Of a stretch of DNA of 64,000 nucleotides, positions 1-64,000 are shown one piece after another. Numbering within the stretch: the first letter of the stretch is position 1; the number at the start of each line of letters is the position of its first letter. This stretch comes from Candidatus Latescibacterota bacterium (GTDB lineage Bacteria > Latescibacterota > UBA2968 > UBA8231), in NCBI GenBank assembly GCA_965215195.1, contig CBDCDC010000002.1, positions 3,136,001 to 3,200,000 of the forward strand, written 5' to 3'. The notes below the pieces were generated by a model. That model worked only from the letters and a program-made list of their open reading frames with translations, ran no database searches and was not told where the DNA came from. The position numbers were made by a program, and so were the translations under genes.

Positions 1-167
1 TGGGACTCGCCAAAAAATGTCGCGGCTTGACGTTGGGTCCATCCTCTAGTTTCGATGTACTTTCTCAGGTCGAGCATTAAATCAGCCCGGACTTTTAAGC
101 TCGCCGCTTCTTCCCGCTCAAAACCAATATCCTCAAATACGTTATCGCTGCCTCGGGTCACTTCCAT
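1..167 (-). CDS. higA: XRE/HTH antitoxin, HigA-like (partial, runs off the window start)
   Basis: Manual translation MEVTRGSDNVFEDIGFEREEAASLKVRADLMLDLRKYIETRGWTQRQAATFFGES..; AGGAGG RBS at 175-180; directly downstream of a RelE-type toxin. Confidence 0.85.
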   Translation of the reverse strand, partial: MEVTRGSDNVFEDIGFEREEAASLKVRADLMLDLRKYIETRGWTQRQAATFFGES

Positions 168-182
168 AGCGTAGCCTCCTTA

Positions 183-515
183 TCATCCTTGCCTATGTTT
201 TAGCAGCATTCGGTATCGTTGCTGGCCAAGTTGAATATCTTGCCTCGATGTGCGCTGCGTTTTTTTTTGGAAAGCATGCAAGACGTAGATGTCTTCTGCA
301 AATTTGGCGACGTAGAAGATGCGATAAGCATTGCCTATATTGATGCGAATCTCCATGACGCCTGGGCCAATTGAGGGCATAGGTTTACAATCGGTCGGCG
401 TTTCTCCCCGCTGCAAGGCTTGCAGTTCAAGACCTGCTTTACGGCGGGCCGATGTGGGGAAATTGCGTAGATCCTCTCTTGCAGACGCGACCCAAGAAAT
501 AGACTTGTTTAACAT
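183..515 (-). CDS. higB: RelE/ParE-family (HigB, Gp49-like) toxin
   Basis: MLNKSISWVASAREDLRNFP...GVMEIRI...YRIFYVAKFAEDIYVLHAFQKKTQRT, a typical HigB/Gp49 signature; toxin-first order. Confidence 0.85.
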   Translation of the reverse strand: MLNKSISWVASAREDLRNFPTSARRKAGLELQALQRGETPTDCKPMPSIGPGVMEIRINIGNAYRIFYVAKFAEDIYVLHAFQKKTQRTSRQDIQLGQQRYRMLLKHRQG

Positions 516-601
516 ACACTTAATATACCTAATTCGGCATAAAAGCAACTGCACTAGTTGCAGTACATCTATTTTGCCTAAGGGATAAGACTCGGGTTTT
601 C

Positions 602-881
602 CTAGACCAGCAGCCGGTTGAGCAGGGCGTATCGCCGTCGCATCCTGCCCTTTGCCGAGGCCCTCGCCGGGCGCATCGGTCTCGTCCACCTGCGCGACCA
701 GCGGGGCGAAAAGCCCGTGCCCTTCGGGGAAGGCGAACTGCCCTTTGCGGAGTTGTTTAGACTGTTAGCGGATAGCGGGTACGACGGCCCCCTCGTCGTC
801 GAGCTCGAGGGCGTCAATTGGGACGAGCCGCTCCCGGCGGCCATTGCCGTGCGCCAATACGTCGAGGCCCTTCCCGGCTGA
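602..881 (+). pseudogene. C-terminal fragment of a sugar-phosphate isomerase/epimerase (xylose-isomerase-like TIM barrel)
   Basis: VHLRD...PFGEGELPFAELFRLLADSGYDGPLVVELE matches the AP-endonuclease-2/TIM C-terminus; no N-terminal two-thirds or RBS. Confidence 0.65.
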
Positions 882-909
882 GTTGGGACGCAGCACCTCG
901 TAGAACTAG

Positions 910-3108
910 CTACCGCAGCAGGGTGAGCTTGCGCGTCAAGACCGCCTCGTCCGTCACCAGTTGATACAGGTACGCGCCGCTGGCTACCGGGTGCCCGGCG
1001 GCGTCCCGACCGTCCCAGTGGAGCCGATGGTAGCCGGCCTGCTGCAGCCCTTGGTGCAAGACCGCCACCCGTTGCCCGCTCAATGCGAATACTTCTAAAC
1101 GCACCCGGCCCGGTTCCAGCAGGAAGTACGAAAGAATCGTCTCGCTGTTGAACGGATTGGGCGTGTTTGGCAGCAATTGGGTGCGGTCGGGCAGGGCTGC
1201 CAGCTTGCCACTGCCAAAAAAATCGTCGAAGCCAGCGAAGTTCGACTCTTGCCCGATGGCGGTAAAGGTCACCGGCTCAAGACCGGCGATAGTGGCCTCA
1301 ACGGTATTCGTCCCCGGATCGGAGCCTAGCCTCAGCACGTTTCTGGCTCGTCCGCTAGCATCGGTGGTGGCCGTTTCTGCCGACATCGTCCCGCCGCCGG
1401 CAGTGACCGAAAACGCGACGACTGCCCTCGCAATCGCCTCGTCGTCTTCATCCAACACTAAAACCACAAACGGCGCGCTTAGTTGTGCGCCGGCCAGCCC
1501 TTCTTGTCCATCGCCGGAGACCTTCGTCAGGCTGTGGGGAATTTGCACGACGGCGGCAGCAGTAAAAGTCACTACTTCAATTCCATCAACGGTGGCTTCA
1601 ACGGTGTTCGGCCCCGGATAGCTGCCCAGCGTCAGCTTGGTAGCGGCGCGGCCATTGACATCGGTCGTGGCGGTGGCCGCCGAGAGCGTCCCCCCGCCGG
1701 CAGTGACTGCAAAAGTGACGACCGCCCCGGCAAAAGCCAACCCGTCTTCATCCAACACCGAAACCACAAACGGCGCGGCCAATTGCTCACCGGCTGGTCC
1801 TTGCTGCTCATCGCCAGAGACCTTCGTCAGGCTGTGGGGAATTTGCACGACAGCGCTAGCAGTAAAAGTCACGGGTTCAAGACTATCAACGGTGGCTTCA
1901 ACGGTGTTCGGCCCCGGATCGCTGCCCAGCGTCAGTGTGGTAGCGGCGTGGCCGTTGACATCGGTCGTGGCGGTGGCCGCCGAGAGCGTCCCCCCGCCAG
2001 CGGTGACTGCAAAGGTGACGACCGCCCCGGCAAAAGCCAACCCGTCTTCATCCAACACCGAAACCACAAACGGCGCGGCTAGTTGCTCACCGATCGGTCC
2101 CCGTTGACCATCGCCTATTTTCACTAGGCTCTGAGGACGGGGTGGCACCCACTCAGATGTGTCCCATAACTTGATCGTGCCATCAATTGACCCGGAAGCG
2201 AGCATGGCCCCGTCGGGCGAAAACGCCACAGGATAGACAAAAGGCTCATGCTTGAAGGTGGCGATACTTTCTTTGCTTAAAACGTTCCAAAGTTTGACGC
2301 TGTTACTGCCGGAAGCGAGCGTGGCCCCATCGGGCGAAAACGCCACAGGCCAAAACCCATCCTCAGGACCAAGGATGGCAATAGTTTGTCTCGTCGCAAC
2401 GTCCCACAGCCTGGCCGTGCCATCAATTGACCCGGAAGCGAGCGTGGCCCCGTCGGGCGAAAACGCCACGGACCAGACGTGATTTAGATGCCCCTCAAGG
2501 GTGGCGATATTCCTTCCGGTCTCTACATCCCACAGCTTGACCGTGCTGTCCTGTGCCCCGGAAGCGAGCGTGGCCCCGTCGGGCGAAAACGCCACCGATT
2601 GGACCGTACCCGTATGGTCTGGAAGGATAGCCGTGTTGGCCCCGGTCGCAACGTCCCACAGCTTGAGCCCAGCAAAGAAATCCATAGAAGCAAGCATCGC
2701 ACCATCGGGCGAAAACGCCACAGCTCCATTTCCTCTAAGGGTGGCGGTATTTTCGCCGGTCGCAACGTCCCACAGCTCAATCCCCCTACTCGACCCGTAA
2801 GCGAGGGTCGCGCCATCGGGTGAGAACGCGACCGAGACGAAAAAGTTCGAAGCCCCACCCTCGGAGAAGGTGGCAACATTCCTTCTCGTCCCTACGTCCC
2901 ACAGCTTGACCGGGCCGTCCGATGAAACGGAAGCGAGCGTTGCTCCGTCGGGCGAAAACGCCATCGAGAGGATCCAATTCGCATGCCCCTTAAAGGTGGC
3001 GATATGGTGTGGCGAAGCTGGCGCTGACGACGCATGTACGACCACCAGTGGCAAGAAAGCGAGGCCGATTAGCGCGAAACGGGCGGAGTGAAAAACCGGG
3101 GTTTTCAT
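910..3108 (-). CDS. Secreted WD40 beta-propeller + three Ig-like (Big_1-like) repeats + C-terminal FlgD-Ig/sorting domain
   Basis: Signal peptide MKTPVFHSARFALIGLAFL; seven VAFSPDGATLASGS..VKLWD-type repeats; three ~100-aa GDEQQG..V.VLD..G....GAVVTF repeats; C-terminal PNPFNSET..WDGRDAAGHPVASGAYLYQL; AGGAG RBS. Confidence 0.9.
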   Translation of the reverse strand: MKTPVFHSARFALIGLAFLPLVVVHASSAPASPHHIATFKGHANWILSMAFSPDGATLASVSSDGPVKLWDVGTRRNVATFSEGGASNFFVSVAFSPDGATLAYGSSRGIELWDVATGENTATLRGNGAVAFSPDGAMLASMDFFAGLKLWDVATGANTAILPDHTGTVQSVAFSPDGATLASGAQDSTVKLWDVETGRNIATLEGHLNHVWSVAFSPDGATLASGSIDGTARLWDVATRQTIAILGPEDGFWPVAFSPDGATLASGSNSVKLWNVLSKESIATFKHEPFVYPVAFSPDGAMLASGSIDGTIKLWDTSEWVPPRPQSLVKIGDGQRGPIGEQLAAPFVVSVLDEDGLAFAGAVVTFAVTAGGGTLSAATATTDVNGHAATTLTLGSDPGPNTVEATVDSLEPVTFTASAVVQIPHSLTKVSGDEQQGPAGEQLAAPFVVSVLDEDGLAFAGAVVTFAVTAGGGTLSAATATTDVNGRAATKLTLGSYPGPNTVEATVDGIEVVTFTAAAVVQIPHSLTKVSGDGQEGLAGAQLSAPFVVLVLDEDDEAIARAVVAFSVTAGGGTMSAETATTDASGRARNVLRLGSDPGTNTVEATIAGLEPVTFTAIGQESNFAGFDDFFGSGKLAALPDRTQLLPNTPNPFNSETILSYFLLEPGRVRLEVFALSGQRVAVLHQGLQQAGYHRLHWDGRDAAGHPVASGAYLYQLVTDEAVLTRKLTLLR
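1260..2110. repeat. Intragenic tandem repeat with 300-bp period (three Ig-like units)
   Basis: gagaccttcgtcaggctgtggggaatttgcacgac at ~1517 and ~1817; gtcttcatccaacac at 1444, 1744 and 2044. Confidence 0.9.
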
Positions 3109-3291
3109 TGGGTTCAGACTCCTGTGTGTTCGGTTTGCGTCCACGTCGGACGTGGCCGGACCGTATTCTGCTCTAGCGCTGCGGAAAGCTCGTACAAGGG
3201 CAAGGCACTGTCAAGAAAGCATTCGCACAGTTTGCCCCAGCCTATACCACCTCATACATTCCCCGCCTAGACCCCCACCGAGGAGCCTACC

Positions 3292-5178
3292 ATGAAACGC
3301 ATCACCGCCACCGACTTCCGCGACTATCGCCGCGACCGCTTCATCGACGCCCAAACCACCCCGGCCGCCCGCCTCGCCCCCACCTATCTGCTCACCAACG
3401 AAATGGGCGTTGACGGCGATATCTGCGAGGAACTCACCCCGGCCTCTTGTGCAAAGGTCGAATTCAACATCCCCTCGGCCAAGACCAAAGGGGCCGAGTT
3501 GCTTTTCTACGTCAACGCCGACCAAACCACCGCCGACAAACCCATGCGGCTCCAAGTCAACGGCCACGTCCTCACGCACCGCCAAGACCGCCAGCGCATG
3601 CTCACCGGCGGTTGGGACCGCAAGAAAATCGCCGCCAAATACCTCAAAAACGGCACCAATGAATTCGTCTTCTCGCACAGCGGCGTGTTGCACATTGACC
3701 CCTTCCCGGGCGGTCTGGCCGACGCGCCCCCAAGCCATTCGAGCCGCAGCTTTGACGGCGGCAAGACTTGGCACCAAGGTGCCCTCGGCGAGGCCCGCGC
3801 CATGGACGGCGAGTACCTAGTGCGGCTGCGCCTCAAGGGGCATCCGCCCCAAGGGACGCTCTGCTCGCCGGTCATTGACCTCGCCGACGAAGACGGCCGC
3901 GGCCGCATCGCCCCTCGGCTGGGGATTCGCCGCCTACACCTAAAAGCGCGGATGCGCCAGCCGCAGGGGACCCAGATACACTTTGAACTGCGCACGGGTT
4001 CGACGCCTTCCTTTGACCCGCGCACTTGGACAGCTTGGGAACGATGCACGGCCTTGCAGTGGCCCGAGCGCTTTGTGCAGTGGCGCGCCATCCTTGAAAC
4101 CGACTCGGCCAACAAGACCCCGACGCTTCAGGCCGTCACCCTCCAAGCCGACATTGAGGAAGACGCCCAGAGCCTCGCTCCCTTCAAGCGGGCAGAACTT
4201 GACCAACCCCAACTCGTGTACAGCTCGTACCCCTTCGCCTATATGGGGCTGCACCCGCACCAAGAGCGGCTGCGCAAACAGTACCGCCTCGACGAGGTCA
4301 TCGCCGCCGGCAAAACCGAACTCGAACAGCTAGCGCTCTTGCGCGACTGGGTCCACAGCCAGTGGCTGGGCTGGCAATCCGACAAATATCCCCACTGCCC
4401 CTCTTGGAATCCGCTCGAAGTCCTCGACACCACCAAGGGAGACTGGGGCTTTGGCATGTGTACCCACTACGGAGCGGTGTTCGCCGGCTGTGCCTCGGCC
4501 TTGGGGTGGGTGGCCCGCTCAATCGTCGTCGATCACCATTGCTTGGCCGAGGTCTGGTGCGAAGAGTTGCAAAAGTGGATCCTCGAAGACGCCGGGCCGA
4601 CCCGCGAATTCGACGCCACCTACGAAATCGACGGCGTACCCATCAGCGCCTTGGAGCTGCACGAGGCCGCCGCGGACGAGCGGCGCGAAACGATCATGGC
4701 CAACAAGCTGCCGCAAAAAGTCGTCGAGCCCATGTCCAGCTACATCGACGTCTTCTGCCGCTTTGGCATTCCGCTGCGCAACACGCACCTGATCTTTGCC
4801 GAGCCGGCCGAGCTGCGCCACGGTGCCGGGCAGTACCACTGGGATGGCTATCTGTGGTGGTCGGACGACGTCGATCCCCGCTACGCCGAATACTCCTTGC
4901 AGACCTCCCGCCCCGGGGATTTCTACTGGTCGGTCAACCAGACGCGGCTCTACCTCCAAGTGGCGGAAAAGGCGCGTACTCTGCAAGTCGATCTAGAGCA
5001 CACCGCGCCCAACTTCTCGCACTTCTTGGTGCGCCAAGACGGCGGCCCATGGCGCGAGGAGCGCGAGGCCCGCTTTGAGTGGACGCTCGCCGCGGGCGAA
5101 AACCTACTCGAAGCGCGGGCGGTCAATGTCTTCGGCAAGAAGGGCCGCATCGCCAAAGCATGCGTCGAAGCGTCGTAA
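3292..5178 (+). CDS. Transglutaminase-like (Cys-His-Asp) domain protein
   Basis: GMCTHYGAVF..ALGWVAR..DHHCLAEVW..QKWILED fits the transglutaminase-like triad; GAGGAG RBS. Confidence 0.75.
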   Translation: MKRITATDFRDYRRDRFIDAQTTPAARLAPTYLLTNEMGVDGDICEELTPASCAKVEFNIPSAKTKGAELLFYVNADQTTADKPMRLQVNGHVLTHRQDRQRMLTGGWDRKKIAAKYLKNGTNEFVFSHSGVLHIDPFPGGLADAPPSHSSRSFDGGKTWHQGALGEARAMDGEYLVRLRLKGHPPQGTLCSPVIDLADEDGRGRIAPRLGIRRLHLKARMRQPQGTQIHFELRTGSTPSFDPRTWTAWERCTALQWPERFVQWRAILETDSANKTPTLQAVTLQADIEEDAQSLAPFKRAELDQPQLVYSSYPFAYMGLHPHQERLRKQYRLDEVIAAGKTELEQLALLRDWVHSQWLGWQSDKYPHCPSWNPLEVLDTTKGDWGFGMCTHYGAVFAGCASALGWVARSIVVDHHCLAEVWCEELQKWILEDAGPTREFDATYEIDGVPISALELHEAAADERRETIMANKLPQKVVEPMSSYIDVFCRFGIPLRNTHLIFAEPAELRHGAGQYHWDGYLWWSDDVDPRYAEYSLQTSRPGDFYWSVNQTRLYLQVAEKARTLQVDLEHTAPNFSHFLVRQDGGPWREEREARFEWTLAAGENLLEARAVNVFGKKGRIAKACVEAS

Positions 5179-5191
5179 AATCACTTAGCCT

Positions 5192-6631
5192 GTGAGCGCC
5201 TCGCTCTCCCTTGCCACGCGCGCCCTGCGCGGTTTCCTCTGGAATGGCAGTGCTTCCCTCATCCAGATCGGCGTCATGCTGGCGCTTTACGCGCTCTTGC
5301 CGCTCGGCGACTTGGGCCGTTTTGAGTGGGCACTAGCCCTAGTGATGCTCCTATCGCTGGTCGGCGACTTGGGTCTGGGCGCAGCCCTAATCCAGCTACC
5401 GGACGCGGGCGAGGAACACTTTGACGCGGCCTTTTGGACTTGTTTGAGCTGGGGACTGCTGCTCACGGCCGCGGTCGTGGCCGCGTCTTCTTGGCTGGCC
5501 TCTTTTTTGGGGGGCGAAGACCCGCACACCTTCGGCCGCGTCCTGCGCACGTTCTGTCTGGCGATCCCCTTTGCCTCATTGGCGGGCCTGTTGCGGGCCA
5601 GACTACAGCGCGACCTCAACTTCCGCGCCGTGGCCCTTTCCGAGCTCGTTTCGGTCCTGACCTTCGGCCTCGCGGTGACATTCCTGCTTTTCTGGCGCCC
5701 GGACTTGGGCGTCTTGGTCCCGGTCGTCGGCTCAGTCGTGCGCGAACTAGGTCTTTTCAGCAGCCTCGCGCTTTCGTCCCGCTGGCTTCCGCGCCTGCGC
5801 TTCCGGCCCCAAGCGCTGCGCCAGATTCTTGGCTTCGCGCTGAATTTTACGGGTTCGCGTGCGGTCGCCTTTCTCAATGCCAAGATCGCTTATGTCTTCA
5901 TCTTCGTACCGCTGGGGGCCACCGCCCAAGCCTATTACAGTTTGGCCGAGCGATTGACCTTGCAGCCTTTGACCCGGCTGGCCACAACCATCCAGCGCAT
6001 CTCCTTCCCAACCTTTTCGGCGATTGTAGAAGACGACTCGCTTCTGCGCCGCGGCTATTTGTCCTCGGTACAGGGCTTCGTGCTGGCGCTGGGTCCGGCC
6101 CTCGCGGGGATATTCGTCTTCGCGCCGGAGATTGCCGCCTTGGTCAACACCGAGCCGATGTGGATGGTGCTTCGCCTGTTGGCCGCAGCCACGCTTTTGA
6201 AAGTAGCTGGCTCCTTGGTCGGCTCAATTTTCATGGCCAAAGGCAAGGCCAACTGGTCTTTCTATTGGTCGCTCTTTAGCATGGGGGTGCTGATCCCGGC
6301 ACTGTACTTCTATGGCCTGCCGCACGGCGTCGAAGGCGTGGCCAGCGTCATCGCCGCGGCCGCTTTGCTGTTCCTGCTGCTTTCGCAGCATCTCGTCAAC
6401 CGCTTGATTGACCTGCCTTTTGCAACCTATCTCGCCGCGCTCAGCCGTCCCGGTTTGGTGGTTGCCTTCGTCTTCGTCGTCCTCCTGCTCGGCCGCTCCT
6501 TATTGTCGGGACCACCACTTGCCGTTCTCGCCGTCGGTGCGGCCCTCGGTGTCGGCGCGGCCTCAGCGGCCCTTTTCCTCTTCGCCCGTGCCCTCTGCCG
6601 CACCTATTGGCAGAGCCTGCGCGGGCATTGA
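5192..6631 (+). CDS. Oligosaccharide flippase (Wzx/PST, MOP superfamily)
   Basis: Many TM segments; DLGLGAALIQ, LQRDLNFR, ISFPTFS motifs. Confidence 0.85.
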   Translation: MSASLSLATRALRGFLWNGSASLIQIGVMLALYALLPLGDLGRFEWALALVMLLSLVGDLGLGAALIQLPDAGEEHFDAAFWTCLSWGLLLTAAVVAASSWLASFLGGEDPHTFGRVLRTFCLAIPFASLAGLLRARLQRDLNFRAVALSELVSVLTFGLAVTFLLFWRPDLGVLVPVVGSVVRELGLFSSLALSSRWLPRLRFRPQALRQILGFALNFTGSRAVAFLNAKIAYVFIFVPLGATAQAYYSLAERLTLQPLTRLATTIQRISFPTFSAIVEDDSLLRRGYLSSVQGFVLALGPALAGIFVFAPEIAALVNTEPMWMVLRLLAAATLLKVAGSLVGSIFMAKGKANWSFYWSLFSMGVLIPALYFYGLPHGVEGVASVIAAAALLFLLLSQHLVNRLIDLPFATYLAALSRPGLVVAFVFVVLLLGRSLLSGPPLAVLAVGAALGVGAASAALFLFARALCRTYWQSLRGH

Positions 6632-6708
6632 TTCGGCCCTAGCGAAAATTGCGTGGGGGGCTGTTTTGGAATATGTTTTTAAGGAACTGCTCTAAAGGAG
6701 ATTGCGCT

Positions 6709-7608
6709 ATGAGCGAGATACAAAACGGCCAGAGTGGCACCCTGCGCCTCAAGACTGGCCTCGCCGAAATGCTCAAGGGCGGGGTCATCATGGACGTCGT
6801 CACCGCCGACCAAGCCAAGATCGCCGAAGACGCCGGGGCCGCCTCGGTCATGGCGCTGGAAAGAGTGCCCGCCGACATCCGCGCTGAAGGCGGGGTGTCG
6901 CGCATGTCGAGCGTCGAGAAGCTGCGCCAGATCATGGAGGCGGTCTCCATTCCGGTCATGGCCAAATGCCGCATCGGGCACTTTGCCGAAGCGCAGATGC
7001 TGCAAGCCCTCGGGATTGACTACATCGACGAAAGCGAGGTCCTGACCCCAGCCGACGAGCACTATCACGTCGATAAATTCGCCTTTGAGGTGCCCTTTGT
7101 CTGCGGCTGCCGCAACCTCGGCGAGGCCCTGCGGCGGATTGGCGAGGGCGCGGCCATGATCCGCACCAAGGGCGAGGCTGGCTCGGGCAACATCGTCGAG
7201 GCCGTGCGCCACATGCGCTCGGTCACCGACGAGATCCGCCGGCTGACCATCTTGCGTCCCGAGCAGCTAATGACCGCGGCCAAAGACCTAGGCGCACCGT
7301 ATGAACTGGTCTGCTGGATCGCCGAGCACGGCAAGCTGCCGGTGCCCAATTTTGCCGCCGGCGGCGTGGCCACGCCAGCCGATGCCTCCCTGATGATGCA
7401 GCTCGGGGCCGAGGCCATTTTCGTCGGCTCTGGGATTTTTAAGTCCGGCGATCCGGCCAACCGCGCCAAAGCCATCGTCGAGGCCACCACCCACTACGAC
7501 GACCCAGAGGTCCTAATCCGCGTCTCTGAAAACCTCGGCGAGGCTATGGTCGGCATCAACATCGACACCCTCGAAGAGAAGGACAAACTACAAACCCGCG
7601 GCTGGTAG
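6709..7608 (+). CDS. pdxS: Pyridoxal 5'-phosphate synthase lyase subunit
   Basis: [50 protein letters not shown]-terminal RGW; AAAGGAG RBS. Confidence 0.98.
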
Positions 7609-7634
7609 GACGCCGCACCGATGCAAACGGAAAA

Positions 7635-7670
7635 TGCCCCGTCTCTGCTGTGTCAGGGACGGGGCAATTT
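7635..7670 (+). terminator. Intergenic stem-loop between pdxS and pdxT (terminator- or stabiliser-like)
   Basis: GCCCCGTCTCTG-ctgtgt-CAGGGACGGGGC followed by AATTTT. Confidence 0.5.
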
Positions 7671-7682
7671 TATGGTAAAGCG

Positions 7683-8249
7683 ATGATTGGAATTTTGGGA
7701 TTGCAGGGTGACTACGCAGCCCACGGCAAAATGCTCGACGCCTTGGCGGTCGAATCCCGCGTGGTCAAAAAGCCGGCGCAATTGTCTGCGGTTGACGGCC
7801 TGATCTTTCCCGGCGGCGAGAGCACGACGCTCATCAAGCTCATGGACTCTTGGGCTTTCTGGGCACCGCTGAGGGACTTTGCCGCGGCCGGCAACCCCAT
7901 CTTTGGCACCTGCGCCGGGATGATCCTATTGGCCAAAGGCGTCTCCAACCCGCCGCAGAAGTCCCTCGGCCTGATCGATATCGACGTCGAGCGCAACAGC
8001 TATGGCCGCCAAGTCGATAGCTTTGAGGGGACGGGCGGATGGGCGGCGGATGGGCAATCGCGAGCATTGCCGATGATCTTTATCCGCGCACCCCGCATCG
8101 CGCGGTTGGGCGACGGGGTCGCGGCACTGGCCACGTGCGGCGACGATGTGGTTGTGGCGCGCCAAGGCCAAGTGCTCGTCGCCTCGTTCCATCCCGAACT
8201 GACCAGCGACTTGAGCCTACATCGCTACTTTGTCGCTATGGTTGGATAA
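7683..8249 (+). CDS. pdxT: PLP synthase glutaminase subunit
   Basis: GILGLQGD, PGGESTT, FGTCAGMILL, RNSYGRQVDSFE, FIRAP, SFHPEL. Confidence 0.97.
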   Translation: MIGILGLQGDYAAHGKMLDALAVESRVVKKPAQLSAVDGLIFPGGESTTLIKLMDSWAFWAPLRDFAAAGNPIFGTCAGMILLAKGVSNPPQKSLGLIDIDVERNSYGRQVDSFEGTGGWAADGQSRALPMIFIRAPRIARLGDGVAALATCGDDVVVARQGQVLVASFHPELTSDLSLHRYFVAMVG

Positions 8250-8255
8250 TAATAA

Positions 8256-8328
8256 CTGATGTTACGCAGTCGTTCTCGGTGGTGTCATTCCCGCTTGCAC
8301 AGGCATGACAAACGCTGCGTAACATCAG
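8256..8328. mobile_element. 73-bp MITE-like palindromic element
   Basis: Perfect 14-bp inverted ends CTGATGTTACGCAG / CTGCGTAACATCAG; TAA on both flanks; internal GTCATTCCCGCTTGCACAGGCATGAC hairpin. Confidence 0.6.
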
Positions 8329-8345
8329 TAAGAAATTGCTCTGGA

Positions 8346-8849
8346 TTAGTCGAAATTCTCAACTGGCTCCAGCTTGGCGGTTACTGACTCTTGCTCTCCA
8401 GCCTCGTCTGAGAAAGTTAGGATTGCGTAGATGGCTGTCGTCCCATCCTGAGCGGTGGATTCTTGGAGGGATACGTTTATCGTGGTCGATTCAAACTTGA
8501 ACATCGCTCCCGTGAAGAAGTCAATGGCCCAACTCGGTAAGCTGAGTAGGTTCAGGAATGTTACCTTGCTGACGCCTCCCTTTACGATGCCTACGGTCTT
8601 GGTCTCGTATCCTTCTAGGCTGATGGTTACGGCGTAGTCCTTGCCCTTGCGTAGCTTGGCAGTCATGGGAGTGTGGCCTTCGTCGACCAATACGCCCTTG
8701 TGCTTGATCTCGACTTTGGCATTGCCTGGGTACGAGTTTACACTCACTTCGTCGGATGTGCCCGTAAAGACTGTGGCACATCCTGATGCTGCTATGAGGA
8801 TGTATGTCGCTAAGAATCGGGATGCGTGAGCGATGCGTCTGCGTGTCAT
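8346..8849 (-). CDS. PEGA-domain lipoprotein
   Basis: Lipobox-like AASGC followed by ATVFTG; VNSYPGNAKV..GHTPMTAKLRKGKDYAVTISLEGYET. Confidence 0.75.
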   Translation of the reverse strand: MTRRRIAHASRFLATYILIAASGCATVFTGTSDEVSVNSYPGNAKVEIKHKGVLVDEGHTPMTAKLRKGKDYAVTISLEGYETKTVGIVKGGVSKVTFLNLLSLPSWAIDFFTGAMFKFESTTINVSLQESTAQDGTTAIYAILTFSDEAGEQESVTAKLEPVENFD

Positions 8850-9091
8850 AGGTTCTCTCCTATGGATTATGTGAGCAATTAGGCGACCCTAGGGTGCCGG
8901 GTAGTTGCTCACAATCACGCAGACTAGTGCGGGAAGGTTCCTGCCTATTCGCCAAATCAAGGAGCGACCTTGATTTTTTTCTCGGCTATTGTATTCAACA
9001 GGCCACCCGACGCAGGGCGGTCTGCTATGATTGTGAGCGACGGTAAAGATATAACTTCTAAAGAAAATGACAAGCCCTTGAGGAGTGCTCC

Positions 9092-9931
9092 ATGATCGTC
9101 GATACCCATGTACACATCTGGGAAATGTCCGACAAATATCCCATCGGACCCACCGCCCCCAACTGGACCTCCGAGCCGGACGAACCCGCCACGGCCGACG
9201 AACTGATCGAGGACATGGACCAAAACGGCGTTGAGCGCAGCGTCTTGGTGCAGACTAGCTGGTCCACCTGGGACAACGGCTATATCGCCGATTCGCAGGC
9301 CCGTTTCCCCGACCGCTTTATCGGCCACGGCATGATTGACCCGCAAAACCCAGACAACGCCGCGCAGGTGCGCTACTGGATGGAGGAACGCGGCTTGGTG
9401 GGTTTCCGCTTCCATCCCATGTACTACCCGGACGAGCGCGTCCTGACCACGCCCCAAAACCGCCCCTTGTGGGAAGTCCTCGACGCAATGGGCGCTGTCG
9501 TCCAGTTCCATCTCAACGCCGCTTGCGCCGATCAAGTAGCTGCAATCGCCCGCCGCCACCCCCAGATGCCCCTGCTATTGGACCACATGGGCTATCCCAA
9601 TCTCGACGAGCCCGCCGCGGCTTTTCAGCCTATCGTCGAGTTAGCTGGCTTCGACAATGTGGCGGTGAAAATATCGGATGTCCACGGCCGCTCAAAGCAG
9701 GCTTTTCCCTATGCCGACGTGCATCCCTTCATCCAGCGTCTGCACCACGCCTTTGGGGCCGAGCGCATGCTGTGGGGCACCGGCTATCCGGGGCACCACC
9801 GCACCAAGCACAACTGGCCGACCCTAGCCGAAGAGTTGCGCCTAGTGCAGGAGGGTTTCGACTTTCTCAGCCAGCGCGAAAAGGACCAAATGCTAGGCGG
9901 TACGGCCGCCCGCATATGGGGACTGACCTGA
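9092..9931 (+). CDS. Amidohydrolase family protein (Amidohydro_2)
   Basis: IVDTHVHIW, LLDHMG, VKISD, FGAERMLWGT; GAGGAG RBS. Confidence 0.9.
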   Translation: MIVDTHVHIWEMSDKYPIGPTAPNWTSEPDEPATADELIEDMDQNGVERSVLVQTSWSTWDNGYIADSQARFPDRFIGHGMIDPQNPDNAAQVRYWMEERGLVGFRFHPMYYPDERVLTTPQNRPLWEVLDAMGAVVQFHLNAACADQVAAIARRHPQMPLLLDHMGYPNLDEPAAAFQPIVELAGFDNVAVKISDVHGRSKQAFPYADVHPFIQRLHHAFGAERMLWGTGYPGHHRTKHNWPTLAEELRLVQEGFDFLSQREKDQMLGGTAARIWGLT

Positions 9932-9974
9932 CCTTTGCAAGTTTGTTCGTACCCAATCCACAAGGAAGGCCCGC

Positions 9975-11492
9975 ATGACATTGGACACCAGCGACCAAAA
10001 CATATACCAAGCCATCGGCGTCGAACCCATCATCAACTGCCGCGGCACGTTTACCATCATCGGCGGCTCGGTCGAACTCCCCGAAGTTGTAGCGGCCATG
10101 GAAGCGGCCTCGGGCTACTTCGTCCAATACGACGAACTGGCCGAAGCCGTCGGCCAAAGGCTGGCTGAAATCACTGGGGCCGACTGGGGCCTGATTCCGG
10201 CGGGCTGCGCCGCTGGCCTCAAGCACATCACGGCAGCTTGCGTCACCGGCGGCAATCCCGAAAAGCTGATCCGCATCCCGGATTTGACCGGCCTAGACAA
10301 AACCCAAGTCGTCATTCCCCGGTACGCGCGCAATGCCTACGACCACGCCGTGCGCAGCATTGGCGTCGAAATTGTCATGGTCGAGACCCGGGCCGAACTC
10401 GAGCGGGCCATCAATCCCCGCACCGCCATGATCTACATAACCACCGGGGCCGGCTCTGCCACCGGCCAGCCGCTTTCCCTAGAGGTCATTGCCGACGTGG
10501 CCCGGCCGCACAAAATTCCCATCCTCGCCGATGCCGCGGCCGAAGACCTCACCATTCCCAATGTCCATTTGCAAAGGGGTGCCACGGCCGTGGCCTACAG
10601 CGGCGGCAAAGCCCTGTGCGGGCCTCAGTGCGCCGGCTTGGTGCTGGGCGACAAAGCCTTGTTGCAGTCGGCGTGGCAATTCAGCTCACCGCACCACGGG
10701 CCGGGCCGCGACGATAAAATCGGCAAGGAGGAGATCATGGGGATGCTGGCGGCGGTGGAAGCCTGGGTGCGCCGCGACCACGCGGCCGAGTGGCAGACTT
10801 GGCTGTCCTATCTCGACCATATCGCCCAGCGAGTGCGCCGCATTGACAGCGTATGGACCGAGGTCGCATACCCCACCGGCCTGTCCAACCGCGCCCCGGT
10901 CCTCACCATTAGTTGGGACCCAGCGGCCTTGCACATTACCGGCGCAGAGGTCGCCGAGGATTTTGCCCGCAACAAACCCCGCATTGCCGTGGCCAGCGGC
11001 AATGCCAACGGCCGCACCTCCATCGGCATCACGCCCAACCAGATGCAGCCGGGCAACGACCGAGTGGTCGCCGAGCGGATCCACCGCATCTTATCCGCGC
11101 AACGCAGTCCTCAATCGACCGAACTAGCCCCTCCGGCAACCGATGTCAGCGGTGCTTGGGACCTCACCATCAACTATTCGAGCAGCAGCAGCCAGCACCA
11201 GCTATTCCTCGAACAGGAGGGGCATTGGATCGGCGGCACCCACATAAGCGATTTTTCCCAGCAGCAAATTGTCGGCGTCATTGAGGGCGACCAGGTAACG
11301 CTGCGCAGCGAAGTGCGGCGGCCGGGCGATACCATCCCCTTCCTGTTTGCCGGCCGCGTTGCAGAAGACCGCCTTTCGGGATTCATTCACCTAGGCGAAT
11401 ACCGCAACGCCGATTTCACGGCCTGCCGCTCCCAGTACGCAAAATCGCCGATCTCTATTAGCATACCCGGCGGAGCACCGCTGGCCACCTAA
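9975..11492 (+). CDS. SelA-like/DgaE-like PLP-dependent enzyme with C-terminal beta-rich extension
   Basis: IGVEPIINCRGTFTIIGGS, DAAAE, YSGGKALCGPQ (PLP lysine), KIGKEEIMG. Confidence 0.8.
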   Translation: MTLDTSDQNIYQAIGVEPIINCRGTFTIIGGSVELPEVVAAMEAASGYFVQYDELAEAVGQRLAEITGADWGLIPAGCAAGLKHITAACVTGGNPEKLIRIPDLTGLDKTQVVIPRYARNAYDHAVRSIGVEIVMVETRAELERAINPRTAMIYITTGAGSATGQPLSLEVIADVARPHKIPILADAAAEDLTIPNVHLQRGATAVAYSGGKALCGPQCAGLVLGDKALLQSAWQFSSPHHGPGRDDKIGKEEIMGMLAAVEAWVRRDHAAEWQTWLSYLDHIAQRVRRIDSVWTEVAYPTGLSNRAPVLTISWDPAALHITGAEVAEDFARNKPRIAVASGNANGRTSIGITPNQMQPGNDRVVAERIHRILSAQRSPQSTELAPPATDVSGAWDLTINYSSSSSQHQLFLEQEGHWIGGTHISDFSQQQIVGVIEGDQVTLRSEVRRPGDTIPFLFAGRVAEDRLSGFIHLGEYRNADFTACRSQYAKSPISISIPGGAPLAT

Positions 11493-11631
11493 GCGGTCAC
11501 TAGTCGCCAGAAACAACGAGGGGTCGGACTACCCAGAACTGGTAGCCGTGTGAAGGGCTCAATTAGTGTCTAGCAGAAATCCGCTCACCCTGTGTCTCCA
11601 GACGCGAATGGGATTTCCCGAGGGATGGCGC

Positions 11632-12005
11632 ATGATCCTCGACTCCTCGGCGATCGTCGCCATCCTGCTCCGGGAGCCGGAGCACGAAGCCCTTCGGTCC
11701 AAGATCGCCGCCGCGCAGGCACACCTACTCTTCTCGAAACCGCCATTGTGCTGTCAGCTCGCCTTGAACGCAACGCTCAGGGGACTCTTGATCGGTTCAT
11801 ACAGGAGACCGACACCATCGCAATTCCATTCAGTCAGGCCCACTGCTCCGCGGCCCATCAGGCTTGGCTCAGCTACGGCAAAGGGCGTCATCCGGCGGCA
11901 CTCAACTTCGGGGATTGCGCCACCTACGCTACCGCCCAACTCGCTGGCGAGCCGCTCCTCTGCACGGGGGACGACTTCTCGCAGACGGACCTCGAACTCG
12001 CCTGA
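11632..12005 (+). pseudogene. vapC: Frameshifted VapC (PIN) toxin
   Basis: MILDSSAIVAILLREPE in one frame; GTPTLLETAIVL..YGKGRHPAALNFGDCATYATA..LLCTGDDFSQTD in another; break near 11717. Confidence 0.85.
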
Positions 12006-12318
12006 TTCAGTCAGGGCGGCGACCTGACAGGCCGGTTAACGGACTCCTCATTCCGTCGTACTTCACAAATATCCCTCTCCCAATATCCTCTCTCAAGCTC
12101 GCCAGACAAAGGCACTTGAGCATCCCCGCCAGCAGTAGTCCGTAATTCTCGTCCAACCGATAGCCCTCCTTATTTTGCACCAACAGCCCGGCCTCAATCA
12201 GTTTGCCAAGCACATCCGTCAGTGCCTGCGAGGACTCGGCCAATTAGCGCGTTTGCCCAGTTGTCGGCATTGAGGAACGCGAAAGTAGGTCAACTGCTGG
12301 TTGAGCTTTTCCCTTACG

Positions 12319-13719
12319 TCAGAGAAGCGGGCGCTCGTGGCTCCAGGAGGCGAGCTGCTCAAAGGCGCGGGCGGCGCGCAACACGGTGAGGTCCTGCCGC
12401 CAGCCGCCGATGATTTGCAGGCCCACGGGCAGGCCATCGACGCGGCCGCAGGGCACACTCGCAGCGGGCAGGCCGGTGAGGTTCACTGGGTAAGTGAAGG
12501 CCGTCCAGCTCAGGTACGTGGTATCGCGGCCGGCGATCGAACCGGGGTGATCGTCGCCGGCGGCAAAGGCGGTGACCGGCAGGGTCGGCGTCAACAGCAG
12601 GTCGTAGTTCTCGTAGAACTGCCGCCATTGGTGATAATACGCGTTGCGTTCTATGTAGGCATTGGCCACGTCCGTGCCGCGGAATTCGAACCCCTCTTCG
12701 ACGACGGTGCACAAGCCGGGATCGAGGCGATCGGCGATCTGGTCGAACTGGTCGCGGAAGGTGGCGGCGAAGGCCGTTGACCACAGGATGTGGATGAGAC
12801 GCCACGGATCTTCACCGGCCGGGTGCGCCTCCTCAAGGGTGCAACCGAGATCCGAGAAGCGCCGGGCGGCCGCTTGTGCGGTCTCGACGACCTCGACATC
12901 GACAGCCGCGTACCCGAGATCGGACGACCAAGCCACGCGCAGCCCGTCCACGCCGGTTTCGATCTCATCAAATGCCAACGGTGCGGCCGGCATTGAGGTG
13001 CGATCCCGCACATCGGGACCGACCATGACGTCGAGCATCCGCACGGCGTCGCCAACGGTGCGGGTGATCGGCCCGGCGTGGGACAGGGTCTCCACCACGC
13101 TGGCCGGGTACTGGGGGATTCGTCCCCAAGAGGGTTTGAAGCCAAAGGCGCCCGAAAAGCCGGCCGGGATGCGGATCGAGCCAGCGCCGTCCGTGCCCTG
13201 GGCCAGTACGCCCATGCCAGCGACCACGGCCGCGGCCGCTCCGCCGCTGGAGCCGCCCGGTGTGCGTCCGTGCCGCCAGGGGTTGTGGGTTGGTCCGACG
13301 ACGCGATTACCCGAATCTCCCTTCCAGCCGAGCTCCGGCGTGTTCGTCTTGCCGACCAGCACCATGCCGGCGTCGCGCAGGCGTTCGGCGAGGGGCGCGT
13401 CGAAGTCCGGGATCCAGTCGGCGGTCAGCAGCGACCCCCGGGTGGTGCGGATCCCGCGCGTCGCCGTCAGATCTTTCAGCGAGCCGGGGATGCCGGCCAA
13501 AGGAGGCGGGTCCTCGGCACCGGCAAAGGCGGCTTCGGCGGCGCGCGCCTCGGCCAAGGCCCGCTCCGGCGCAATCGTGATGAAGGCGTTGAGCCTTGGG
13601 TCGAGCGATTCGATTCGGCGCAGCACAGCCTCGGTGACCTCCACCGGAGACAGCTCGCGGCACTCGTACAGGCGGCGCAGTTCGACGCCGGAGAGATAGC
13701 ACAGATCGGTGTCGTTCAT
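12319..13719 (-). CDS. Amidase signature family enzyme
   Basis: SLKDL, VGKTNTPE, TPGGSSGG, GTDGAGSIRIPA. Confidence 0.93.
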   Translation of the reverse strand: MNDTDLCYLSGVELRRLYECRELSPVEVTEAVLRRIESLDPRLNAFITIAPERALAEARAAEAAFAGAEDPPPLAGIPGSLKDLTATRGIRTTRGSLLTADWIPDFDAPLAERLRDAGMVLVGKTNTPELGWKGDSGNRVVGPTHNPWRHGRTPGGSSGGAAAAVVAGMGVLAQGTDGAGSIRIPAGFSGAFGFKPSWGRIPQYPASVVETLSHAGPITRTVGDAVRMLDVMVGPDVRDRTSMPAAPLAFDEIETGVDGLRVAWSSDLGYAAVDVEVVETAQAAARRFSDLGCTLEEAHPAGEDPWRLIHILWSTAFAATFRDQFDQIADRLDPGLCTVVEEGFEFRGTDVANAYIERNAYYHQWRQFYENYDLLLTPTLPVTAFAAGDDHPGSIAGRDTTYLSWTAFTYPVNLTGLPAASVPCGRVDGLPVGLQIIGGWRQDLTVLRAARAFEQLASWSHERPLL

Positions 13720-13873
13720 ATTTCTATGGATCCGAAAGCACCACTTCTCGCCCAAGGCGGGACGACTCCATGTACGCCGTCACCGATGATTCCGACTTCG
13801 TGCATCTTATCCTCGATTTGAAAGGATAGGAGTATAAACGGGCATTTGCGCTGGCGAGTTTGGGTGTAATCCC

Positions 13874-14815
13874 CTACGGTTTCTGGGCTCCCCTCGTCTC
13901 GACGTACACCGAGAACAGCGACTGCGAACAGGTGATGAACAGTCTGTTCTTTTTTGCGCCGCCGAAGCAGAGGTTGGCGCAGGGTGCCGGCAGGTGGATC
14001 TTGCCGATCAAGGTGCCGTCGGGGGCAAAACAATGCACCCCGTCGTAGCCCTCGCCCCCCCAGCAGGCCCCCGACCACAGGTTGCCATCCACATCAGTGC
14101 GAATCCCGTCCGACGAGCCGGGCTCCATGTCGGCGAAGACGCGCCCATTGGCGATGCGGTCGCCGTGGACGTCGAAAACGCGGATGTGGGTGGGGTATTC
14201 GGGGCCGTCGGAACGCCCGGTATCGACGATGTAGAGCAGGGACTCGTCCGGGCTGAAGCAGAGGCCGTTTGGCCGCCGGAAGTCTCCTGCCACCACTGTT
14301 GCTTCCCCAGCGTTTGGGTCGAGACGGTACACGTTGGCCTCATTCTCGAACGCATCCCGATGCCCCTCGTAGTTTAGCAGAATGCCGTACCCAGGGTCCG
14401 TGAACCAGATCGATCCATCCGACTTCACCACGATGTCGTTGGGGGCATTCAAGGGCTTGCCCTCAAACTGGTCCATCAACACGGTGATCGAACCGTCGTA
14501 TTCCGTCCGGGTGACTCGGCGCGCGTCGTGTTCGCACGACAACAAGCGTCCCTCGCGGTCGCGCGTGTTGCCGTTGGTGTTGTTGGATGGCTTGCGGAAG
14601 ACCGAGACGGCTCCGGTCTCTTCTTCCCACTTGAGAATGCGGTTGTTGGGGATGTCGCTGAACAGTACATAGCGGCCGTCGCCAAACCACACCGGGCCTT
14701 CGAGCCAGCGGCCGCCGGTCCAGAGCATTTCGAGGGCGGCATTGGCCAGCTTGTACTTGGCGAAGCGCTCGTCGAGCACTTCAATGCGGCAGTCTGGATA
14801 CCTCACAACAGTCAT
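13874..14815 (-). CDS. SMP-30/gluconolactonase/LRE family protein
   Basis: WLEGPVW, FSDIPNNRI, LNAPND, PNGLCFSPDE, DGIRTD, ANLCFGG. Confidence 0.93.
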   Translation of the reverse strand: MTVVRYPDCRIEVLDERFAKYKLANAALEMLWTGGRWLEGPVWFGDGRYVLFSDIPNNRILKWEEETGAVSVFRKPSNNTNGNTRDREGRLLSCEHDARRVTRTEYDGSITVLMDQFEGKPLNAPNDIVVKSDGSIWFTDPGYGILLNYEGHRDAFENEANVYRLDPNAGEATVVAGDFRRPNGLCFSPDESLLYIVDTGRSDGPEYPTHIRVFDVHGDRIANGRVFADMEPGSSDGIRTDVDGNLWSGACWGGEGYDGVHCFAPDGTLIGKIHLPAPCANLCFGGAKKNRLFITCSQSLFSVYVETRGAQKP

Positions 14816-14823
14816 GGCAGCTC

Positions 14824-15672
14824 CTAAACGCGGCGGAATTTCTGCACCCTATTGTGCAGAGTGGCTACTTCACCGATGTACAGCGAGCCTTCCTCATCTA
14901 CCCAAATGCTGTGCGGGGAGTCGGCGAATTGACCCGGGGCCGAGCCGTCCTCGCCCCAGCGGGCCAGTAGGTGTCCTTCTAGGTCGAAGATGCTGACGCG
15001 CGATGGGGCCTCGACTATGTACACTGTATTGTCCGGGGTGATAAAGAGGTCCATGGGCGTTACCAAGTCGCTCCATTCGTCCAAGTAGCGGCCCCCGGAG
15101 TCAAAGCGCTGGATGCGGTTGTTTTCGCGGTCAACGGCCCAGACGCGTTCATCGCGGTCAACCCACAGGCTGTGGGGCAGGGCGAATTGACCCGGACCGG
15201 TGCCCGCGGAGCCCCACGAATGGAGCAATGCTCCCGCAGCCGAAAAGCGGTGGATGCGGAATTGGCCGTACCCGTCGGCCACGTACAAATCCCCGGAAGG
15301 GCCGCGCATGGCTTTAGTGGGCTGGTTAAAGGGCTGGTCGGGTGCGCCCGGCACTTTAGGTGTGCCCCAAGTGTTGACCAGTTCTCCCTGCGGATTGAAG
15401 CAGCGGATGGTGTGGCTGTCGGTGTCGGCCGCGTACACTTGGTCCTCGCCGTCAACCCACAGGAGGTGGGGGTTGGCCAGCAGGTCGGCACCCCAAGTGT
15501 CGAGATAGGCCCCATCGCGGTCATAGACCAGCAGGGCGGGGGGGTGACGGCGGGCCACAAAGACCCGGCCTTGGGCATCGGCAGCCACTCCGGGCACGAC
15601 GCCGCCCATGGGGCGGCCTTGGGGGCCTAGGCCCCAGTGTGCGACGACTTCGTAATTATAGGTAGCGCTCAT
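14824..15672 (-). CDS. NHL-repeat beta-propeller (PAL-like family)
   Basis: FNQPT..LYVADGYG, GTGPGQFALPHSLWVD..DRENNRIQ repeats. Confidence 0.88.
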   Translation of the reverse strand: MSATYNYEVVAHWGLGPQGRPMGGVVPGVAADAQGRVFVARRHPPALLVYDRDGAYLDTWGADLLANPHLLWVDGEDQVYAADTDSHTIRCFNPQGELVNTWGTPKVPGAPDQPFNQPTKAMRGPSGDLYVADGYGQFRIHRFSAAGALLHSWGSAGTGPGQFALPHSLWVDRDERVWAVDRENNRIQRFDSGGRYLDEWSDLVTPMDLFITPDNTVYIVEAPSRVSIFDLEGHLLARWGEDGSAPGQFADSPHSIWVDEEGSLYIGEVATLHNRVQKFRRV

Positions 15673-15893
15673 GGCATCCCTCGCGGTTAGGGGGAAAGGC
15701 CAAATATGATAGACAATACGGACGGCGGCCTGCAATAGGCACAGAGCAGCTTGAATGCGTAAGACAGAAAAGAAGCGGCCAATCATAGCGGGGTAAGCGA
15801 TGAAGACGTACTATCTGCAAACGGCCGACCCGGTGTAGCGGTCAGAGGAATCGCGAGGTCATGCGCAAACAAAAACGCAACGGAGGAGAGAGC

Positions 15894-16700
15894 ATGAAAC
15901 TAACAGACAATCACTTGCAGACCTTTGTAGAACAGGGCTTCGTAGTAGTAGAAAATTTCTATCGCGAGGAACGCCGGGCCCAGATCGCCGCGGCCATCCG
16001 CCGAACCCTCCTCCCTTGGGAAGCACTCGCCGACGATCCGCCCGCAGAGAGGCTCCTAAAGGACGACTTTCCCTACGCCGATATGTTCTTCAATGAATTC
16101 ATCATCGACTGGGATCTCATCGAGTTCGTCCAGCGAGCCCTCGACACCGTGGACATCCACTTTCGCTATGCTCACAACTGGGCGCGCTACCCCGACCCCG
16201 AAGCTGTGCAGCCAGACTTGCACATCGACAATGGCAACAACTCGCTCCTGCCCCCCACATCCGACCGGCGCTACGGACAGATCAGCACTTGGTACTTTCC
16301 CGAAGCTGTACGAGAAAACCAAGCGCCGATGCAGATCGTGCCCAAGCCCTATGGCCGGGATCTGAGCAAGCGGGTTTTGCTGACGGTACCGGCGGGCACG
16401 CTCATGATCTTCAACACCCATTTGTGGCACTCGGCAACCATCTTCAAGGGCCGCGAGGGGCAGCGCTATTCCGCCACCCGAATCTACGGCCGCGCCGACC
16501 ACTACTGGGAGGGCGTGAGCAGCTTTACCAATCGGGGGATGAACGAGCACTTCAGGGCTTTTATCGGTCGGCTATCGGCGCGCGAACGGGAACTTTTCCG
16601 CTTTCCGCCCGCCGGCCACGAATACTACACCCAAGAGACGCTGGCCCGCCTCGAAGAGCAGTATCCGGGCTGGAATGCGCGCGGAGAGTACGACTTATGA
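15894..16700 (+). CDS. Phytanoyl-CoA dioxygenase (PhyH) family Fe(II)/2OG oxygenase
   Basis: FVEQGFVVVENF, HxD motif (LHIDN), PAGTLMIFNTHLWHSA; GGAGGAG RBS. Confidence 0.85.
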   Translation: MKLTDNHLQTFVEQGFVVVENFYREERRAQIAAAIRRTLLPWEALADDPPAERLLKDDFPYADMFFNEFIIDWDLIEFVQRALDTVDIHFRYAHNWARYPDPEAVQPDLHIDNGNNSLLPPTSDRRYGQISTWYFPEAVRENQAPMQIVPKPYGRDLSKRVLLTVPAGTLMIFNTHLWHSATIFKGREGQRYSATRIYGRADHYWEGVSSFTNRGMNEHFRAFIGRLSARERELFRFPPAGHEYYTQETLARLEEQYPGWNARGEYDL

Positions 16701-16744
16701 GCGACGAAAGAACCGATCTCCCCGCCGCGGATAGCACCATTTTT

Positions 16745-17090
16745 TGAACAATGCGATTTCCAACTTCCACGCCGCAACGTTCTCGGTTACACCGGTATAG
16801 CCCTCAACGGTGTGCTGGTGGAAGGCAGTGCCGCCAAAGGCCCCAAACCACAGTAGGCATAGTACCCTCGGCGGGATGAGTACAAAAATGGTGAATTCGC
16901 GCACTGTGCGGCCCTTGGAAATGCGGGCGATGAACGTGCCGACGAAGGGGGGGCCAAGCAAACCACCATGCCCAGTAGAATGTCGTCCGATCGTGCAGGA
17001 AATCCACATCCGCGCGCCCTACCCAGTTGCTGGGTACTCCTCGTCATCCGGCAGTTGGGGTTGTTTTTTATCTCCATTCGTCGGCAACAT
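16745..17090 (-). pseudogene. BCCT (betaine/choline/carnitine) transporter remnant
   Basis: TFYWAWWFAW, frameshift, then PFVGTFIARISKGRTVREF (the BCCT signature); only about 100 codons remain. Confidence 0.8.
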
Positions 17091-17144
17091 GGCCTGATGT
17101 GGCCTTCCTTTCTGCGGCATTGTTGCTTCGGAGCAACGCCTATT

Positions 17145-18442
17145 TCAAAAGCGGATGGTAAAGCGGGTCGGGTCGGCCGCCGGGCTTTCTAAAGAAAAGG
17201 CAAAACCGTGCCGACTCAAAATCTCCTGCACCAACGTCAGGCCGAGACCCCGTCGGTTTTCCTTGGTACTGAAAAACGGCGTGAACAGGCTCTCGGCCAC
17301 TTCCGGGTCGATCCCCGTACCCGTATCCTCGACCACGGCAAAGGGCCGGTCTTGGAGCTGCCCCAAGCGAATCGTTATCCGGCCGTCCTCGCCAATGGCC
17401 TCCACCGCATTTTTCAGGATATTGACAAACACCTGCTCCATTTGGTTTTCGTCCATGGGGATGCGTTTCAGGTCTGCCTGAACGTCCCAATTCCACTTGA
17501 TGTTGCGGCGTTCGCACTCGGCGTGCATCAGCAGGGCGATGTCGCGCAACAGGGCTTCGAGGTCCACGGGCTGCAAGTGTGGTGCCGGCAGTTTGACCAC
17601 CTCGGCGAAGCTGCGCATGAAGGCGCTGAGATGATCGATGCGGTCAATGGCCACTTGCAGGGCGTTTTCAAAATCGCCGCGGTCGGCTTCCCGCAATTGT
17701 CCCTTGTAGTTGAGGCAGGAGTGCAGCAGGGAATGGACCGCCCCGGTTGAATTGTTCACCTCGTGTGCCAACAGGCGAATGACTTTCTCGTAGGCGGCCT
17801 TCTCCGACAGGCGCAATTCCTCGGTCAATTCCTCCATGAGGATAAAGCTGCGTGGGAATCCCCGGTCCAAAAACTGCGCCTTGTGGCAGCGCACCCGCAG
17901 CCCTTGCAGCGGCAGCACCTGGGACTCGCCGACAGCCAAGTCGTGCAAGGCGCGGGCAAATGCCGTTCCCAAATCGTCCAATGGCCGGTCAAGTGCCGCG
18001 CTTTCGGCCAGTCCTAACAGGCGGCTAGCACTGGGATTGACTAGGGCGACTTTGTCGTCGAAGTCGAGGGTGATAACGCCCGATGGCGAGGCCGTCAGGA
18101 TCTTGTCCATGAAGTAGTGCTGTTCCTGCAGCCGTGTGCGCTCTTCGCGCAATTGGTCGATCATGCGGTTGTACACGCGCACGAGCTGATCCATTTCCGG
18201 CTGGCCCACTTCGACGAACTTGCTGGTGAAATCGCGCTCACCGATGAGTTCGGCACCCGTGCGGATCAGATCGAGCGGCACCCAAAAATGCTGGATCAAG
18301 CGCACACCGATCGCAAAAGACAGGACGAAGAATGCTTCAATCCCCAATAACCAAGGCTTTTCCTCTCTCAACAGGTACCCAGCAAGCCCCGCGAAGACGA
18401 GGTGAATACCGATCAGATAGAGGATGAGTTTGGAACGCAGGC

Positions 18443-18446
<4 letters not shown>
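17145..18446 (-). CDS. Membrane sensor histidine kinase (HAMP-PAS-HisKA-HATPase, NtrY-like)
   Basis: Two N-terminal TMs; AHEVNNS H-box; NILKNAVEA; DTGTGI; LFTPFFSTK. Confidence 0.92.
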
Positions 18447-19813
<1,367 letters not shown>

Positions 19814-19881
19814 CGCTTGGTCCTTGGTTGCATTTATCACGGATCAAATGAAGTTCGAGCCTCCCCACCTGTCGCAAGCTG

Positions 19882-20082
19882 TCATATTCCCGCCAGTTTT
19901 TCGTGGTCGGTTTGAGCAGCGGACCTATAGGCATTGGCCTGCGAGGGGGTTCGGAATTCTCGGTTTGATTCTCGTTCCTGACGCCTGAGATCCTCGCATA
20001 TTGCGTGCAGATCAAAATTAAACTGCTCTGCATAAGCGCGGCTAATCTGACGTATTTCGTTCACAATTGGGTCATCAATCAT
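19882..20082 (-). CDS. Small protein of the type encoded downstream of PIN toxins (putative antitoxin)
   Basis: MIDDPIVNEIRQISRAYAEQFNFDLHAICEDLRRQE; start overlaps the stop of a PIN C-terminal remnant. Confidence 0.6.
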   Translation of the reverse strand: MIDDPIVNEIRQISRAYAEQFNFDLHAICEDLRRQERESNREFRTPSQANAYRSAAQTDHEKLAGI

Positions 20083-20145
20083 CTTCGACCTCCAGTAATT
20101 CTTCGGGTGTACAGAGGATAGGAGGAGCATATTTTTTTGCGGCTT
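20075..20145 (-). pseudogene. C-terminal stub of a PIN-domain toxin
   Basis: Manual translation AAKKYAPPILCTPEELLEVEDD*; the P.ICTPEEL end is typical of PIN proteins. Confidence 0.6.
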
Positions 20146-20223
20146 CCGGGTCGCCGCCCGAACATTCGCGGACTACTAGTTGGGAGACAAATAAGTTGAA
20201 TCGCTGGGCCGCGGTTGACCACC

Positions 20224-22575
20224 TTACATCCGTACAGTACCCCCAAAATCAAAGCGCACCAAGCTCAGCCCCATGCTCCAGCCGGGCCGATCCAAACGCC
20301 GGGTGAAATCGAGGCGCAGCAGATGATACAGCATGAGCGAGACTCCCACCTCATGGCGGAAACTCTCCTCGTAGCGCGGATCGTATCCGAGGGCGGCCCG
20401 CCGCTTCGGGCCGATCCACGTCCGCCCCGAAGCCCCATGCACCACCAGCCCCGTGCCCCGCATGGCCCAATCCCATAGCCCCAACAACTCAAAGGGCGTG
20501 GTCTTGAAGTTGTGCTCCCAATACAGGGCCGCGTAGTGTTCGCCTTCTAATGGATGGCCATGCACCGTGCGGAAAGCACCAAAGGGAGAGAAGAAGCCCA
20601 TGCTGGCCTCCAAGGATCCAAAGCCCTGCACGGGCACATCGCCGATTGAGTGGCCCGCCACCAGCCGCACATCAAGCGCGTTGGGCGCAAAGCGGCGCTT
20701 GAGGAAGGTCTTGAAATGGCCGTCCAAGGCCAAATGCAGGCGGGTAAAGGAAAAGTCGCTACCCAGCCTGCCGCTGCTGTGCTCCACTCCCATTTCGACT
20801 CGCCGATTGGCCGCCACGCCGAATGGCCGGTACGGCCCGCCCCACTCAAACCCCACTTCCAGCGAGCGCAGCCGCCCTTCCTCAATGGCCGGATTGGGCC
20901 GTGGCCTCCAGTTCCGATTCAACAGACTGAAAGCGGTCGTCTCCTGTAGCGAAGAATGCGCCTCGTGGTTAAAGCCCACTTGCAAGCCGACCTGACTCGG
21001 CAAGGAGAAATGGAGCCGAGCTCGCAGCCTTTCGTTCCAGTAATAATCAAAATAGTCGTCCAAGCCTAGCAGGCTCTGGCCGCTGTTGAGCAAAAGGGAA
21101 TAGCCGTCCGAAGGAATGCGCGGCACCGGCCCTCTCCCGTACTCCAGAACCACCCCGCCGGCGATCCCCTGCCAGCCGACCCGGCCCCGGTAAGACCAGC
21201 GCTTCAGACCAACGCTGTACCCGGCACCACCGCCGACCAAACCCCGATTCCCCTCCAGTCCCAGATGCGCCCCGCCCACCCGGTCGTATCGCACGACCGA
21301 GCCCCAGCGCGACGACTCCGCCCGCTCCTCTGTCTGCTCGGCTTGCTCCTTCACCAATAAACGGGCGAGAAACCCCGTAGGCTGAAAGGCCCGTTCAAAG
21401 CGCATGGTGCTGTCGATGGTCGCATAAGCGGCCTGTTCGCGCACCGACAGGGGCACTTGGTCGGCCAGCCGGGCAAAGGAACTGTCCTGAGCCACGGCCA
21501 GCGAATCGACCCGCAGAACCTCCTCGCGGGCGTAGAGCGAGTCGGGCACATCGACATTGACTTGGTAATCGCTCAGCCGCGTCACCGCATTGTATTTGAG
21601 CGCCGGGAAGTGCAGCCCCACCATGCCGATTTTTATCGCCATGGAAGCCCGATAATCGACCGGCAGCCACACCCCTCCGGCAAAGCCGCGGAACTGTTGG
21701 CGATAGGCAAAATCCATGTGCTCGATCAGGGGCAGGGGAATGGCCGAGGTCGTGGTCGCCCGGCTGGGCGCCAGATCTACTTCGAGCAAGCCGAAATCCT
21801 CGTCCAATACTGCGACGCGGCCGACAAAAGCGGCTTGCAATTTATTCTTTGGCTCGACCGAAATATCGAATACCACCTTATCATCTAAATAGCGCTGGCC
21901 GATCAAGCGGAAGCGGTAGTGCTCGAGGGCATCGGGATGGGTCGGCCCGATCAGGGTGTGGCCGATAAAGGGGATATCGTCGTCGTAGAAATTCGCAACC
22001 CCCTCCAAGGCCGAGGTATATGCTTCGTGAGAATCCAAATTTCGGGTCTGACGCCTCGACTTGATCACTTCGCGCAACCCCCGCTCCCGCTCCCAGTAAA
22101 TTTCCGAAGCCAATTCGCCGATCACGACGATGCCTTCCTCGTTTTCCAAAACTCGCCGGGTATAGGCTTGCGCCTGATAGCTGCTCAGGCCGGGTCGCCA
22201 CGCTTGTTTGCGGCCAATGACTTGGCGCATGATGTCCTCGGCTGAGTTTTCGGCCGTCACCACTATGGTATCGAACTGAAAGGGCACTGGCGTCAAAGCG
22301 AAATCGACCCGTTCCGCAGAGGCCGTCACCACGCGGTCTTGAGAGGCATACCCGATATAACTTACCTTCAACGTCGCCGGCAGGTGCTGCACCTTGAGCA
22401 AGTACTCGCCCTCGTCGTTGGCTATGGTCCCGCGATAGGTGCCGGCTAGCTGGACGGTAGCCGCTGGCAGGGGTTGCCCGGTGGCCGCGTCGAGGACAGT
22501 GCCGCGCACCAACCACGGCTGGGCATGGGCTGCGGGGGCGGTCCATAAGGCAGCCAAGATCGCTAATCTAGCCAT
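20224..22575 (-). CDS. Carboxypeptidase-regulatory-like + DUF5686-type outer-membrane protein
   Basis: Signal peptide; VRGTVLDAATGQPLPAATV..GTIANDEGEY..VSYIGY; C-terminal beta-barrel-like region. Confidence 0.8.
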   Translation of the reverse strand: MARLAILAALWTAPAAHAQPWLVRGTVLDAATGQPLPAATVQLAGTYRGTIANDEGEYLLKVQHLPATLKVSYIGYASQDRVVTASAERVDFALTPVPFQFDTIVVTAENSAEDIMRQVIGRKQAWRPGLSSYQAQAYTRRVLENEEGIVVIGELASEIYWERERGLREVIKSRRQTRNLDSHEAYTSALEGVANFYDDDIPFIGHTLIGPTHPDALEHYRFRLIGQRYLDDKVVFDISVEPKNKLQAAFVGRVAVLDEDFGLLEVDLAPSRATTTSAIPLPLIEHMDFAYRQQFRGFAGGVWLPVDYRASMAIKIGMVGLHFPALKYNAVTRLSDYQVNVDVPDSLYAREEVLRVDSLAVAQDSSFARLADQVPLSVREQAAYATIDSTMRFERAFQPTGFLARLLVKEQAEQTEERAESSRWGSVVRYDRVGGAHLGLEGNRGLVGGGAGYSVGLKRWSYRGRVGWQGIAGGVVLEYGRGPVPRIPSDGYSLLLNSGQSLLGLDDYFDYYWNERLRARLHFSLPSQVGLQVGFNHEAHSSLQETTAFSLLNRNWRPRPNPAIEEGRLRSLEVGFEWGGPYRPFGVAANRRVEMGVEHSSGRLGSDFSFTRLHLALDGHFKTFLKRRFAPNALDVRLVAGHSIGDVPVQGFGSLEASMGFFSPFGAFRTVHGHPLEGEHYAALYWEHNFKTTPFELLGLWDWAMRGTGLVVHGASGRTWIGPKRRAALGYDPRYEESFRHEVGVSLMLYHLLRLDFTRRLDRPGWSMGLSLVRFDFGGTVRM

Positions 22576-22666
22576 TGTCAAAAGCAAATCCGCGTTAATT
22601 TTTTTGCAACCCATAACATGGTGCCGGGCCTCAACTGGCCGTGCTGGTGGTCCGACGCGAGAACCA

Positions 22667-22777
22667 GCGGAAGTAAACGGGTCGTTCAGGCGAATGATGC
22701 ACAAGAAGCTAACAGCCATGTTCGTTCTTCCTTCTTATTGGCGGAAGTAAACGGGTCGTTCAGGCGAATGATGCACA
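22667..22777. repeat. Perfect 37-bp direct repeat pair with a 37-bp spacer
   Basis: GCGGAAGTAAACGGGTCGTTCAGGCGAATGATGCACA at 22667-22703 and 22741-22777. Confidence 0.9.
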
Positions 22778-22789
22778 GCAATGGAACGC

Positions 22790-24013
22790 TCAGAGTTCGC
22801 TCAACAGCGAGCCGATAACCGCGTCGATCCTGTCCGTGATATCAGGACTGTAACCAAGGACATCATAGGCGACTTTGCCTGCGCCGTCTATGATCACGTG
22901 ACGCGGATAAGCTGTGCCGAAAGTATGCACGACCTCGTCATTCGCCACGGCGATGTCATAGATGAATAGATGCTTCTTCAGAAACGGCGTCAACTCCGCC
23001 ATTTCATTGTCGGCGATGGCGAGGAATTCGACGTCGCGGTCTGCGTACTTCTCGACTAGTTCGTTGAGTTCGGGCATCTCCGCGATGCAGGGTGAACAGG
23101 TGGTTTGCCACCAGTTGATGACCACGGGCTTGCCGCGCAGTGTCGTCAGGTCGATAGCACTGCTGTCGAGCCGAGTAACGGTGACGTTGGGCATCTCAAA
23201 GCCTACGGCGAGAGCTACGGTTTGCTCGCTGCGCTCGATTACTAGCCGATCCCCTGTCGCCGACACATCGGCCAACTTGTAAACTTGGTCGTTGATTATG
23301 AAGGGGTCGTCGACCTCGAAAACCTCGTCCTCCAGTTTCTCGGTTTGGCCGTATAGATAGGTCAGGAATACGCCGTCTCCATCGCGGTCAATCAGGAGAT
23401 GGCATGAAGTCCTTCCTAATGAGTCAGCGCGTGGGGAGTAGGTTCCAAAATACGGCTCCCTCACTAAGGCTATGGCATAGCGCTGGCCGCCAATGTCGGC
23501 CTCACCCAGCCGCAGTTCGAGGTTGCGGTGCAGCGCGTAATTCCGTTCGCGACTGATAAAAAGTTCGATTTTGAACTCAGATGCTTGGCCAGCCGGGGGC
23601 ACGATCAGTTCGGCTCGCAGGGCATCATCGGCCGGAACGCCGTCAAAAGAACCTCTTGTCAACTGGAGTCGCTGCGGCTGGGCGGTGGAGTCGGCAACGA
23701 CGAAGGCGATATCCTCTCCGTCGCTATCCTGTCCCACTATGACAATCGGCTCAGCCGGCGAATCGAGGAACGACAAGCGGGCGTGCAGGGGTGCATCAAT
23801 GTCTAGCCCGGCAGCCAATTGGGTCTCGGGCAATCCTTCCGTCATCCGCGAGATAGCCAAGCCACCCGGCATAAACGGCTGAAAGAGATGCTCTACGGAA
23901 TCCTTATGCGCAGATTCCATTTTCACCGCGATGCTCTCTGCGCCAGCCAGTCCACAACTGAACGCAGCGGCGACGGTGGCGATTGGTGCGATGGCAGATT
24001 TGATCGATTTCAT
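22790..24013 (-). CDS. Secreted protein with C-terminal TlpA-like thioredoxin domain
   Basis: Signal peptide; LRGKPVVINWWQTTCSPCIAEMPEL (CxxC), AYPRHVIID; AGGAGG RBS. Confidence 0.85.
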   Translation of the reverse strand: MKSIKSAIAPIATVAAAFSCGLAGAESIAVKMESAHKDSVEHLFQPFMPGGLAISRMTEGLPETQLAAGLDIDAPLHARLSFLDSPAEPIVIVGQDSDGEDIAFVVADSTAQPQRLQLTRGSFDGVPADDALRAELIVPPAGQASEFKIELFISRERNYALHRNLELRLGEADIGGQRYAIALVREPYFGTYSPRADSLGRTSCHLLIDRDGDGVFLTYLYGQTEKLEDEVFEVDDPFIINDQVYKLADVSATGDRLVIERSEQTVALAVGFEMPNVTVTRLDSSAIDLTTLRGKPVVINWWQTTCSPCIAEMPELNELVEKYADRDVEFLAIADNEMAELTPFLKKHLFIYDIAVANDEVVHTFGTAYPRHVIIDGAGKVAYDVLGYSPDITDRIDAVIGSLLSEL

Positions 24014-24066
24014 GGCATCCTCCTCTGGGATGTGTAGTAGTGCGTTTGGGATAGCCACCTTCCGAC

Positions 24067-25236
24067 TCATTCGTAGTGCAGGGCCTCGACCGGCTGTATC
24101 CGGCAGGCCAGCCGCCCCGGATACAGACTGCACGCGACCACGAGGCCGTAAATCACTAAGGCCGCAAAGGCCAGACTGAGCGCGTAGATCCCTCCGGTGT
24201 AATTGAGCAGCCCCAGCAGCGGAAATTGCACGATGACCAGCAGGCCAGCGATTACGCCGACGCTGGCGACCACCAGTATCTCGCCCGTCAACTGTGCGTA
24301 GATACTGGCCGCGGATCCACCCAAGGCCCTTCGCAGGCCGATCTCCTCAATTCTCAGCGTCGTCCGCTGCCACAGTACGCCGCTCAACGACAGGGCCACC
24401 ATGCCCAGCACCAACACCGAGACGACCCCAGCGGCGAACAGGGGTATCAGGCTCAACTTGAACGACGAAGCGCGATCTTCCTCTAAGGTCGTGATTTCGG
24501 CTCGGTACCCCGGAGCCATGGCCTCGAGCCGTCTGTCGATTTGCTCTTGGGCCGACAGCGGCGTACCGGGACGCACTTTGATTAAAAAATGAACATACGC
24601 ATCGTCTGCCAAGCGAGTTAGTACGAAGAAACGGGGATCGGAAAACTCCCCGCGGCGACGATAGTCGGAGACCACCCCGACGACCCGCGCGTCCCCTTTA
24701 CCGCTTTTCCACTCTTCGACCCGCTGGCCGAGGGGATCTTCACGGCCAAAGAGTGCCTCACTGAGCGGCTGGGTTATCACGAGCGGCTCCCAGTCCAGCG
24801 CCGCGTCCTCCTCGCTGAACCACCGCCCGCGGACCAAGTCGAGCTCGAACACCGCGTGGAATTCATCCGAAAAATCACCATAGTCAACCGGCTGTTCGTC
24901 TATAGTGGTACTGTGCCGAGAGCCACCATAGGGGAGTGCTGAGCCGTTCGCCGCGGCGACCGACTCAATCCAGTCGAAAGACTCTAGGGCCTGATAGACC
25001 TGTCTGCGGCTGGGCACTTCCACTTCGCTATCCGACGGCAGTTCTCGATCCCGCCAGAAGGCTACGACCCATCTATTTTCGTAGGAGAATCCGAGGGGCC
25101 GCCGGTAATTGTTGGCTTTATCTACGGCGATGGAGGCCGTGATAAAGACGATTAAAAAAGAAATGAAGATCTGGAAGGCGGTGAGCGCGTTCGCCCTTTT
25201 GCGGTTCCAAACTAGCTTGCAGAGATGGCGTATCAT
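24067..25236 (-). CDS. ABC transporter permease (MacB/FtsX-like)
   Basis: RHLCKLVWNRKRAN; EIGLRRALGG; C-terminal IQPVEALHYE. Confidence 0.9.
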   Translation of the reverse strand: MIRHLCKLVWNRKRANALTAFQIFISFLIVFITASIAVDKANNYRRPLGFSYENRWVVAFWRDRELPSDSEVEVPSRRQVYQALESFDWIESVAAANGSALPYGGSRHSTTIDEQPVDYGDFSDEFHAVFELDLVRGRWFSEEDAALDWEPLVITQPLSEALFGREDPLGQRVEEWKSGKGDARVVGVVSDYRRRGEFSDPRFFVLTRLADDAYVHFLIKVRPGTPLSAQEQIDRRLEAMAPGYRAEITTLEEDRASSFKLSLIPLFAAGVVSVLVLGMVALSLSGVLWQRTTLRIEEIGLRRALGGSAASIYAQLTGEILVVASVGVIAGLLVIVQFPLLGLLNYTGGIYALSLAFAALVIYGLVVACSLYPGRLACRIQPVEALHYE

Positions 25237-26495
25237 TGCTTCCTCCTTCTGAGGGCCTCTACGATATGCAGGCGCGACATTTTCCACGCCGGGTACGCGC
25301 CGGAAATCACACCAAAGCATAGGGTCATCACCAAGCCGTAGAAAAAGATGCGATGGTTCAGGTGGAATTCGGCGTATGGCACAATGTCGCTGGCACCGAG
25401 CATTTGTAGGACGAGAAAAGTAAGCACCAGCCCGAGAGCACCGCCCAAGAGCGTGAGAATGACGTTCTCCACCACGAACTGCCCCACCAAGGTGAGCGAA
25501 GACCCGCCGAATGCCTTGCGCACCCCGATTTCAGAGGTGCGCTCCAAGATGCGGGTGGTGTTGATGTTGATCAGGCTGACCACCGGCAGAAGCATGAAGA
25601 GCAACCCCAGACCACTGAGCAGCAAAATCATCCCATCGATTCCATCGGTGCCACCGAAGCTCCTGAATATGAACATCATACGCGCAGCCTCTTCTAACAG
25701 CGTCTCAGGGCCACCGATGAGGCGGTTAATGCCATCGGAATCGGGATATTCGATTCGAGTGAGCACATCGGCGAATTCCTCTTTGATGAGCGGTATTGCG
25801 TCCGCATTGCGCGCCAAGATCAGCGCCTGAAAGTGGCCGAATATCGAATCATACCGCAGGTACTCATCCGTTTCGCGGGCAGTGACGGGCACCCAAATAT
25901 CGGCAAAGGACGCCACGCGAAATGCTGGCACGTTGGGTACGACTCCTACCACGCGGAACGATCGTTTCTTGAATTCGATGTACTTCCCCGCCGCCTGCTC
26001 TCCCCCGAAAAACACCCGGCGCGTCTCCTCGTTGATCACGACCACCCGTTGGCCCTCCTCTACCTCCTTTGCGGTATAGGGGCGGCCTTCGAGGAAGTCG
26101 AATTCGAGGATCTCCCAGAAAGCCCCGTCCGTGTACTTGAAGGCGGTTTCGATCTTCACGCCCTTGCGATACGTTACTTCCGAGTTCCAGAAGCCAGTGG
26201 AAATGGATACCTTTTCGGCCTGAGTTAGTGGAGACACATACCGCTGCAAAAAGGCGTAGCTAGGTTGCCCGATCCTCTTGACTGGTTCCTCTGTGTTTTC
26301 TCCTGTGAGCATCTTCAGGAGTAGCGTGCGATCGGCCCGCGTCTCCGGCGGGAAGGAGCCAAAGACGTGGTCGAACAAGGCGGTTGCCACCATCAGCACC
26401 ATGAGCGTGAAGCTGATGGTAAAAAGGCTGATGCAGGTAAAGACCTTGCGCCGCAACAGGACCTTGAGGGCCATTTTGATGTAATTCTTCAGCAT
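25233..26495 (-). CDS. ABC transporter permease (MacB/FtsX-like)
   Basis: MLKNYIKMALKVLLRRKVFT; ERTSEIGVRKAFG; SGAYPAWKMSRL. Confidence 0.92.
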   Translation of the reverse strand: MLKNYIKMALKVLLRRKVFTCISLFTISFTLMVLMVATALFDHVFGSFPPETRADRTLLLKMLTGENTEEPVKRIGQPSYAFLQRYVSPLTQAEKVSISTGFWNSEVTYRKGVKIETAFKYTDGAFWEILEFDFLEGRPYTAKEVEEGQRVVVINEETRRVFFGGEQAAGKYIEFKKRSFRVVGVVPNVPAFRVASFADIWVPVTARETDEYLRYDSIFGHFQALILARNADAIPLIKEEFADVLTRIEYPDSDGINRLIGGPETLLEEAARMMFIFRSFGGTDGIDGMILLLSGLGLLFMLLPVVSLININTTRILERTSEIGVRKAFGGSSLTLVGQFVVENVILTLLGGALGLVLTFLVLQMLGASDIVPYAEFHLNHRIFFYGLVMTLCFGVISGAYPAWKMSRLHIVEALRRRKQ

Positions 26496-26507
26496 CTCGT
26501 CCTCCTC

Positions 26508-27173
26508 TCACTGGACCTGCCGCCCGTCGAAGAGCCGCACCGTGCGCCCGGTGTGGTCGGCCAAGCGCTGGTCGTGCGTCACCATGACGATGGTGGTGCC
26601 CTCTTCGTTGAGCTGCTGCATGATGCCCATGATTTCGTCGCCCATCTGGCTGTCCAAGTTGCCGGTCGGCTCGTCGGCCAGCAGGATGTGCGGCTGAGCG
26701 ACGATGGCCCGGGCCACGGCCACGCGCTGCTGCTGCCCGCCCGACAGTTGCGACGGAAAGTGCCGCACCCGCGAACTCAGCCCCACCCGATCCAGCGCCT
26801 TCAGCGCCATCGCACGCCGCTCCTTGCCCGACAGGCCGCGGCGATAGAGCAGGGGAATCTCCACGTTATCGACCACGTTCAAATCGGCGATCAGGTGGAA
26901 GCTCTGAAAGATGAAGCCGACCTCCTCGTTGCGGATGCGCGCCAAGTAGCGGTCGGCGTAGGAATTGATGTGCCGCCCGTTCAGGCTCAGGTCGCCAGCC
27001 GTAGGCTCGTCGAGCAGGCCGATGACGTTGAGCAGGGTGCTCTTGCCCGAGCCGGATGGCCCCATCACCGAGATGAACTCCCCCTCGTCAACGGCGAAAT
27101 TGATATTGCTCAAGGCGAGGGTCTCGACTTGCTCGGTGCGGTACACCTTTTCGATGCCTGCGAGTTTAATCAT
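26508..27173 (-). CDS. ABC transporter ATP-binding protein (LolD/MacB-type)
   Basis: GPSGSGKS, LSGGQQQRVA, LADEPTGNLD, MVTH. Confidence 0.96.
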   Translation of the reverse strand: MIKLAGIEKVYRTEQVETLALSNINFAVDEGEFISVMGPSGSGKSTLLNVIGLLDEPTAGDLSLNGRHINSYADRYLARIRNEEVGFIFQSFHLIADLNVVDNVEIPLLYRRGLSGKERRAMALKALDRVGLSSRVRHFPSQLSGGQQQRVAVARAIVAQPHILLADEPTGNLDSQMGDEIMGIMQQLNEEGTTIVMVTHDQRLADHTGRTVRLFDGRQVQ

Positions 27174-27184
27174 GGCAGTCTCCT

Positions 27185-28453
27185 TTATTTTATTTGGACC
27201 TCGTCCAAGTGCAGGTAGTCTTTCACATTCGAGATGATCACCTCGTCGCCTTCGATTAAGCCCTCCTCCACCTCGCAGTACTCGAAATTGGCAAGGCCGA
27301 TGCGCACCTCGGTCTTCACCGCGGTTTGGCCGCGCACCACAAAGACCTCGTGCAGGCCCGCCCGCCCGCTGATGAACGGCCCCCGCTTGAGGCGCAGGGC
27401 GCGGTCCTTGCGGGCGGTGACGATATAGGCGTCCACCCGCTGATTGGGCCGCAGCAGCGCGTGCGCCGAATCCTCTAGCTCAACTTCGAGCTGGATGATC
27501 CCACCTTCGACCGTGGGCAAGATGCGGGCGATGTGGCCCTTTACGTATTCTTCCTCGTTGATGCGCAGGCGCACCCACAGCCCCTCTTGGAGCCGGCGGG
27601 CGTGGATATCGGAAACAGTGACATCCACGCGGAACGAGCTGAGGTCGGCGATGCGGGCGATTTCCTCGCCCTGTCTGATGGAAGCCCCGACTTCTGGCGC
27701 AATCGCCGTGAGTACGCCATCCCTATCGGCCCGAATGTGGGTGCGCTCCAAGCGACGGCGGGCCTCCTCGCCCTCGCGCTCGAGGATGTTCATCTCCAAG
27801 TGCAGGGCCTCCAACTGGGCTTGGGTGGATTCGACGAGGTTGCGGCGGTCTTCTTGGAGTTGCTGCAATTCAATCTCGGCGCGCTGTTCTTGCAGTTGCG
27901 CTTGGCTCAGTTCTTCTTGGGAGACCGCGCCGATACCCTGCAACTGGCGGTACTGGGCGGTGCGAGTCTGAAACCGCTGAAATTCCAAGTTTTTCAGCCG
28001 CCAGCGCGTGTCCAGATCGCTCAGCTTTTTGCGTTTGTCCAATTCGAGTTGGGTGCGGCGATTCTGCTTGAGGGCCAGCTCTTCGGCCCGTTTCCCCACG
28101 TCGAGCCGCGCTGCGTTCAAGTCCAGTTCGACGATGGGCTGTCCCTGCTGCAACATAGCCCCGGGCTTTTGCAGGATGCGCACCAGCCGCGTATTGACGG
28201 GGCTAAAGATGATCTGCTCAAACTGGGGTACCACCGTGCCCGAAGCGGTAATCGTCTCTTCCACCGCGCCCCACTGCACCTGTGCGGTGCGAATGCGGTC
28301 GGGGTCCAGCGCCGGCTTGATCCAACTGGGCAACCAAACAGAGAGCCAGATAAGCGCAGCCAGTCCGGTCGCCGAATAGGCGATGCGTTTGCCGCGCTGG
28401 CGTCGTAGGAAGGCGGGATCTATTGGGCGGTCCATAGCGTTCACGGGGTTCAT
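27185..28453 (-). CDS. Efflux periplasmic adaptor subunit (HlyD/MacA-like)
   Basis: N-terminal TM, lipoyl-like halves around a long coiled coil; first gene of the ABC operon. Confidence 0.9.
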   Translation of the reverse strand: MNPVNAMDRPIDPAFLRRQRGKRIAYSATGLAALIWLSVWLPSWIKPALDPDRIRTAQVQWGAVEETITASGTVVPQFEQIIFSPVNTRLVRILQKPGAMLQQGQPIVELDLNAARLDVGKRAEELALKQNRRTQLELDKRKKLSDLDTRWRLKNLEFQRFQTRTAQYRQLQGIGAVSQEELSQAQLQEQRAEIELQQLQEDRRNLVESTQAQLEALHLEMNILEREGEEARRRLERTHIRADRDGVLTAIAPEVGASIRQGEEIARIADLSSFRVDVTVSDIHARRLQEGLWVRLRINEEEYVKGHIARILPTVEGGIIQLEVELEDSAHALLRPNQRVDAYIVTARKDRALRLKRGPFISGRAGLHEVFVVRGQTAVKTEVRIGLANFEYCEVEEGLIEGDEVIISNVKDYLHLDEVQIK

Positions 28454-28475
28454 ACCTCCTTTTGGCTACTACCTA

Positions 28476-28491
28476 AACAAATTCCGTGCCA
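28476..28491 (-). promoter_or_regulatory. Putative sigma54 (-24/-12) promoter of the ABC exporter operon
   Basis: Minus strand TGGCACG-GAAT-TTGTT versus consensus TGGCACG-N4-TTGC; sigma54 activator encoded downstream. Confidence 0.65.
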
Positions 28492-28545
28492 AAAGGTAAC
28501 TAATTGTTTTTACTTGATTTATTGATTTTAGTACTAGGGTGTTTT

Positions 28546-28582
28546 CGTCCGCTTTTGAACACTCACTGTTCATTTTCGCACA
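28546..28582. promoter_or_regulatory. Tandem imperfect palindromes, candidate enhancer (UAS) for the sigma54 activator
   Basis: CGTCCGCTTTTGAACA (28546-28561) and TGTTCATTTTCGCACA (28567-28582), 21-bp period; AT-rich IHF-like tract between them and the promoter. Confidence 0.5.
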
Positions 28583-28676
28583 GTTGTTCGAGATGGGGAT
28601 GCAACCGTTGGGGTGGGGCGGGCACTACGGGCGCAATGGGAGACGAAATCGGGGCGGAAATCCCGGGATTGCCCTA

Positions 28677-29477
28677 TTACGACCGAGCGACCCAGTGGCG
28701 GAACAAGGGCTGGACCGGGGCGGGCAGTTCGGCAAAAACGCCGGCCGGCAGCGGGGGCACGGCGTTTTCCTTGATGCCGGTTTCTTCGGACAGGCGGCGG
28801 CGCTCGTCCGAGCCGGGACGCAAAACCTCGACATTGAGCCACCAAGGGGCGTAGCGCACGACTACCGAGGTGCGGGGTTGGCGCGAGCGGTTGGGCGCGG
28901 TCGCGTGCCACAAGCGGCTGTCGAGCACGAGCACGCTGCCGGCCGGGCCGCAGGCATTTACTTCTGTGGGATAGGGGGCCAGTGGATCGACGCCATTGTC
29001 GCCGGTGGGGTTGTTCGGGGATCGGTGGCTGCCGGGGACGAGGAGGGTGCCGCCGTTTTCCTCGGTGAAAGGCGCAAGCATCCACAAGGTGGTCAAGTGG
29101 ATCGTCGCGTCGGGATACGGCGCGGGGATATGGCCGGCGTTGATCTGGTTAAAGGGCCAGTCGGCGTGCCAGCCGCCGCGCTCGTTGCCCGGGTAGTTGA
29201 TCGTGCCGGTGGTGAAGGATATGCGCGGATGCGGGCCTAGTATCGCGCCGACCAAGGCGAGGAGATTTTCATCCGCGAGAAAAGGCGCGAAAGACTGGTC
29301 GAAGTTGATCGCGCCCGGCAAATGGCCAATGCCGGGCGGAGCTGCGGGGTTGCGGTGCGCCGCGACCGTGGCCTCGACGCTGCGGCGCACGTGTTCAATC
29401 TGGTCGGCTGGGATGACGCCTTCGAGCACACACCAGCCGTCTATTTTTAGGTGCTGAAGCAGTCGTTCTAGCTGCAT
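28677..29477 (-). CDS. PhyH-family dioxygenase
   Basis: DGWCVLEGVI, WHADW, FTEENGGTLLVPGSH, DSRLWHAT. Confidence 0.9.
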   Translation of the reverse strand: MQLERLLQHLKIDGWCVLEGVIPADQIEHVRRSVEATVAAHRNPAAPPGIGHLPGAINFDQSFAPFLADENLLALVGAILGPHPRISFTTGTINYPGNERGGWHADWPFNQINAGHIPAPYPDATIHLTTLWMLAPFTEENGGTLLVPGSHRSPNNPTGDNGVDPLAPYPTEVNACGPAGSVLVLDSRLWHATAPNRSRQPRTSVVVRYAPWWLNVEVLRPGSDERRRLSEETGIKENAVPPLPAGVFAELPAPVQPLFRHWVARS

Positions 29478-29518
29478 AAGATCGCTCCCTGTCAGCGGCT
29501 ATATATAATAGAATAGAC

Positions 29519-29670
29519 CTTAGTACACGACCCCTAAAGTAGGCGCCCCTTACTTTGAGTACGCCTTTTCTGCGGTTTCCGCTGGGTGCGGGATCGAGGG
29601 CGTCCCGCCCTCGCCGAGGGCCAGATGCCCTCGATCCTTGGCAGGATGAGGGCTGGTGTCGTGTAGTAAG
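29519..29670. mobile_element. MITE, 152 bp (family A copy 1) with 9-bp TSD
   Basis: Ends CTTAGTACACGAC...GTCGTGTAGTAAG; flanked by AGAATAGAC at 29510-29518 and 29671-29679. Confidence 0.88.
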
Positions 29671-29794
29671 AGAATAGACTTTTGTCGGGGGTGGCAATGG
29701 ACGCTGGCAACGCGAGGGTGGCTTGACAGTGAAGGGGTGGTCGTGGAGTTTGGAGCCGGTGTAGAGCGAATGCCAATTTTTTGGGAACCGGCCG

Positions 29795-30658
29795 ATGAGT
29801 ATGGAAGGGGCAGTGCCCCTCTGGTTATTGCTGCCGCTGCTGATGGAATTCGGCTTTGGGCAGTTGTTCAAATGGGCCACGCAACGCCGGTGCTACGCCC
29901 CGACCGTGGTATCGACCAACTATTGGGTCCTAGCTTCCATTCTGCTGCTCTATCTGGGATTCACAGGACAATTGCACCTACCGGCCGCCGCAGTAAAGGT
30001 CGGCGCAATCACCGGCGCGGTCTTCATCAGCTCCATGCTGTTGATGACGCGCTTGTTGCGCACCTTTCGCGTGGCTTCGGTGTTGACCGCTTTCCGTTTG
30101 GCCATCGTCGTGCCGGTGGGGCTGGGCGTACTGCTGTGGGACGAGCCGTTGGGCGGCCTCCAACTGGTGGGCTTGGGCTTGGCGTTGGGGGCCGTTTTGC
30201 TGATGTCGCGGCACGCTGGCCGTCAGACCGATGTTCCGCGCTGGATCGCCACGGTGCTGCTGATATTGGTTTTTAGTATCCAAGGGATGAGTATCTCCTG
30301 TCTGCGCTGGGTGCATTACGCCGGCTTGGACGATGCGTATTTGCAAGTGCTCATGGTCATCGGCTTTACCGCCGGGACCCTTGGTGCCACCGCATTCTTA
30401 TGGGAGACGCGCCAGCGCATTCGGCGCTTCGATCTGGCGGTGGGCACCGGCATCGGGGTGTACAATCTGTTCGCCTTAATGGCCGTCCTGATCGCGCTCA
30501 AGCACGTGCCGGGCACGGTATTTTTCCCATTGGTGGGCTGCGGCGTCGTCATTTTGGACAATGTGACAGCACCGCTGTTGTGGAAAGAGCCGATCAGTCG
30601 GGCGGCCGTTTTGGGCGTGGGCATAGGCGTGTTGGCGGTGATTTTGGTGGTTCAATAA
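29795..30658 (+). CDS. DMT/EamA family transporter
   Basis: About 10 TM segments in two halves; LLWDEPL / LLWKEPIS motifs. Confidence 0.8.
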   Translation: MSMEGAVPLWLLLPLLMEFGFGQLFKWATQRRCYAPTVVSTNYWVLASILLLYLGFTGQLHLPAAAVKVGAITGAVFISSMLLMTRLLRTFRVASVLTAFRLAIVVPVGLGVLLWDEPLGGLQLVGLGLALGAVLLMSRHAGRQTDVPRWIATVLLILVFSIQGMSISCLRWVHYAGLDDAYLQVLMVIGFTAGTLGATAFLWETRQRIRRFDLAVGTGIGVYNLFALMAVLIALKHVPGTVFFPLVGCGVVILDNVTAPLLWKEPISRAAVLGVGIGVLAVILVVQ

Positions 30659-30682
30659 ATCAAAGCGACGAGGAGTAGAATT

Positions 30683-31822
30683 ATGAGCAAGCGCTACAAG
30701 GCCGGCGTCATCGGGCGCACGGGTGCCGGCGATTACGGCCACGGCTTGGAAACCGTTTACCGGGGCTTGGAGCAAGTGAATTTAGTCGCGGTGGCCGACC
30801 CCGATCCCGAGGGCCGCGCCGCAGCCGGCGAACGCACGAGTGCCCAGCGGCTCTACGCCGATTACCGTCAGATGCTCGCCGCGGAGGACTTGGATATAGT
30901 CAGCGTCTGTCCGCGAATGCCCGACTGCCACGCCGACATGGTCATCGCCTGTGCCGAGGCCGGGGTGCGAGGCGTGTTTATTGAGAAGCCGCTGACGCCC
31001 TCTCTGCGCGAAGCCGACGCCCTCTTGGCGGCCTGTCAGGAGCACGGCGTCAAGACCGCAGTGGCGCACCGACGCGCCAATCCCTACGAGCAGTACGGCA
31101 AAAAGCTGGTTGACGAGGGCGTTATCGGCCAGCTACAAGTGCTGCGCAGTCACGGCAAGTCCGACCACCGGGCCGGGTCTCAGGATCTGATGGTCTTGGG
31201 CACCCACATGATGGACAGCATGCGCTACTTCGCCGGGGCTGAGGTGGCTTGGGCCCACGGGCACGTCACCCAAGATGGGCGCGAGGTGACGTTGGCCGAT
31301 GTGCGGGAAGGGGACGAGCGCATCGGCTTGATCGCCGGCAACGGGGTGGCGGCGTACTACGTTTTTGAGAACGGAGTAACCGCGCATTTTGAATCGCAAC
31401 CGGGCTATCCAAAAGGGTTCAACAGCCGTTGGTTCGGCTTTGAGGCGCACGGCAGCGAGGGCATCATCGCCCTGCGCAATTCGCCCAACGGCGAGATGTA
31501 TATCTATCGCCAGGGTTTGTGGATCCCCGGCGAGGAAAACGGCACTTGGGAACGGGTGCTGTTGGACGAATGGGAACAGTACTCGGCGGGCGAGCGCACG
31601 CACCAGAGCAATTTGATCATTGTGCGGGAATTGATCCAAGCCATTGAAGAGGATCGCTCGGTGCGGGCCTGTTCCAGCGGCGAGGACGGGCGAGCAGCTC
31701 TGGAAATGATCATGGCGGTACACGAGTCGCAGCGCTTGGGCACGCGGGTGTCCTTGCCTTTGGCGAACCGGGAGAATCCCTATGAGACTTGGCGACGGCA
31801 GCATGGGGAAAAGGCGACATAG
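30683..31822 (+). CDS. Gfo/Idh/MocA family oxidoreductase
   Basis: VAVADPD, YADYRQML, FIEKPL, GTHMMD; GAGGAG RBS. Confidence 0.92.
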   Translation: MSKRYKAGVIGRTGAGDYGHGLETVYRGLEQVNLVAVADPDPEGRAAAGERTSAQRLYADYRQMLAAEDLDIVSVCPRMPDCHADMVIACAEAGVRGVFIEKPLTPSLREADALLAACQEHGVKTAVAHRRANPYEQYGKKLVDEGVIGQLQVLRSHGKSDHRAGSQDLMVLGTHMMDSMRYFAGAEVAWAHGHVTQDGREVTLADVREGDERIGLIAGNGVAAYYVFENGVTAHFESQPGYPKGFNSRWFGFEAHGSEGIIALRNSPNGEMYIYRQGLWIPGEENGTWERVLLDEWEQYSAGERTHQSNLIIVRELIQAIEEDRSVRACSSGEDGRAALEMIMAVHESQRLGTRVSLPLANRENPYETWRRQHGEKAT

Positions 31823-31849
31823 GCCGTTTGTCGCTTGCCATAGAAATTA

Positions 31850-31951
31850 GGTGGTCACCGTCTGGCTCGAGCGTTGCTCGAAGGAACTACGACTATCAAG
31901 GCCGTCCAATTTGCACAGATGCCCGAGCCAGACGTCATCGAAGATATTTGA
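31850..31951 (+). pseudogene. C-terminal stub of a ParB-like small protein
   Basis: Manual translation GGHRLARALLEGTTTIKAVQFAQMPEPDVIEDI* (G.HR motif), immediately upstream of an attC-like site. Confidence 0.5.
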
Positions 31952-31962
31952 TAGTGGCCATC

Positions 31963-32051
31963 GCTTAACAGCGGGTTAATGCTGCGCGGCCTTCGCCGCT
32001 TGGCCCTAACAGGCAACCCCTCGGAGTTCATCAATCCGCACAACGTTACAC
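31963..32051 (+). other. attC-like integron recombination site
   Basis: R'' GCTTAAC ... R' GTTACAC; inner arms GCGGGTTAATG / CATCAATCCGC pair with two imperfect positions; 89 bp; follows a stop codon. Confidence 0.6.
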
Positions 32052-32111
32052 GACATTGGATGCCCCAATGAAACACATAGATGAATAGGCCACAGGCTAT
32101 TCTCTTCGGGT

Positions 32112-32227
32112 ACCGCTGTTGTGGAAAGAGCCGATTAGCCGGACGGCCGTTTTGAGCGTAGGCGTGGGCGTATTGGCCGTGATCTTGGTGGTTCAATAAA
32201 ACGGAGCGACGAGGAAGGCGAATTATG
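32112..32227 (+). repeat. Diverged duplicate of 30571-30685 (3' end of the DMT gene + RBS + ATG)
   Basis: Both read accgctgttgtggaaagagccgat...tggtggttcaataaa...agcgacgagga...gaattATG. Confidence 0.9.
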
Positions 32228-33013
32228 ATCGATGATTCCTACAGTTCGGGAGCGAAGCATTACGACGCGGCCTACAGCGTCAAGGAGGATTTGCTGGACA
32301 GGGACTTCTACCTCGATCTAGCCAATGAGTATGGTGGACCGGTCCTCGAGTTTGGCTGCGGTACTGGGAGAATTACCTTGCCGCTGGCGCGACGCGGTGT
32401 TGATGTCACGGGGGTAGATGCTTCTCATTCCATGCTGGAGATCTTGCGCACCAAGCTCGCCAAAGAACGCGAAAGCGTACGACGGAGAACCCGAGTTATA
32501 GAGGGAGATTTTCGCACCCATTCTTTGGGGGGTCGATTTTCCTTGGTAGTAATTCCCTTCAGACCCATGCAGCATATGTACACTACGGAAGATCAACTGG
32601 CGGCCCTGCAAAACGCCGGGAGACACTTGGCCGAGGGTGGTATCCTCGCGTTTGATGTGTTCAATCCCCGTTTCGACAAAGTGCTGTCGGGCGTTGGCGA
32701 AGAATACTTGGAGTTGGAGTGGCCGGCACAAGATGGGACCGAGCGGATGATCCGACGCTACTTTGTAAAGGACGCGATTGACCTGGTCAATCTGAACTTA
32801 TCGGGCCGGTTTATCTTCCGCTTGTGCGAGGGGGATCAAGTTCTGTCTGAGGAGGTGCAGCCGTTGAAGATGAGTTTCTATACTTATCCTCACCTCAAAG
32901 CGCTTTTCTGCGCCACAGGTCTCGAGAGTGTGGGAGAATTCGGATCATTTGATCGGAGGCCGATAGGGCCCGAGGCACCTGAAATGATATTCCTATTGAA
33001 GCGCCGGCACTAG
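32225..33013 (+). CDS. Class I SAM-dependent methyltransferase
   Basis: PVLEFGCGTGRI, VTGVDAS, GDFR, HLAEGGILAFD. Confidence 0.92.
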   Translation: MIDDSYSSGAKHYDAAYSVKEDLLDRDFYLDLANEYGGPVLEFGCGTGRITLPLARRGVDVTGVDASHSMLEILRTKLAKERESVRRRTRVIEGDFRTHSLGGRFSLVVIPFRPMQHMYTTEDQLAALQNAGRHLAEGGILAFDVFNPRFDKVLSGVGEEYLELEWPAQDGTERMIRRYFVKDAIDLVNLNLSGRFIFRLCEGDQVLSEEVQPLKMSFYTYPHLKALFCATGLESVGEFGSFDRRPIGPEAPEMIFLLKRRH

Positions 33014-33161
33014 TCTGGCAAATGAACTTCAGGGCATTCGATGCCGAGCTATCGCACCTCTTGGCGGCATTTGCTGATGACAAAGGGGTTATCAGCTTCC
33101 GCTTGCAGGCGAGAGTAGCTTGGGGAAGGCCACTGGCATAGGCGGCGGAGCGGCCCGCAGC

Positions 33162-33211
33162 ACCTAACACCGTGCCCGGCTACGGGTTCGCGCAAGGCGA
33201 AAACGTTATTC
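33162..33211 (+). other. Short, internally deleted attC-like site
   Basis: ACCTAAC ... GCGAAAAC-GTTATTC; lies after the stop of a 39-codon remnant (33022-33141) and before a new RBS and ORF. Confidence 0.45.
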
Positions 33212-33245
33212 GAACCGAAAATGAGGGAATGGGACCTAGCCGACT

Positions 33246-33863
33246 ATGGAACCTAATTGGCTCACTTGGGCAAGAAAAATTCAGGCGATTGCTCAGAATG
33301 GTCTAGCATATTCCAAGGATCCCTTTGATATCGAGCGATTCGAGGAGTTATGCGAACTTGCTCTGGAGATCCTGCAAAATTACACGGCCTCAGATCTGCC
33401 AAGAATTCGGAGTCTGTTTGCTAGTGAGCATGGCCACGCAACGCCCAAAGTTGACGTGCGAGGTGTCGTTTTCAACGAGGATGCTATTCTGCTGGTCAGA
33501 GAGCGATCGGAAGGTACGTGGACGCTGCCTGGGGGATGGGTCGATGTCAACGAGTCGCCGAGCGAGTCTGTGGCGCGGGAAGTCTTCGAGGAGTCGGGCT
33601 ACCAAACGAAAGCGCTGAAGTTATTAGCCTGCTATGACCGAAACAGACACCCCCACCCTCCTCACCCGTATCATGTGTACAAGCTTTTCTTTCACTGCGA
33701 AATCGTAGGTGGAAGCCCAACCACAAGCTCTGAAACGGATGGCGTCGATTTCTTCAAGCAAGATGCCATCCCTGAACTGTCCACGGGTAGGGTAACTTCT
33801 GCCCAGATTGACCGTTTTTTCGATTTTTTGAGATCGCCAGATTTGCCAACTGATTTCGATTGA
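33246..33863 (+). CDS. NUDIX hydrolase with N-terminal domain (YjhB-like)
   Basis: WLTWARKIQAIAQNGLAYSKDPFDIERF, TPKVDVRG, LPGGW..ESPSESVAREVFEESG. Confidence 0.93.
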   Translation: MEPNWLTWARKIQAIAQNGLAYSKDPFDIERFEELCELALEILQNYTASDLPRIRSLFASEHGHATPKVDVRGVVFNEDAILLVRERSEGTWTLPGGWVDVNESPSESVAREVFEESGYQTKALKLLACYDRNRHPHPPHPYHVYKLFFHCEIVGGSPTTSSETDGVDFFKQDAIPELSTGRVTSAQIDRFFDFLRSPDLPTDFD

Positions 33864-33992
33864 GATTTGCCTGAGGTAGATTTCGCTGCGTAGCTGCGTA
33901 GTTTATGTCAACCTGTATCACGCCGAGGAAGCCAGAGTCAAACTTGGATATGAATCGATCTACATCTTTTAGGGTACGGAAAGGGGGCAAAG

Positions 33993-34493
33993 ATCAGCTT
34001 CAACTCCTATTTCCGATCAGCTACGTCCGCTGACGCCGAGATTGTAGCGCGGATTTATGTCGATTCGTGGAACGCTGGATTTGGCGCACTGCTATCGCAG
34101 GCCGATAGGACTGTGACGCCAGCCCTTACTGAACGCTGGCACCATGATCTTGCTCAGCCTGTCCCACATCGTTGGTGGGTAGCCGAGCGGATGGGTTCAA
34201 CTGTAGGGTTCGTCGGCATTGGACCCAGCCGAGATCCGATGGATGCTCATCTCGGCGAACTTGATACGATCGCGGTCTATCCGTCGTACTGGCGCACAGG
34301 TATTGGCAAGGCATTGATGTCTGTCGCTTTGCGTTATCTGGTTGCAGACGGATACGAGGAGGCGATAGTGTGGACCGTAGAAGGCTACGAGCGCGGGATC
34401 GCTTTCTACGAGGCCATGGGGTGGTGCCGCGATGGTGGTGTTCGAGATGAAGGGCGACAAATCCGCTTCCGGCGCGACGTATCTACCTTATAA
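33993..34493 (+). CDS. GNAT acetyltransferase (expected start codon reads ATC)
   Basis: Open frame FRSATSADAEIVARIYVDSW...AVYPSYWRTGIGKAL..AFYEAMGW; RBS-like AAGGGGG upstream of ATC at 33993. Confidence 0.75.
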   Translation: MSFNSYFRSATSADAEIVARIYVDSWNAGFGALLSQADRTVTPALTERWHHDLAQPVPHRWWVAERMGSTVGFVGIGPSRDPMDAHLGELDTIAVYPSYWRTGIGKALMSVALRYLVADGYEEAIVWTVEGYERGIAFYEAMGWCRDGGVRDEGRQIRFRRDVSTL

Positions 34494-34609
34494 CACGTTG
34501 TTGCGCTGCGCTGATGCGCCTTGGTCTTCGGCAACGCACTTCGCGGGTTCGCAAACTTTGCTAGCCAAGTCTTCCGCATCTCTTAAAAACTTTATACAAA
34601 GGCAAGCAA

Positions 34610-35434
34610 ATGAGTGAAGATAAGATCGTCCAAAAAACAGAAATTCCCGCCACAGTCGAATCGTTGCAGGCTGACTTCCGCGCGCTTGGCGTCAAACCGG
34701 GGATGGTCGTGTTGGTGCATTCGTCCTTGAGTGCAATGGGATGGGTGTGCGGAGGAGCGGTGGCGGTCATCGTCGCCCTACAGGAAGCCTTGGGCTCGAC
34801 TGGAACGCTTGTGATGCCCGCCCACTCGCCCGACCTGACTGAACCGAGCAAGTGGGAAAGTCCGCCCGTCCCCGAGTCGTGGTGGCCGGTAATACGCGAG
34901 AACATGCCGGCCTACGATCCAGTGCTTACCCCCACTCGTTCTATGGGCATTATCGCAGAGACATTCCGCAAGCAACGAGGCATTCTCCGCAGCGCACATC
35001 CGCAGGTCTCGTTTTGTGCATGTGGACCCCAAGCACCGCGCATCACCAATAATCATGCATTGGCCTTTGGTCTAGGAGAGCATTCGCCGCTGGCGAGAAT
35101 CTACGATTTGCACGGCTTGGTCCTTCTTCTCGGTGTAGAGCATGGCAACAATACGTCCATGCACCTTGCGGAACATCGGGCGACTTTTCCAACCAAACGC
35201 GTCATCCAGCAAGGCGCTCCAATCTCCACGTCGGATTCGCGGAGATGGACCACCTTTGAAGATATTGACATCGACAGTTCGGACTTTGATCGCATTGGCG
35301 AGGACTTTCTGCGCTCAGACGCGGGCCGTGTCGTCCGTCGCGGCCGAGTTGGCCTTGCAGATTGCCAGCTCATGCCACAACGCGATGTCGTGGATTTCGC
35401 GGTTGATTGGCTCGAAGAGAATAGATCGAAATAG
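34610..35434 (+). CDS. AAC(3)-family (YokD-like) N-acetyltransferase
   Basis: VLVHSSLSAMGWVCGGA, GTLVMPAH, MGIIAETFR, RSAHPQVSF, NTSMHLAE. Confidence 0.93.
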   Translation: MSEDKIVQKTEIPATVESLQADFRALGVKPGMVVLVHSSLSAMGWVCGGAVAVIVALQEALGSTGTLVMPAHSPDLTEPSKWESPPVPESWWPVIRENMPAYDPVLTPTRSMGIIAETFRKQRGILRSAHPQVSFCACGPQAPRITNNHALAFGLGEHSPLARIYDLHGLVLLLGVEHGNNTSMHLAEHRATFPTKRVIQQGAPISTSDSRRWTTFEDIDIDSSDFDRIGEDFLRSDAGRVVRRGRVGLADCQLMPQRDVVDFAVDWLEENRSK

Positions 35435-35462
35435 ACCTATGTTGAATGAGGATGAGAAGCCG

Positions 35463-35897
35463 ATGCAACTACGCGGTAAGGTTGTCTGTGTATTTGAAAG
35501 ATACGGAACATTTCTGCTGTCCATTGCAAGAGATCCAAGTACTAGGGAAAATTTCTACTTGCCGGTCGGAGGCGGTATTGAGTTCGGAGAGTACTCTGTT
35601 GATGCGGTCCGCCGCGAGATAAAAGAGGAACTGGGCAAAGAAATCGTTAACGAGCGCCTTCTGGGCGTATCAGAGCATATTTTTATTTTTGCTGGGCAAA
35701 AGGAACATGAGATCGTTTTTACGTACCTAGCCGAGTTCAAAGATCAAGCTGCTTACAACGAAACGTTGACTGGCACCGAATCGAATGGCCAACCAATAGA
35801 ACTTGTCTGGATTACACTCGATGAATTGGCCAAGTCGACAATGGAACTGTATCCTAATGGCCTCTTCGAGCAGCTAGCGCAATTGGAAGTAGTATAG
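35463..35897 (+). CDS. NUDIX hydrolase
   Basis: Nudix box GGGIEFGEYSVDAVRREIKEELG. Confidence 0.88.
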   Translation: MQLRGKVVCVFERYGTFLLSIARDPSTRENFYLPVGGGIEFGEYSVDAVRREIKEELGKEIVNERLLGVSEHIFIFAGQKEHEIVFTYLAEFKDQAAYNETLTGTESNGQPIELVWITLDELAKSTMELYPNGLFEQLAQLEVV

Positions 35898-35944
35898 CCA
35901 AACCACAGCGACGGGCTACCTTCATTTTCAAAGGGAAAAGACCC

Positions 35945-36847
35945 ATGAGCAATCACATCGTCGTATCGAGCATTTCCTATGCCCCGATCAGCGGCACGGA
36001 CCAAGAGGTGATGGAGCAAACGCACGCGGATCTAAAGGATTTGGTGGGGCGGGTCGCCCGGGCCACTAGACCCGATCTGATCGTCTTGCCCGAGACCATC
36101 TGCCGGACTTGCGACGAGGAAGTGCCAGAGGGGCCGACGACTCGGCTGCTGGCCGGCTTAGCCCAGCAGTATGGCTGCTATATCACCGTGCCAGTGCATC
36201 AAAAGGAACGCAAGAGCGGGGCGGTCTTCAACGTCCTTGGGCTGCTCGACCGGCAGGGGGAATTGGCCGGTATCTACCGCAAGTACATCCCAGTGTACCC
36301 AGAGTTTGACCACGGCACTCGTCCTGGTCCAGGCGCGGCCCTAATCCAAACCGATTTCGGACCAGTGGGCGGGGTGATCTGCTTTGATCTGAACTTTGGG
36401 GAGTTGCGGGCCCAGTACAAAAAGCTCAAGCCGAAATTGCTGCTCTTTAGCTCCATGTATCACGGCGGGCTGGTGCAGAACTTCTGGGCTTTGGACGTGC
36501 AGGCATTTTTTATCGGCTCGGTGTACAAGGGGACGCCCTGCACCATTATCGATCCGCAGGGCACGACCTTGGCCCAAAGCAACAACTACCAGAGCTGGGC
36601 CACGGCGCGCATCAACTTGGACTACGAGGTGGTGCATCTCGACAAGAATCAGGCCAAGTACGACGATATCCATCGGCAATACGGCGAGGCCGTGCGCATT
36701 GTGACAGCCGGGCAGGTGGGTACTTCGGTAATCTACAGCGAGACCGCAGATCGTACCGCAGCCGATATCGTCGATGAATTCGAGCTAGTGCGGCTGGACG
36801 AGTACTTCGACTGGTCGCGGCAACTGCGGCTGGAGCATCTGGCGTGA
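35945..36847 (+). CDS. Carbon-nitrogen hydrolase (nitrilase superfamily)
   Basis: LIVLPE, YRK, ICFDLNF: Glu-Lys-Cys triad. Confidence 0.9.
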   Translation: MSNHIVVSSISYAPISGTDQEVMEQTHADLKDLVGRVARATRPDLIVLPETICRTCDEEVPEGPTTRLLAGLAQQYGCYITVPVHQKERKSGAVFNVLGLLDRQGELAGIYRKYIPVYPEFDHGTRPGPGAALIQTDFGPVGGVICFDLNFGELRAQYKKLKPKLLLFSSMYHGGLVQNFWALDVQAFFIGSVYKGTPCTIIDPQGTTLAQSNNYQSWATARINLDYEVVHLDKNQAKYDDIHRQYGEAVRIVTAGQVGTSVIYSETADRTAADIVDEFELVRLDEYFDWSRQLRLEHLA

Positions 36848-36899
36848 TCTGCGATTACCTCACAAACCGAGGACGCGCTCCGAAAGCTACAGGGCAAGA

Positions 36900-37844
36900 A
36901 TGAAAAGACTCACGCGAGCGGCATTTCAGAGAGCAAAGACCTTTGTCGTGGATCAGGGCCGGGAGTTGGACCGAAGGCGTTTTGAATTTCACTTTGAAGC
37001 CGGATCGGCCGATGCTGTTTTGGCCGCACTGGCCTCGTACCAAAACGACGACGGTGGTTTCGGCCACAGCCTCGAACCCGACCTCAGGACACCGGCTTCG
37101 TCTGCGCTTGCTACTGCGGTAGGCTTCCAGATTCTCAGGGAAGTTCGGGCACCTACGAGCCATGCGCTGGTGCGGAAGGGGATCGACTATTTTGTCGCCA
37201 CGTACGACGAATCCCGGCAGGTGTGGCCCATCGTTCCACCCGCAGTGGATGAGGCACCCTGCGCCCCTTGGTGGAACTACGAGAAAAGCGAGGAGACCTT
37301 CGGTCAGTTTCTGGTCAACCCGCGTGCTGAGATCGTCGGATATTTGCACGACTATGGAGAAAGAGTGCCGGCAGAATTGCTGAAGACGACGACTGCGGCC
37401 GCATTGGAGCAGCTAAATTCTCTGCCCGACGAAGTGGAGATGCACGACATCCTCTGTTTCCTCCGGCTCGCGGAGACGGAAGCTCTGCCAAATAGGGATT
37501 GGGTGTGGGAGAAACTGGCCCAGGCGGCCACGCATGGTGTCGCCCGGGATGCCGAGCAGTTGACTGGCTATGCTCTCAAACCCCTGTGGCTGGTTTCCTC
37601 GCCAAAATCACCGCTGGCCGCTGGGCTCGAGGACGAAGTGGAGATGAACCTCGACTTCGAGGTTGAGCAGCAGGGCGAGGACGGCTCTTGGTCCCCGAAC
37701 TTCTCTTGGGGAGATCAGTATCCAGAGGTATGGCCGACAGCTAAGAGGGAATGGCAGGCCAAGCTTACGGTCGATACCTTGAAATCGTTGAAAAATTTCG
37801 GCCGCATCGAAATCTCTAAAAGTTCCATTGCACCTGCGCCGTAA
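36900..37844 (+). CDS. Conserved protein with prenyltransferase/terpene-cyclase-like alpha-barrel repeats
   Basis: YQNDDGGFGHSLEPDLR; QQGEDGSW. Confidence 0.7.
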   Translation: MKRLTRAAFQRAKTFVVDQGRELDRRRFEFHFEAGSADAVLAALASYQNDDGGFGHSLEPDLRTPASSALATAVGFQILREVRAPTSHALVRKGIDYFVATYDESRQVWPIVPPAVDEAPCAPWWNYEKSEETFGQFLVNPRAEIVGYLHDYGERVPAELLKTTTAAALEQLNSLPDEVEMHDILCFLRLAETEALPNRDWVWEKLAQAATHGVARDAEQLTGYALKPLWLVSSPKSPLAAGLEDEVEMNLDFEVEQQGEDGSWSPNFSWGDQYPEVWPTAKREWQAKLTVDTLKSLKNFGRIEISKSSIAPAP

Positions 37845-38415
37845 CGCGATTGATGCGAATGGACTCTTCGTTGTGGAGGCCCTTTTGCTCGCCGAAGACA
37901 AAGTCGTGCTGAAAGCGCAAGGCCACTCGCAGGCGGTCGCTTAGCACGACTTCCCCCCCGACCCCCGGCGCGACCCCGAACAGGGTCTTGCCGACTCGGT
38001 CGTCGGCGTCGGGCAGTGAATAGAGCCCGGCGTCGAGCGACAGGTAGTAATTGAACGGCTGATAGACGTAGGACGAGCGGACTCCGCCCGAGTAGACGTT
38101 GATGCCTTGGTCCAATACGCGGGCAAAGCCTAGCTGGAAGGCCAGCCATTCCTCGATCATGTAGCCGGCATGGCCCCCCAAAACGAGATCGGTCTTCTCA
38201 TTGCTATTCCGCTCGAACCCAACCTCCGTCCTTTCCACCATCGCCGCCCCCAAAAAGCCCTCGGTATAGAAGCGGCCGTACTGAGCCGCATACCTATAGC
38301 CGCCTTTGCCGTACTCGCTGCCTTCGGGGCCGTCGGTGCGCCCCGGCGTCGCTGAATCAGCACGCGCCCCGGCAGCCAGCACCAACAGCGCGACAAGTGC
38401 TGTAATCCGTCTCAT
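37816..38415 (-). CDS. Outer-membrane beta-barrel protein
   Basis: Signal peptide; amphipathic strands; C-terminal VQWNF. Confidence 0.7.
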   Translation of the reverse strand: MRRITALVALLVLAAGARADSATPGRTDGPEGSEYGKGGYRYAAQYGRFYTEGFLGAAMVERTEVGFERNSNEKTDLVLGGHAGYMIEEWLAFQLGFARVLDQGINVYSGGVRSSYVYQPFNYYLSLDAGLYSLPDADDRVGKTLFGVAPGVGGEVVLSDRLRVALRFQHDFVFGEQKGLHNEESIRINRVTAQVQWNF

Positions 38416-38431
38416 ACTCGGCGTTCCTTTC

Positions 38432-39028
38432 TCAGAATCCAATGCTCTTTTTCTCAAAGTGCTTGGTAATTTCCTTGTGGTCGGTCCAGACGATCTGGGT
38501 AGTCGCAATGTCGGTCAGCTCAAAGGTCACCTTGTAGTAGATGACCTTGTTATTGCCCACCTGCTGCACGGTTGAGGTGATGACTCCGCCGAGCAAGAAG
38601 CGCGCACCCCGCTGGTTGCCCGGCCCTTGGGCCTCGTCTGGGCGCACGTAGCCCGAGCCTTGGTATTCGTACTCCTCGGCGATTTCCCGGCGCGCCGCCT
38701 TGTCGAGAAACCCAAACTGCCCGCTCTGGATCAGTGCCGTTTTGACGTGGTCGTACAGGGCCTGCATGTCGATGTGCTCGGCGGTCCGGTTGCGCGGCAT
38801 CTCCAAGATGACGAGCGGCTGCTCGGCGAGTGCCTGAGTGCCGGCCCAAGTCTCCATTGAGCCGATCATCTTCTTGGCCACTAGCTGCATATCGTTTTGG
38901 TTCCACTTGTCGTCAAGCATGGAGATCTCTTGCGGATCCCCGTACTCGCCGCGAGTGAAGGCCCTCGGGCCGCCGCAGGCCGAAAACCCCAAAGCCGCTA
39001 TTAGGGCGGCGAAAACGCAGTATCTCAT
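38432..39028 (-). CDS. lpoB: Penicillin-binding protein activator LpoB-like lipoprotein
   Basis: Lipobox FSAC; DMQLVAKKMI, NRTAEHID, EYEYQGSG, YYKVTFELTDIAT..IVW. Confidence 0.8.
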   Translation of the reverse strand: MRYCVFAALIAALGFSACGGPRAFTRGEYGDPQEISMLDDKWNQNDMQLVAKKMIGSMETWAGTQALAEQPLVILEMPRNRTAEHIDMQALYDHVKTALIQSGQFGFLDKAARREIAEEYEYQGSGYVRPDEAQGPGNQRGARFLLGGVITSTVQQVGNNKVIYYKVTFELTDIATTQIVWTDHKEITKHFEKKSIGF

Positions 39029-39048
39029 TGGCGTAAGCTCCTTTCCTT

Positions 39049-39888
39049 TTAATCCCATTCGCACTGGAAATGGGTGCGCACTAAGTGCCAGCGGTCGGCC
39101 AGCATCGCGTCCTGCCGGTAGAGCACCTGTAGGCTGCATTGGCGCTCCAGCGACGAAGCCGGGTACTCGAACTCGAACTCCTGCACTCCCGCCCGATCCG
39201 CTTCGGGAATATCGGCCGAAGTGTAGATGTCTGGTTTGGTCGAAGTAAAGACGAGGGCCTTCTTGCGGCCGTAGGTCTTGAGCGGCACCTCGGAGGCAAA
39301 GGTAACGCGCCGCACCTTTTTGGGCAGCAGCAGATCGGTGTTGTCGATTAGCGCATCGCGCTGCCAGCGGCCAGCGAGGATGGCCTGCAAGTTGCCGATA
39401 AAGACCCGCTCCTTGTCGCCATCGGGCACGATCAAATAGAGGTAGCCCTTGCGCGCCTGCGTCGATATCGCGGCCACACCGCCCAAGCCCTCGAAGTCGA
39501 GGGAGATCGTCAGCCCAAACGAGCGATTGGGCGGCAGCGCGTGGAGCGACACGGCTTGGATCACCTGCTCGGCCACGCCGGCTTTCTTCAATTCCACCAA
39601 GGCATCCACCGAGGCGTCGCAGACGCAGCGCCGCTCCTCGAGCATCTTGACGATAGCAGCGGTGCCGAACTTGTTTGCGCTCAGCTTGCGCACGTCGTCG
39701 AGGCTCATCGGCAGTTGATCCGAGCGCTCGTAGTAGCGCTTGGGTAGCTGGCCGCCGTCCCAATCGACGATATTGATGATCGCCCCTTCGGCCAGTGGGT
39801 CCGTGATCTGATCGGCCGCTGGCGTGCTCTGCTGGGCCGCGGCCGGCAGGGCCAACGCCAGCGCGGCGATCCATAACTTGACGTACAT
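39049..39888 (-). CDS. Secreted hypothetical protein
   Basis: Signal peptide; helical module MSLDDVRKL..ALVELKKAGVAEQVIQAV; operonic spacing. Confidence 0.75.
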   Translation of the reverse strand: MYVKLWIAALALALPAAAQQSTPAADQITDPLAEGAIINIVDWDGGQLPKRYYERSDQLPMSLDDVRKLSANKFGTAAIVKMLEERRCVCDASVDALVELKKAGVAEQVIQAVSLHALPPNRSFGLTISLDFEGLGGVAAISTQARKGYLYLIVPDGDKERVFIGNLQAILAGRWQRDALIDNTDLLLPKKVRRVTFASEVPLKTYGRKKALVFTSTKPDIYTSADIPEADRAGVQEFEFEYPASSLERQCSLQVLYRQDAMLADRWHLVRTHFQCEWD

Positions 39889-39899
39889 GATTTTGCTCC

Positions 39900-41324
39900 T
39901 CAGCGAAAAGTGCGAAAGTTTAGGAAGACCTTTTCTCCGGCCGCCACCGCCACCTCGGGCAGCGTCTCCACGGCTAAGACCCGTCCCTCGTCGTCGAGCA
40001 ACTCTAGGGTTGGAGCGGCCGTGCCTGGTGCCACCGCCAGCCGGGCGATGCGGATGGCGTGTGGTAGCGCTAGCCAGCCGCGCGTGTCGGCCGCCTCGGT
40101 CGCCACGCCTAAGAGGTTGACCAAGCCGCCCAGCGCTTTGCCCAAACCCTCCTTGGCCCAGCTATCGTCCTCGTCCTCGTCGTCCTCAAATGCCTTTTCT
40201 ATGCCTTTAGACGCCAAATACTTGGCCAAGTTGCGGGCGACGGCGCGCAGCAAGATGGTGTCGAATTTCTGTGCAAAGGTCCGCTGGGCAATCGCGTCCA
40301 AGTCCTCGGCTTTGGCCGCCAGCGCACTCTGACCGCCAGCGCGCAACCGCACCCCGGCCACCTGCGAGGGGACCTCCCGGTATTCGGGCAGCGCCACCCT
40401 AAGCCAGTAATCCACTTGCTGGCGCTTATAGACGTGCGGATGGTGGTAGCGATAGACGGCCCGCTCCGACACTGCCCACACCTCCCGCTTTCCTTCGTCC
40501 TGCAAAATCGGCACGCTGAACTCAACTTGGTGCTTGCGCGGCACAAAGCCGCTCTCCACGAAGACTACCAACTCACTGTCGGAGGCCGGCTGCAACTCCC
40601 CTAACTCAAGCTGGTAGCGCTCGGTGTATTCCGCGACCTCGTCTTCGTATCCCAACCGCTGGGCCAGCCGCGCTAGGTCAATTATCAGCATCCGCGGCGC
40701 TTGCAGACCAAAGGCCGCTTCGTAGGCTTGATAGCCCTTTAGGGCATCTTTGTAGGAAATGTACGCGTCGTTCCACTCGCCCTCGGCCTCAAAAAAGAGA
40801 CCCGTCATGTACTGCAAAAAGGCGTCGTTCTTATAGCTGAGCTCGTACTCGGCCTGTTGCGCGTAATTTTCGAGCTTCAGGTTGGCCTTGCGGCACTCGA
40901 CTAATGCGGCCTGCCGGTCGCCCAGCCGAGCGTAGTTCATGGCGCGATAGTAGTGGATCAGGGCCAGCTCGAACTCCTCGCCGCGGTAGGCGATAATCGA
41001 ATCATTGGACAGCAGGGCCGCGATTTCGCGCGAGACCGAGCGGGTGTAGAGCTGGTCGCTTAGCCGCTCGGCCCGTTCAAACTCCAAGTTGGACGCCTCG
41101 TATTGGCCCTGATAGTGCAAAATCAGCCCTTTTTCTAGGTGGTAGAGCAGCTTGTTGGTCTTGCCGGTGGGCTTTTCCAGCCTACCGAGGGCCGCTTCGT
41201 AGTTGCCCTTTTCTAGCTGGTTGAGCGAATGGGACACATAGCCCGAATAAGCGGCCCCGCAACCGCTCAACAAGAGCAGCAGGACGACGCTGAGACCGAT
41301 GACCGATCTGCTGCTTTCCTGCAT
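39900..41324 (-). CDS. COG3014-family TPR-like lipoprotein
   Basis: Lipobox LSGC; YRGEEFE..IHYYRAMNY..ALVECRK; EAADTRGWLALP. Confidence 0.8.
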   Translation of the reverse strand: MQESSRSVIGLSVVLLLLLSGCGAAYSGYVSHSLNQLEKGNYEAALGRLEKPTGKTNKLLYHLEKGLILHYQGQYEASNLEFERAERLSDQLYTRSVSREIAALLSNDSIIAYRGEEFELALIHYYRAMNYARLGDRQAALVECRKANLKLENYAQQAEYELSYKNDAFLQYMTGLFFEAEGEWNDAYISYKDALKGYQAYEAAFGLQAPRMLIIDLARLAQRLGYEDEVAEYTERYQLELGELQPASDSELVVFVESGFVPRKHQVEFSVPILQDEGKREVWAVSERAVYRYHHPHVYKRQQVDYWLRVALPEYREVPSQVAGVRLRAGGQSALAAKAEDLDAIAQRTFAQKFDTILLRAVARNLAKYLASKGIEKAFEDDEDEDDSWAKEGLGKALGGLVNLLGVATEAADTRGWLALPHAIRIARLAVAPGTAAPTLELLDDEGRVLAVETLPEVAVAAGEKVFLNFRTFR

Positions 41325-41447
41325 ACGTGATTCCGTCCATGGCCCTCGCGCCGGCGACATGGATAAAGACTCCGCGTTAGGTCCACCAGATTGACCGTGT
41401 GTCATGTATAACACCTAAGCGAGGGAAAGTGTCCCTATTATTATACG

Positions 41448-41816
41448 TTATACGCGCTCGACCCGGATCGGCGCACCAGCGCACACGGCTGCCAACGTCC
41501 GCGGCGCGCCTTCGATTTGCCCGAGGACATTGACCTTGCTTACCAGCCGGCACTCGTCGCCTTGGGAGATCGGGGTCGGGCCGTAGGGTAGAGCTAGCGA
41601 TTGCCCCTCAACCCAAAAGCACACCGCGCCTTTTTCGACAACTTGACGGGCGTCGGGTTCCAGCGCGGACTGCACGGGTATCTCGAAGTAAATTTCCTCG
41701 CCCCAAGTGCTCGCTATCGAGGTGCAGGGTAGGGCTGCCCAGACCTTTTCGGCCGTCGGCGTAGCGTCCAAAATCGCCTCGACCGCGCCGTCATCCCAGC
41801 TAATCCGAATCCGCAT
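41448..41816 (-). CDS. Cyclophilin-like fold protein (TM1367/DUF369-like)
   Basis: WGEEIYFEIP, YGPTPISQGDECRLVSKVN; AGGAGG RBS. Confidence 0.85.
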   Translation of the reverse strand: MRIRISWDDGAVEAILDATPTAEKVWAALPCTSIASTWGEEIYFEIPVQSALEPDARQVVEKGAVCFWVEGQSLALPYGPTPISQGDECRLVSKVNVLGQIEGAPRTLAAVCAGAPIRVERV

Positions 41817-41912
41817 GGCACTCCTCCTGAAAACTTGCCCAAACCTTTGAGCCATCTTAATATAGGTGCCCATTTATCGGCTGCAAAACCGCCCATCGCA
41901 CAGGTAAAAATC

Positions 41913-42962
41913 ATGGAAAAACCCAATGTAGTAGTAGTCGGCTATGGCTTTGCCGGCCGCTGCTTTCACGCCTATCTAGTGGGGCTGGCCAGCGGCCTAA
42001 ACCTCTACGGCATCGCCAGCAGCCGGCCGCAGGCCCGCGACCAGATTCAGTGCGACTTGGGGGTAAAGACCTTCCGCTACTTCGACGAAGTGCTAGCCGA
42101 CCCAGCCGTCGATCTGGTCGTCCTCGCCACGCCCAACGACCTCCACGCCCCGCACGCGATCCAAGCACTGGCGGCCGGCAAACACGTGGTCACCGACAAG
42201 CCCATGTGCTTGAGCATGGCCGAGGCCGACCAGATGATCGCCGCCAGCCAAGCGCACGACCGCTTGCTCAGCGTGTTTCAGAACCGCCGCTGGGACGGCG
42301 ATTTCCTCGCCGTTAAAGACGCGCTGAGCAAAGGGCTGCTCGGCGATCTCTTTTTGCTGGAGATGTTCTGGGGCCAATACGGCCCTCCGCGCGGCTGGCG
42401 CAGCATAGCGCGGCACGGCGGCGGCAAATTCTTCGACCTAGGCGCACATCTGGTCGATCAGGCACTCCAGCTCATCGACGCGCCGCTCGCAAAGGTGTAC
42501 GCCACCTTCCACTCCGGCGACCCGCTCAGCATTGACGTCGAGGCCCACGCGCTGGCCGTGCTCCACTTTGCCAACGGCGTCGAAGCCCGGGTGGAGACCT
42601 CGTCGCTGGCGTGCCAAGCCAAGCCGCGCTGGTACGTGCTGGGCACGGCAGGCGCACTGGTCAAAGAGGGCGTTGACCCGCAGGAAAAGGCCATGATCGC
42701 CGGCGATATCGACGCGGCCGCAGAAGCGCCCGAGCACTACGCCCGCCTCTATCGGCCAACGGCGGGGCAGACGGCGGAAACCATCATTGAGACTGGGCCT
42801 GGCCGCTGGCGTTCCTACTACGAAAACATCGCCGACGCGCTCGCCGGCCGCGCAGCGCTGGCCGTCACCGCCCAGAGTGTGCGGCAGACCATGGTCGCCA
42901 TGGAGGCCGCCCGGCTCTCCGCCGCCGAGCAGCGGCCCATAGCCCCGGAGGAAGTCGGGTGA
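41913..42962 (+). CDS. Gfo/Idh/MocA oxidoreductase (YdgJ/IolW-like)
   Basis: VGYGFAG, KHVVTDKP, FQNRRWDGDF, DLGAHLVDQ. Confidence 0.92.
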   Translation: MEKPNVVVVGYGFAGRCFHAYLVGLASGLNLYGIASSRPQARDQIQCDLGVKTFRYFDEVLADPAVDLVVLATPNDLHAPHAIQALAAGKHVVTDKPMCLSMAEADQMIAASQAHDRLLSVFQNRRWDGDFLAVKDALSKGLLGDLFLLEMFWGQYGPPRGWRSIARHGGGKFFDLGAHLVDQALQLIDAPLAKVYATFHSGDPLSIDVEAHALAVLHFANGVEARVETSSLACQAKPRWYVLGTAGALVKEGVDPQEKAMIAGDIDAAAEAPEHYARLYRPTAGQTAETIIETGPGRWRSYYENIADALAGRAALAVTAQSVRQTMVAMEAARLSAAEQRPIAPEEVG

Positions 42963-43549
42963 AATTGCGGCCGGGCAACTACGGCAAGGAAACCAGCTTT
43001 GAGGTCCGCACGTTCGACGCCGAGATGCCCCTCGACGAATACGCCCGCCTGCCCAAACACCCGCTCTATCTGGTGCTCGACAATTTGCGCAGCGCCTTCA
43101 ACGTTGGCTCGATCTTCCGCACGGCCGATGCCGGCCGTCTAGGGGGCATCTACACCTGCGGGTACACGGCCCATCCGCCCCATCCCAAGCTCGACAAGAC
43201 GGCGTTGGGCACCCTCGCGTACATAGAGACCCGACACTTCGTCACCACCCTACAGGCCATTGAGCACTTGCACGCGCACCAAGTGCCGGTGTGGGCGCTG
43301 GAGACGACCTCGCAAAGCCGCTGCTACACCGAATTGGACTATCCGCGCCCCTTGGCCCTCATCGTGGGCAATGAGGCCCTTGGCGTGAGTTGCGCCGCGC
43401 TCGAGTGCTGCGACGAGCTGGTCGAGATTCCCATGTACGGCTACAAAAACAGTCTCAATGTCGCTGCGGCCAGTGCCATCCTCGTCTTTGAGGTCCTGCG
43501 CCAATGGCAGGCCATCGGCCCCATCTGCCAGCCCACCGCCCATGCCTAA
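42959..43549 (+). CDS. SpoU/TrmH-family RNA 2'-O-methyltransferase
   Basis: LDNLRSAFNVGSIFRTAD, VGNEALG, IPMYGYKNSLNVA. Confidence 0.93.
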   Translation: MKLRPGNYGKETSFEVRTFDAEMPLDEYARLPKHPLYLVLDNLRSAFNVGSIFRTADAGRLGGIYTCGYTAHPPHPKLDKTALGTLAYIETRHFVTTLQAIEHLHAHQVPVWALETTSQSRCYTELDYPRPLALIVGNEALGVSCAALECCDELVEIPMYGYKNSLNVAAASAILVFEVLRQWQAIGPICQPTAHA

Positions 43550-45371
43550 GGCCGCCCCTACGACTTGGGGGCCAGCCGCCCGCTTGTTCCGCGACTGGCT
43601 CGGCTTTGAGTTTGTCTCCCGCATTTATCTGTACAGCGCACTCATAGGCTTAATCGCCGGCTCGGGTGCGGTGCTTTTTACCTACGGCCTCGCGCTGGCC
43701 AAGTTCCTGCTGGTCGAGAAACTGGCCGGATACCGCCAGTTCTATCCCCACAACGAGGCACTATTCGACTTCTCCTTTCTCGACGCGCCCACCTACGGCG
43801 AGTTTTTGTGGCTGTTGCTGCTGCTGCCAGCGCTGGGCGGCCTGCTCGGCGGCTACCTCACTCACCGCTTCGCGCCCGAAGCCCAAGGCGCAGGCACCGA
43901 CGCCGTGATCGACGCCTTCCACAACCAACGCGGCCACATTCGCCCCATCGTCGCTCCGGTCAAGGCCCTCGCGACCATCATCACGCTGGCCTCCGGCGGT
44001 GCTGCTGGTCAGCAAGGTCCTTTGGTGCATATTGGCGCGGGCTTAGGCTCTTGGGTCGGCGACAAGCTCAAGCTCTCGGTTGCCCAGCGGCGGATTTTGT
44101 TGTTAGCGGGCACGGCCGGAGGCTTGGGCGCAATTTTCCGCGCACCCTTGGGCGCAGCGATCGCCAGTGTGGAAGTGCTCTACCGCGAAGACTTTGAAAG
44201 CGACGCCCTCATCCCCTGCGTCATCAGCTCCTTCGCGGCCTACGCCCTGTACATGGCCGTCTTTGGCTTCTCGCACATTTTCGCCCTGCCCGACCTGCTG
44301 TTCACGGATGTGCGCGAGTTGATTTTCTACTTGGTGCTGGGGTTTTTCTGCGCCTTGGTCGGCATTTTTTACGTCAAGGCCCTGCGCCTTGCGCGCACCC
44401 TCTTCGACCACCTGCCGCTACCCCGCTACTGGATCGTCTGCTGCGGGGGCTTGCTGGTGGGGCTGGTGGCCCTTATCGACCTGCGAGTGCTGGGCGATGG
44501 GTTCGGCGTCCTGCAACAGGGGCTCAACGGTGCGCTCGGAATCCGCGCCTTCCTAGCCCTCGCCCTGCTCAAAATCCTCGCCTCTAGCTGCACGATTTCC
44601 AGCGGCGGCTCGGGCGGGGTCTTCGGCCCCTCGCTCTTTATCGGTGGGATGCTCGGCGGTGCCGTGGGCCTGCTGGGCCAACAGTACTTTCCCCACATCG
44701 TCCACCAACCGGCCGCTTATATCGTGGTGGGCATGGCCTCGTTCTTCGGGGCAGTGGCCAACACGCCGCTAGCGGCCCTGATTCTCGTCATTGAAATGAG
44801 CGGCTCCTACCACCTGCTGCCGCCGCTGATGGTCGTCAGTGCCCTCGCGCTGATCTTCGCGCGCAACTTTTCCATCTACCAAAACCAAGTCCAAAACAAG
44901 TTCCACTCCCCGGCCCACATCAAAGACCTAACGGTCAATGTGCTGAACAATCTCCAAGTCCGCGAAGTATTTCCCCGCCTCAAAAACACCTCCGAGGCCA
45001 TCGTCAGCAATCAGCTTTCCTACTTTTCCCTAAGCACTCTGAGCAAAAAGCTGGGCCATCTGCACTTTGTCGTCACCAAGGCCAACGGCGGCTTGCGCGG
45101 CATGATTAGCCTCGAAGACCTCGACCTGCCCGAAGACGAGCTCCTGCACAACCTAGTCCTCATAGAGGACATGGTCGTCGACGTCCGGCCCATCGACGCT
45201 GAGGACAACCTGCACGAGGCCCTGCAAAAACTGCTCGATTCTGGCTACGACAAGCTGCCCGTGATGCACACCACAGACGAGGGGGAAGGCGAGTTTTGGG
45301 GTTATCTGATGTACTCAGATCTGATGCGCGTGTACCACGAGGAAGTCATTCGGTTGGAGGGAGAAAATTGA
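43542..45371 (+). CDS. ClC chloride channel/transporter family protein with CBS domains
   Basis: PEAQGAGTD, GQQGP, FRAPLG, GGSGGVFGP, SIY motif; C-terminal CBS pair. Confidence 0.93.
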   Translation: MPKAAPTTWGPAARLFRDWLGFEFVSRIYLYSALIGLIAGSGAVLFTYGLALAKFLLVEKLAGYRQFYPHNEALFDFSFLDAPTYGEFLWLLLLLPALGGLLGGYLTHRFAPEAQGAGTDAVIDAFHNQRGHIRPIVAPVKALATIITLASGGAAGQQGPLVHIGAGLGSWVGDKLKLSVAQRRILLLAGTAGGLGAIFRAPLGAAIASVEVLYREDFESDALIPCVISSFAAYALYMAVFGFSHIFALPDLLFTDVRELIFYLVLGFFCALVGIFYVKALRLARTLFDHLPLPRYWIVCCGGLLVGLVALIDLRVLGDGFGVLQQGLNGALGIRAFLALALLKILASSCTISSGGSGGVFGPSLFIGGMLGGAVGLLGQQYFPHIVHQPAAYIVVGMASFFGAVANTPLAALILVIEMSGSYHLLPPLMVVSALALIFARNFSIYQNQVQNKFHSPAHIKDLTVNVLNNLQVREVFPRLKNTSEAIVSNQLSYFSLSTLSKKLGHLHFVVTKANGGLRGMISLEDLDLPEDELLHNLVLIEDMVVDVRPIDAEDNLHEALQKLLDSGYDKLPVMHTTDEGEGEFWGYLMYSDLMRVYHEEVIRLEGEN

Positions 45372-46596
45372 CCGCCTCACTTGCGCCCTCTCCGTAGGGC
45401 GCGTGCAGATAGTGCTGCGCCCGTTGGTGGCTGTCTGCGTGGTCGGGCAAGCGCCGCACCCGCTGGTAGCGGAAAACGGCTTGCGCGCGGCGGCCGGCTA
45501 GGTCGTGTACTTGGCCGAGCAGCAGGTTGGCCAGCACGGCAAACGCCAGGTCCTGTTTGCGCTCGGAATCTGCGGCGAGGCTATCGGTCGCCGCCAAGTG
45601 GTCGGCGGCTTCGGGGTAGCGGCGCTCGAAGTACGCGTATCTGCCCAAGTAGTAATGCGCCTCTAAGCGGCCGTGGCGGTGATAGCCGGTCTGGCCGGCC
45701 AAGGTGCGCCGCACGTATTCCTCGTACAAAGCCACGCCCGAGCGCCAGCGGCCGAGTTCGATCATGGTCCGTGCGGCGTAGCGGTGGAAGATGGCGTTGT
45801 CCGGGTACCGCGCGTAGAGTTCCTCAAAATAGGGCAGGGCCTTGCGTTTGTCCTTTTCAAAAATACGGTAGATCTGGCCGAGGAAATAGGCGGCCTCAGT
45901 GCGGGCGTAGGCCCCCTCGCCAGCGACTTCCGCGAGCTGCTGGAGGCCCAGCACGCGATCGCCGTCGGGCAAAAAGGCCATGAGCGGACGGAGGATCCGG
46001 TGGCGTTGGGGCATGACCTCGGCGAAGTAGTGATACAGGCCCTGCCCAAAGAGGATGTCCTTGTTGGTCGGCTCGAGCTGACGGCTCTTCTTCAGGAGGG
46101 GCAGGCCGCGCAACCCATCGCGCGCCGCCCGGACGTACTGACCCCTGTCGCCGCGCAGGCGGCCGCGGAAACCAATGGCACCGCCCTTGAAGAGAATCGC
46201 GTCGAAGTCCATCGGGTCTTTTTTAAGACGGCGGTCGCAGACCTCAATGCACTGCTGAAGCCGGGCGTAGAACGCTGCGTCGTGGGTTTCGTCGGCCAAG
46301 TCTATGAGGATCCGCCACCAAGACACCATCGCGCGAAAGAAGTAGCCGAGGGGGTTATCTGGCTCGGCCGCGACAATGGCCTGAAAGTGGCGCTCGGCCT
46401 CGGCAAAGCGCAGATTGTAGATCAGATCAATGCCCCGCTGAATGCGCGCATCAAAGCCGCGCATCGTATAGGCAGAATCCTCGCTCCAAGCGGGCAGGGC
46501 CAGCCAGCAGCAGAGCAAAACCGCGCATCTGGGGTGCAGTGCATTCAAGGGACAGAGCTCAGCGCCTAACAGTAAAACAAAAACCAAGCTGCTCAA
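45346..46596 (-). CDS. Tetratricopeptide-repeat protein, probably exported (start uncertain)
   Basis: Helical TPR-like repeats (AAYFLGQIY, AHYYLGRY). Confidence 0.75.
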   Translation of the reverse strand: MSSLVFVLLLGAELCPLNALHPRCAVLLCCWLALPAWSEDSAYTMRGFDARIQRGIDLIYNLRFAEAERHFQAIVAAEPDNPLGYFFRAMVSWWRILIDLADETHDAAFYARLQQCIEVCDRRLKKDPMDFDAILFKGGAIGFRGRLRGDRGQYVRAARDGLRGLPLLKKSRQLEPTNKDILFGQGLYHYFAEVMPQRHRILRPLMAFLPDGDRVLGLQQLAEVAGEGAYARTEAAYFLGQIYRIFEKDKRKALPYFEELYARYPDNAIFHRYAARTMIELGRWRSGVALYEEYVRRTLAGQTGYHRHGRLEAHYYLGRYAYFERRYPEAADHLAATDSLAADSERKQDLAFAVLANLLLGQVHDLAGRRAQAVFRYQRVRRLPDHADSHQRAQHYLHAPYGEGASEAVNFLPPTE

Positions 46597-46616
46597 GAGT
46601 AGGATAAAAACGGATT

Positions 46617-47996
46617 ATGGCAACTGTGCAATGCGACATCGCAGTCATCGGCGGCGGCTCGGCCGGGTACGCAGCCGCACGCACGGCCCACGCGGCCGGC
46701 GCACACGTCGCGGTTATCGACCAAGGCCCTTGGGGGGGGCTGTGCATTCTGCGCGGCTGTATGCCCAGCAAGGCGATCCTGCGCTCGGCCGAAGTGGCCG
46801 CGCATCTGGGCCGCGCCCCCGAGTTCGGCTTAGCGCCGGTGGAAGTCCGCGCCGACTTAGCTGCCATCGTCGAGCGCAAGGCGCGACTGGTCGCCGACTT
46901 TGCCGCCTATCGCCGCGAGCAACTGAGCGACGGCCGCTTCGCGCTCTGCCAAGCACGCGCCCGCTTCCTCTCGCCGCAGGCCCTCCAAGCCGGCGACGAC
47001 GTCATTGAGGCCGGGCACTTTATCATTGCCACCGGCTCTACGCCCTGCCACGTCCCCATCCCGGGGCTGGACCAAGTAGGTTATATCACCAGCGACGAGG
47101 CCCTCAACCTGCGCCAGCAGCCAGAGAGCCTCCTCGTCCTCGGCGGCGGTCCCATCGCCGCCGAGCTGGCCCAATTCTTTCAGCGCATTGGTACGCAGGT
47201 AACGCTCATCCAGCGCAGCGATCACATTCTCTCGGCCGGCGACGAGGACTTGGCGCGGCCAGTTGAAGCGCGTTTCCGCACGGAGGGCATGGAGGTGTAC
47301 ACCGGCACGCAGCTGCGCCGATTCACCGAGGAAAACGGGCGCAAAGTCGCGCATTTTTCCCATGCCGGCGCGGAAAAGACGGCTTCGGCGGACCTCGTCC
47401 TCCAAGCCCTTGGCCGCCGCCCGCACATCGACGGGTTGGGCCTAGACCAAGCCGGCGTCGAGATCGCCAGCGGGCGCATTGTCGTCGATGCGGCCATGCG
47501 CACCAGCCAGCCCCACATCTACGCGGTCGGCGACGTCAACGGCGAGCACGAGGTCGTCCACATCGCCATTGAGCAGGGCGAGATCGCCGCGTACAATGCC
47601 ACCCACCCGGACCGCCCCGAGCACCGCTTTGACGACCGCCTCAACGCGCTGGTCGTGTTCACCGACCCGCAGGTGGCCAGCGTCGGCCTCGGCGAGCGGG
47701 ACTGCCGCGCTGCGGACCGACCCTATTTGGTCGCCAGCTACCCTTTTGACGACCACGGCAAGTCCCTGACGATGGGCGAGACCTGCGGCCACGCAAAAGT
47801 TCTCTGCGACCCGCGCTCGGGCGAAGTGCTTGGGGGCCACATTGTCGGCCCGGAGGCCGGCGAGCTGATCCACGAGCTGATCGCAGTGATGTACTTTCGC
47901 GGCACAGTGCGGGATTTGGCTAAAATTCCCCATTATCATCCGACCTTGGCGGAGATTCTCACCTATCCAGCCGAGGAATTGGCGGATCAGTTGTAG
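46617..47996 (+). CDS. Pyridine nucleotide-disulfide oxidoreductase (dihydrolipoyl dehydrogenase family)
   Basis: GGGSAG, GGLCILRGCMPSK, GGGPIAAE, YAVGD, HYHPTLAE. Confidence 0.92.
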   Translation: MATVQCDIAVIGGGSAGYAAARTAHAAGAHVAVIDQGPWGGLCILRGCMPSKAILRSAEVAAHLGRAPEFGLAPVEVRADLAAIVERKARLVADFAAYRREQLSDGRFALCQARARFLSPQALQAGDDVIEAGHFIIATGSTPCHVPIPGLDQVGYITSDEALNLRQQPESLLVLGGGPIAAELAQFFQRIGTQVTLIQRSDHILSAGDEDLARPVEARFRTEGMEVYTGTQLRRFTEENGRKVAHFSHAGAEKTASADLVLQALGRRPHIDGLGLDQAGVEIASGRIVVDAAMRTSQPHIYAVGDVNGEHEVVHIAIEQGEIAAYNATHPDRPEHRFDDRLNALVVFTDPQVASVGLGERDCRAADRPYLVASYPFDDHGKSLTMGETCGHAKVLCDPRSGEVLGGHIVGPEAGELIHELIAVMYFRGTVRDLAKIPHYHPTLAEILTYPAEELADQL

Positions 47997-48033
47997 GGCC
48001 TCCCATGGGACGCTCTATATTAAAATCATGGAC

Positions 48034-48099
48034 GTAGGGGTGCCCCTTGTGGGCATCCTATTTTCAAAGCATTAGGGCACCCACAAGGAGTGCCCCTAC
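48034..48099. repeat. GTAG-type REP doublet (REPIN-like)
   Basis: GTAGGGGTGCCCCTTGTGGGCATCC ... GGGCACCCACAAGGAGTGCCCCTAC in inverted orientation. Confidence 0.75.
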
Positions 48100-48111
48100 A
48101 AAGAGGATGTT

Positions 48112-49677
48112 ATGTCTGCGTCTTACGATGTCGTCATTGCCGGGGCGGGAGCGGCCGGGGCGGTTCTCGCGGCGCGGCTCAGCGAGGATCAGAGTCGGTC
48201 GGTCTTGCTGCTGGAGGCCGGGCCGGATTTTGCTGCGGTTGCAGACTTGCCCGAGGAGATCCGCTATGCCTATGGGCGCGATCGCAATATCTGGGACCGC
48301 GCCTTTGGCTTGGGCACCCGATTCGGCTGGGGGTATCGCGCCCGGGCTACGGACCTGCGTCCCGACATGTTTGTGCCGCGCGGCAAAATTGTCGGCGGAT
48401 CGAGTGCGGTCAACGCGCAGATTTTTCTGCGCGGGGTGCCCGAAGACTACGACTCTTGGGCGGACGCCGGCAACGACCTGTGGAGCCACGACGCCCTGTT
48501 GCCCTTTTTGTGTCGCCTCGAATCCGACCCGGACTACGGCGACGCCCCCTACCACGGGGCCGACGGCCCCATCCGCGCTCGCCGGTTCAAAGATCGCGAA
48601 CTCAACCCCGAGCACCGCGCCTTCTACGAGGCCGCGCTCGCCGCTGGCTACCCGGACTGCCCCGATCACAACGACCCTGCTTCCACCGGCGTCGGTCCCT
48701 TAGCCCTCAACAACGCCGAGGGCATCCGCTGGAGCACCAATATCGGCTACCTCAACCCAGCTCGCGGTCGCCCCAACCTCACCATTCAAGCCAACACCCA
48801 CGTCCACCGCGTGCTCTTTGCCGGCCAGCGCGCCACCGGCCTGCTCGTCGAGCGCGACGGTACCTTATCTGCTGTCCACGGCGGCGAAATCGCGCTCTGC
48901 GGCGGGGCGATTGGCTCGCCGCACCTGCTCTTGCTGTCGGGCGTTGGGCCGGCCGCGCACTTGGAGGCGATGGGCGTTGACGTGGTGTGCGACCTGCGTG
49001 GCGTCGGCCAAAATCTGCGCGACCATCCGCAAGTGAGCGCAACGTTGCGGGCCAAGGACGAGTACCTCGGCGACGGCACCGAGCCTCGGCTGCAAATCGG
49101 CCTGCGCTACACCGCCACCGGATCGGCCTGGCGCAACGACATGTTCATCATCCCGGCCTCCTTTGCCACGACCGAGGGCTACTACGCCTCGTCGCATTCC
49201 AAGCCTTTGGGCTTTTACTTGGTCGGCTGCATCTACTTGGCCGAGGGACAGGGCGAACTCAAACTGGCCTCCACCGACCCGCGCACACAGCCCGTGCTCG
49301 ACTACAACTACTTGGCCGAGCCCTCAGACTGCCGCCGCCTGCGCGAATCCATCCGCATCATCATTGACCTGCTCAAACGCGATGCGCTCAACGCGCTCGT
49401 GGCCGAGCGCATCGGCCCCACTGACGCCGAGCTCGACACCGACGCCGCGCTCGACGAGTGGATGCGGCGCGAAGTGGGCACCAGCCACCACGTTTCCTCG
49501 ACTTGTAAGATGGGGCCGGCGAGCGACTCAATGGCTGTCGTCGATCAGCATGGCCGGGTTCACGGGCTCGAAAACCTGCGCGTGGCCGACGCGGCCATCA
49601 TGCCCGACTGCGTGCGCGCCAACACCAACATTACCTCCATGGCCATCGGCGAGCGCATCGCCGATCTCATGCGCTGA
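48112..49677 (+). CDS. GMC family oxidoreductase (choline dehydrogenase/MftG-like)
   Basis: GAGAAG, LLEAG, RGKIVGGSSAVN, VGQNLRDHP, HVSSTCKMG, NTN. Confidence 0.93.
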   Translation: MSASYDVVIAGAGAAGAVLAARLSEDQSRSVLLLEAGPDFAAVADLPEEIRYAYGRDRNIWDRAFGLGTRFGWGYRARATDLRPDMFVPRGKIVGGSSAVNAQIFLRGVPEDYDSWADAGNDLWSHDALLPFLCRLESDPDYGDAPYHGADGPIRARRFKDRELNPEHRAFYEAALAAGYPDCPDHNDPASTGVGPLALNNAEGIRWSTNIGYLNPARGRPNLTIQANTHVHRVLFAGQRATGLLVERDGTLSAVHGGEIALCGGAIGSPHLLLLSGVGPAAHLEAMGVDVVCDLRGVGQNLRDHPQVSATLRAKDEYLGDGTEPRLQIGLRYTATGSAWRNDMFIIPASFATTEGYYASSHSKPLGFYLVGCIYLAEGQGELKLASTDPRTQPVLDYNYLAEPSDCRRLRESIRIIIDLLKRDALNALVAERIGPTDAELDTDAALDEWMRREVGTSHHVSSTCKMGPASDSMAVVDQHGRVHGLENLRVADAAIMPDCVRANTNITSMAIGERIADLMR

Positions 49678-49717
49678 GCAGGCGTCCCAGCAGACCACGG
49701 ATACCAAAGGAATAAAA

Positions 49718-49969
49718 ATGCAGATGATTCAGATTGAAGTGCCAGAAGAGATTTTTCTGTCCTTAAAAGAGACGCCCGAAGAATTTACCCAAGAGGTCCG
49801 CATGGCTGCCGCTGCCAAGCTCTACGAAATGGGTAAGATGTCTTCCGGGCGTGCGGCTGAATTCGCTGGCATGTCGCGCATCCAATTTCTCCAAAATATG
49901 AGTCACTACGGTGTGCCTATATTTGATATGACAGATGAGGAATTAGAACAGGATCTCCAAAATGCCTGA
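49718..49969 (+). CDS. UPF0175-family putative antitoxin
   Basis: AAAKLYEMGKMSSGRAAEFAGMSR..EELEQDL; AAAGGA RBS. Confidence 0.85.
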   Translation: MQMIQIEVPEEIFLSLKETPEEFTQEVRMAAAAKLYEMGKMSSGRAAEFAGMSRIQFLQNMSHYGVPIFDMTDEELEQDLQNA

Positions 49970-50033
49970 GATCGTAATCAGCAATACATCGCCAATTTTT
50001 TATCTGCATCGACTTCGCCTCCTTGACCTGCTA
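49962..50033 (+). pseudogene. N-terminal stub of a DUF3368-type PIN toxin
   Basis: MPEIVISNTSPIFYLHRLRLLDLL, then homology ends at the stop of the convergent gene. Confidence 0.75.
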
Positions 50034-51113
50034 GCCCATCCGCAACCCCCGATTCGCCAGCGGCAAATCCACCCGCCCATTGCCCTGCCGATGCGACTCG
50101 CGCAAGCCAATGGCGATCTCTAGGGCCTCGCGCCCAAATTCCCCCGGGCAAATCCGCTCTTGCCCTTCCTCAAGCGCCCGACAGACGCCCTCAATCGCAT
50201 CAACCATGGACGAGCGCGGGTGCCACGGGTTGGGAAAGGGCCGCTGGATTGGCTCGCCGGTCTCTGGGTGCGATCCCCACAGCTCGAATTGCGCGTGGGC
50301 GTTGCGCGAGACGATCATCCCGCGCTCGCCGATAAACTCCAAGGTCCACCCATGCCCCGAGCGGTCGGCGCGGGAGTTGAGAAAGCCGCGCACCCCGCTG
50401 GCGTAGGCAATGTAGCCCGAGCCGGATAAATCCCGGTCGGCCGCGGCCTGCTCGCCATCGTCCATCTCGCCCACCACCCACTCGGCCGGCGCTCCGGCAA
50501 AGAGCCGAAATAGGGCCAGCGTATGGCTTTGCAGATTAGACAGGCTGTGCGGGCTGTGGCAGACCATGGAGCGCAACCGGCCAATCGCCCCCTCAGCTAT
50601 GGCCTGACGCGCATTGGTGTACCAATTATACCAGTTGAGATGGCAGGCAATGGAAAGAACGGTTCCGCTCGCCTTGCACGCCGCGATCATGGCATCGGCT
50701 TCGGCCAAGGTGCGGCACATCGGCTTGGTGGCAAAAATCGCCCGCACCCCGGCCTCGGCTAGGCCGATGACCACCTCGGCCCGCTCGTCAGGGCGCGTCG
50801 TCACCGCCACTACATCGGGCCGCTCTTGGACGACTAACTCGCGGTAGTCTTCGTACAGGGCTTGTACTCCCCAGCGCCGGGCAAAGTCGCCCAACTTGGC
50901 TCGGTCCACGTCGGCCGCGCCAATAAGCTCAATACCCCGCGCTTCGATCATGGCCGGGGCATGGGCCCACGGCCAAGGATAGTGCGGCATCCCAATGTGC
51001 TCGTCGTCAATGGTGCTGCCCATCCGCCCGCAGCCGACCACTGCGCCGCGATACGTTCCGCGCGGCCGCGTCGCCGCGATCTGTTTGTAGGCTGTGCCCA
51101 AAGGTTGTGCCAT
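50031..51113 (-). CDS. Gfo/Idh/MocA family oxidoreductase
   Basis: VGCGRMG, LYEDYREL, TKPM; AGGAG RBS. Confidence 0.88.
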   Translation of the reverse strand: MAQPLGTAYKQIAATRPRGTYRGAVVGCGRMGSTIDDEHIGMPHYPWPWAHAPAMIEARGIELIGAADVDRAKLGDFARRWGVQALYEDYRELVVQERPDVVAVTTRPDERAEVVIGLAEAGVRAIFATKPMCRTLAEADAMIAACKASGTVLSIACHLNWYNWYTNARQAIAEGAIGRLRSMVCHSPHSLSNLQSHTLALFRLFAGAPAEWVVGEMDDGEQAAADRDLSGSGYIAYASGVRGFLNSRADRSGHGWTLEFIGERGMIVSRNAHAQFELWGSHPETGEPIQRPFPNPWHPRSSMVDAIEGVCRALEEGQERICPGEFGREALEIAIGLRESHRQGNGRVDLPLANRGLRMG

Positions 51114-51175
51114 GTCGTATCTCCTCTACGTGAAATTGCTAAAAGGGGTCTGATTAACTAGAATAACATTTTTCG

Positions 51176-51299
51176 CTAAGTACACGACAGTAGGGCCTTA
51201 CCCTCGGATCGAGGGCATCTTGCCCTCGTCGAGGGCGGGACGCCCTCGATCCCGGACTCATCGCCCATCAACGACAAGTTATTGGTGTCGTGTAGTTAG
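51176..51299. mobile_element. MITE, 124 bp (family A copy 2) with 9-bp TSD
   Basis: CTAAGTACACGAC...GTCGTGTAGTTAG flanked by CATTTTTCG at 51167-51175 and 51300-51308. Confidence 0.9.
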
Positions 51300-51374
51300 C
51301 ATTTTTCGTCAAAACCACCGACCCCGGCGATCGCGGCCAGTGCCTGAATTTTAACAGAAGGAGAGGGCCTCACC

Positions 51375-52193
51375 TTGACTACTTTTGACTTCCGCGGCAA
51401 AAAGGCCGTGGCGACCGGCGCGGGCGGTGCCATTGGCGGCGCGATCGCCCGCGGCTTCGCCCAAGCTGGCGCAGAGGTGGCGATCTGGGACATTGCTCCC
51501 GAGGCGGCACGCGCCAAAGCCGACGAGATCAACCAAGATTTCCCCAACAAGGCCCTCCCGGTTGAGTGCAACGTCGTCAGCAAAGACAGCGTCGCGGCCG
51601 CGCTCGCAGAGACCATTGAGCACTTTGGCACCATCGACTTTCTGCTCAATGGCGCGGGCGGCAGCCACAAGGACACCACCACTTCCCCGCAGCTCGAATT
51701 CTTTGACATTGACCCAGAGGCGGTCAAGATGGTGATGGATCTCAACTATCTAAGTGCCGTCCTGCCCTCGCAGGCCGTGGGCCGCGTCTTTGCCGATAGA
51801 GGCGAGGGGGCGGTCGTCAATATCACCTCCATCGGCGGAGGGCTGCCCCTGTCGCGGGCCTTGGCGTATTCCAATGGCAAGGCTGCGGCCGACAGTTTTA
51901 CCCGCTGGTTAGCCGTGCATCTGGCCACGACCTACGCACCCAAAATCCGCGTCAATGCCGTGGCCCCGGGCTTTATGATCACCGCGCAAAACCGCTTCCT
52001 GCTCCTCGACGAAACGAGCGGCGAATTGACCGATCGCGGCGAGACCATTCTCAAAAACGTCCCCATGGCGCGCTTTGGCGACCCGCACGAGGTAGTAGGC
52101 GCGGCCCTGTGGCTCTTTTCGGACGCAGCCGCGTTTGTCACCGGCGCCATCGTGCCCATCGATGGCGGCTTTTCCGCGTTTTGCGGCGTATAG
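51375..52193 (+). CDS. SDR family oxidoreductase (UxuB/gluconate dehydrogenase-like)
   Basis: [18 protein letters not shown] (YxxxK), [17 protein letters not shown]. Confidence 0.92.
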
Positions 52194-52221
52194 ATCAACC
52201 CATTCCAATCAGGAGTTCGCT

Positions 52222-53895
52222 TTGCTGCCCGATATCGAAATTGCCCGCCAGACCCCGCTCCGCCCCATCGACGACGTGGCCGCCCAGCTCGGGATCGGCT
52301 CCGAACACCTCGAACACTACGGCCGCGTCAAGGCCAAGATCTCGCCGGATTTCTGCCAGCGCCTCGCAAACGCGCCGGCCACCGGCAAGCTGATCCTCGT
52401 CTCGGCCATCAACCCAACTCCGGCGGGCGAGGGCAAAACCACCACCACCATCGGCCTCGGCGACGCGCTCAACCGCATTGGCAAGCGCGCCACTGTCTGC
52501 CTGCGAGAGCCTTCGCTGGGGCCCTGCTTTGGCCTCAAGGGCGGCGGCGCCGGCGGCGGCTACGCTCAGGTAGCGCCGATGGAGGACATCAATTTGCACT
52601 TCACCGGCGACATCCACGCTGTTTCCGCCGCCCACAACCTACTCGCCGCGGCCCTCGACAACTACATCCACCACGGCAATGTGCGTCGCATTGACCCCCG
52701 CCGCATCGTCTGGAACCGCGTCCTCGACGTAAATGACCGGGCCCTGCGCGATATCGTCGTCGGGCTGGGGGGGACCGCCAACTCCTTTCCGCGCCAATCG
52801 GGATTCGACATTGCCGTCGCCTCGGAGGTCATGGCCATCCTCTGCCTGTCCGAATCGCGGGCCGAGCTCAAAGAGCGGCTCGGCCGGATCGTCGTCGCCC
52901 AGACCCGCGCCCGCGAGACCATTCGCGCGGCGGACTTGGCGGTCCACGGCGCCATGGCAGTGCTGCTTAAGGACGCCTGCCAACCCAACTTGGTGCAGAC
53001 CCTAGAGGGCAACCCGGCTTTAGTCCACGGCGGCCCTTTTGCCAATATCGCCCACGGCTGCAACTCCATCGCCGCCACCCGCCTGAGCACGCGCCTTTCC
53101 GCATACACCATCACCGAGGCCGGCTTTGGCGCGGACTTGGGCGCGGAAAAATTCGCCAACATCAAGTGCCGCCAGAGCGCCCTAGCACCCGACCTCGTGG
53201 TGTTGGTGGCCACGGTGCGGGCGCTCAAATTCCACGGCGGTGCCGCGCTCAAAAGCATTGCCAAACCCAATGTCGGGGCGGTTGCAAGGGGCGTTGAAAA
53301 CCTCAAGAAGCACATCGAAAATGTCCGCCTCTTCGGCTTGCCCGTCGTCGTAGCGGTCAATGCCTTTGCCGCGGACACCCACGCCGAGATCCAGTGCATC
53401 CGCGACAAGTGCGCTCACCTCGGCGTTGAGATCGTACCCGCAGATCACCACGCTCGTGGCGGCGCGGGTGCTGAAGACCTCGCCCGCACCGTGGTGCAGG
53501 TGGCCGAAAATACCCAGAGCGACTTCAAGCTGCTCTATCCCGACGACATGCGGCTTTGGGACAAGGTGCGCACGGTCGCCCAAGCGATCTACGGTGCCGA
53601 CGATATCATGGGCGACAAGATGCTGCGGAACAAGTTCAGGCGGCTGGAGGACGAAGGCTACGGCAACTTGCCCGTCTGCATAGCCAAGACCCAGTACTCG
53701 CTCTCGACCGATCCCGGGCTCAGGGGGCGGCCGCGCGGCTTTGACGTGCCGGTGCGCGACGTCAAGGTCTCGGCCGGGGCCGGCTTTGTGGTGGTGCTTA
53801 CCGGCGATATTATGACGATGCCCGGCCTGCCCAAAAAGCCCTCGGCCGAGTCGATTGACCTCGACGACGCCGGACAGATCAAAGGGTTGTTCTAA
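52222..53895 (+). CDS. fhs: Formate-tetrahydrofolate ligase
   Basis: [62 protein letters not shown]; AGGAG RBS with TTG start. Confidence 0.98.
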
Positions 53896-53923
53896 AACCT
53901 ACAACCACACAGGACGACGTACC

Positions 53924-55294
53924 ATGTCATTATCAAAGCGACTGGAATCGTGCTCGCTCGAACGCATTACCAAGATGAAGGACGTGGTAATGCAGGAGGT
54001 TGAGAGAATCAACCGCCAGCTAGCCGACGCAGAAAAAGAACTCGAAGAAATGATCGAAAAAGTAGAAACGGTCCGTTTGAGCAAAAGGCACGGCCAATAC
54101 GAACTGAGTCTGGATAAAGCCGAATCCCAGCTCGCAAGGTTAAACGCCGAAAAAGACAAGTTGTTGGACAAGGTCCGGATCATTGAGCAGGCGCGGCAAA
54201 AGAAACATCTGATGGATGAACAGGCCAGAGTGCTGGGCAGCGTTGGGCGGGTGAAAGTTAAAGACCTGTTCATCTTTTTTCTCATTCTTTTTTTGATAGC
54301 TATTCTGGTCATCGACTTGCTCGGCATCGGGGCCACAGGGGGGGGTGCTGTTGCAAAGGCCGAAGTAGTAGAAGGCAAGATACATCGAATAGTCGTTCTG
54401 AACGGAGGAGCAGGGTACGAGCGCGTGAATATTGAAATAGCGGATGCGGTTGGGTCTGGGGCACTTGCTTCTGGACAGGTAGTTGGGGGTACATTAGCCC
54501 ATCTAAACGTCATCGAGGGCGGAGAAAACTACGCGAATCCCGTCGTAGAAGTACTGCCCCACTTTGCCGTTGGCACGTTGTGGATATTCTGGATCATAGA
54601 CGTGATATGCTGCACCATTTTCATGGCCAACTTTTTCTTTGAGCACAGGCTTGCCGCTTCCAAAAGGTGGTATTGGAAGCACAACTGGATCGACTTCATA
54701 ACGTCCATTCCGCTTCCCCCGGTACAGGTCATTGCCGCGTCCGGCGACCTAGGTATCGTGCGCTTGGGGCGTCTGCTCCGGGCCGTGCGTATTTTGAGGG
54801 CACTGAGGTTATTCCGCATCGCGCTGTTTTTCTGGCGCGGCATGGATCACTTGAGCTCCACGTTGGACGTGCGGCTCCTCAAGCGATCCCTGCTGTATGG
54901 CCTGTTATCGCTCGTGTTTGGAGCCTGCATTTTCATGGGCTTGGAGCGCATGGAGTCTGGTTCGGGCTTTTGGGCGAGTCTTTGGTGGAGCTTTACGACG
55001 CTGGTCACCGGCGGGTATGCCGACATCCACAATCCCCAGACGGCGTCGGGCAAAATCCTCACCGTTTTTCTGGTGATTACGGGTATGGTTCTGGTGGGGG
55101 TTTTTACGGCGACGCTGACGAGCATCCTCGTCAGCGACGAGGACTCTTTGAAGGTTGAGGAGCTCGAAGAGCAGGTTGGGATCATTACAAAAATTCAAGA
55201 CGACCTAAAAGACACCAACGAGCGTCTAAGTAAGCTGGAAAGCGCCATCCGCGAGATCGGGGACGCGATAAAGGCGCAGGGGAAGCAATCATAG
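53924..55294 (+). CDS. 6-TM voltage-sensor cation channel (Kv-like) with coiled-coil termini and an extracytoplasmic insert
   Basis: S3 NWIDFITSIP; S4 RLGRLLRAVRILRALRLFR; pore SLWWSFTTLVTGGYAD..PQTASGK. Confidence 0.85.
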   Translation: MSLSKRLESCSLERITKMKDVVMQEVERINRQLADAEKELEEMIEKVETVRLSKRHGQYELSLDKAESQLARLNAEKDKLLDKVRIIEQARQKKHLMDEQARVLGSVGRVKVKDLFIFFLILFLIAILVIDLLGIGATGGGAVAKAEVVEGKIHRIVVLNGGAGYERVNIEIADAVGSGALASGQVVGGTLAHLNVIEGGENYANPVVEVLPHFAVGTLWIFWIIDVICCTIFMANFFFEHRLAASKRWYWKHNWIDFITSIPLPPVQVIAASGDLGIVRLGRLLRAVRILRALRLFRIALFFWRGMDHLSSTLDVRLLKRSLLYGLLSLVFGACIFMGLERMESGSGFWASLWWSFTTLVTGGYADIHNPQTASGKILTVFLVITGMVLVGVFTATLTSILVSDEDSLKVEELEEQVGIITKIQDDLKDTNERLSKLESAIREIGDAIKAQGKQS

Positions 55295-55387
55295 ACGAGC
55301 CCGTTCCAAATCGGGGTCCGCATCCTCCACCATGAGTACCCAACGCTGATGAGTTTCATTGTGCTATCCTCCTTTTGAGTAACTGAC

Positions 55388-55511
55388 CTAAGTACACGAC
55401 AGTAGAGCCTTACCCTCGGATCGAGGGCATCTTGCCCTCGTCGAGGGCGGGACGCCCTCGATCCCGGACTCATCGCCCATCAACGACAAGTTATTGGTGT
55501 CGTGTAGTTAG
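55388..55511. mobile_element. MITE, 124 bp (family A copy 3)
   Basis: Differs from 51176-51299 at one position that I could see; flanks GTAACTGAC / ATAACTGAC (8 of 9 match). Confidence 0.9.
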
Positions 55512-55558
55512 ATAACTGACTTTAACTACAAGAAGTGTAGAAAATCATACCTGTAACT

Positions 55559-57460
55559 TTGCTTCTAGCACTAGCGGCGATCCGAGTCGTGGCTGCCGAT
55601 GTGCCCGCCGCTGTCGGCGTCCCCCCGGAAGTTTTGGATCCGCCTTGGCTGCAAAGCCGTCGCCAGAGCCAGCTAGACGCGGCCAAGAGCTATGCGGTCT
55701 TTTGCGATTTTCGCTTCACGGACCGCCAGCCCGCCAGCGGCATTACCTTCCACCACCGCATCGTCGATGACTCGGGGCGGCACTACCGGCCCAATCACTA
55801 CGACCACGGCAATGGAATTGCCTTGGCGGATGTCGATGGCGACGGGCGCACAGACCTCTACTTTGTCAACCAAGCCGGGCCGAACGGGCTGTGGCGCAAC
55901 GCGGGCGGCGGACGCTTTGAGGACATCACCGAGCGCGGCAGCGTGGCACTCGCCGACCGCATTGGCGCGACCGCTTCCTTTGCCGACCTAGACAACGACG
56001 GAGCACCCGACCTGTACGTCACCAACGTGCGCGTGGGCAATGTTCTCTTTCGCAATCGAGGCGACGGGCACTTTGCGGACATTTCCCAAGGGTCTGGCCT
56101 CGATCACGAGGGGCATTCTTCGGCGGCCCTCTTCTTCGACTACAACCGCGACGGGCAGCTCGACCTCTTTTTGACCAATGTGGGGCAGTACACCGAGCGC
56201 GGCGATCCGGTCGCGGTTATTGGCTTTGCGCCCGAGGAACAACTGGAGCAATACCACTACTACGTCGGCTTTAAGGACGCCTTTGCCGGGCACCTCAAGC
56301 CCGAGCGCACCGAGCCGAGCCTGCTCTTCCGCAATGCGGGCGAAAACCGCTTTGTCGATGTGACCGAGGAGGTTGGGATCAAGGCCGATGGTTGGTCCGG
56401 CGACGCAGTACCGCTAGACGCCAACGAAGACGGCTGGCCAGACCTGTACGTACTCAACATGCAGGGGCCCGATCAATACTACGAAAACGACCAAGGCCAG
56501 CGCTTTATCGACAAAAGCCTAGCGGTCTTCCCGCGCACGCCGTGGGGGGCCATGTCGGCCCAGATCCTCGACTTTGACAACGACGGCCACCAAGATCTCT
56601 ACATCACCGACATGCACTCGGATATGAGCGAGGACATTGGGCCGGAGCGCGAAAAGCGCAAGTCGCGGATGCAGTGGACCGAGAGCTTTCTCCGCTCGGG
56701 CGGGCGCAGCATCTACGGCAACGCCTTTTACCACCGCCAAGCCGACGGCACTTACGCCGAGATTTCCGACTCCATCGGCGCGGAAAATTACTGGCCTTGG
56801 GGGCTGAGCGCCGGCGACCTCAACGCCGACGGATACGAAGATGTCTTTATCACCGCCAGCATGAACTACGCCTTCCGCTACGCGGTCAACGCCCTGCTGC
56901 TCAACGACCGCGGCAAGGGCTTCCTCAACGCCGAATTTGCCCTTGGAGTTGAGCCGCGGCGCGAGGGGCGCACGGCCATGCCGTGGTTTGCCCTAGATTG
57001 CGCCGGGGAGTACGCAGATCATCCCGACTGCGAGGGGCGCAGCGGCCCCCACGTCTTCTGGGGTGCGCTAGGCTCGCGTGCGTCGGCACTGGCGGACTTG
57101 GACGACGACGGCGACTTAGACATTGTCACCAATGAATTCAATGCGCCGCCAATGGTGCTAATCAGCGATCTGAGCGACCAAAAGGCGGACCTCAACTTCC
57201 TCAAGATCCGCCTTATCGGCACCCGCTCCAATCGCGACGGTCTCGGCGCGGTGGTCCATGTTCACACCCCTGCCCACACCTACACCCAGGTACTCGACGG
57301 CAAGTCCGGCTACCTCTCGCAGAGCCTCTTGCCGCTCTACTTTGGACTCGGGCCGGTCAGCACTGTTGAGCGCATCGAAGTGCAGTGGCCTGCTGGCACT
57401 GCGCAGACCGTTGCCGGCCCCATAGCGAGCAACCAACTCGTCGAAATCAGGGAACCGTAG
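55559..57460 (+). CDS. CRTAC1/ASPIC-UnbV family FG-GAP repeat protein
   Basis: Repeated DxDxDG..DLY motifs; C-terminal SNRDGLGA..GYLSQS..LYFGLG..VQWP. Confidence 0.92.
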   Translation: MLLALAAIRVVAADVPAAVGVPPEVLDPPWLQSRRQSQLDAAKSYAVFCDFRFTDRQPASGITFHHRIVDDSGRHYRPNHYDHGNGIALADVDGDGRTDLYFVNQAGPNGLWRNAGGGRFEDITERGSVALADRIGATASFADLDNDGAPDLYVTNVRVGNVLFRNRGDGHFADISQGSGLDHEGHSSAALFFDYNRDGQLDLFLTNVGQYTERGDPVAVIGFAPEEQLEQYHYYVGFKDAFAGHLKPERTEPSLLFRNAGENRFVDVTEEVGIKADGWSGDAVPLDANEDGWPDLYVLNMQGPDQYYENDQGQRFIDKSLAVFPRTPWGAMSAQILDFDNDGHQDLYITDMHSDMSEDIGPEREKRKSRMQWTESFLRSGGRSIYGNAFYHRQADGTYAEISDSIGAENYWPWGLSAGDLNADGYEDVFITASMNYAFRYAVNALLLNDRGKGFLNAEFALGVEPRREGRTAMPWFALDCAGEYADHPDCEGRSGPHVFWGALGSRASALADLDDDGDLDIVTNEFNAPPMVLISDLSDQKADLNFLKIRLIGTRSNRDGLGAVVHVHTPAHTYTQVLDGKSGYLSQSLLPLYFGLGPVSTVERIEVQWPAGTAQTVAGPIASNQLVEIREP

Positions 57461-59960
57461 CGCGTCCGCTCCGTCGTTTGAGTCCGCGCAGCGCACCGCG
57501 CTCTCCGGGGTCTATTTCCCGCGCCCGCGCAAAGGCTGCGGCCGCCCGCTCTCCATCCTTTTCGAGCAGGGCAATCGTCCCGAGCACGGTGTGCCGCCGG
57601 GCGGTCAAGCGCCGCTCAAGCACTTGTACAACCTCTGTGGGAATGTCTGCCGATAGATGCGGTCGAGGATTGACGACTAGGTGCGCGGCCAAGCTCTTGA
57701 GTACGGGTAGGCCGCCGCTGGTGCCGCGGCGGCCGCGGTCGGTAAAGCTGATGTAGGGGCGGTCGTCCGTATTGATCGGCCCGCTGCCCGCGTAGGCCGC
57801 TAGCTCCTTTTCGCCCAAGACTAAGGCGCTCAAAAAAGAGGGCGGATCGCCCAGATCTACCGAGCGCAAATTCGCCCGCACCGCCGGCTGCCCTAGCTTG
57901 CGCTCGAGCGCAGCGTAGTCTATGAGCAGTGCGTCCGGCGTGCCCAGCAGGATCGAGTACTGATGGGTCAGCCACAGCGAAGCGTGCGGATACACGGCCC
58001 GGAAGGTCCGCAGAATCATCTTATAGTCCTCCACCGACAGCCCGTGCAGCGGCAGCCACTGGGCGACCAGCCCGTCCGCGCCGACGCGGCCGCGGCAGAG
58101 CCGGTAGAACTCCTCGGTATAGAGCACCCAGCTATCGGCCGTGCCCGGATGCGTGGCGTCGCAGATGATGGCGTCGTATTGCCGCGGCGTGCGCAGCACG
58201 TGGTTGCGGCCGTCTTCAGCGACCAGTTCGATGGGTGCTTGGTGGAGGCGGGTGGCGATCTGGCGGTTGTAGCGGGCAAAATAGGGCGCAGCTCGCGGGA
58301 CGCCCGGCACCAGTTCGGCGCAGTCGAGGCGCACCGGCTGGTGCAATTCGGCTGCGGACAGGGTGATGCCGCCGCCAAAAGCAATGACCAGCACTTCGGC
58401 TGGATCGGGGTGCAAGACCAGCGGCAGGTGCCCCAGCAGGCGGAAGGTCTGTAGGGAGGCGTAGTCTGTGGGGACCTCGCCGCCGCCGTTGACCTTGAGG
58501 ATCCGTACGCCATCCTGTTTCTGGTGGACCGAGACCGTGGCACCAGCACCCTCGTCCCAGTAGAGCAAGCGGCTGTTTGGCTCGGACCAGTGGAACAGCT
58601 CCACGAAGAGGCCGGCCGGCAAAAGCAGCGTCAGGGCCAAGCCCAGCGCCAAGCCGCCGACCGTGCGCACGGCCTTTTTGCGCGCCTGCGCGGCCGGGTC
58701 CAGCGCCAAAACCACCGCGCCGACGGCGATATTGACCCACGCCAACACTTGGATGCTCCGATAGGTGCCCAGCAGAGGGAGCAGCACAAACCCGGCGACC
58801 AGTGCGCCGGCAATGGCTCCGAGGGTATTGGCGGCGTACACAGTGCCGACGCCGCGGCCTAGCTGCTCAATGCGCGGGATGCACACCTTGGCCGCGATGG
58901 GAAAGAGCAGCCCCATCAGCAGGGTCGCCGGGAGCATTACGACGAAGGCGGCGACGAACAGCTTGGACAGATGGCCCTCCCACGAGAGTGCGCCGCCCCA
59001 CGCTTCGACGATATAGGGTATGCTGCCAAAGGCGGCAATTGAGCTTAGGCCACACAGCCCGATGAGCAGCTCCACCGCGCCAAAAGCCGCCAGCGGCGTA
59101 CGCCAGCGATCGCTCAAACGCGCCCCGAGCGCGGCCCCACCGGCCAACCCCAGCAGGAAGGCGACGAGGATCGTGCTCAGGCTTTGGGCGGTGGCACTTT
59201 GCAGGAGCATCGCCAAAAGCCGCGTCCACAGCACCTCGTAGCCGAGGGCCACAAATCCCGAAAGCGCAAATCCTGCCAAGACTAATTGACCCTCTAAGAT
59301 GGTGGGTGCGGCACTGCGCTCTACGCTCGTCTGCTCTTGCTGGCCATCGCGGCTCCAGCAATAGGCGACCACGGCGATGAGCAGGTTGCCGGCCGCCGCC
59401 GCATAGGTAGTGCCGCTGACGCCCAGATGTTCAAGCGCGAAAAAGGCCGCGGCCGCACATCCTGTGGCCGCGCCTAGCGTATTGGCCGCGTACAGGCGTC
59501 CCATATCCCCGCCGACTCGCTCCAAGCGGTGCGCCACGGCCTTGCTCAGCGTCGGCAGGGTGGCCCCCATGAGGGTGGTCGGCACCAGCAGCAGCGCGAA
59601 CGCGAGCAGCAAGCGGACGAGTACAAAGGCCCCGTCTATACCCTGCAAAGAGCCGTATAGTGCCGTGTACATCTCGTCTAAGCCCGCAAGCAAAAGCGGG
59701 AATATCAGGGCAAAGACGCCTATGCCCAGTTCCAGCAGCGCGTAGAGCCGCAGGCCGTTGCCCCGCCGGTCAGCTACCCGTCCACACCAATAGCTACCTA
59801 GGGCGAGACCGGCCATAAAGGCGGCCAAAACAATACTGACGGCAAAGGTGCTGACGCCGAACACGGGCATCAACATGCGCACCCACACGACTTGATAGAC
59901 GAGGGAGCAGGCTCCGGAGAAAAAGAACAGGATTAGCAGGGCCAAGGGGGTTTTGCTCAC
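57447..59960 (-). CDS. Fused membrane domain/spermidine-synthase-like protein
   Basis: FFSGACSLVYQVVW, LMGATLP, LYAANTLG (duplicated TM module); EDGRNHV..YDAIICDATHP..LYTEEFY. Confidence 0.9.
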   Translation of the reverse strand: MSKTPLALLILFFFSGACSLVYQVVWVRMLMPVFGVSTFAVSIVLAAFMAGLALGSYWCGRVADRRGNGLRLYALLELGIGVFALIFPLLLAGLDEMYTALYGSLQGIDGAFVLVRLLLAFALLLVPTTLMGATLPTLSKAVAHRLERVGGDMGRLYAANTLGAATGCAAAAFFALEHLGVSGTTYAAAAGNLLIAVVAYCWSRDGQQEQTSVERSAAPTILEGQLVLAGFALSGFVALGYEVLWTRLLAMLLQSATAQSLSTILVAFLLGLAGGAALGARLSDRWRTPLAAFGAVELLIGLCGLSSIAAFGSIPYIVEAWGGALSWEGHLSKLFVAAFVVMLPATLLMGLLFPIAAKVCIPRIEQLGRGVGTVYAANTLGAIAGALVAGFVLLPLLGTYRSIQVLAWVNIAVGAVVLALDPAAQARKKAVRTVGGLALGLALTLLLPAGLFVELFHWSEPNSRLLYWDEGAGATVSVHQKQDGVRILKVNGGGEVPTDYASLQTFRLLGHLPLVLHPDPAEVLVIAFGGGITLSAAELHQPVRLDCAELVPGVPRAAPYFARYNRQIATRLHQAPIELVAEDGRNHVLRTPRQYDAIICDATHPGTADSWVLYTEEFYRLCRGRVGADGLVAQWLPLHGLSVEDYKMILRTFRAVYPHASLWLTHQYSILLGTPDALLIDYAALERKLGQPAVRANLRSVDLGDPPSFLSALVLGEKELAAYAGSGPINTDDRPYISFTDRGRRGTSGGLPVLKSLAAHLVVNPRPHLSADIPTEVVQVLERRLTARRHTVLGTIALLEKDGERAAAAFARAREIDPGERGALRGLKRRSGRATVP

Positions 59961-60388
59961 GGCCGGTCCTTTGTGAAATGATCTAATCCTTGATATTGAA
60001 ATGCACTGCAAGATGAACATAAACTTTGAGTGGGATTCAAGGGTCTAAACACAATGTCTCGTTTGCTGAAGCTCAACTTGCGTTTTCGCATCATCGCCGC
60101 TGATGTCAAACACAGCCCCCTTTTTGTTTTGGAAAAGTTGAGGGCGTTTTACGTAGCGAAAAGGCAATCTCCGCATTTTTGGTGCCGGTTATTGGCGCGA
60201 ACGGCGGTACGCCCGCCAACGCCGCCGATCTCGCGGCCCTCGTGATGGATCGGCTGGGTGAGATCGCTCGCAAAATTCGCGGCGGTCCCACTTCCGATTG
60301 GCACCAGTATTGGAATGTCGATCAATACAACCGACCGACAGGTGAGAAGCCAGAGGACGCCTGCCGCGATAATCTGTTATCGGACTTA

Positions 60389-61321
60389 GAGCCTATCCTA
60401 ATAACCCGGCGGCTCTGAACGCAATAAGAGCACAGGCGAAATGCAGAAAGGCGATGTAGTTGCCAGGCGACTTGTCCCAGCGGATCAAGATGCGCCGGAA
60501 GCGGTTCATCCAACTGTGGGTGCGTTCGACCACCCAGCGCCGGGCTTTGAAGCCGGCTTCCCGTTTGATGGCCTGCGCCTCTTCGCCCCGGCTGCGGATG
60601 TGGGCGGTGAAGCCAAACGCCTGCAGGGTCTGACGCACCTCGTCATAGTCATAGCCTTTGTCCACGCATAGCCCTTGGGGGGTCTCCGGAGCGGGCTTGG
60701 GGCGCGGCACCGGGCTGCTGTCCACCGTGGCCTGGACCAGCTTCATGTCGTGGCGGTTGGCCCCCTCCACTACCAAGCCCACCGGCAGGCCTTGGGCTTC
60801 GGTCAACACACTGCGTTTGACCCCCGTCTTGCCCCGGTCCGTGGGGTTGGGACCGGTTTTTTCCCCCGCCCAGGGGCGCTTTGGTCACGGCTCCGTCCAT
60901 GCTCAACCAACGCCAGTCCAGCCCCTTCAATTCATCGAACCGTTCCAGCCCCGTCCGCCAGAGGGCTAAGAACACCCCGGCCGCAGCCCATTCTTGGAAG
61001 CGCAGGTGGGCCGTGGAGCCAGAGCAGATGCCGGTGGCATCCAACGCCTTCCACTGGCACCCGGTGCGTAGCACGTAGAAGATACCATTGGCGCAGGTCC
61101 GGTCCGGCACCCGGGGACGGCCTCCGCCCAAAGGATGGGTATTGACCCGCGGGGGAATCAGCGGGGCCAGCACCTCCCACAGCGCATCGGATACCTGGAA
61201 GGAGCCGGTGGTGGGATTGACCGGCACCGCCGGGCCGGTACGCTTGGGACGCGGTGGCTTGGGTTCTTTTGCTTGAGTCATGCCCCTAGTTTAACTTGAA
61301 TGTCGTTTTTAGGATAGGCTC
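60389..61321 (-). mobile_element. IS5-family insertion sequence (IS1031/IS427-like), 933 bp
   Basis: TIRs GAGCCTATCCTAA / TTAGGATAGGCTC; TTA duplication at 60386-60388 and 61322-61324. Confidence 0.93.
60393..61281 (-). CDS. IS5-family transposase in two ORFs joined by a probable -1 frameshift
   Basis: orfA GIFYVLRTGCQW..MDGAVTKAP; orfB GPNPTDRGK..DKGYD..RWVVERTHSW; slippery GGGGGAAAAAA at 60857-60867. Confidence 0.9.
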
Positions 61322-61705
61322 TTAGAAGATAAGCTGAAGCGATTAGGCATTGACGCCCAACCCGAAGGGCAGTACGCCAATGGCAAACGTGCGGACATTC
61401 GAGTTTACTTCGGAGGCTTCAACGTGCCGGTGGAAATAAAAAAAAACAAGCATCCCGATCTCTGGAGCACCCTGCGAAACCAGTTGATCCTTCAGTACGC
61501 GAGCGACCCAGACACCGACGGATACGGCATCTACTTGGTATTCTGGTTCGGCAAAGACCGCACGCCGCCACCACCCTCCGGCACCCGCCCGGCTAATGTC
61601 GAAGGGCTAAAAAAGCGACTAGAAGCGACGCTGTCGCCCGACGAAGCGCACAAAATCTCGATCTGCACAATTGACGTAAGCCAACCGCATTAATCGCAAC
61701 AATCG

Positions 61706-62098
61706 CTATCCGGCGTTTTCAATCGGCTGGTGGAAGTAGTAGCAAAGCCCGTCGGGAGCGACTACGAAGAAAACTTGGTACTTCTTTCCATCGCGCTCTT
61801 CTACTCGCCAATTGCCCGTCTCGACGCCGTTTGCCTCTAGCTCGTCGCGGGCCTTGTGGATGTCGTTCACCAGAATGGCCGCGCCTTCTTGGCTGGCGTC
61901 ACCGCCGTTGACCGCAAACCCGATCTGCACACCATCGCGTTCGAGAATGACCGTTGGCACGGGGTCGTCGCGCCTTTCGACCTCCACGAGTCCAAAGGCC
62001 GCGCCGTACCACTTGGCGGCTTGGTCGAGGTCTTCCACCGGCAAGGCGAGGATGTCCTCGGCATACGGAAAAGCGGCTTCGTATAGTTTTCCTGCCAT
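61706..62098 (-). CDS. VOC/glyoxalase family protein
   Basis: LPVEDLDQAAKWY..FFVVAPDGLCYYF. Confidence 0.85.
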   Translation of the reverse strand: MAGKLYEAAFPYAEDILALPVEDLDQAAKWYGAAFGLVEVERRDDPVPTVILERDGVQIGFAVNGGDASQEGAAILVNDIHKARDELEANGVETGNWRVEERDGKKYQVFFVVAPDGLCYYFHQPIENAG

Positions 62099-62230
62099 CA
62101 CGTCTTGTTCCTCCGATTCTGATGCGATGTTGTTCAGTTGCGGTTGGTATGGATAAAAGCGGATTGGCATAGGCTGGTCAACTGGGACTACCGGCACTCG
62201 ACGAGAGCCGACTGACGATCGGAGAAATGC

Positions 62231-62320
62231 TTGACAGAAGCGTGGGAGGTCGAGATCGTTGACTACCGAGTATGACTATCAAACGGGAAAAACTCCACAG
62301 GCAAGAGGTCGATCTTGGTG
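62231..62320 (+). pseudogene. Remnant higB/higA junction
   Basis: TEAWEVEIVDY (HigB-type C-terminus) followed at once by ATG at 62272, MTIKREKLHRQEVDL (HigA-type N-terminus). Confidence 0.5.
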
Positions 62321-62386
62321 CGCGGCGAGCGGGCCTACACCGGGCATCCCCATCGGTTCCCCCAGCCCAAAGAAAGGTAAAAGGCA

Positions 62387-63617
62387 GTGACTACTTGGGA
62401 AGATAACATCCGGCAAGCGCGGGCCGTGGCACTCGAAATCCTGCAACCGTCCGCATCGCAGTTGGAGCACGGGTTGGCCTTGCACCGCGACGCCATCGTG
62501 TGTGAGTCGTACAGCCTCGGGCTGCTGGCGCCGATTGATGGCGAGGCCATGGCGCGGGCCGTGGAGGCGCGGGCTTCGGAGGTTGAGCTACAGTACCTGT
62601 CCGAGCAGATGCGAATGACGCGCTGGGCCTACGACGAAGCACTAAAAGCCGAGTACTTGGGGGCTTGGGAGGCGTCCGGGGTGACGTGGCGCCTTGCAAA
62701 ACGCCGGCGAGGAGGGCAACGACCCCATGCGCATGTTGGGGCGGCTGGCGCACTATACGCATCTGACCGATCGCCTGCGCGACCACGTGGCGCGCGCGGC
62801 CTTCCCCGACGACATCGTCGCCGCAAAAGCCGCTGGACGGCACTGCATCTACCAGACGTGTAACGGCGTACCCCTCTCAGGAGAGCAGGCCACAGTTGAG
62901 CAGGAGCTGCGTTTCGTCAGCCAGTTCTTCGAGCTCGGCTGCCGCATGATGCACTTAACCTACAACCGCCGCAATCCGATTGGCGATGGCTGTGCCGAGC
63001 CGGCCAACGCCGGTTTGAGCGACTTTGGCCGCGCCGCGATCGCCGAGATGAACGAGGTCGGCGTGATTGCCGACGTGGCCCACTCGGGCTGGCAGACCTG
63101 CCTAGAAGCGGCCGAAGCCTCGCAAAAGCCGATTGTCTCCAGCCATTCGGCCTGCGCGGCCCTGAACCGCCACCATCGCTGCAAGCCGGACGACGTGATG
63201 CGGGCAATAGCCGACAAGGGCGGGACCGTGGGCATCACCAATGTGCCGGCCTTTGTCGGCGGCAGCGGCTGCATCGACGCCATGCTCAACCACATCGACC
63301 ACGCGGTGAAAGTCGTCGGCGTCGATCACGTGACGATTGGCACGGATCGAGCCTACATTAGCTGCCGCGCCAAGGAAGAGAGCGCCAAGGTGCCGGCGCG
63401 GCCGGGCAGCCGCCAGCGCTGGGAGGCACTGTGGGAGGTCAACGACCCGGTGCAACGCCCTGAGTGGCGCCAAGAGCGCATGTTCCAGAGCACGGCGTGG
63501 ACCAACTTCCCACTGTTTACGGTCGGCATGGTGCAACGCGGTTATGCCGATGACGACATCCGCAAAATCCTCGGCGGCAACATCCTCAGAGTTGCTCGGG
63601 AGGTACTGGGAGAGTAG
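62387..63617 (+). pseudogene. Membrane dipeptidase (peptidase M19) family gene with a single frameshift
   Basis: Removing one G near 62688 restores GVTCALQNAGEE; HLTYNRRN, GLSDFG, DVAH, SHS, IGTD motifs. Confidence 0.8.
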
Positions 63618-63699
63618 GGAGCCGACGCCCAAGCCCAGCCAAACGCGCGAGGACGCCCCCAATACCATAGACACACGACCCGATCTGGCGAATTTGAAG

Positions 63700-64000
63700 T
63701 CGAAATCTACAGCGGCGCAGGTGAGTTCGTCGCCCTGATAGCAAACGACGTCTCCCGGACGTCCACCGACAATATCCGCCTCGTTAATCGCTTGTCTCTC
63801 CACGCGGTCAAAGATGCCAAATCGCTGGCCGATAGTACGCATCAGAGCGGCCACTATAATCTGCGGACGCTCGCCGCCACTTGATTCTGCCAGATAGTCC
63901 AACACGATGCTTGCAGTAGCGTTCAGCGATATGCGCTGTGGCACGTCAAAACTGACTACCAACGCATTATACTGCCGAGCCAACGATGCCAGACAGTAGC
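63700..64000 (-). pseudogene. Fragment resembling a SacI-like restriction endonuclease (5' part outside the window)
   Basis: ESSGGERPQIIVAAL..INEAD..GRPGDVVCY; lower GC; expected E-x-K motif absent and sequence changes character near 63705. Confidence 0.4.

Follow-up and report, generated by a model that had tools for sequence, protein, structure and literature searches.

The gene described here, judging from its sequence, encodes a subunit of a six-helix channel of the Kv/KvAP type, within the voltage-gated ion channel superfamily, and the loop between its first two transmembrane helices carries an insert that is homologous to the repeats of T4-like phage baseplate and virion proteins. It lies in a 64,000-nucleotide stretch of DNA that was analysed as a whole and that we call the window. 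We propose that its product would be a subunit of a tetrameric voltage-sensor cation channel, probably preferring K+ despite a non-canonical outer filter, whose very short S1-S2 loop would have gained two units of about 38 amino acids in one subclade. The repeat otherwise occurs as long tandem arrays, both in T4-like phages (baseplate, neck, sheath and virion proteins) and in large extracellular proteins of bacteria. Folded jointly, the two units would make a single compact six-stranded beta-sandwich, one on the periplasmic side of every voltage sensor and therefore four per channel. There they may serve as a domesticated, built-in accessory module that adjusts voltage sensing or anchors the channel to a component of the periplasm or cell envelope. 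We assign the explanation as a whole, that is, a Kv-type channel with a domesticated phage-like accessory module, a probability of about 60%. Its ion preference, the periplasmic orientation of the insert and any role of the insert are what we infer; we do not think that the insert is a phage detector.

The channel gene (P0001) occupies positions 53924..55294 of the plus strand, as do all the features given below, and encodes 456 amino acids plus a stop codon. It was identified from the list of open reading frames, its translation, the Pfam families Ion_trans and Ion_trans_2, matches to KvAP and to Kv1/Kv2, and its homologues, of which there are at least 120 at 69-99% identity among the matches listed. 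The longest open reading frame spans 53855-55294. We nevertheless take the ATG at 53924, which sits 28 nt past the fhs stop codon, as the start, because its M1 is shared by homologues (it is conserved in 20 aligned sequences); the earlier note had chosen the same frame and the same start.

The identity of the protein as a channel is carried by several matches. Pfam Ion_trans (PF00520) covers residues 222-401 with E 1.2e-14 (54.5 bits, against a cut-off of 25), and Ion_trans_2 covers residues 328-403 with E 2.3e-10 (40.6 bits, cut-off 22.5). At E<=0.01 the channel matches 142 PDB sequences, with KvAP first, followed by Kv2.1 and Kv1.2; the closest sequence is KvAP 6uwm (E 1.6e-11, residues 209-443 aligned). 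The channel shares its six-helix architecture and Arg-rich S4 with KvAP of Aeropyrum pernix (6uwm, 1orq, 2a0l) and with eukaryotic Kv1 and Kv2, and over residues 209-443 its pore helix, filter and S6 align with those of KvAP. It differs from these channels in having a 77-residue beta-sandwich in the S1-S2 loop, a helical N-terminal domain of about 100 residues instead of a T1 domain, an additional C-terminal helix, seven arginines in S4, and the filter TGGYAD instead of TVGYGD.

The membrane core can be laid out helix by helix. Residues 111-135 (54254..54328) form S1, which is hydrophobic, contains no Lys or Arg, and aligns with the S1 of insertless relatives. S2, the cytoplasmic S2-S3 loop and S3 take up residues 213-272 (54560..54739), as delimited by the KvAP alignment, invariant columns and charges; D226, E240 and D257 are invariant in 20 close homologues, and D226 and D257 in the wider clade described below. 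S4, read directly from the sequence and its residue list, comprises residues 280-304 (54761..54835), with arginines at every third position (280, 283, 286, 289, 292, 295 and 298). Across the clade, R280 and R292 never vary, and R286, R289, R295 and R298 hardly do. The S4-S5 linker, S5, pore helix, filter and S6 follow in residues 306-403 (54839..55132), a region placed by Ion_trans_2 over 328-403 and by its conservation (mean pairwise identity 0.93 among 20 homologues, dN/dS 0.05). The earlier reading of the gene as a voltage-sensor channel with an Arg-rich S4 agrees with these results, and the channel would presumably be voltage-gated and tetrameric.

Both ends of the protein are predicted to be helical. 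Residues 1-110 (53924..54253) are a helical cytoplasmic region that may form a coiled coil; we delimit it by predicted helices, conserved columns and weak Pfam matches, and it carries the conserved motifs CSLERI and HGxYEL. Residues 404-456 (55133..55291) make up an acidic helix at the C-terminus that may be a coiled coil for tetramerisation; in the alignment this helix is found throughout the channel clade. The long helices (12-45, 62-104 and 413-453) come from a low-confidence full-length AF2 model, built with 20 close homologues, whose pLDDT of 50.2 makes it unusable for domain packing. Of the coiled coils that the earlier note had placed at both termini, the long helices are thus predicted, whereas the coiled-coil-type Pfam matches reach only E 0.03-0.7.

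The second glycine of the K+ filter has been described as ‘absolutely conserved’. In the HMMER alignment, the hexapeptide TGGYAD (T362-D367, 55007..55024), noted earlier at these positions in place of TVGYGD, falls opposite the TVGYGD of KvAP, with LWWSFTTLVTGGYAD of the window channel opposite LWWAVVTATTVGYGD of KvAP. The filter Thr, the aromatic residue, the Asp that follows and the WW motif of the pore helix are all retained; the second Gly is Ala, and the strict K+ signature T-x-G-[Y/F]-G-D is therefore broken. Among the 120 close homologues listed, the filter reads TGGYAD in 116 and TGGYPD in the remaining four.

On the evidence of its sequence, the window channel belongs to a wider, uncharacterised clade with TGG[FY][GA]D filters, so that the TGG-type filter is a hallmark of that clade, most of whose members are insertless, and is not peculiar to the window gene. 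Besides the T-G-G-[F/Y]-[G/A]-D filter, the clade is marked by the cytoplasmic N-terminal helical domain of about 100 residues and the C-terminal helix. A regular-expression search of the 149 representatives listed, with P0011 left out, found a filter in 107: TGGFGD in 37, TVGYGD in 24, TGGFAD in 22, TGGYAD in seven, TGGYGD in two, and others. Across the clade, the second signature glycine position holds A, G, S, T or P, and the Val of TVGYG is replaced by Gly throughout.

Because the filter fails the strict K+ signature, a preference for K+ is uncertain. The altered filter could instead make this a non-selective cation channel, similar to NaK or CNG channels, or a channel selective for some other ion. 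This alternative is about selectivity only, and it can be combined with any view of the insert. It would account for the range of residues at the second glycine position, among them Pro, which lacks the full range of Gly backbone geometries, and for the clade-wide loss of Val; but it sits less easily with the retained Thr, first Gly, aromatic residue, Asp and WW motif, and with the many members that keep both glycines, such as those with TGGFGD. We consider it somewhat unlikely, and conclude that the channel probably prefers K+, with a non-canonical outer filter. In the literature we found no paper with TGGYAD in its text, and for texts containing GGFGD, GGYGD, GGFAD or GGYAD, the titles and abstract openings listed show no channel topic. 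A clade that freely accepts G, A, S, T or P at the position of the second filter glycine bears on how much change a K+ filter can tolerate.

We turn to the insert, which is delimited by comparison with insertless relatives: it consists of residues ~136-212, that is, 77 amino acids in the S1-S2 loop (54329..54559). The segment at 54338-54553 to which the earlier note had drawn attention lies inside these limits, between S1 and S2. The insert is composed of two 38-residue units, residues 137-174 (54332-54445) and 175-212 (54446-54559), whose local alignment scores 66, compared with 23.4 +/- 4.8 for shuffled sequences; none of 2000 shuffles reaches 66, and the two-unit repeat proposed earlier is thereby borne out. 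Its delineation as a two-unit beta-sandwich draws on its absence from insertless relatives, this internal repeat, PHROG and tblastn searches, and comparison of an AF2 model with BFVD.

Searched alone as an 86-residue query, the insert matches five PHROG families of phage baseplate and virion proteins (2885, 438, 708, 19630 and 701): phrog_2885 at 7.1e-8, phrog_19630 at 1.3e-7, phrog_701 at 6.9e-7 and phrog_438 at 7.4e-5, the weakest of the five matches having E 1.1e-3. A tblastn search against phages returned 27 records, 26 of which are cyanophages; the top match is a 21-kb gene of Synechococcus phage S-MbCM6 (AFD02696.1), annotated ‘gp8 baseplate wedge protein’. The identity to a T4-like cyanophage structural protein is 41.5% over 93% of the query, and the units of the insert share with the cyanophage repeats the pattern G-x-G-A...G-x-[IV]..[IV]..[IV]...G-x-G-Y. 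The phage unit, of about 37 residues, occurs in tens of tandem copies within virion proteins of 1,000-7,000 amino acids, whereas the channel contains exactly two units, equal to one domain, inside the loop of a membrane protein rather than a long run of copies in a virion or secreted protein. Domains found together with the repeat are Phage-Gp8, Baseplate_wedge and tail-sheath, and also Laminin_G_3, cadherin and Cu-oxidase/FG-GAP.

Modelled alone by AF2, the insert folds into a six-stranded beta-sandwich with a pLDDT of 94.3. Compared with BFVD, in which case both sides of the superposition are predicted structures, this model gives 17 matches at E<=1e-3 (TMq 0.76-0.92, rmsd about 1-3 A, with one at 4.4 A). 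This structure comparison had been set beforehand as a check on the proposed likeness to T4-like baseplate and tail repeats; predicted phage proteins superpose on the insert (TM 0.8-0.92), and we conclude that the S1-S2 insert is homologous to T4-like phage baseplate and virion repeats.

For the fold itself there is neither a Pfam family nor a clear solved structure. A Pfam search with only the insert returns no family at E<=10, and a PDB sequence search finds nothing for the insert, nor for the giant repeat protein P0126. Foldseek of the model against the PDB gives a best E of 1.5; the wide VIA-align search peaks at Z 4.0 with filamin-type Ig domains, a score no better than background; and the best ESM Atlas score, 0.83, is below a meaningful level. 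The insert profile weakly matches residues 440-520 of the chains of tailspike depolymerases of the Dpo31/Dpo36 Klebsiella-phage type (28lx, 28mg, 8ck1), a region that holds two units of the G-x-G-Y type, but at E 0.043 the match is below significance, and Foldseek against the PDB does not recover it. A match of the same profile to HypE (3vti, E 0.0055) was judged spurious. Viral contigs searched with a single insert yielded 27 pattern matches, none confirmed, and this genome holds no other copy of the repeat, the next matches having E 0.14 and 0.5. In the parts of the literature that were accessible to the search, no paper was found on the insert repeat or on S1-S2 loop domains of prokaryotic channels. 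The case documents an unnamed beta-sandwich repeat that moves between phage virions, large bacterial surface proteins and a host channel.

A survey of homologues with and without the insert, as proposed earlier, bears on the origin of the insert. Most members of the clade are insertless, with an S1-S2 loop of about 5-10 residues. In the tree, all 10 insert-bearing rows fall in one clade of 11 rows (SH-aLRT 97), and the eleventh row is insertless; a single origin within one well-supported subclade is what this placement suggests. The subclade comprises MAGs labelled Gemmatimonadota or Latescibacterota, together with Verrucomicrobiota. Its insertless member, P0125 of Roseibacillus persicicus (WP_411845472.1, ‘potassium channel family protein’), is 43% identical to the window protein. 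Like other insertless relatives, it agrees with the window protein in N-terminal domain, S1-S6, filter type and C-terminal helix, but has only a few residues and no repeat between S1 and S2. Our searches found no characterised protein among the insertless TGG[FY][GA]D members. The wider clade is a sizeable and unstudied group of Kv-like channels, found in Gemmatimonadota/Latescibacterota, Verrucomicrobiota, Planctomycetota and one MAG labelled Leptolyngbya. A tblastn search of the region from S2 to the C-terminus against phages gave a single record, an ‘ion transporter’ of a Lactobacillus phage (33% identity), and there is therefore no sign, in the collection searched, of phages carrying the channel clade.

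Kv topology and the distribution of charges both suggest that the insert faces outward: it contains four K/R against eight D/E, while the S2-S3 loop contains four K/R against one D/E. Assuming a diderm host, the S1-S2 loop would face the periplasm and not the cell surface. The insert is also under purifying selection, like the flanking helices. Comparing 44 orthologues pairwise (730 of 946 pairs), we obtain a median dN/dS of 0.20 in the insert; the membrane core has 0.05-0.07, and the terminal helices have 0.22. Seven Gly/Tyr positions of the scaffold do not vary across 24 inserts whose identity to that of the window channel is 28-80%.

These patterns bear on whether the insert does anything at all. 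It might be a neutral or purely structural decoration, captured once by recombination, stable and harmless, or merely stabilising or shielding the voltage sensor, with neither ligand nor regulation. Most of the clade works without it, as does P0125 within the insert clade; its conserved positions are mainly the Gly/Tyr scaffold; and the phage repeat occurs in long arrays typical of decoration domains. Nevertheless, none of the 54 complete insert-bearing loci, from at least two phyla, has a shortened insert, and the dN/dS of 0.20 shows constraint on the sequence of the insert, and not on foldability alone. We regard mere decoration as unlikely, and favor an accessory module or tether, a role suggested by analogy. 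The Ig-domain beta subunits of animal Nav channels place a small extracellular beta-sandwich beside a voltage-sensor domain; they are polypeptides in their own right and have a true Ig fold. They are analogous and not homologous to the insert, which is fused into the sensor loop and is only weakly Ig-like (Z <= 4.0). A voltage-sensor loop that is a few residues long in most of the clade can evidently host a whole folded domain, and the channel is a natural construct for asking how an extracellular load on S1-S2 affects voltage sensing.

The channel gene is single-copy in this genome; within the phylum, 49 of 168 genomes and five of 49 genera have it. In the window's own genus its neighbors are housekeeping genes (fhs, SDR and PLP decarboxylase), with fhs and SDR upstream only inside that genus. 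No neighbor is conserved across genera or common to all lineages, and in PADLOC-DB 2.0 (the 2023 library, which precedes newer systems) neither the channel nor either flanking gene matches a family at E<=0.01; the undescribed ‘system’ that the earlier note had suspected here thus goes unsupported. In seven of 55 loci (five intact and two fragmentary, in two families), an HsdR-Schlafen/AlbA_2 gene lies directly upstream on the same strand. In loci of the g24 type, this gene shares a variable stretch with Fic/DOC and HTH_3 genes, and on the far side of the channel there is an HNH gene, past the PD40 gene. The channel is part of the conserved frame beside the variable stretch, and is present with or without HsdR. 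The HsdR of one locus (L058) shares 78-79% identity with those of the other family, which may mean that HsdR and the channel have long been adjacent. The patchiness among genera and the upstream HsdR-Schlafen genes would also fit a conflict-related role.

The earlier note went further and suggested a possible phage or contact sensor that depolarises the cell. In a fuller form of this idea, the periplasmic beta-sandwich would recognise a phage tail or baseplate component, or the envelope damage that the phage causes; the channel would open, the membrane potential would collapse and infection would be aborted. The four beta-sandwiches would then act as a receptor whose target is a phage tail or baseplate protein containing this kind of repeat, or else whatever envelope structure such repeats bind; during tail penetration S1-S2 would be pulled, the channel opened and the cell depolarised. 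Such a receptor, which we hold to be quite improbable, would amount to a single-gene, channel-based abortive-infection sensor built from a captured phage virion domain, sometimes beside an HsdR-Schlafen restriction module; that further step is just as doubtful. If real, it would add a novel kind of defense against phages, and the homology of the insert to baseplate, neck and sheath repeats, the patchy distribution of the gene, the possibly long-standing adjacency to HsdR and the variable stretch with Fic/DOC and HTH_3 are what one might cite for it. However, neither this proposal, whose only hint is the seven HsdR-Schlafen loci, nor the gating by an external ligand that the earlier note had also suggested finds direct support: there is no PADLOC match, the neighbors are housekeeping genes in the window's own genus, the channel is present irrespective of HsdR, the insert shows no excess of dN/dS over its flanking helices, the repeat is found in non-phage extracellular proteins too, and the loop would be periplasmic and not surface-exposed.

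A scan of 53400-55700 for promoters and terminators gave counts at the level of shuffled sequences. As regards base composition, the GC content of the channel gene is lower than that of fhs upstream, as had been noticed (0.527 versus 0.649; GC3 0.65 versus 0.83), and its GC3 also lies below the 0.77-0.83 of its neighbors here. We do not take this as diagnostic of transfer, since in other genomes the GC3 of the gene follows that of the host, for example 0.93 in L064.

The longest open reading frame of the channel spans 53855-55294 on the forward strand. We place the start of the gene at the ATG at 53924 (+), 28 nt beyond the stop codon of fhs, the formate-tetrahydrofolate ligase gene on its 5' side, which yields a product of 456 aa (P0001); this start, already chosen in the earlier note, is supported by the N-terminal residues MSLSKRLESCSLERI, which homologues have in common. 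Pfam places Ion_trans at residues 222-401 (54.5 bits, against a cut-off of 25) and Ion_trans_2 at residues 328-403. Among the 142 PDB sequences that match P0001 at E≤0.01, the top match is full-length KvAP, the voltage-gated K+ channel of Aeropyrum pernix (6uwm; E 1.6e-11, residues 209-443), after which come Kv2.1, Kv1.2 and Kv1.3. Arginines occupy residues 280, 283, 286, 289, 292, 295 and 298 of S4. In the HMMER alignment the segment TATTVGYGD of KvAP lies opposite TLVTGGYAD of P0001, and thus the hexapeptide TGGYAD at 55007-55024 was rightly taken as the filter. The lower GC of the channel gene relative to fhs was likewise correctly noted (0.527 versus 0.649; GC3 0.65 versus 0.83). The structure model of full-length P0001 is of poor quality. 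The safest statement is that P0001 is a Kv/KvAP-type voltage-sensor channel subunit belonging to a TGG-filter clade.

A scan of 1.84 billion representatives with the channel returned 4,158 matches at E≤1e-3, 73 of them at E≤1e-30. We searched 149 listed representatives (P0011 left out) with a regular expression, and found a filter in 107: TGGFGD in 37, TGGFAD in 22, TGGYAD in 7, TGGYGD in 2, TGGF[T/S]D in 3, and singletons such as TQGYAD; the 24 with TVGYGD are more distant, ordinary Kv-like matches. Glycine in place of the filter valine is therefore the hallmark of a whole clade, within which the second signature glycine varies; among 120 listed close homologues, 116 have TGGYAD and 4 have TGGYPD. 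The threonine, the first glycine, the aromatic residue, the aspartate and a WW motif argue for a K+-type filter, and the A/S/T/P variation at the second glycine argues that its outer part is non-canonical; the ion preference of P0001 cannot be read from sequence. Members of the clade have in common an N-terminal helical domain, S1-S6 and a C-terminal helix.

Alignment with relatives in which about 5-10 residues lead from S1 to S2 delimits the insert of P0001 to residues 136-212 (77 aa; 54329-54559). Local alignment of its first half (residues 137-174) with its second (175-212) scores 66, which none of 2000 shuffles of the second half reached (23.4 ± 4.8). Kv channels have a cytoplasmic N-terminus and an external S1-S2 loop. 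Given this topology and the distribution of charges (K/R versus D/E: 4 versus 8 in the insert, 4 versus 1 in the S2-S3 loop, 4 versus 2 in the S4-S5 linker), we take the insert to be external, and periplasmic on the assumption that the host is diderm. The insert also has the lowest GC3 in the gene, 0.455, compared with 0.749 in S2-S6 and 0.77-0.83 in the genes nearby; this is unexplained, given that the domain is shared across families and so must be old.

Pfam contains no family for the insert. Searched alone as a stretch of 86 aa against PHROGs, it matches families annotated as baseplate wedge subunit (phrog_2885, 7.1e-8; phrog_438, 7.4e-5; phrog_708, 1.1e-3), virion structural protein (phrog_19630, 1.3e-7; phrog_701, 6.9e-7) and head-closure or neck protein (phrog_460, 0.012). 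By tblastn it matched 27 of 50,697 phage records, 26 of them cyanophages, with Synechococcus phage S-MbCM6 at the top (E 2e-6; 93% of the query aligned at 41.5% identity). One of the S-MbCM6 records has the match inside a 21-kb gene annotated as gp8 baseplate wedge protein, adjoining gp25 and gp6. We also modelled the fold of the insert (80 aa) from an alignment of 24 inserts 28-80% identical to that of P0001, obtaining a confident model (pLDDT 94.3, pTM 0.79) with six strands, three per unit. Foldseek matched this model to 17 predicted viral structures at E≤1e-3 (query TM 0.76-0.92, both sides being predictions; rmsd mostly near 1-3 Å), among them structural proteins of cyanophages and one baseplate wedge initiator; a neck protein and the phiM9 tail-sheath protein fell slightly short of that threshold. 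Against solved structures Foldseek gave no clear match (E≥1.5), VIA-align returned filamin-type Ig domains at Z≤4.0, and the insert profile matched two G-x-G-Y units of the phage tailspike depolymerases Dpo31/36 weakly (E 0.043). The resemblance to phage repeats proposed in the earlier note is thus borne out by matches in both sequence and predicted structure.

An all-against-all HMMER search and a second one, with a profile of 24 inserts, found the repeat in many large proteins, one of which (3,161 aa) has 35 profile matches with a visible periodicity of ~37 aa. In some of these proteins it is accompanied by Phage-Gp8, Baseplate_wedge or tail-sheath domains; others combine the repeat with Laminin_G_3 and List_Bact_rpt, with DUF4214 and cadherin, with a lactonase propeller, or with Cu-oxidase and FG-GAP. 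The repeat is therefore a promiscuous extracellular or virion module, and not exclusive to phages. Elsewhere in the assembly that holds the window it was not found, the next matches having E 0.14 and 0.5.

Insert-bearing proteins found by homology search are P0122, P0123 (labelled Verrucomicrobiales), P0124 and P0138, plus fragments. P0138 (463 aa) aligns well up to S3/S4, beyond which all similarity, the filter included, is lost, as a frameshift would produce; the gene is either broken or misassembled. Among 69 loci retrieved from species-representative genomes, 55 contain the insert, one as a fragment. Most titles read Candidatus Latescibacterota or Gemmatimonadota/Gemmatimonadaceae MAGs; genomes of one phylum are titled partly in each way, and so the phylum name of this organism is ambiguous between naming schemes. 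Another seven loci are from Verrucomicrobiota (Puniceicoccaceae, Opitutales, Roseibacillus sp. and others). In a low-GC MAG labelled Pseudomonadota, two different contigs each encode a TGGYAD channel with the insert (L031:2647-3999, with flank GC 0.375 and channel GC3 0.33, and L073:3861-5126), their inserts 49% identical to that of P0001; the pair could represent paralogues, variants from different strains or an artefact of binning. Channels with a TGGF[GA]D filter but no insert come from Planctomycetota (Scalindua rubra among them), Roseibacillus persicicus, a MAG labelled Leptolyngbya and an uncultured bacterium.

In a quick tree of the channel (60 rows, 370 columns; columns filled in fewer than half of the rows were dropped, which mostly excluded the insert), all 10 insert-bearing rows fall within one clade of 11 rows (SH-aLRT 97). 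The eleventh, the insertless R. persicicus protein, is sister to an insert-bearing row, and at least two changes are therefore required: a gain and a loss, or two gains. In the portion of the literature reached by topical and filter-motif searches, we found no description of the TGG-filter clade or its loop domain. Since Pfam also lacks a model, and homologues carry generic names at source (ion transporter, potassium channel family protein), both are probably undescribed, as far as that literature extends.

The assembly has one copy of the channel. Orthologues with 70-89% identity occur in 49 of 168 genomes of the phylum, this one included, and are limited to 5 of 49 genera (25/30, 3/3, 2/2, 4/10 and 14/15 genomes). 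Across 20 homologues, mean pairwise identity is 0.65 in the insert, 0.62-0.65 in the terminal helices and 0.87-0.93 in the membrane core. Median Nei-Gojobori dN/dS (730 of 946 pairs of 44 orthologues, whole-gene dS 0.3-1.5) is 0.20 in the insert, 0.22 in both terminal regions and 0.05-0.07 in the core. This measure, coarse because pairs are non-independent and some of them approach saturation in dS, shows constraint, with no region having an excess of replacement changes.

We clustered the neighbours in the ±6 kb flanks of the 55 loci, annotated them by Pfam, and found a TonB-dependent receptor in 27, a convergent PLP decarboxylase in 26, fhs in 25 and a PD40 propeller protein in 13; fhs together with the SDR gene lies 5' of the channel in the genus of this organism only. 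A sulfatase gene directly 3' on the same strand, possibly overlapping the channel end, occurs in five loci (L071:7223-9094 (+), Pfam Sulfatase E 1.2e-58; L073, L075, L076, L077), four of them labelled Verrucomicrobiota and L073 being from the Pseudomonadota-labelled MAG. An HsdR-Schlafen/AlbA_2 fusion lies directly 5' on the same strand in 7 of 55 loci: five intact (L058:1703-5860 (+), L041:2232-5759 (+), L038, L060, L074) and two fragments (L032, L039). The protein (1,170-1,385 aa) joins domains of the type I restriction R subunit (HSDR_N, SWI2_SNF2/ResIII and T1R_D3-like) to a C-terminal Schlafen/AlbA_2 domain. It occurs beside the channel in two families, with 78-79% identity between them, and the examined flanks contained neither HsdM nor HsdS. 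In g24-type loci the channel sits in a conserved frame, MoeA ... channel-(MFS)-PD40-HNH, with HsdR, Fic/DOC and HTH_3 genes in the variable stretch from MoeA to the channel, and the HNH gene past the PD40 gene, on the side of the channel opposite HsdR. PADLOC models matched neither the channel nor either of the genes that flank it in the window.

Stated most safely, one TGG subclade has domesticated a two-unit beta-sandwich of phage or surface-protein type in its periplasmic S1-S2 loop. Most likely the insert is a built-in accessory or tethering domain, and we rank neutral decoration next. That it is a phage sensor is an interesting but low-probability reading, whose only support is circumstantial: the domain origin, the patchiness of the distribution and, in a few loci, an HsdR-Schlafen neighbour.

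The channel region itself has a phage counterpart: phrog_7872, of function not known, matches residues 221-434 (S2 to C-terminus) of P0001 at E 7.5e-26, which means that Kv-like channel genes are present in some phages. In a tblastn search of GenBank phages with this part (E≤1e-5), the sole record was an ion transporter of Lactobacillus phage JNU_P5. Downstream in the window, a gene on the reverse strand at 57447-60020 encodes a protein of 857 aa with an MFS_1-like membrane region (residues 29-332) and, further on, a spermine/spermidine synthase domain (528-654). This gene and the FG-GAP/ASPIC-UnbV gene at 55559-57460 are convergent, with a slight overlap.
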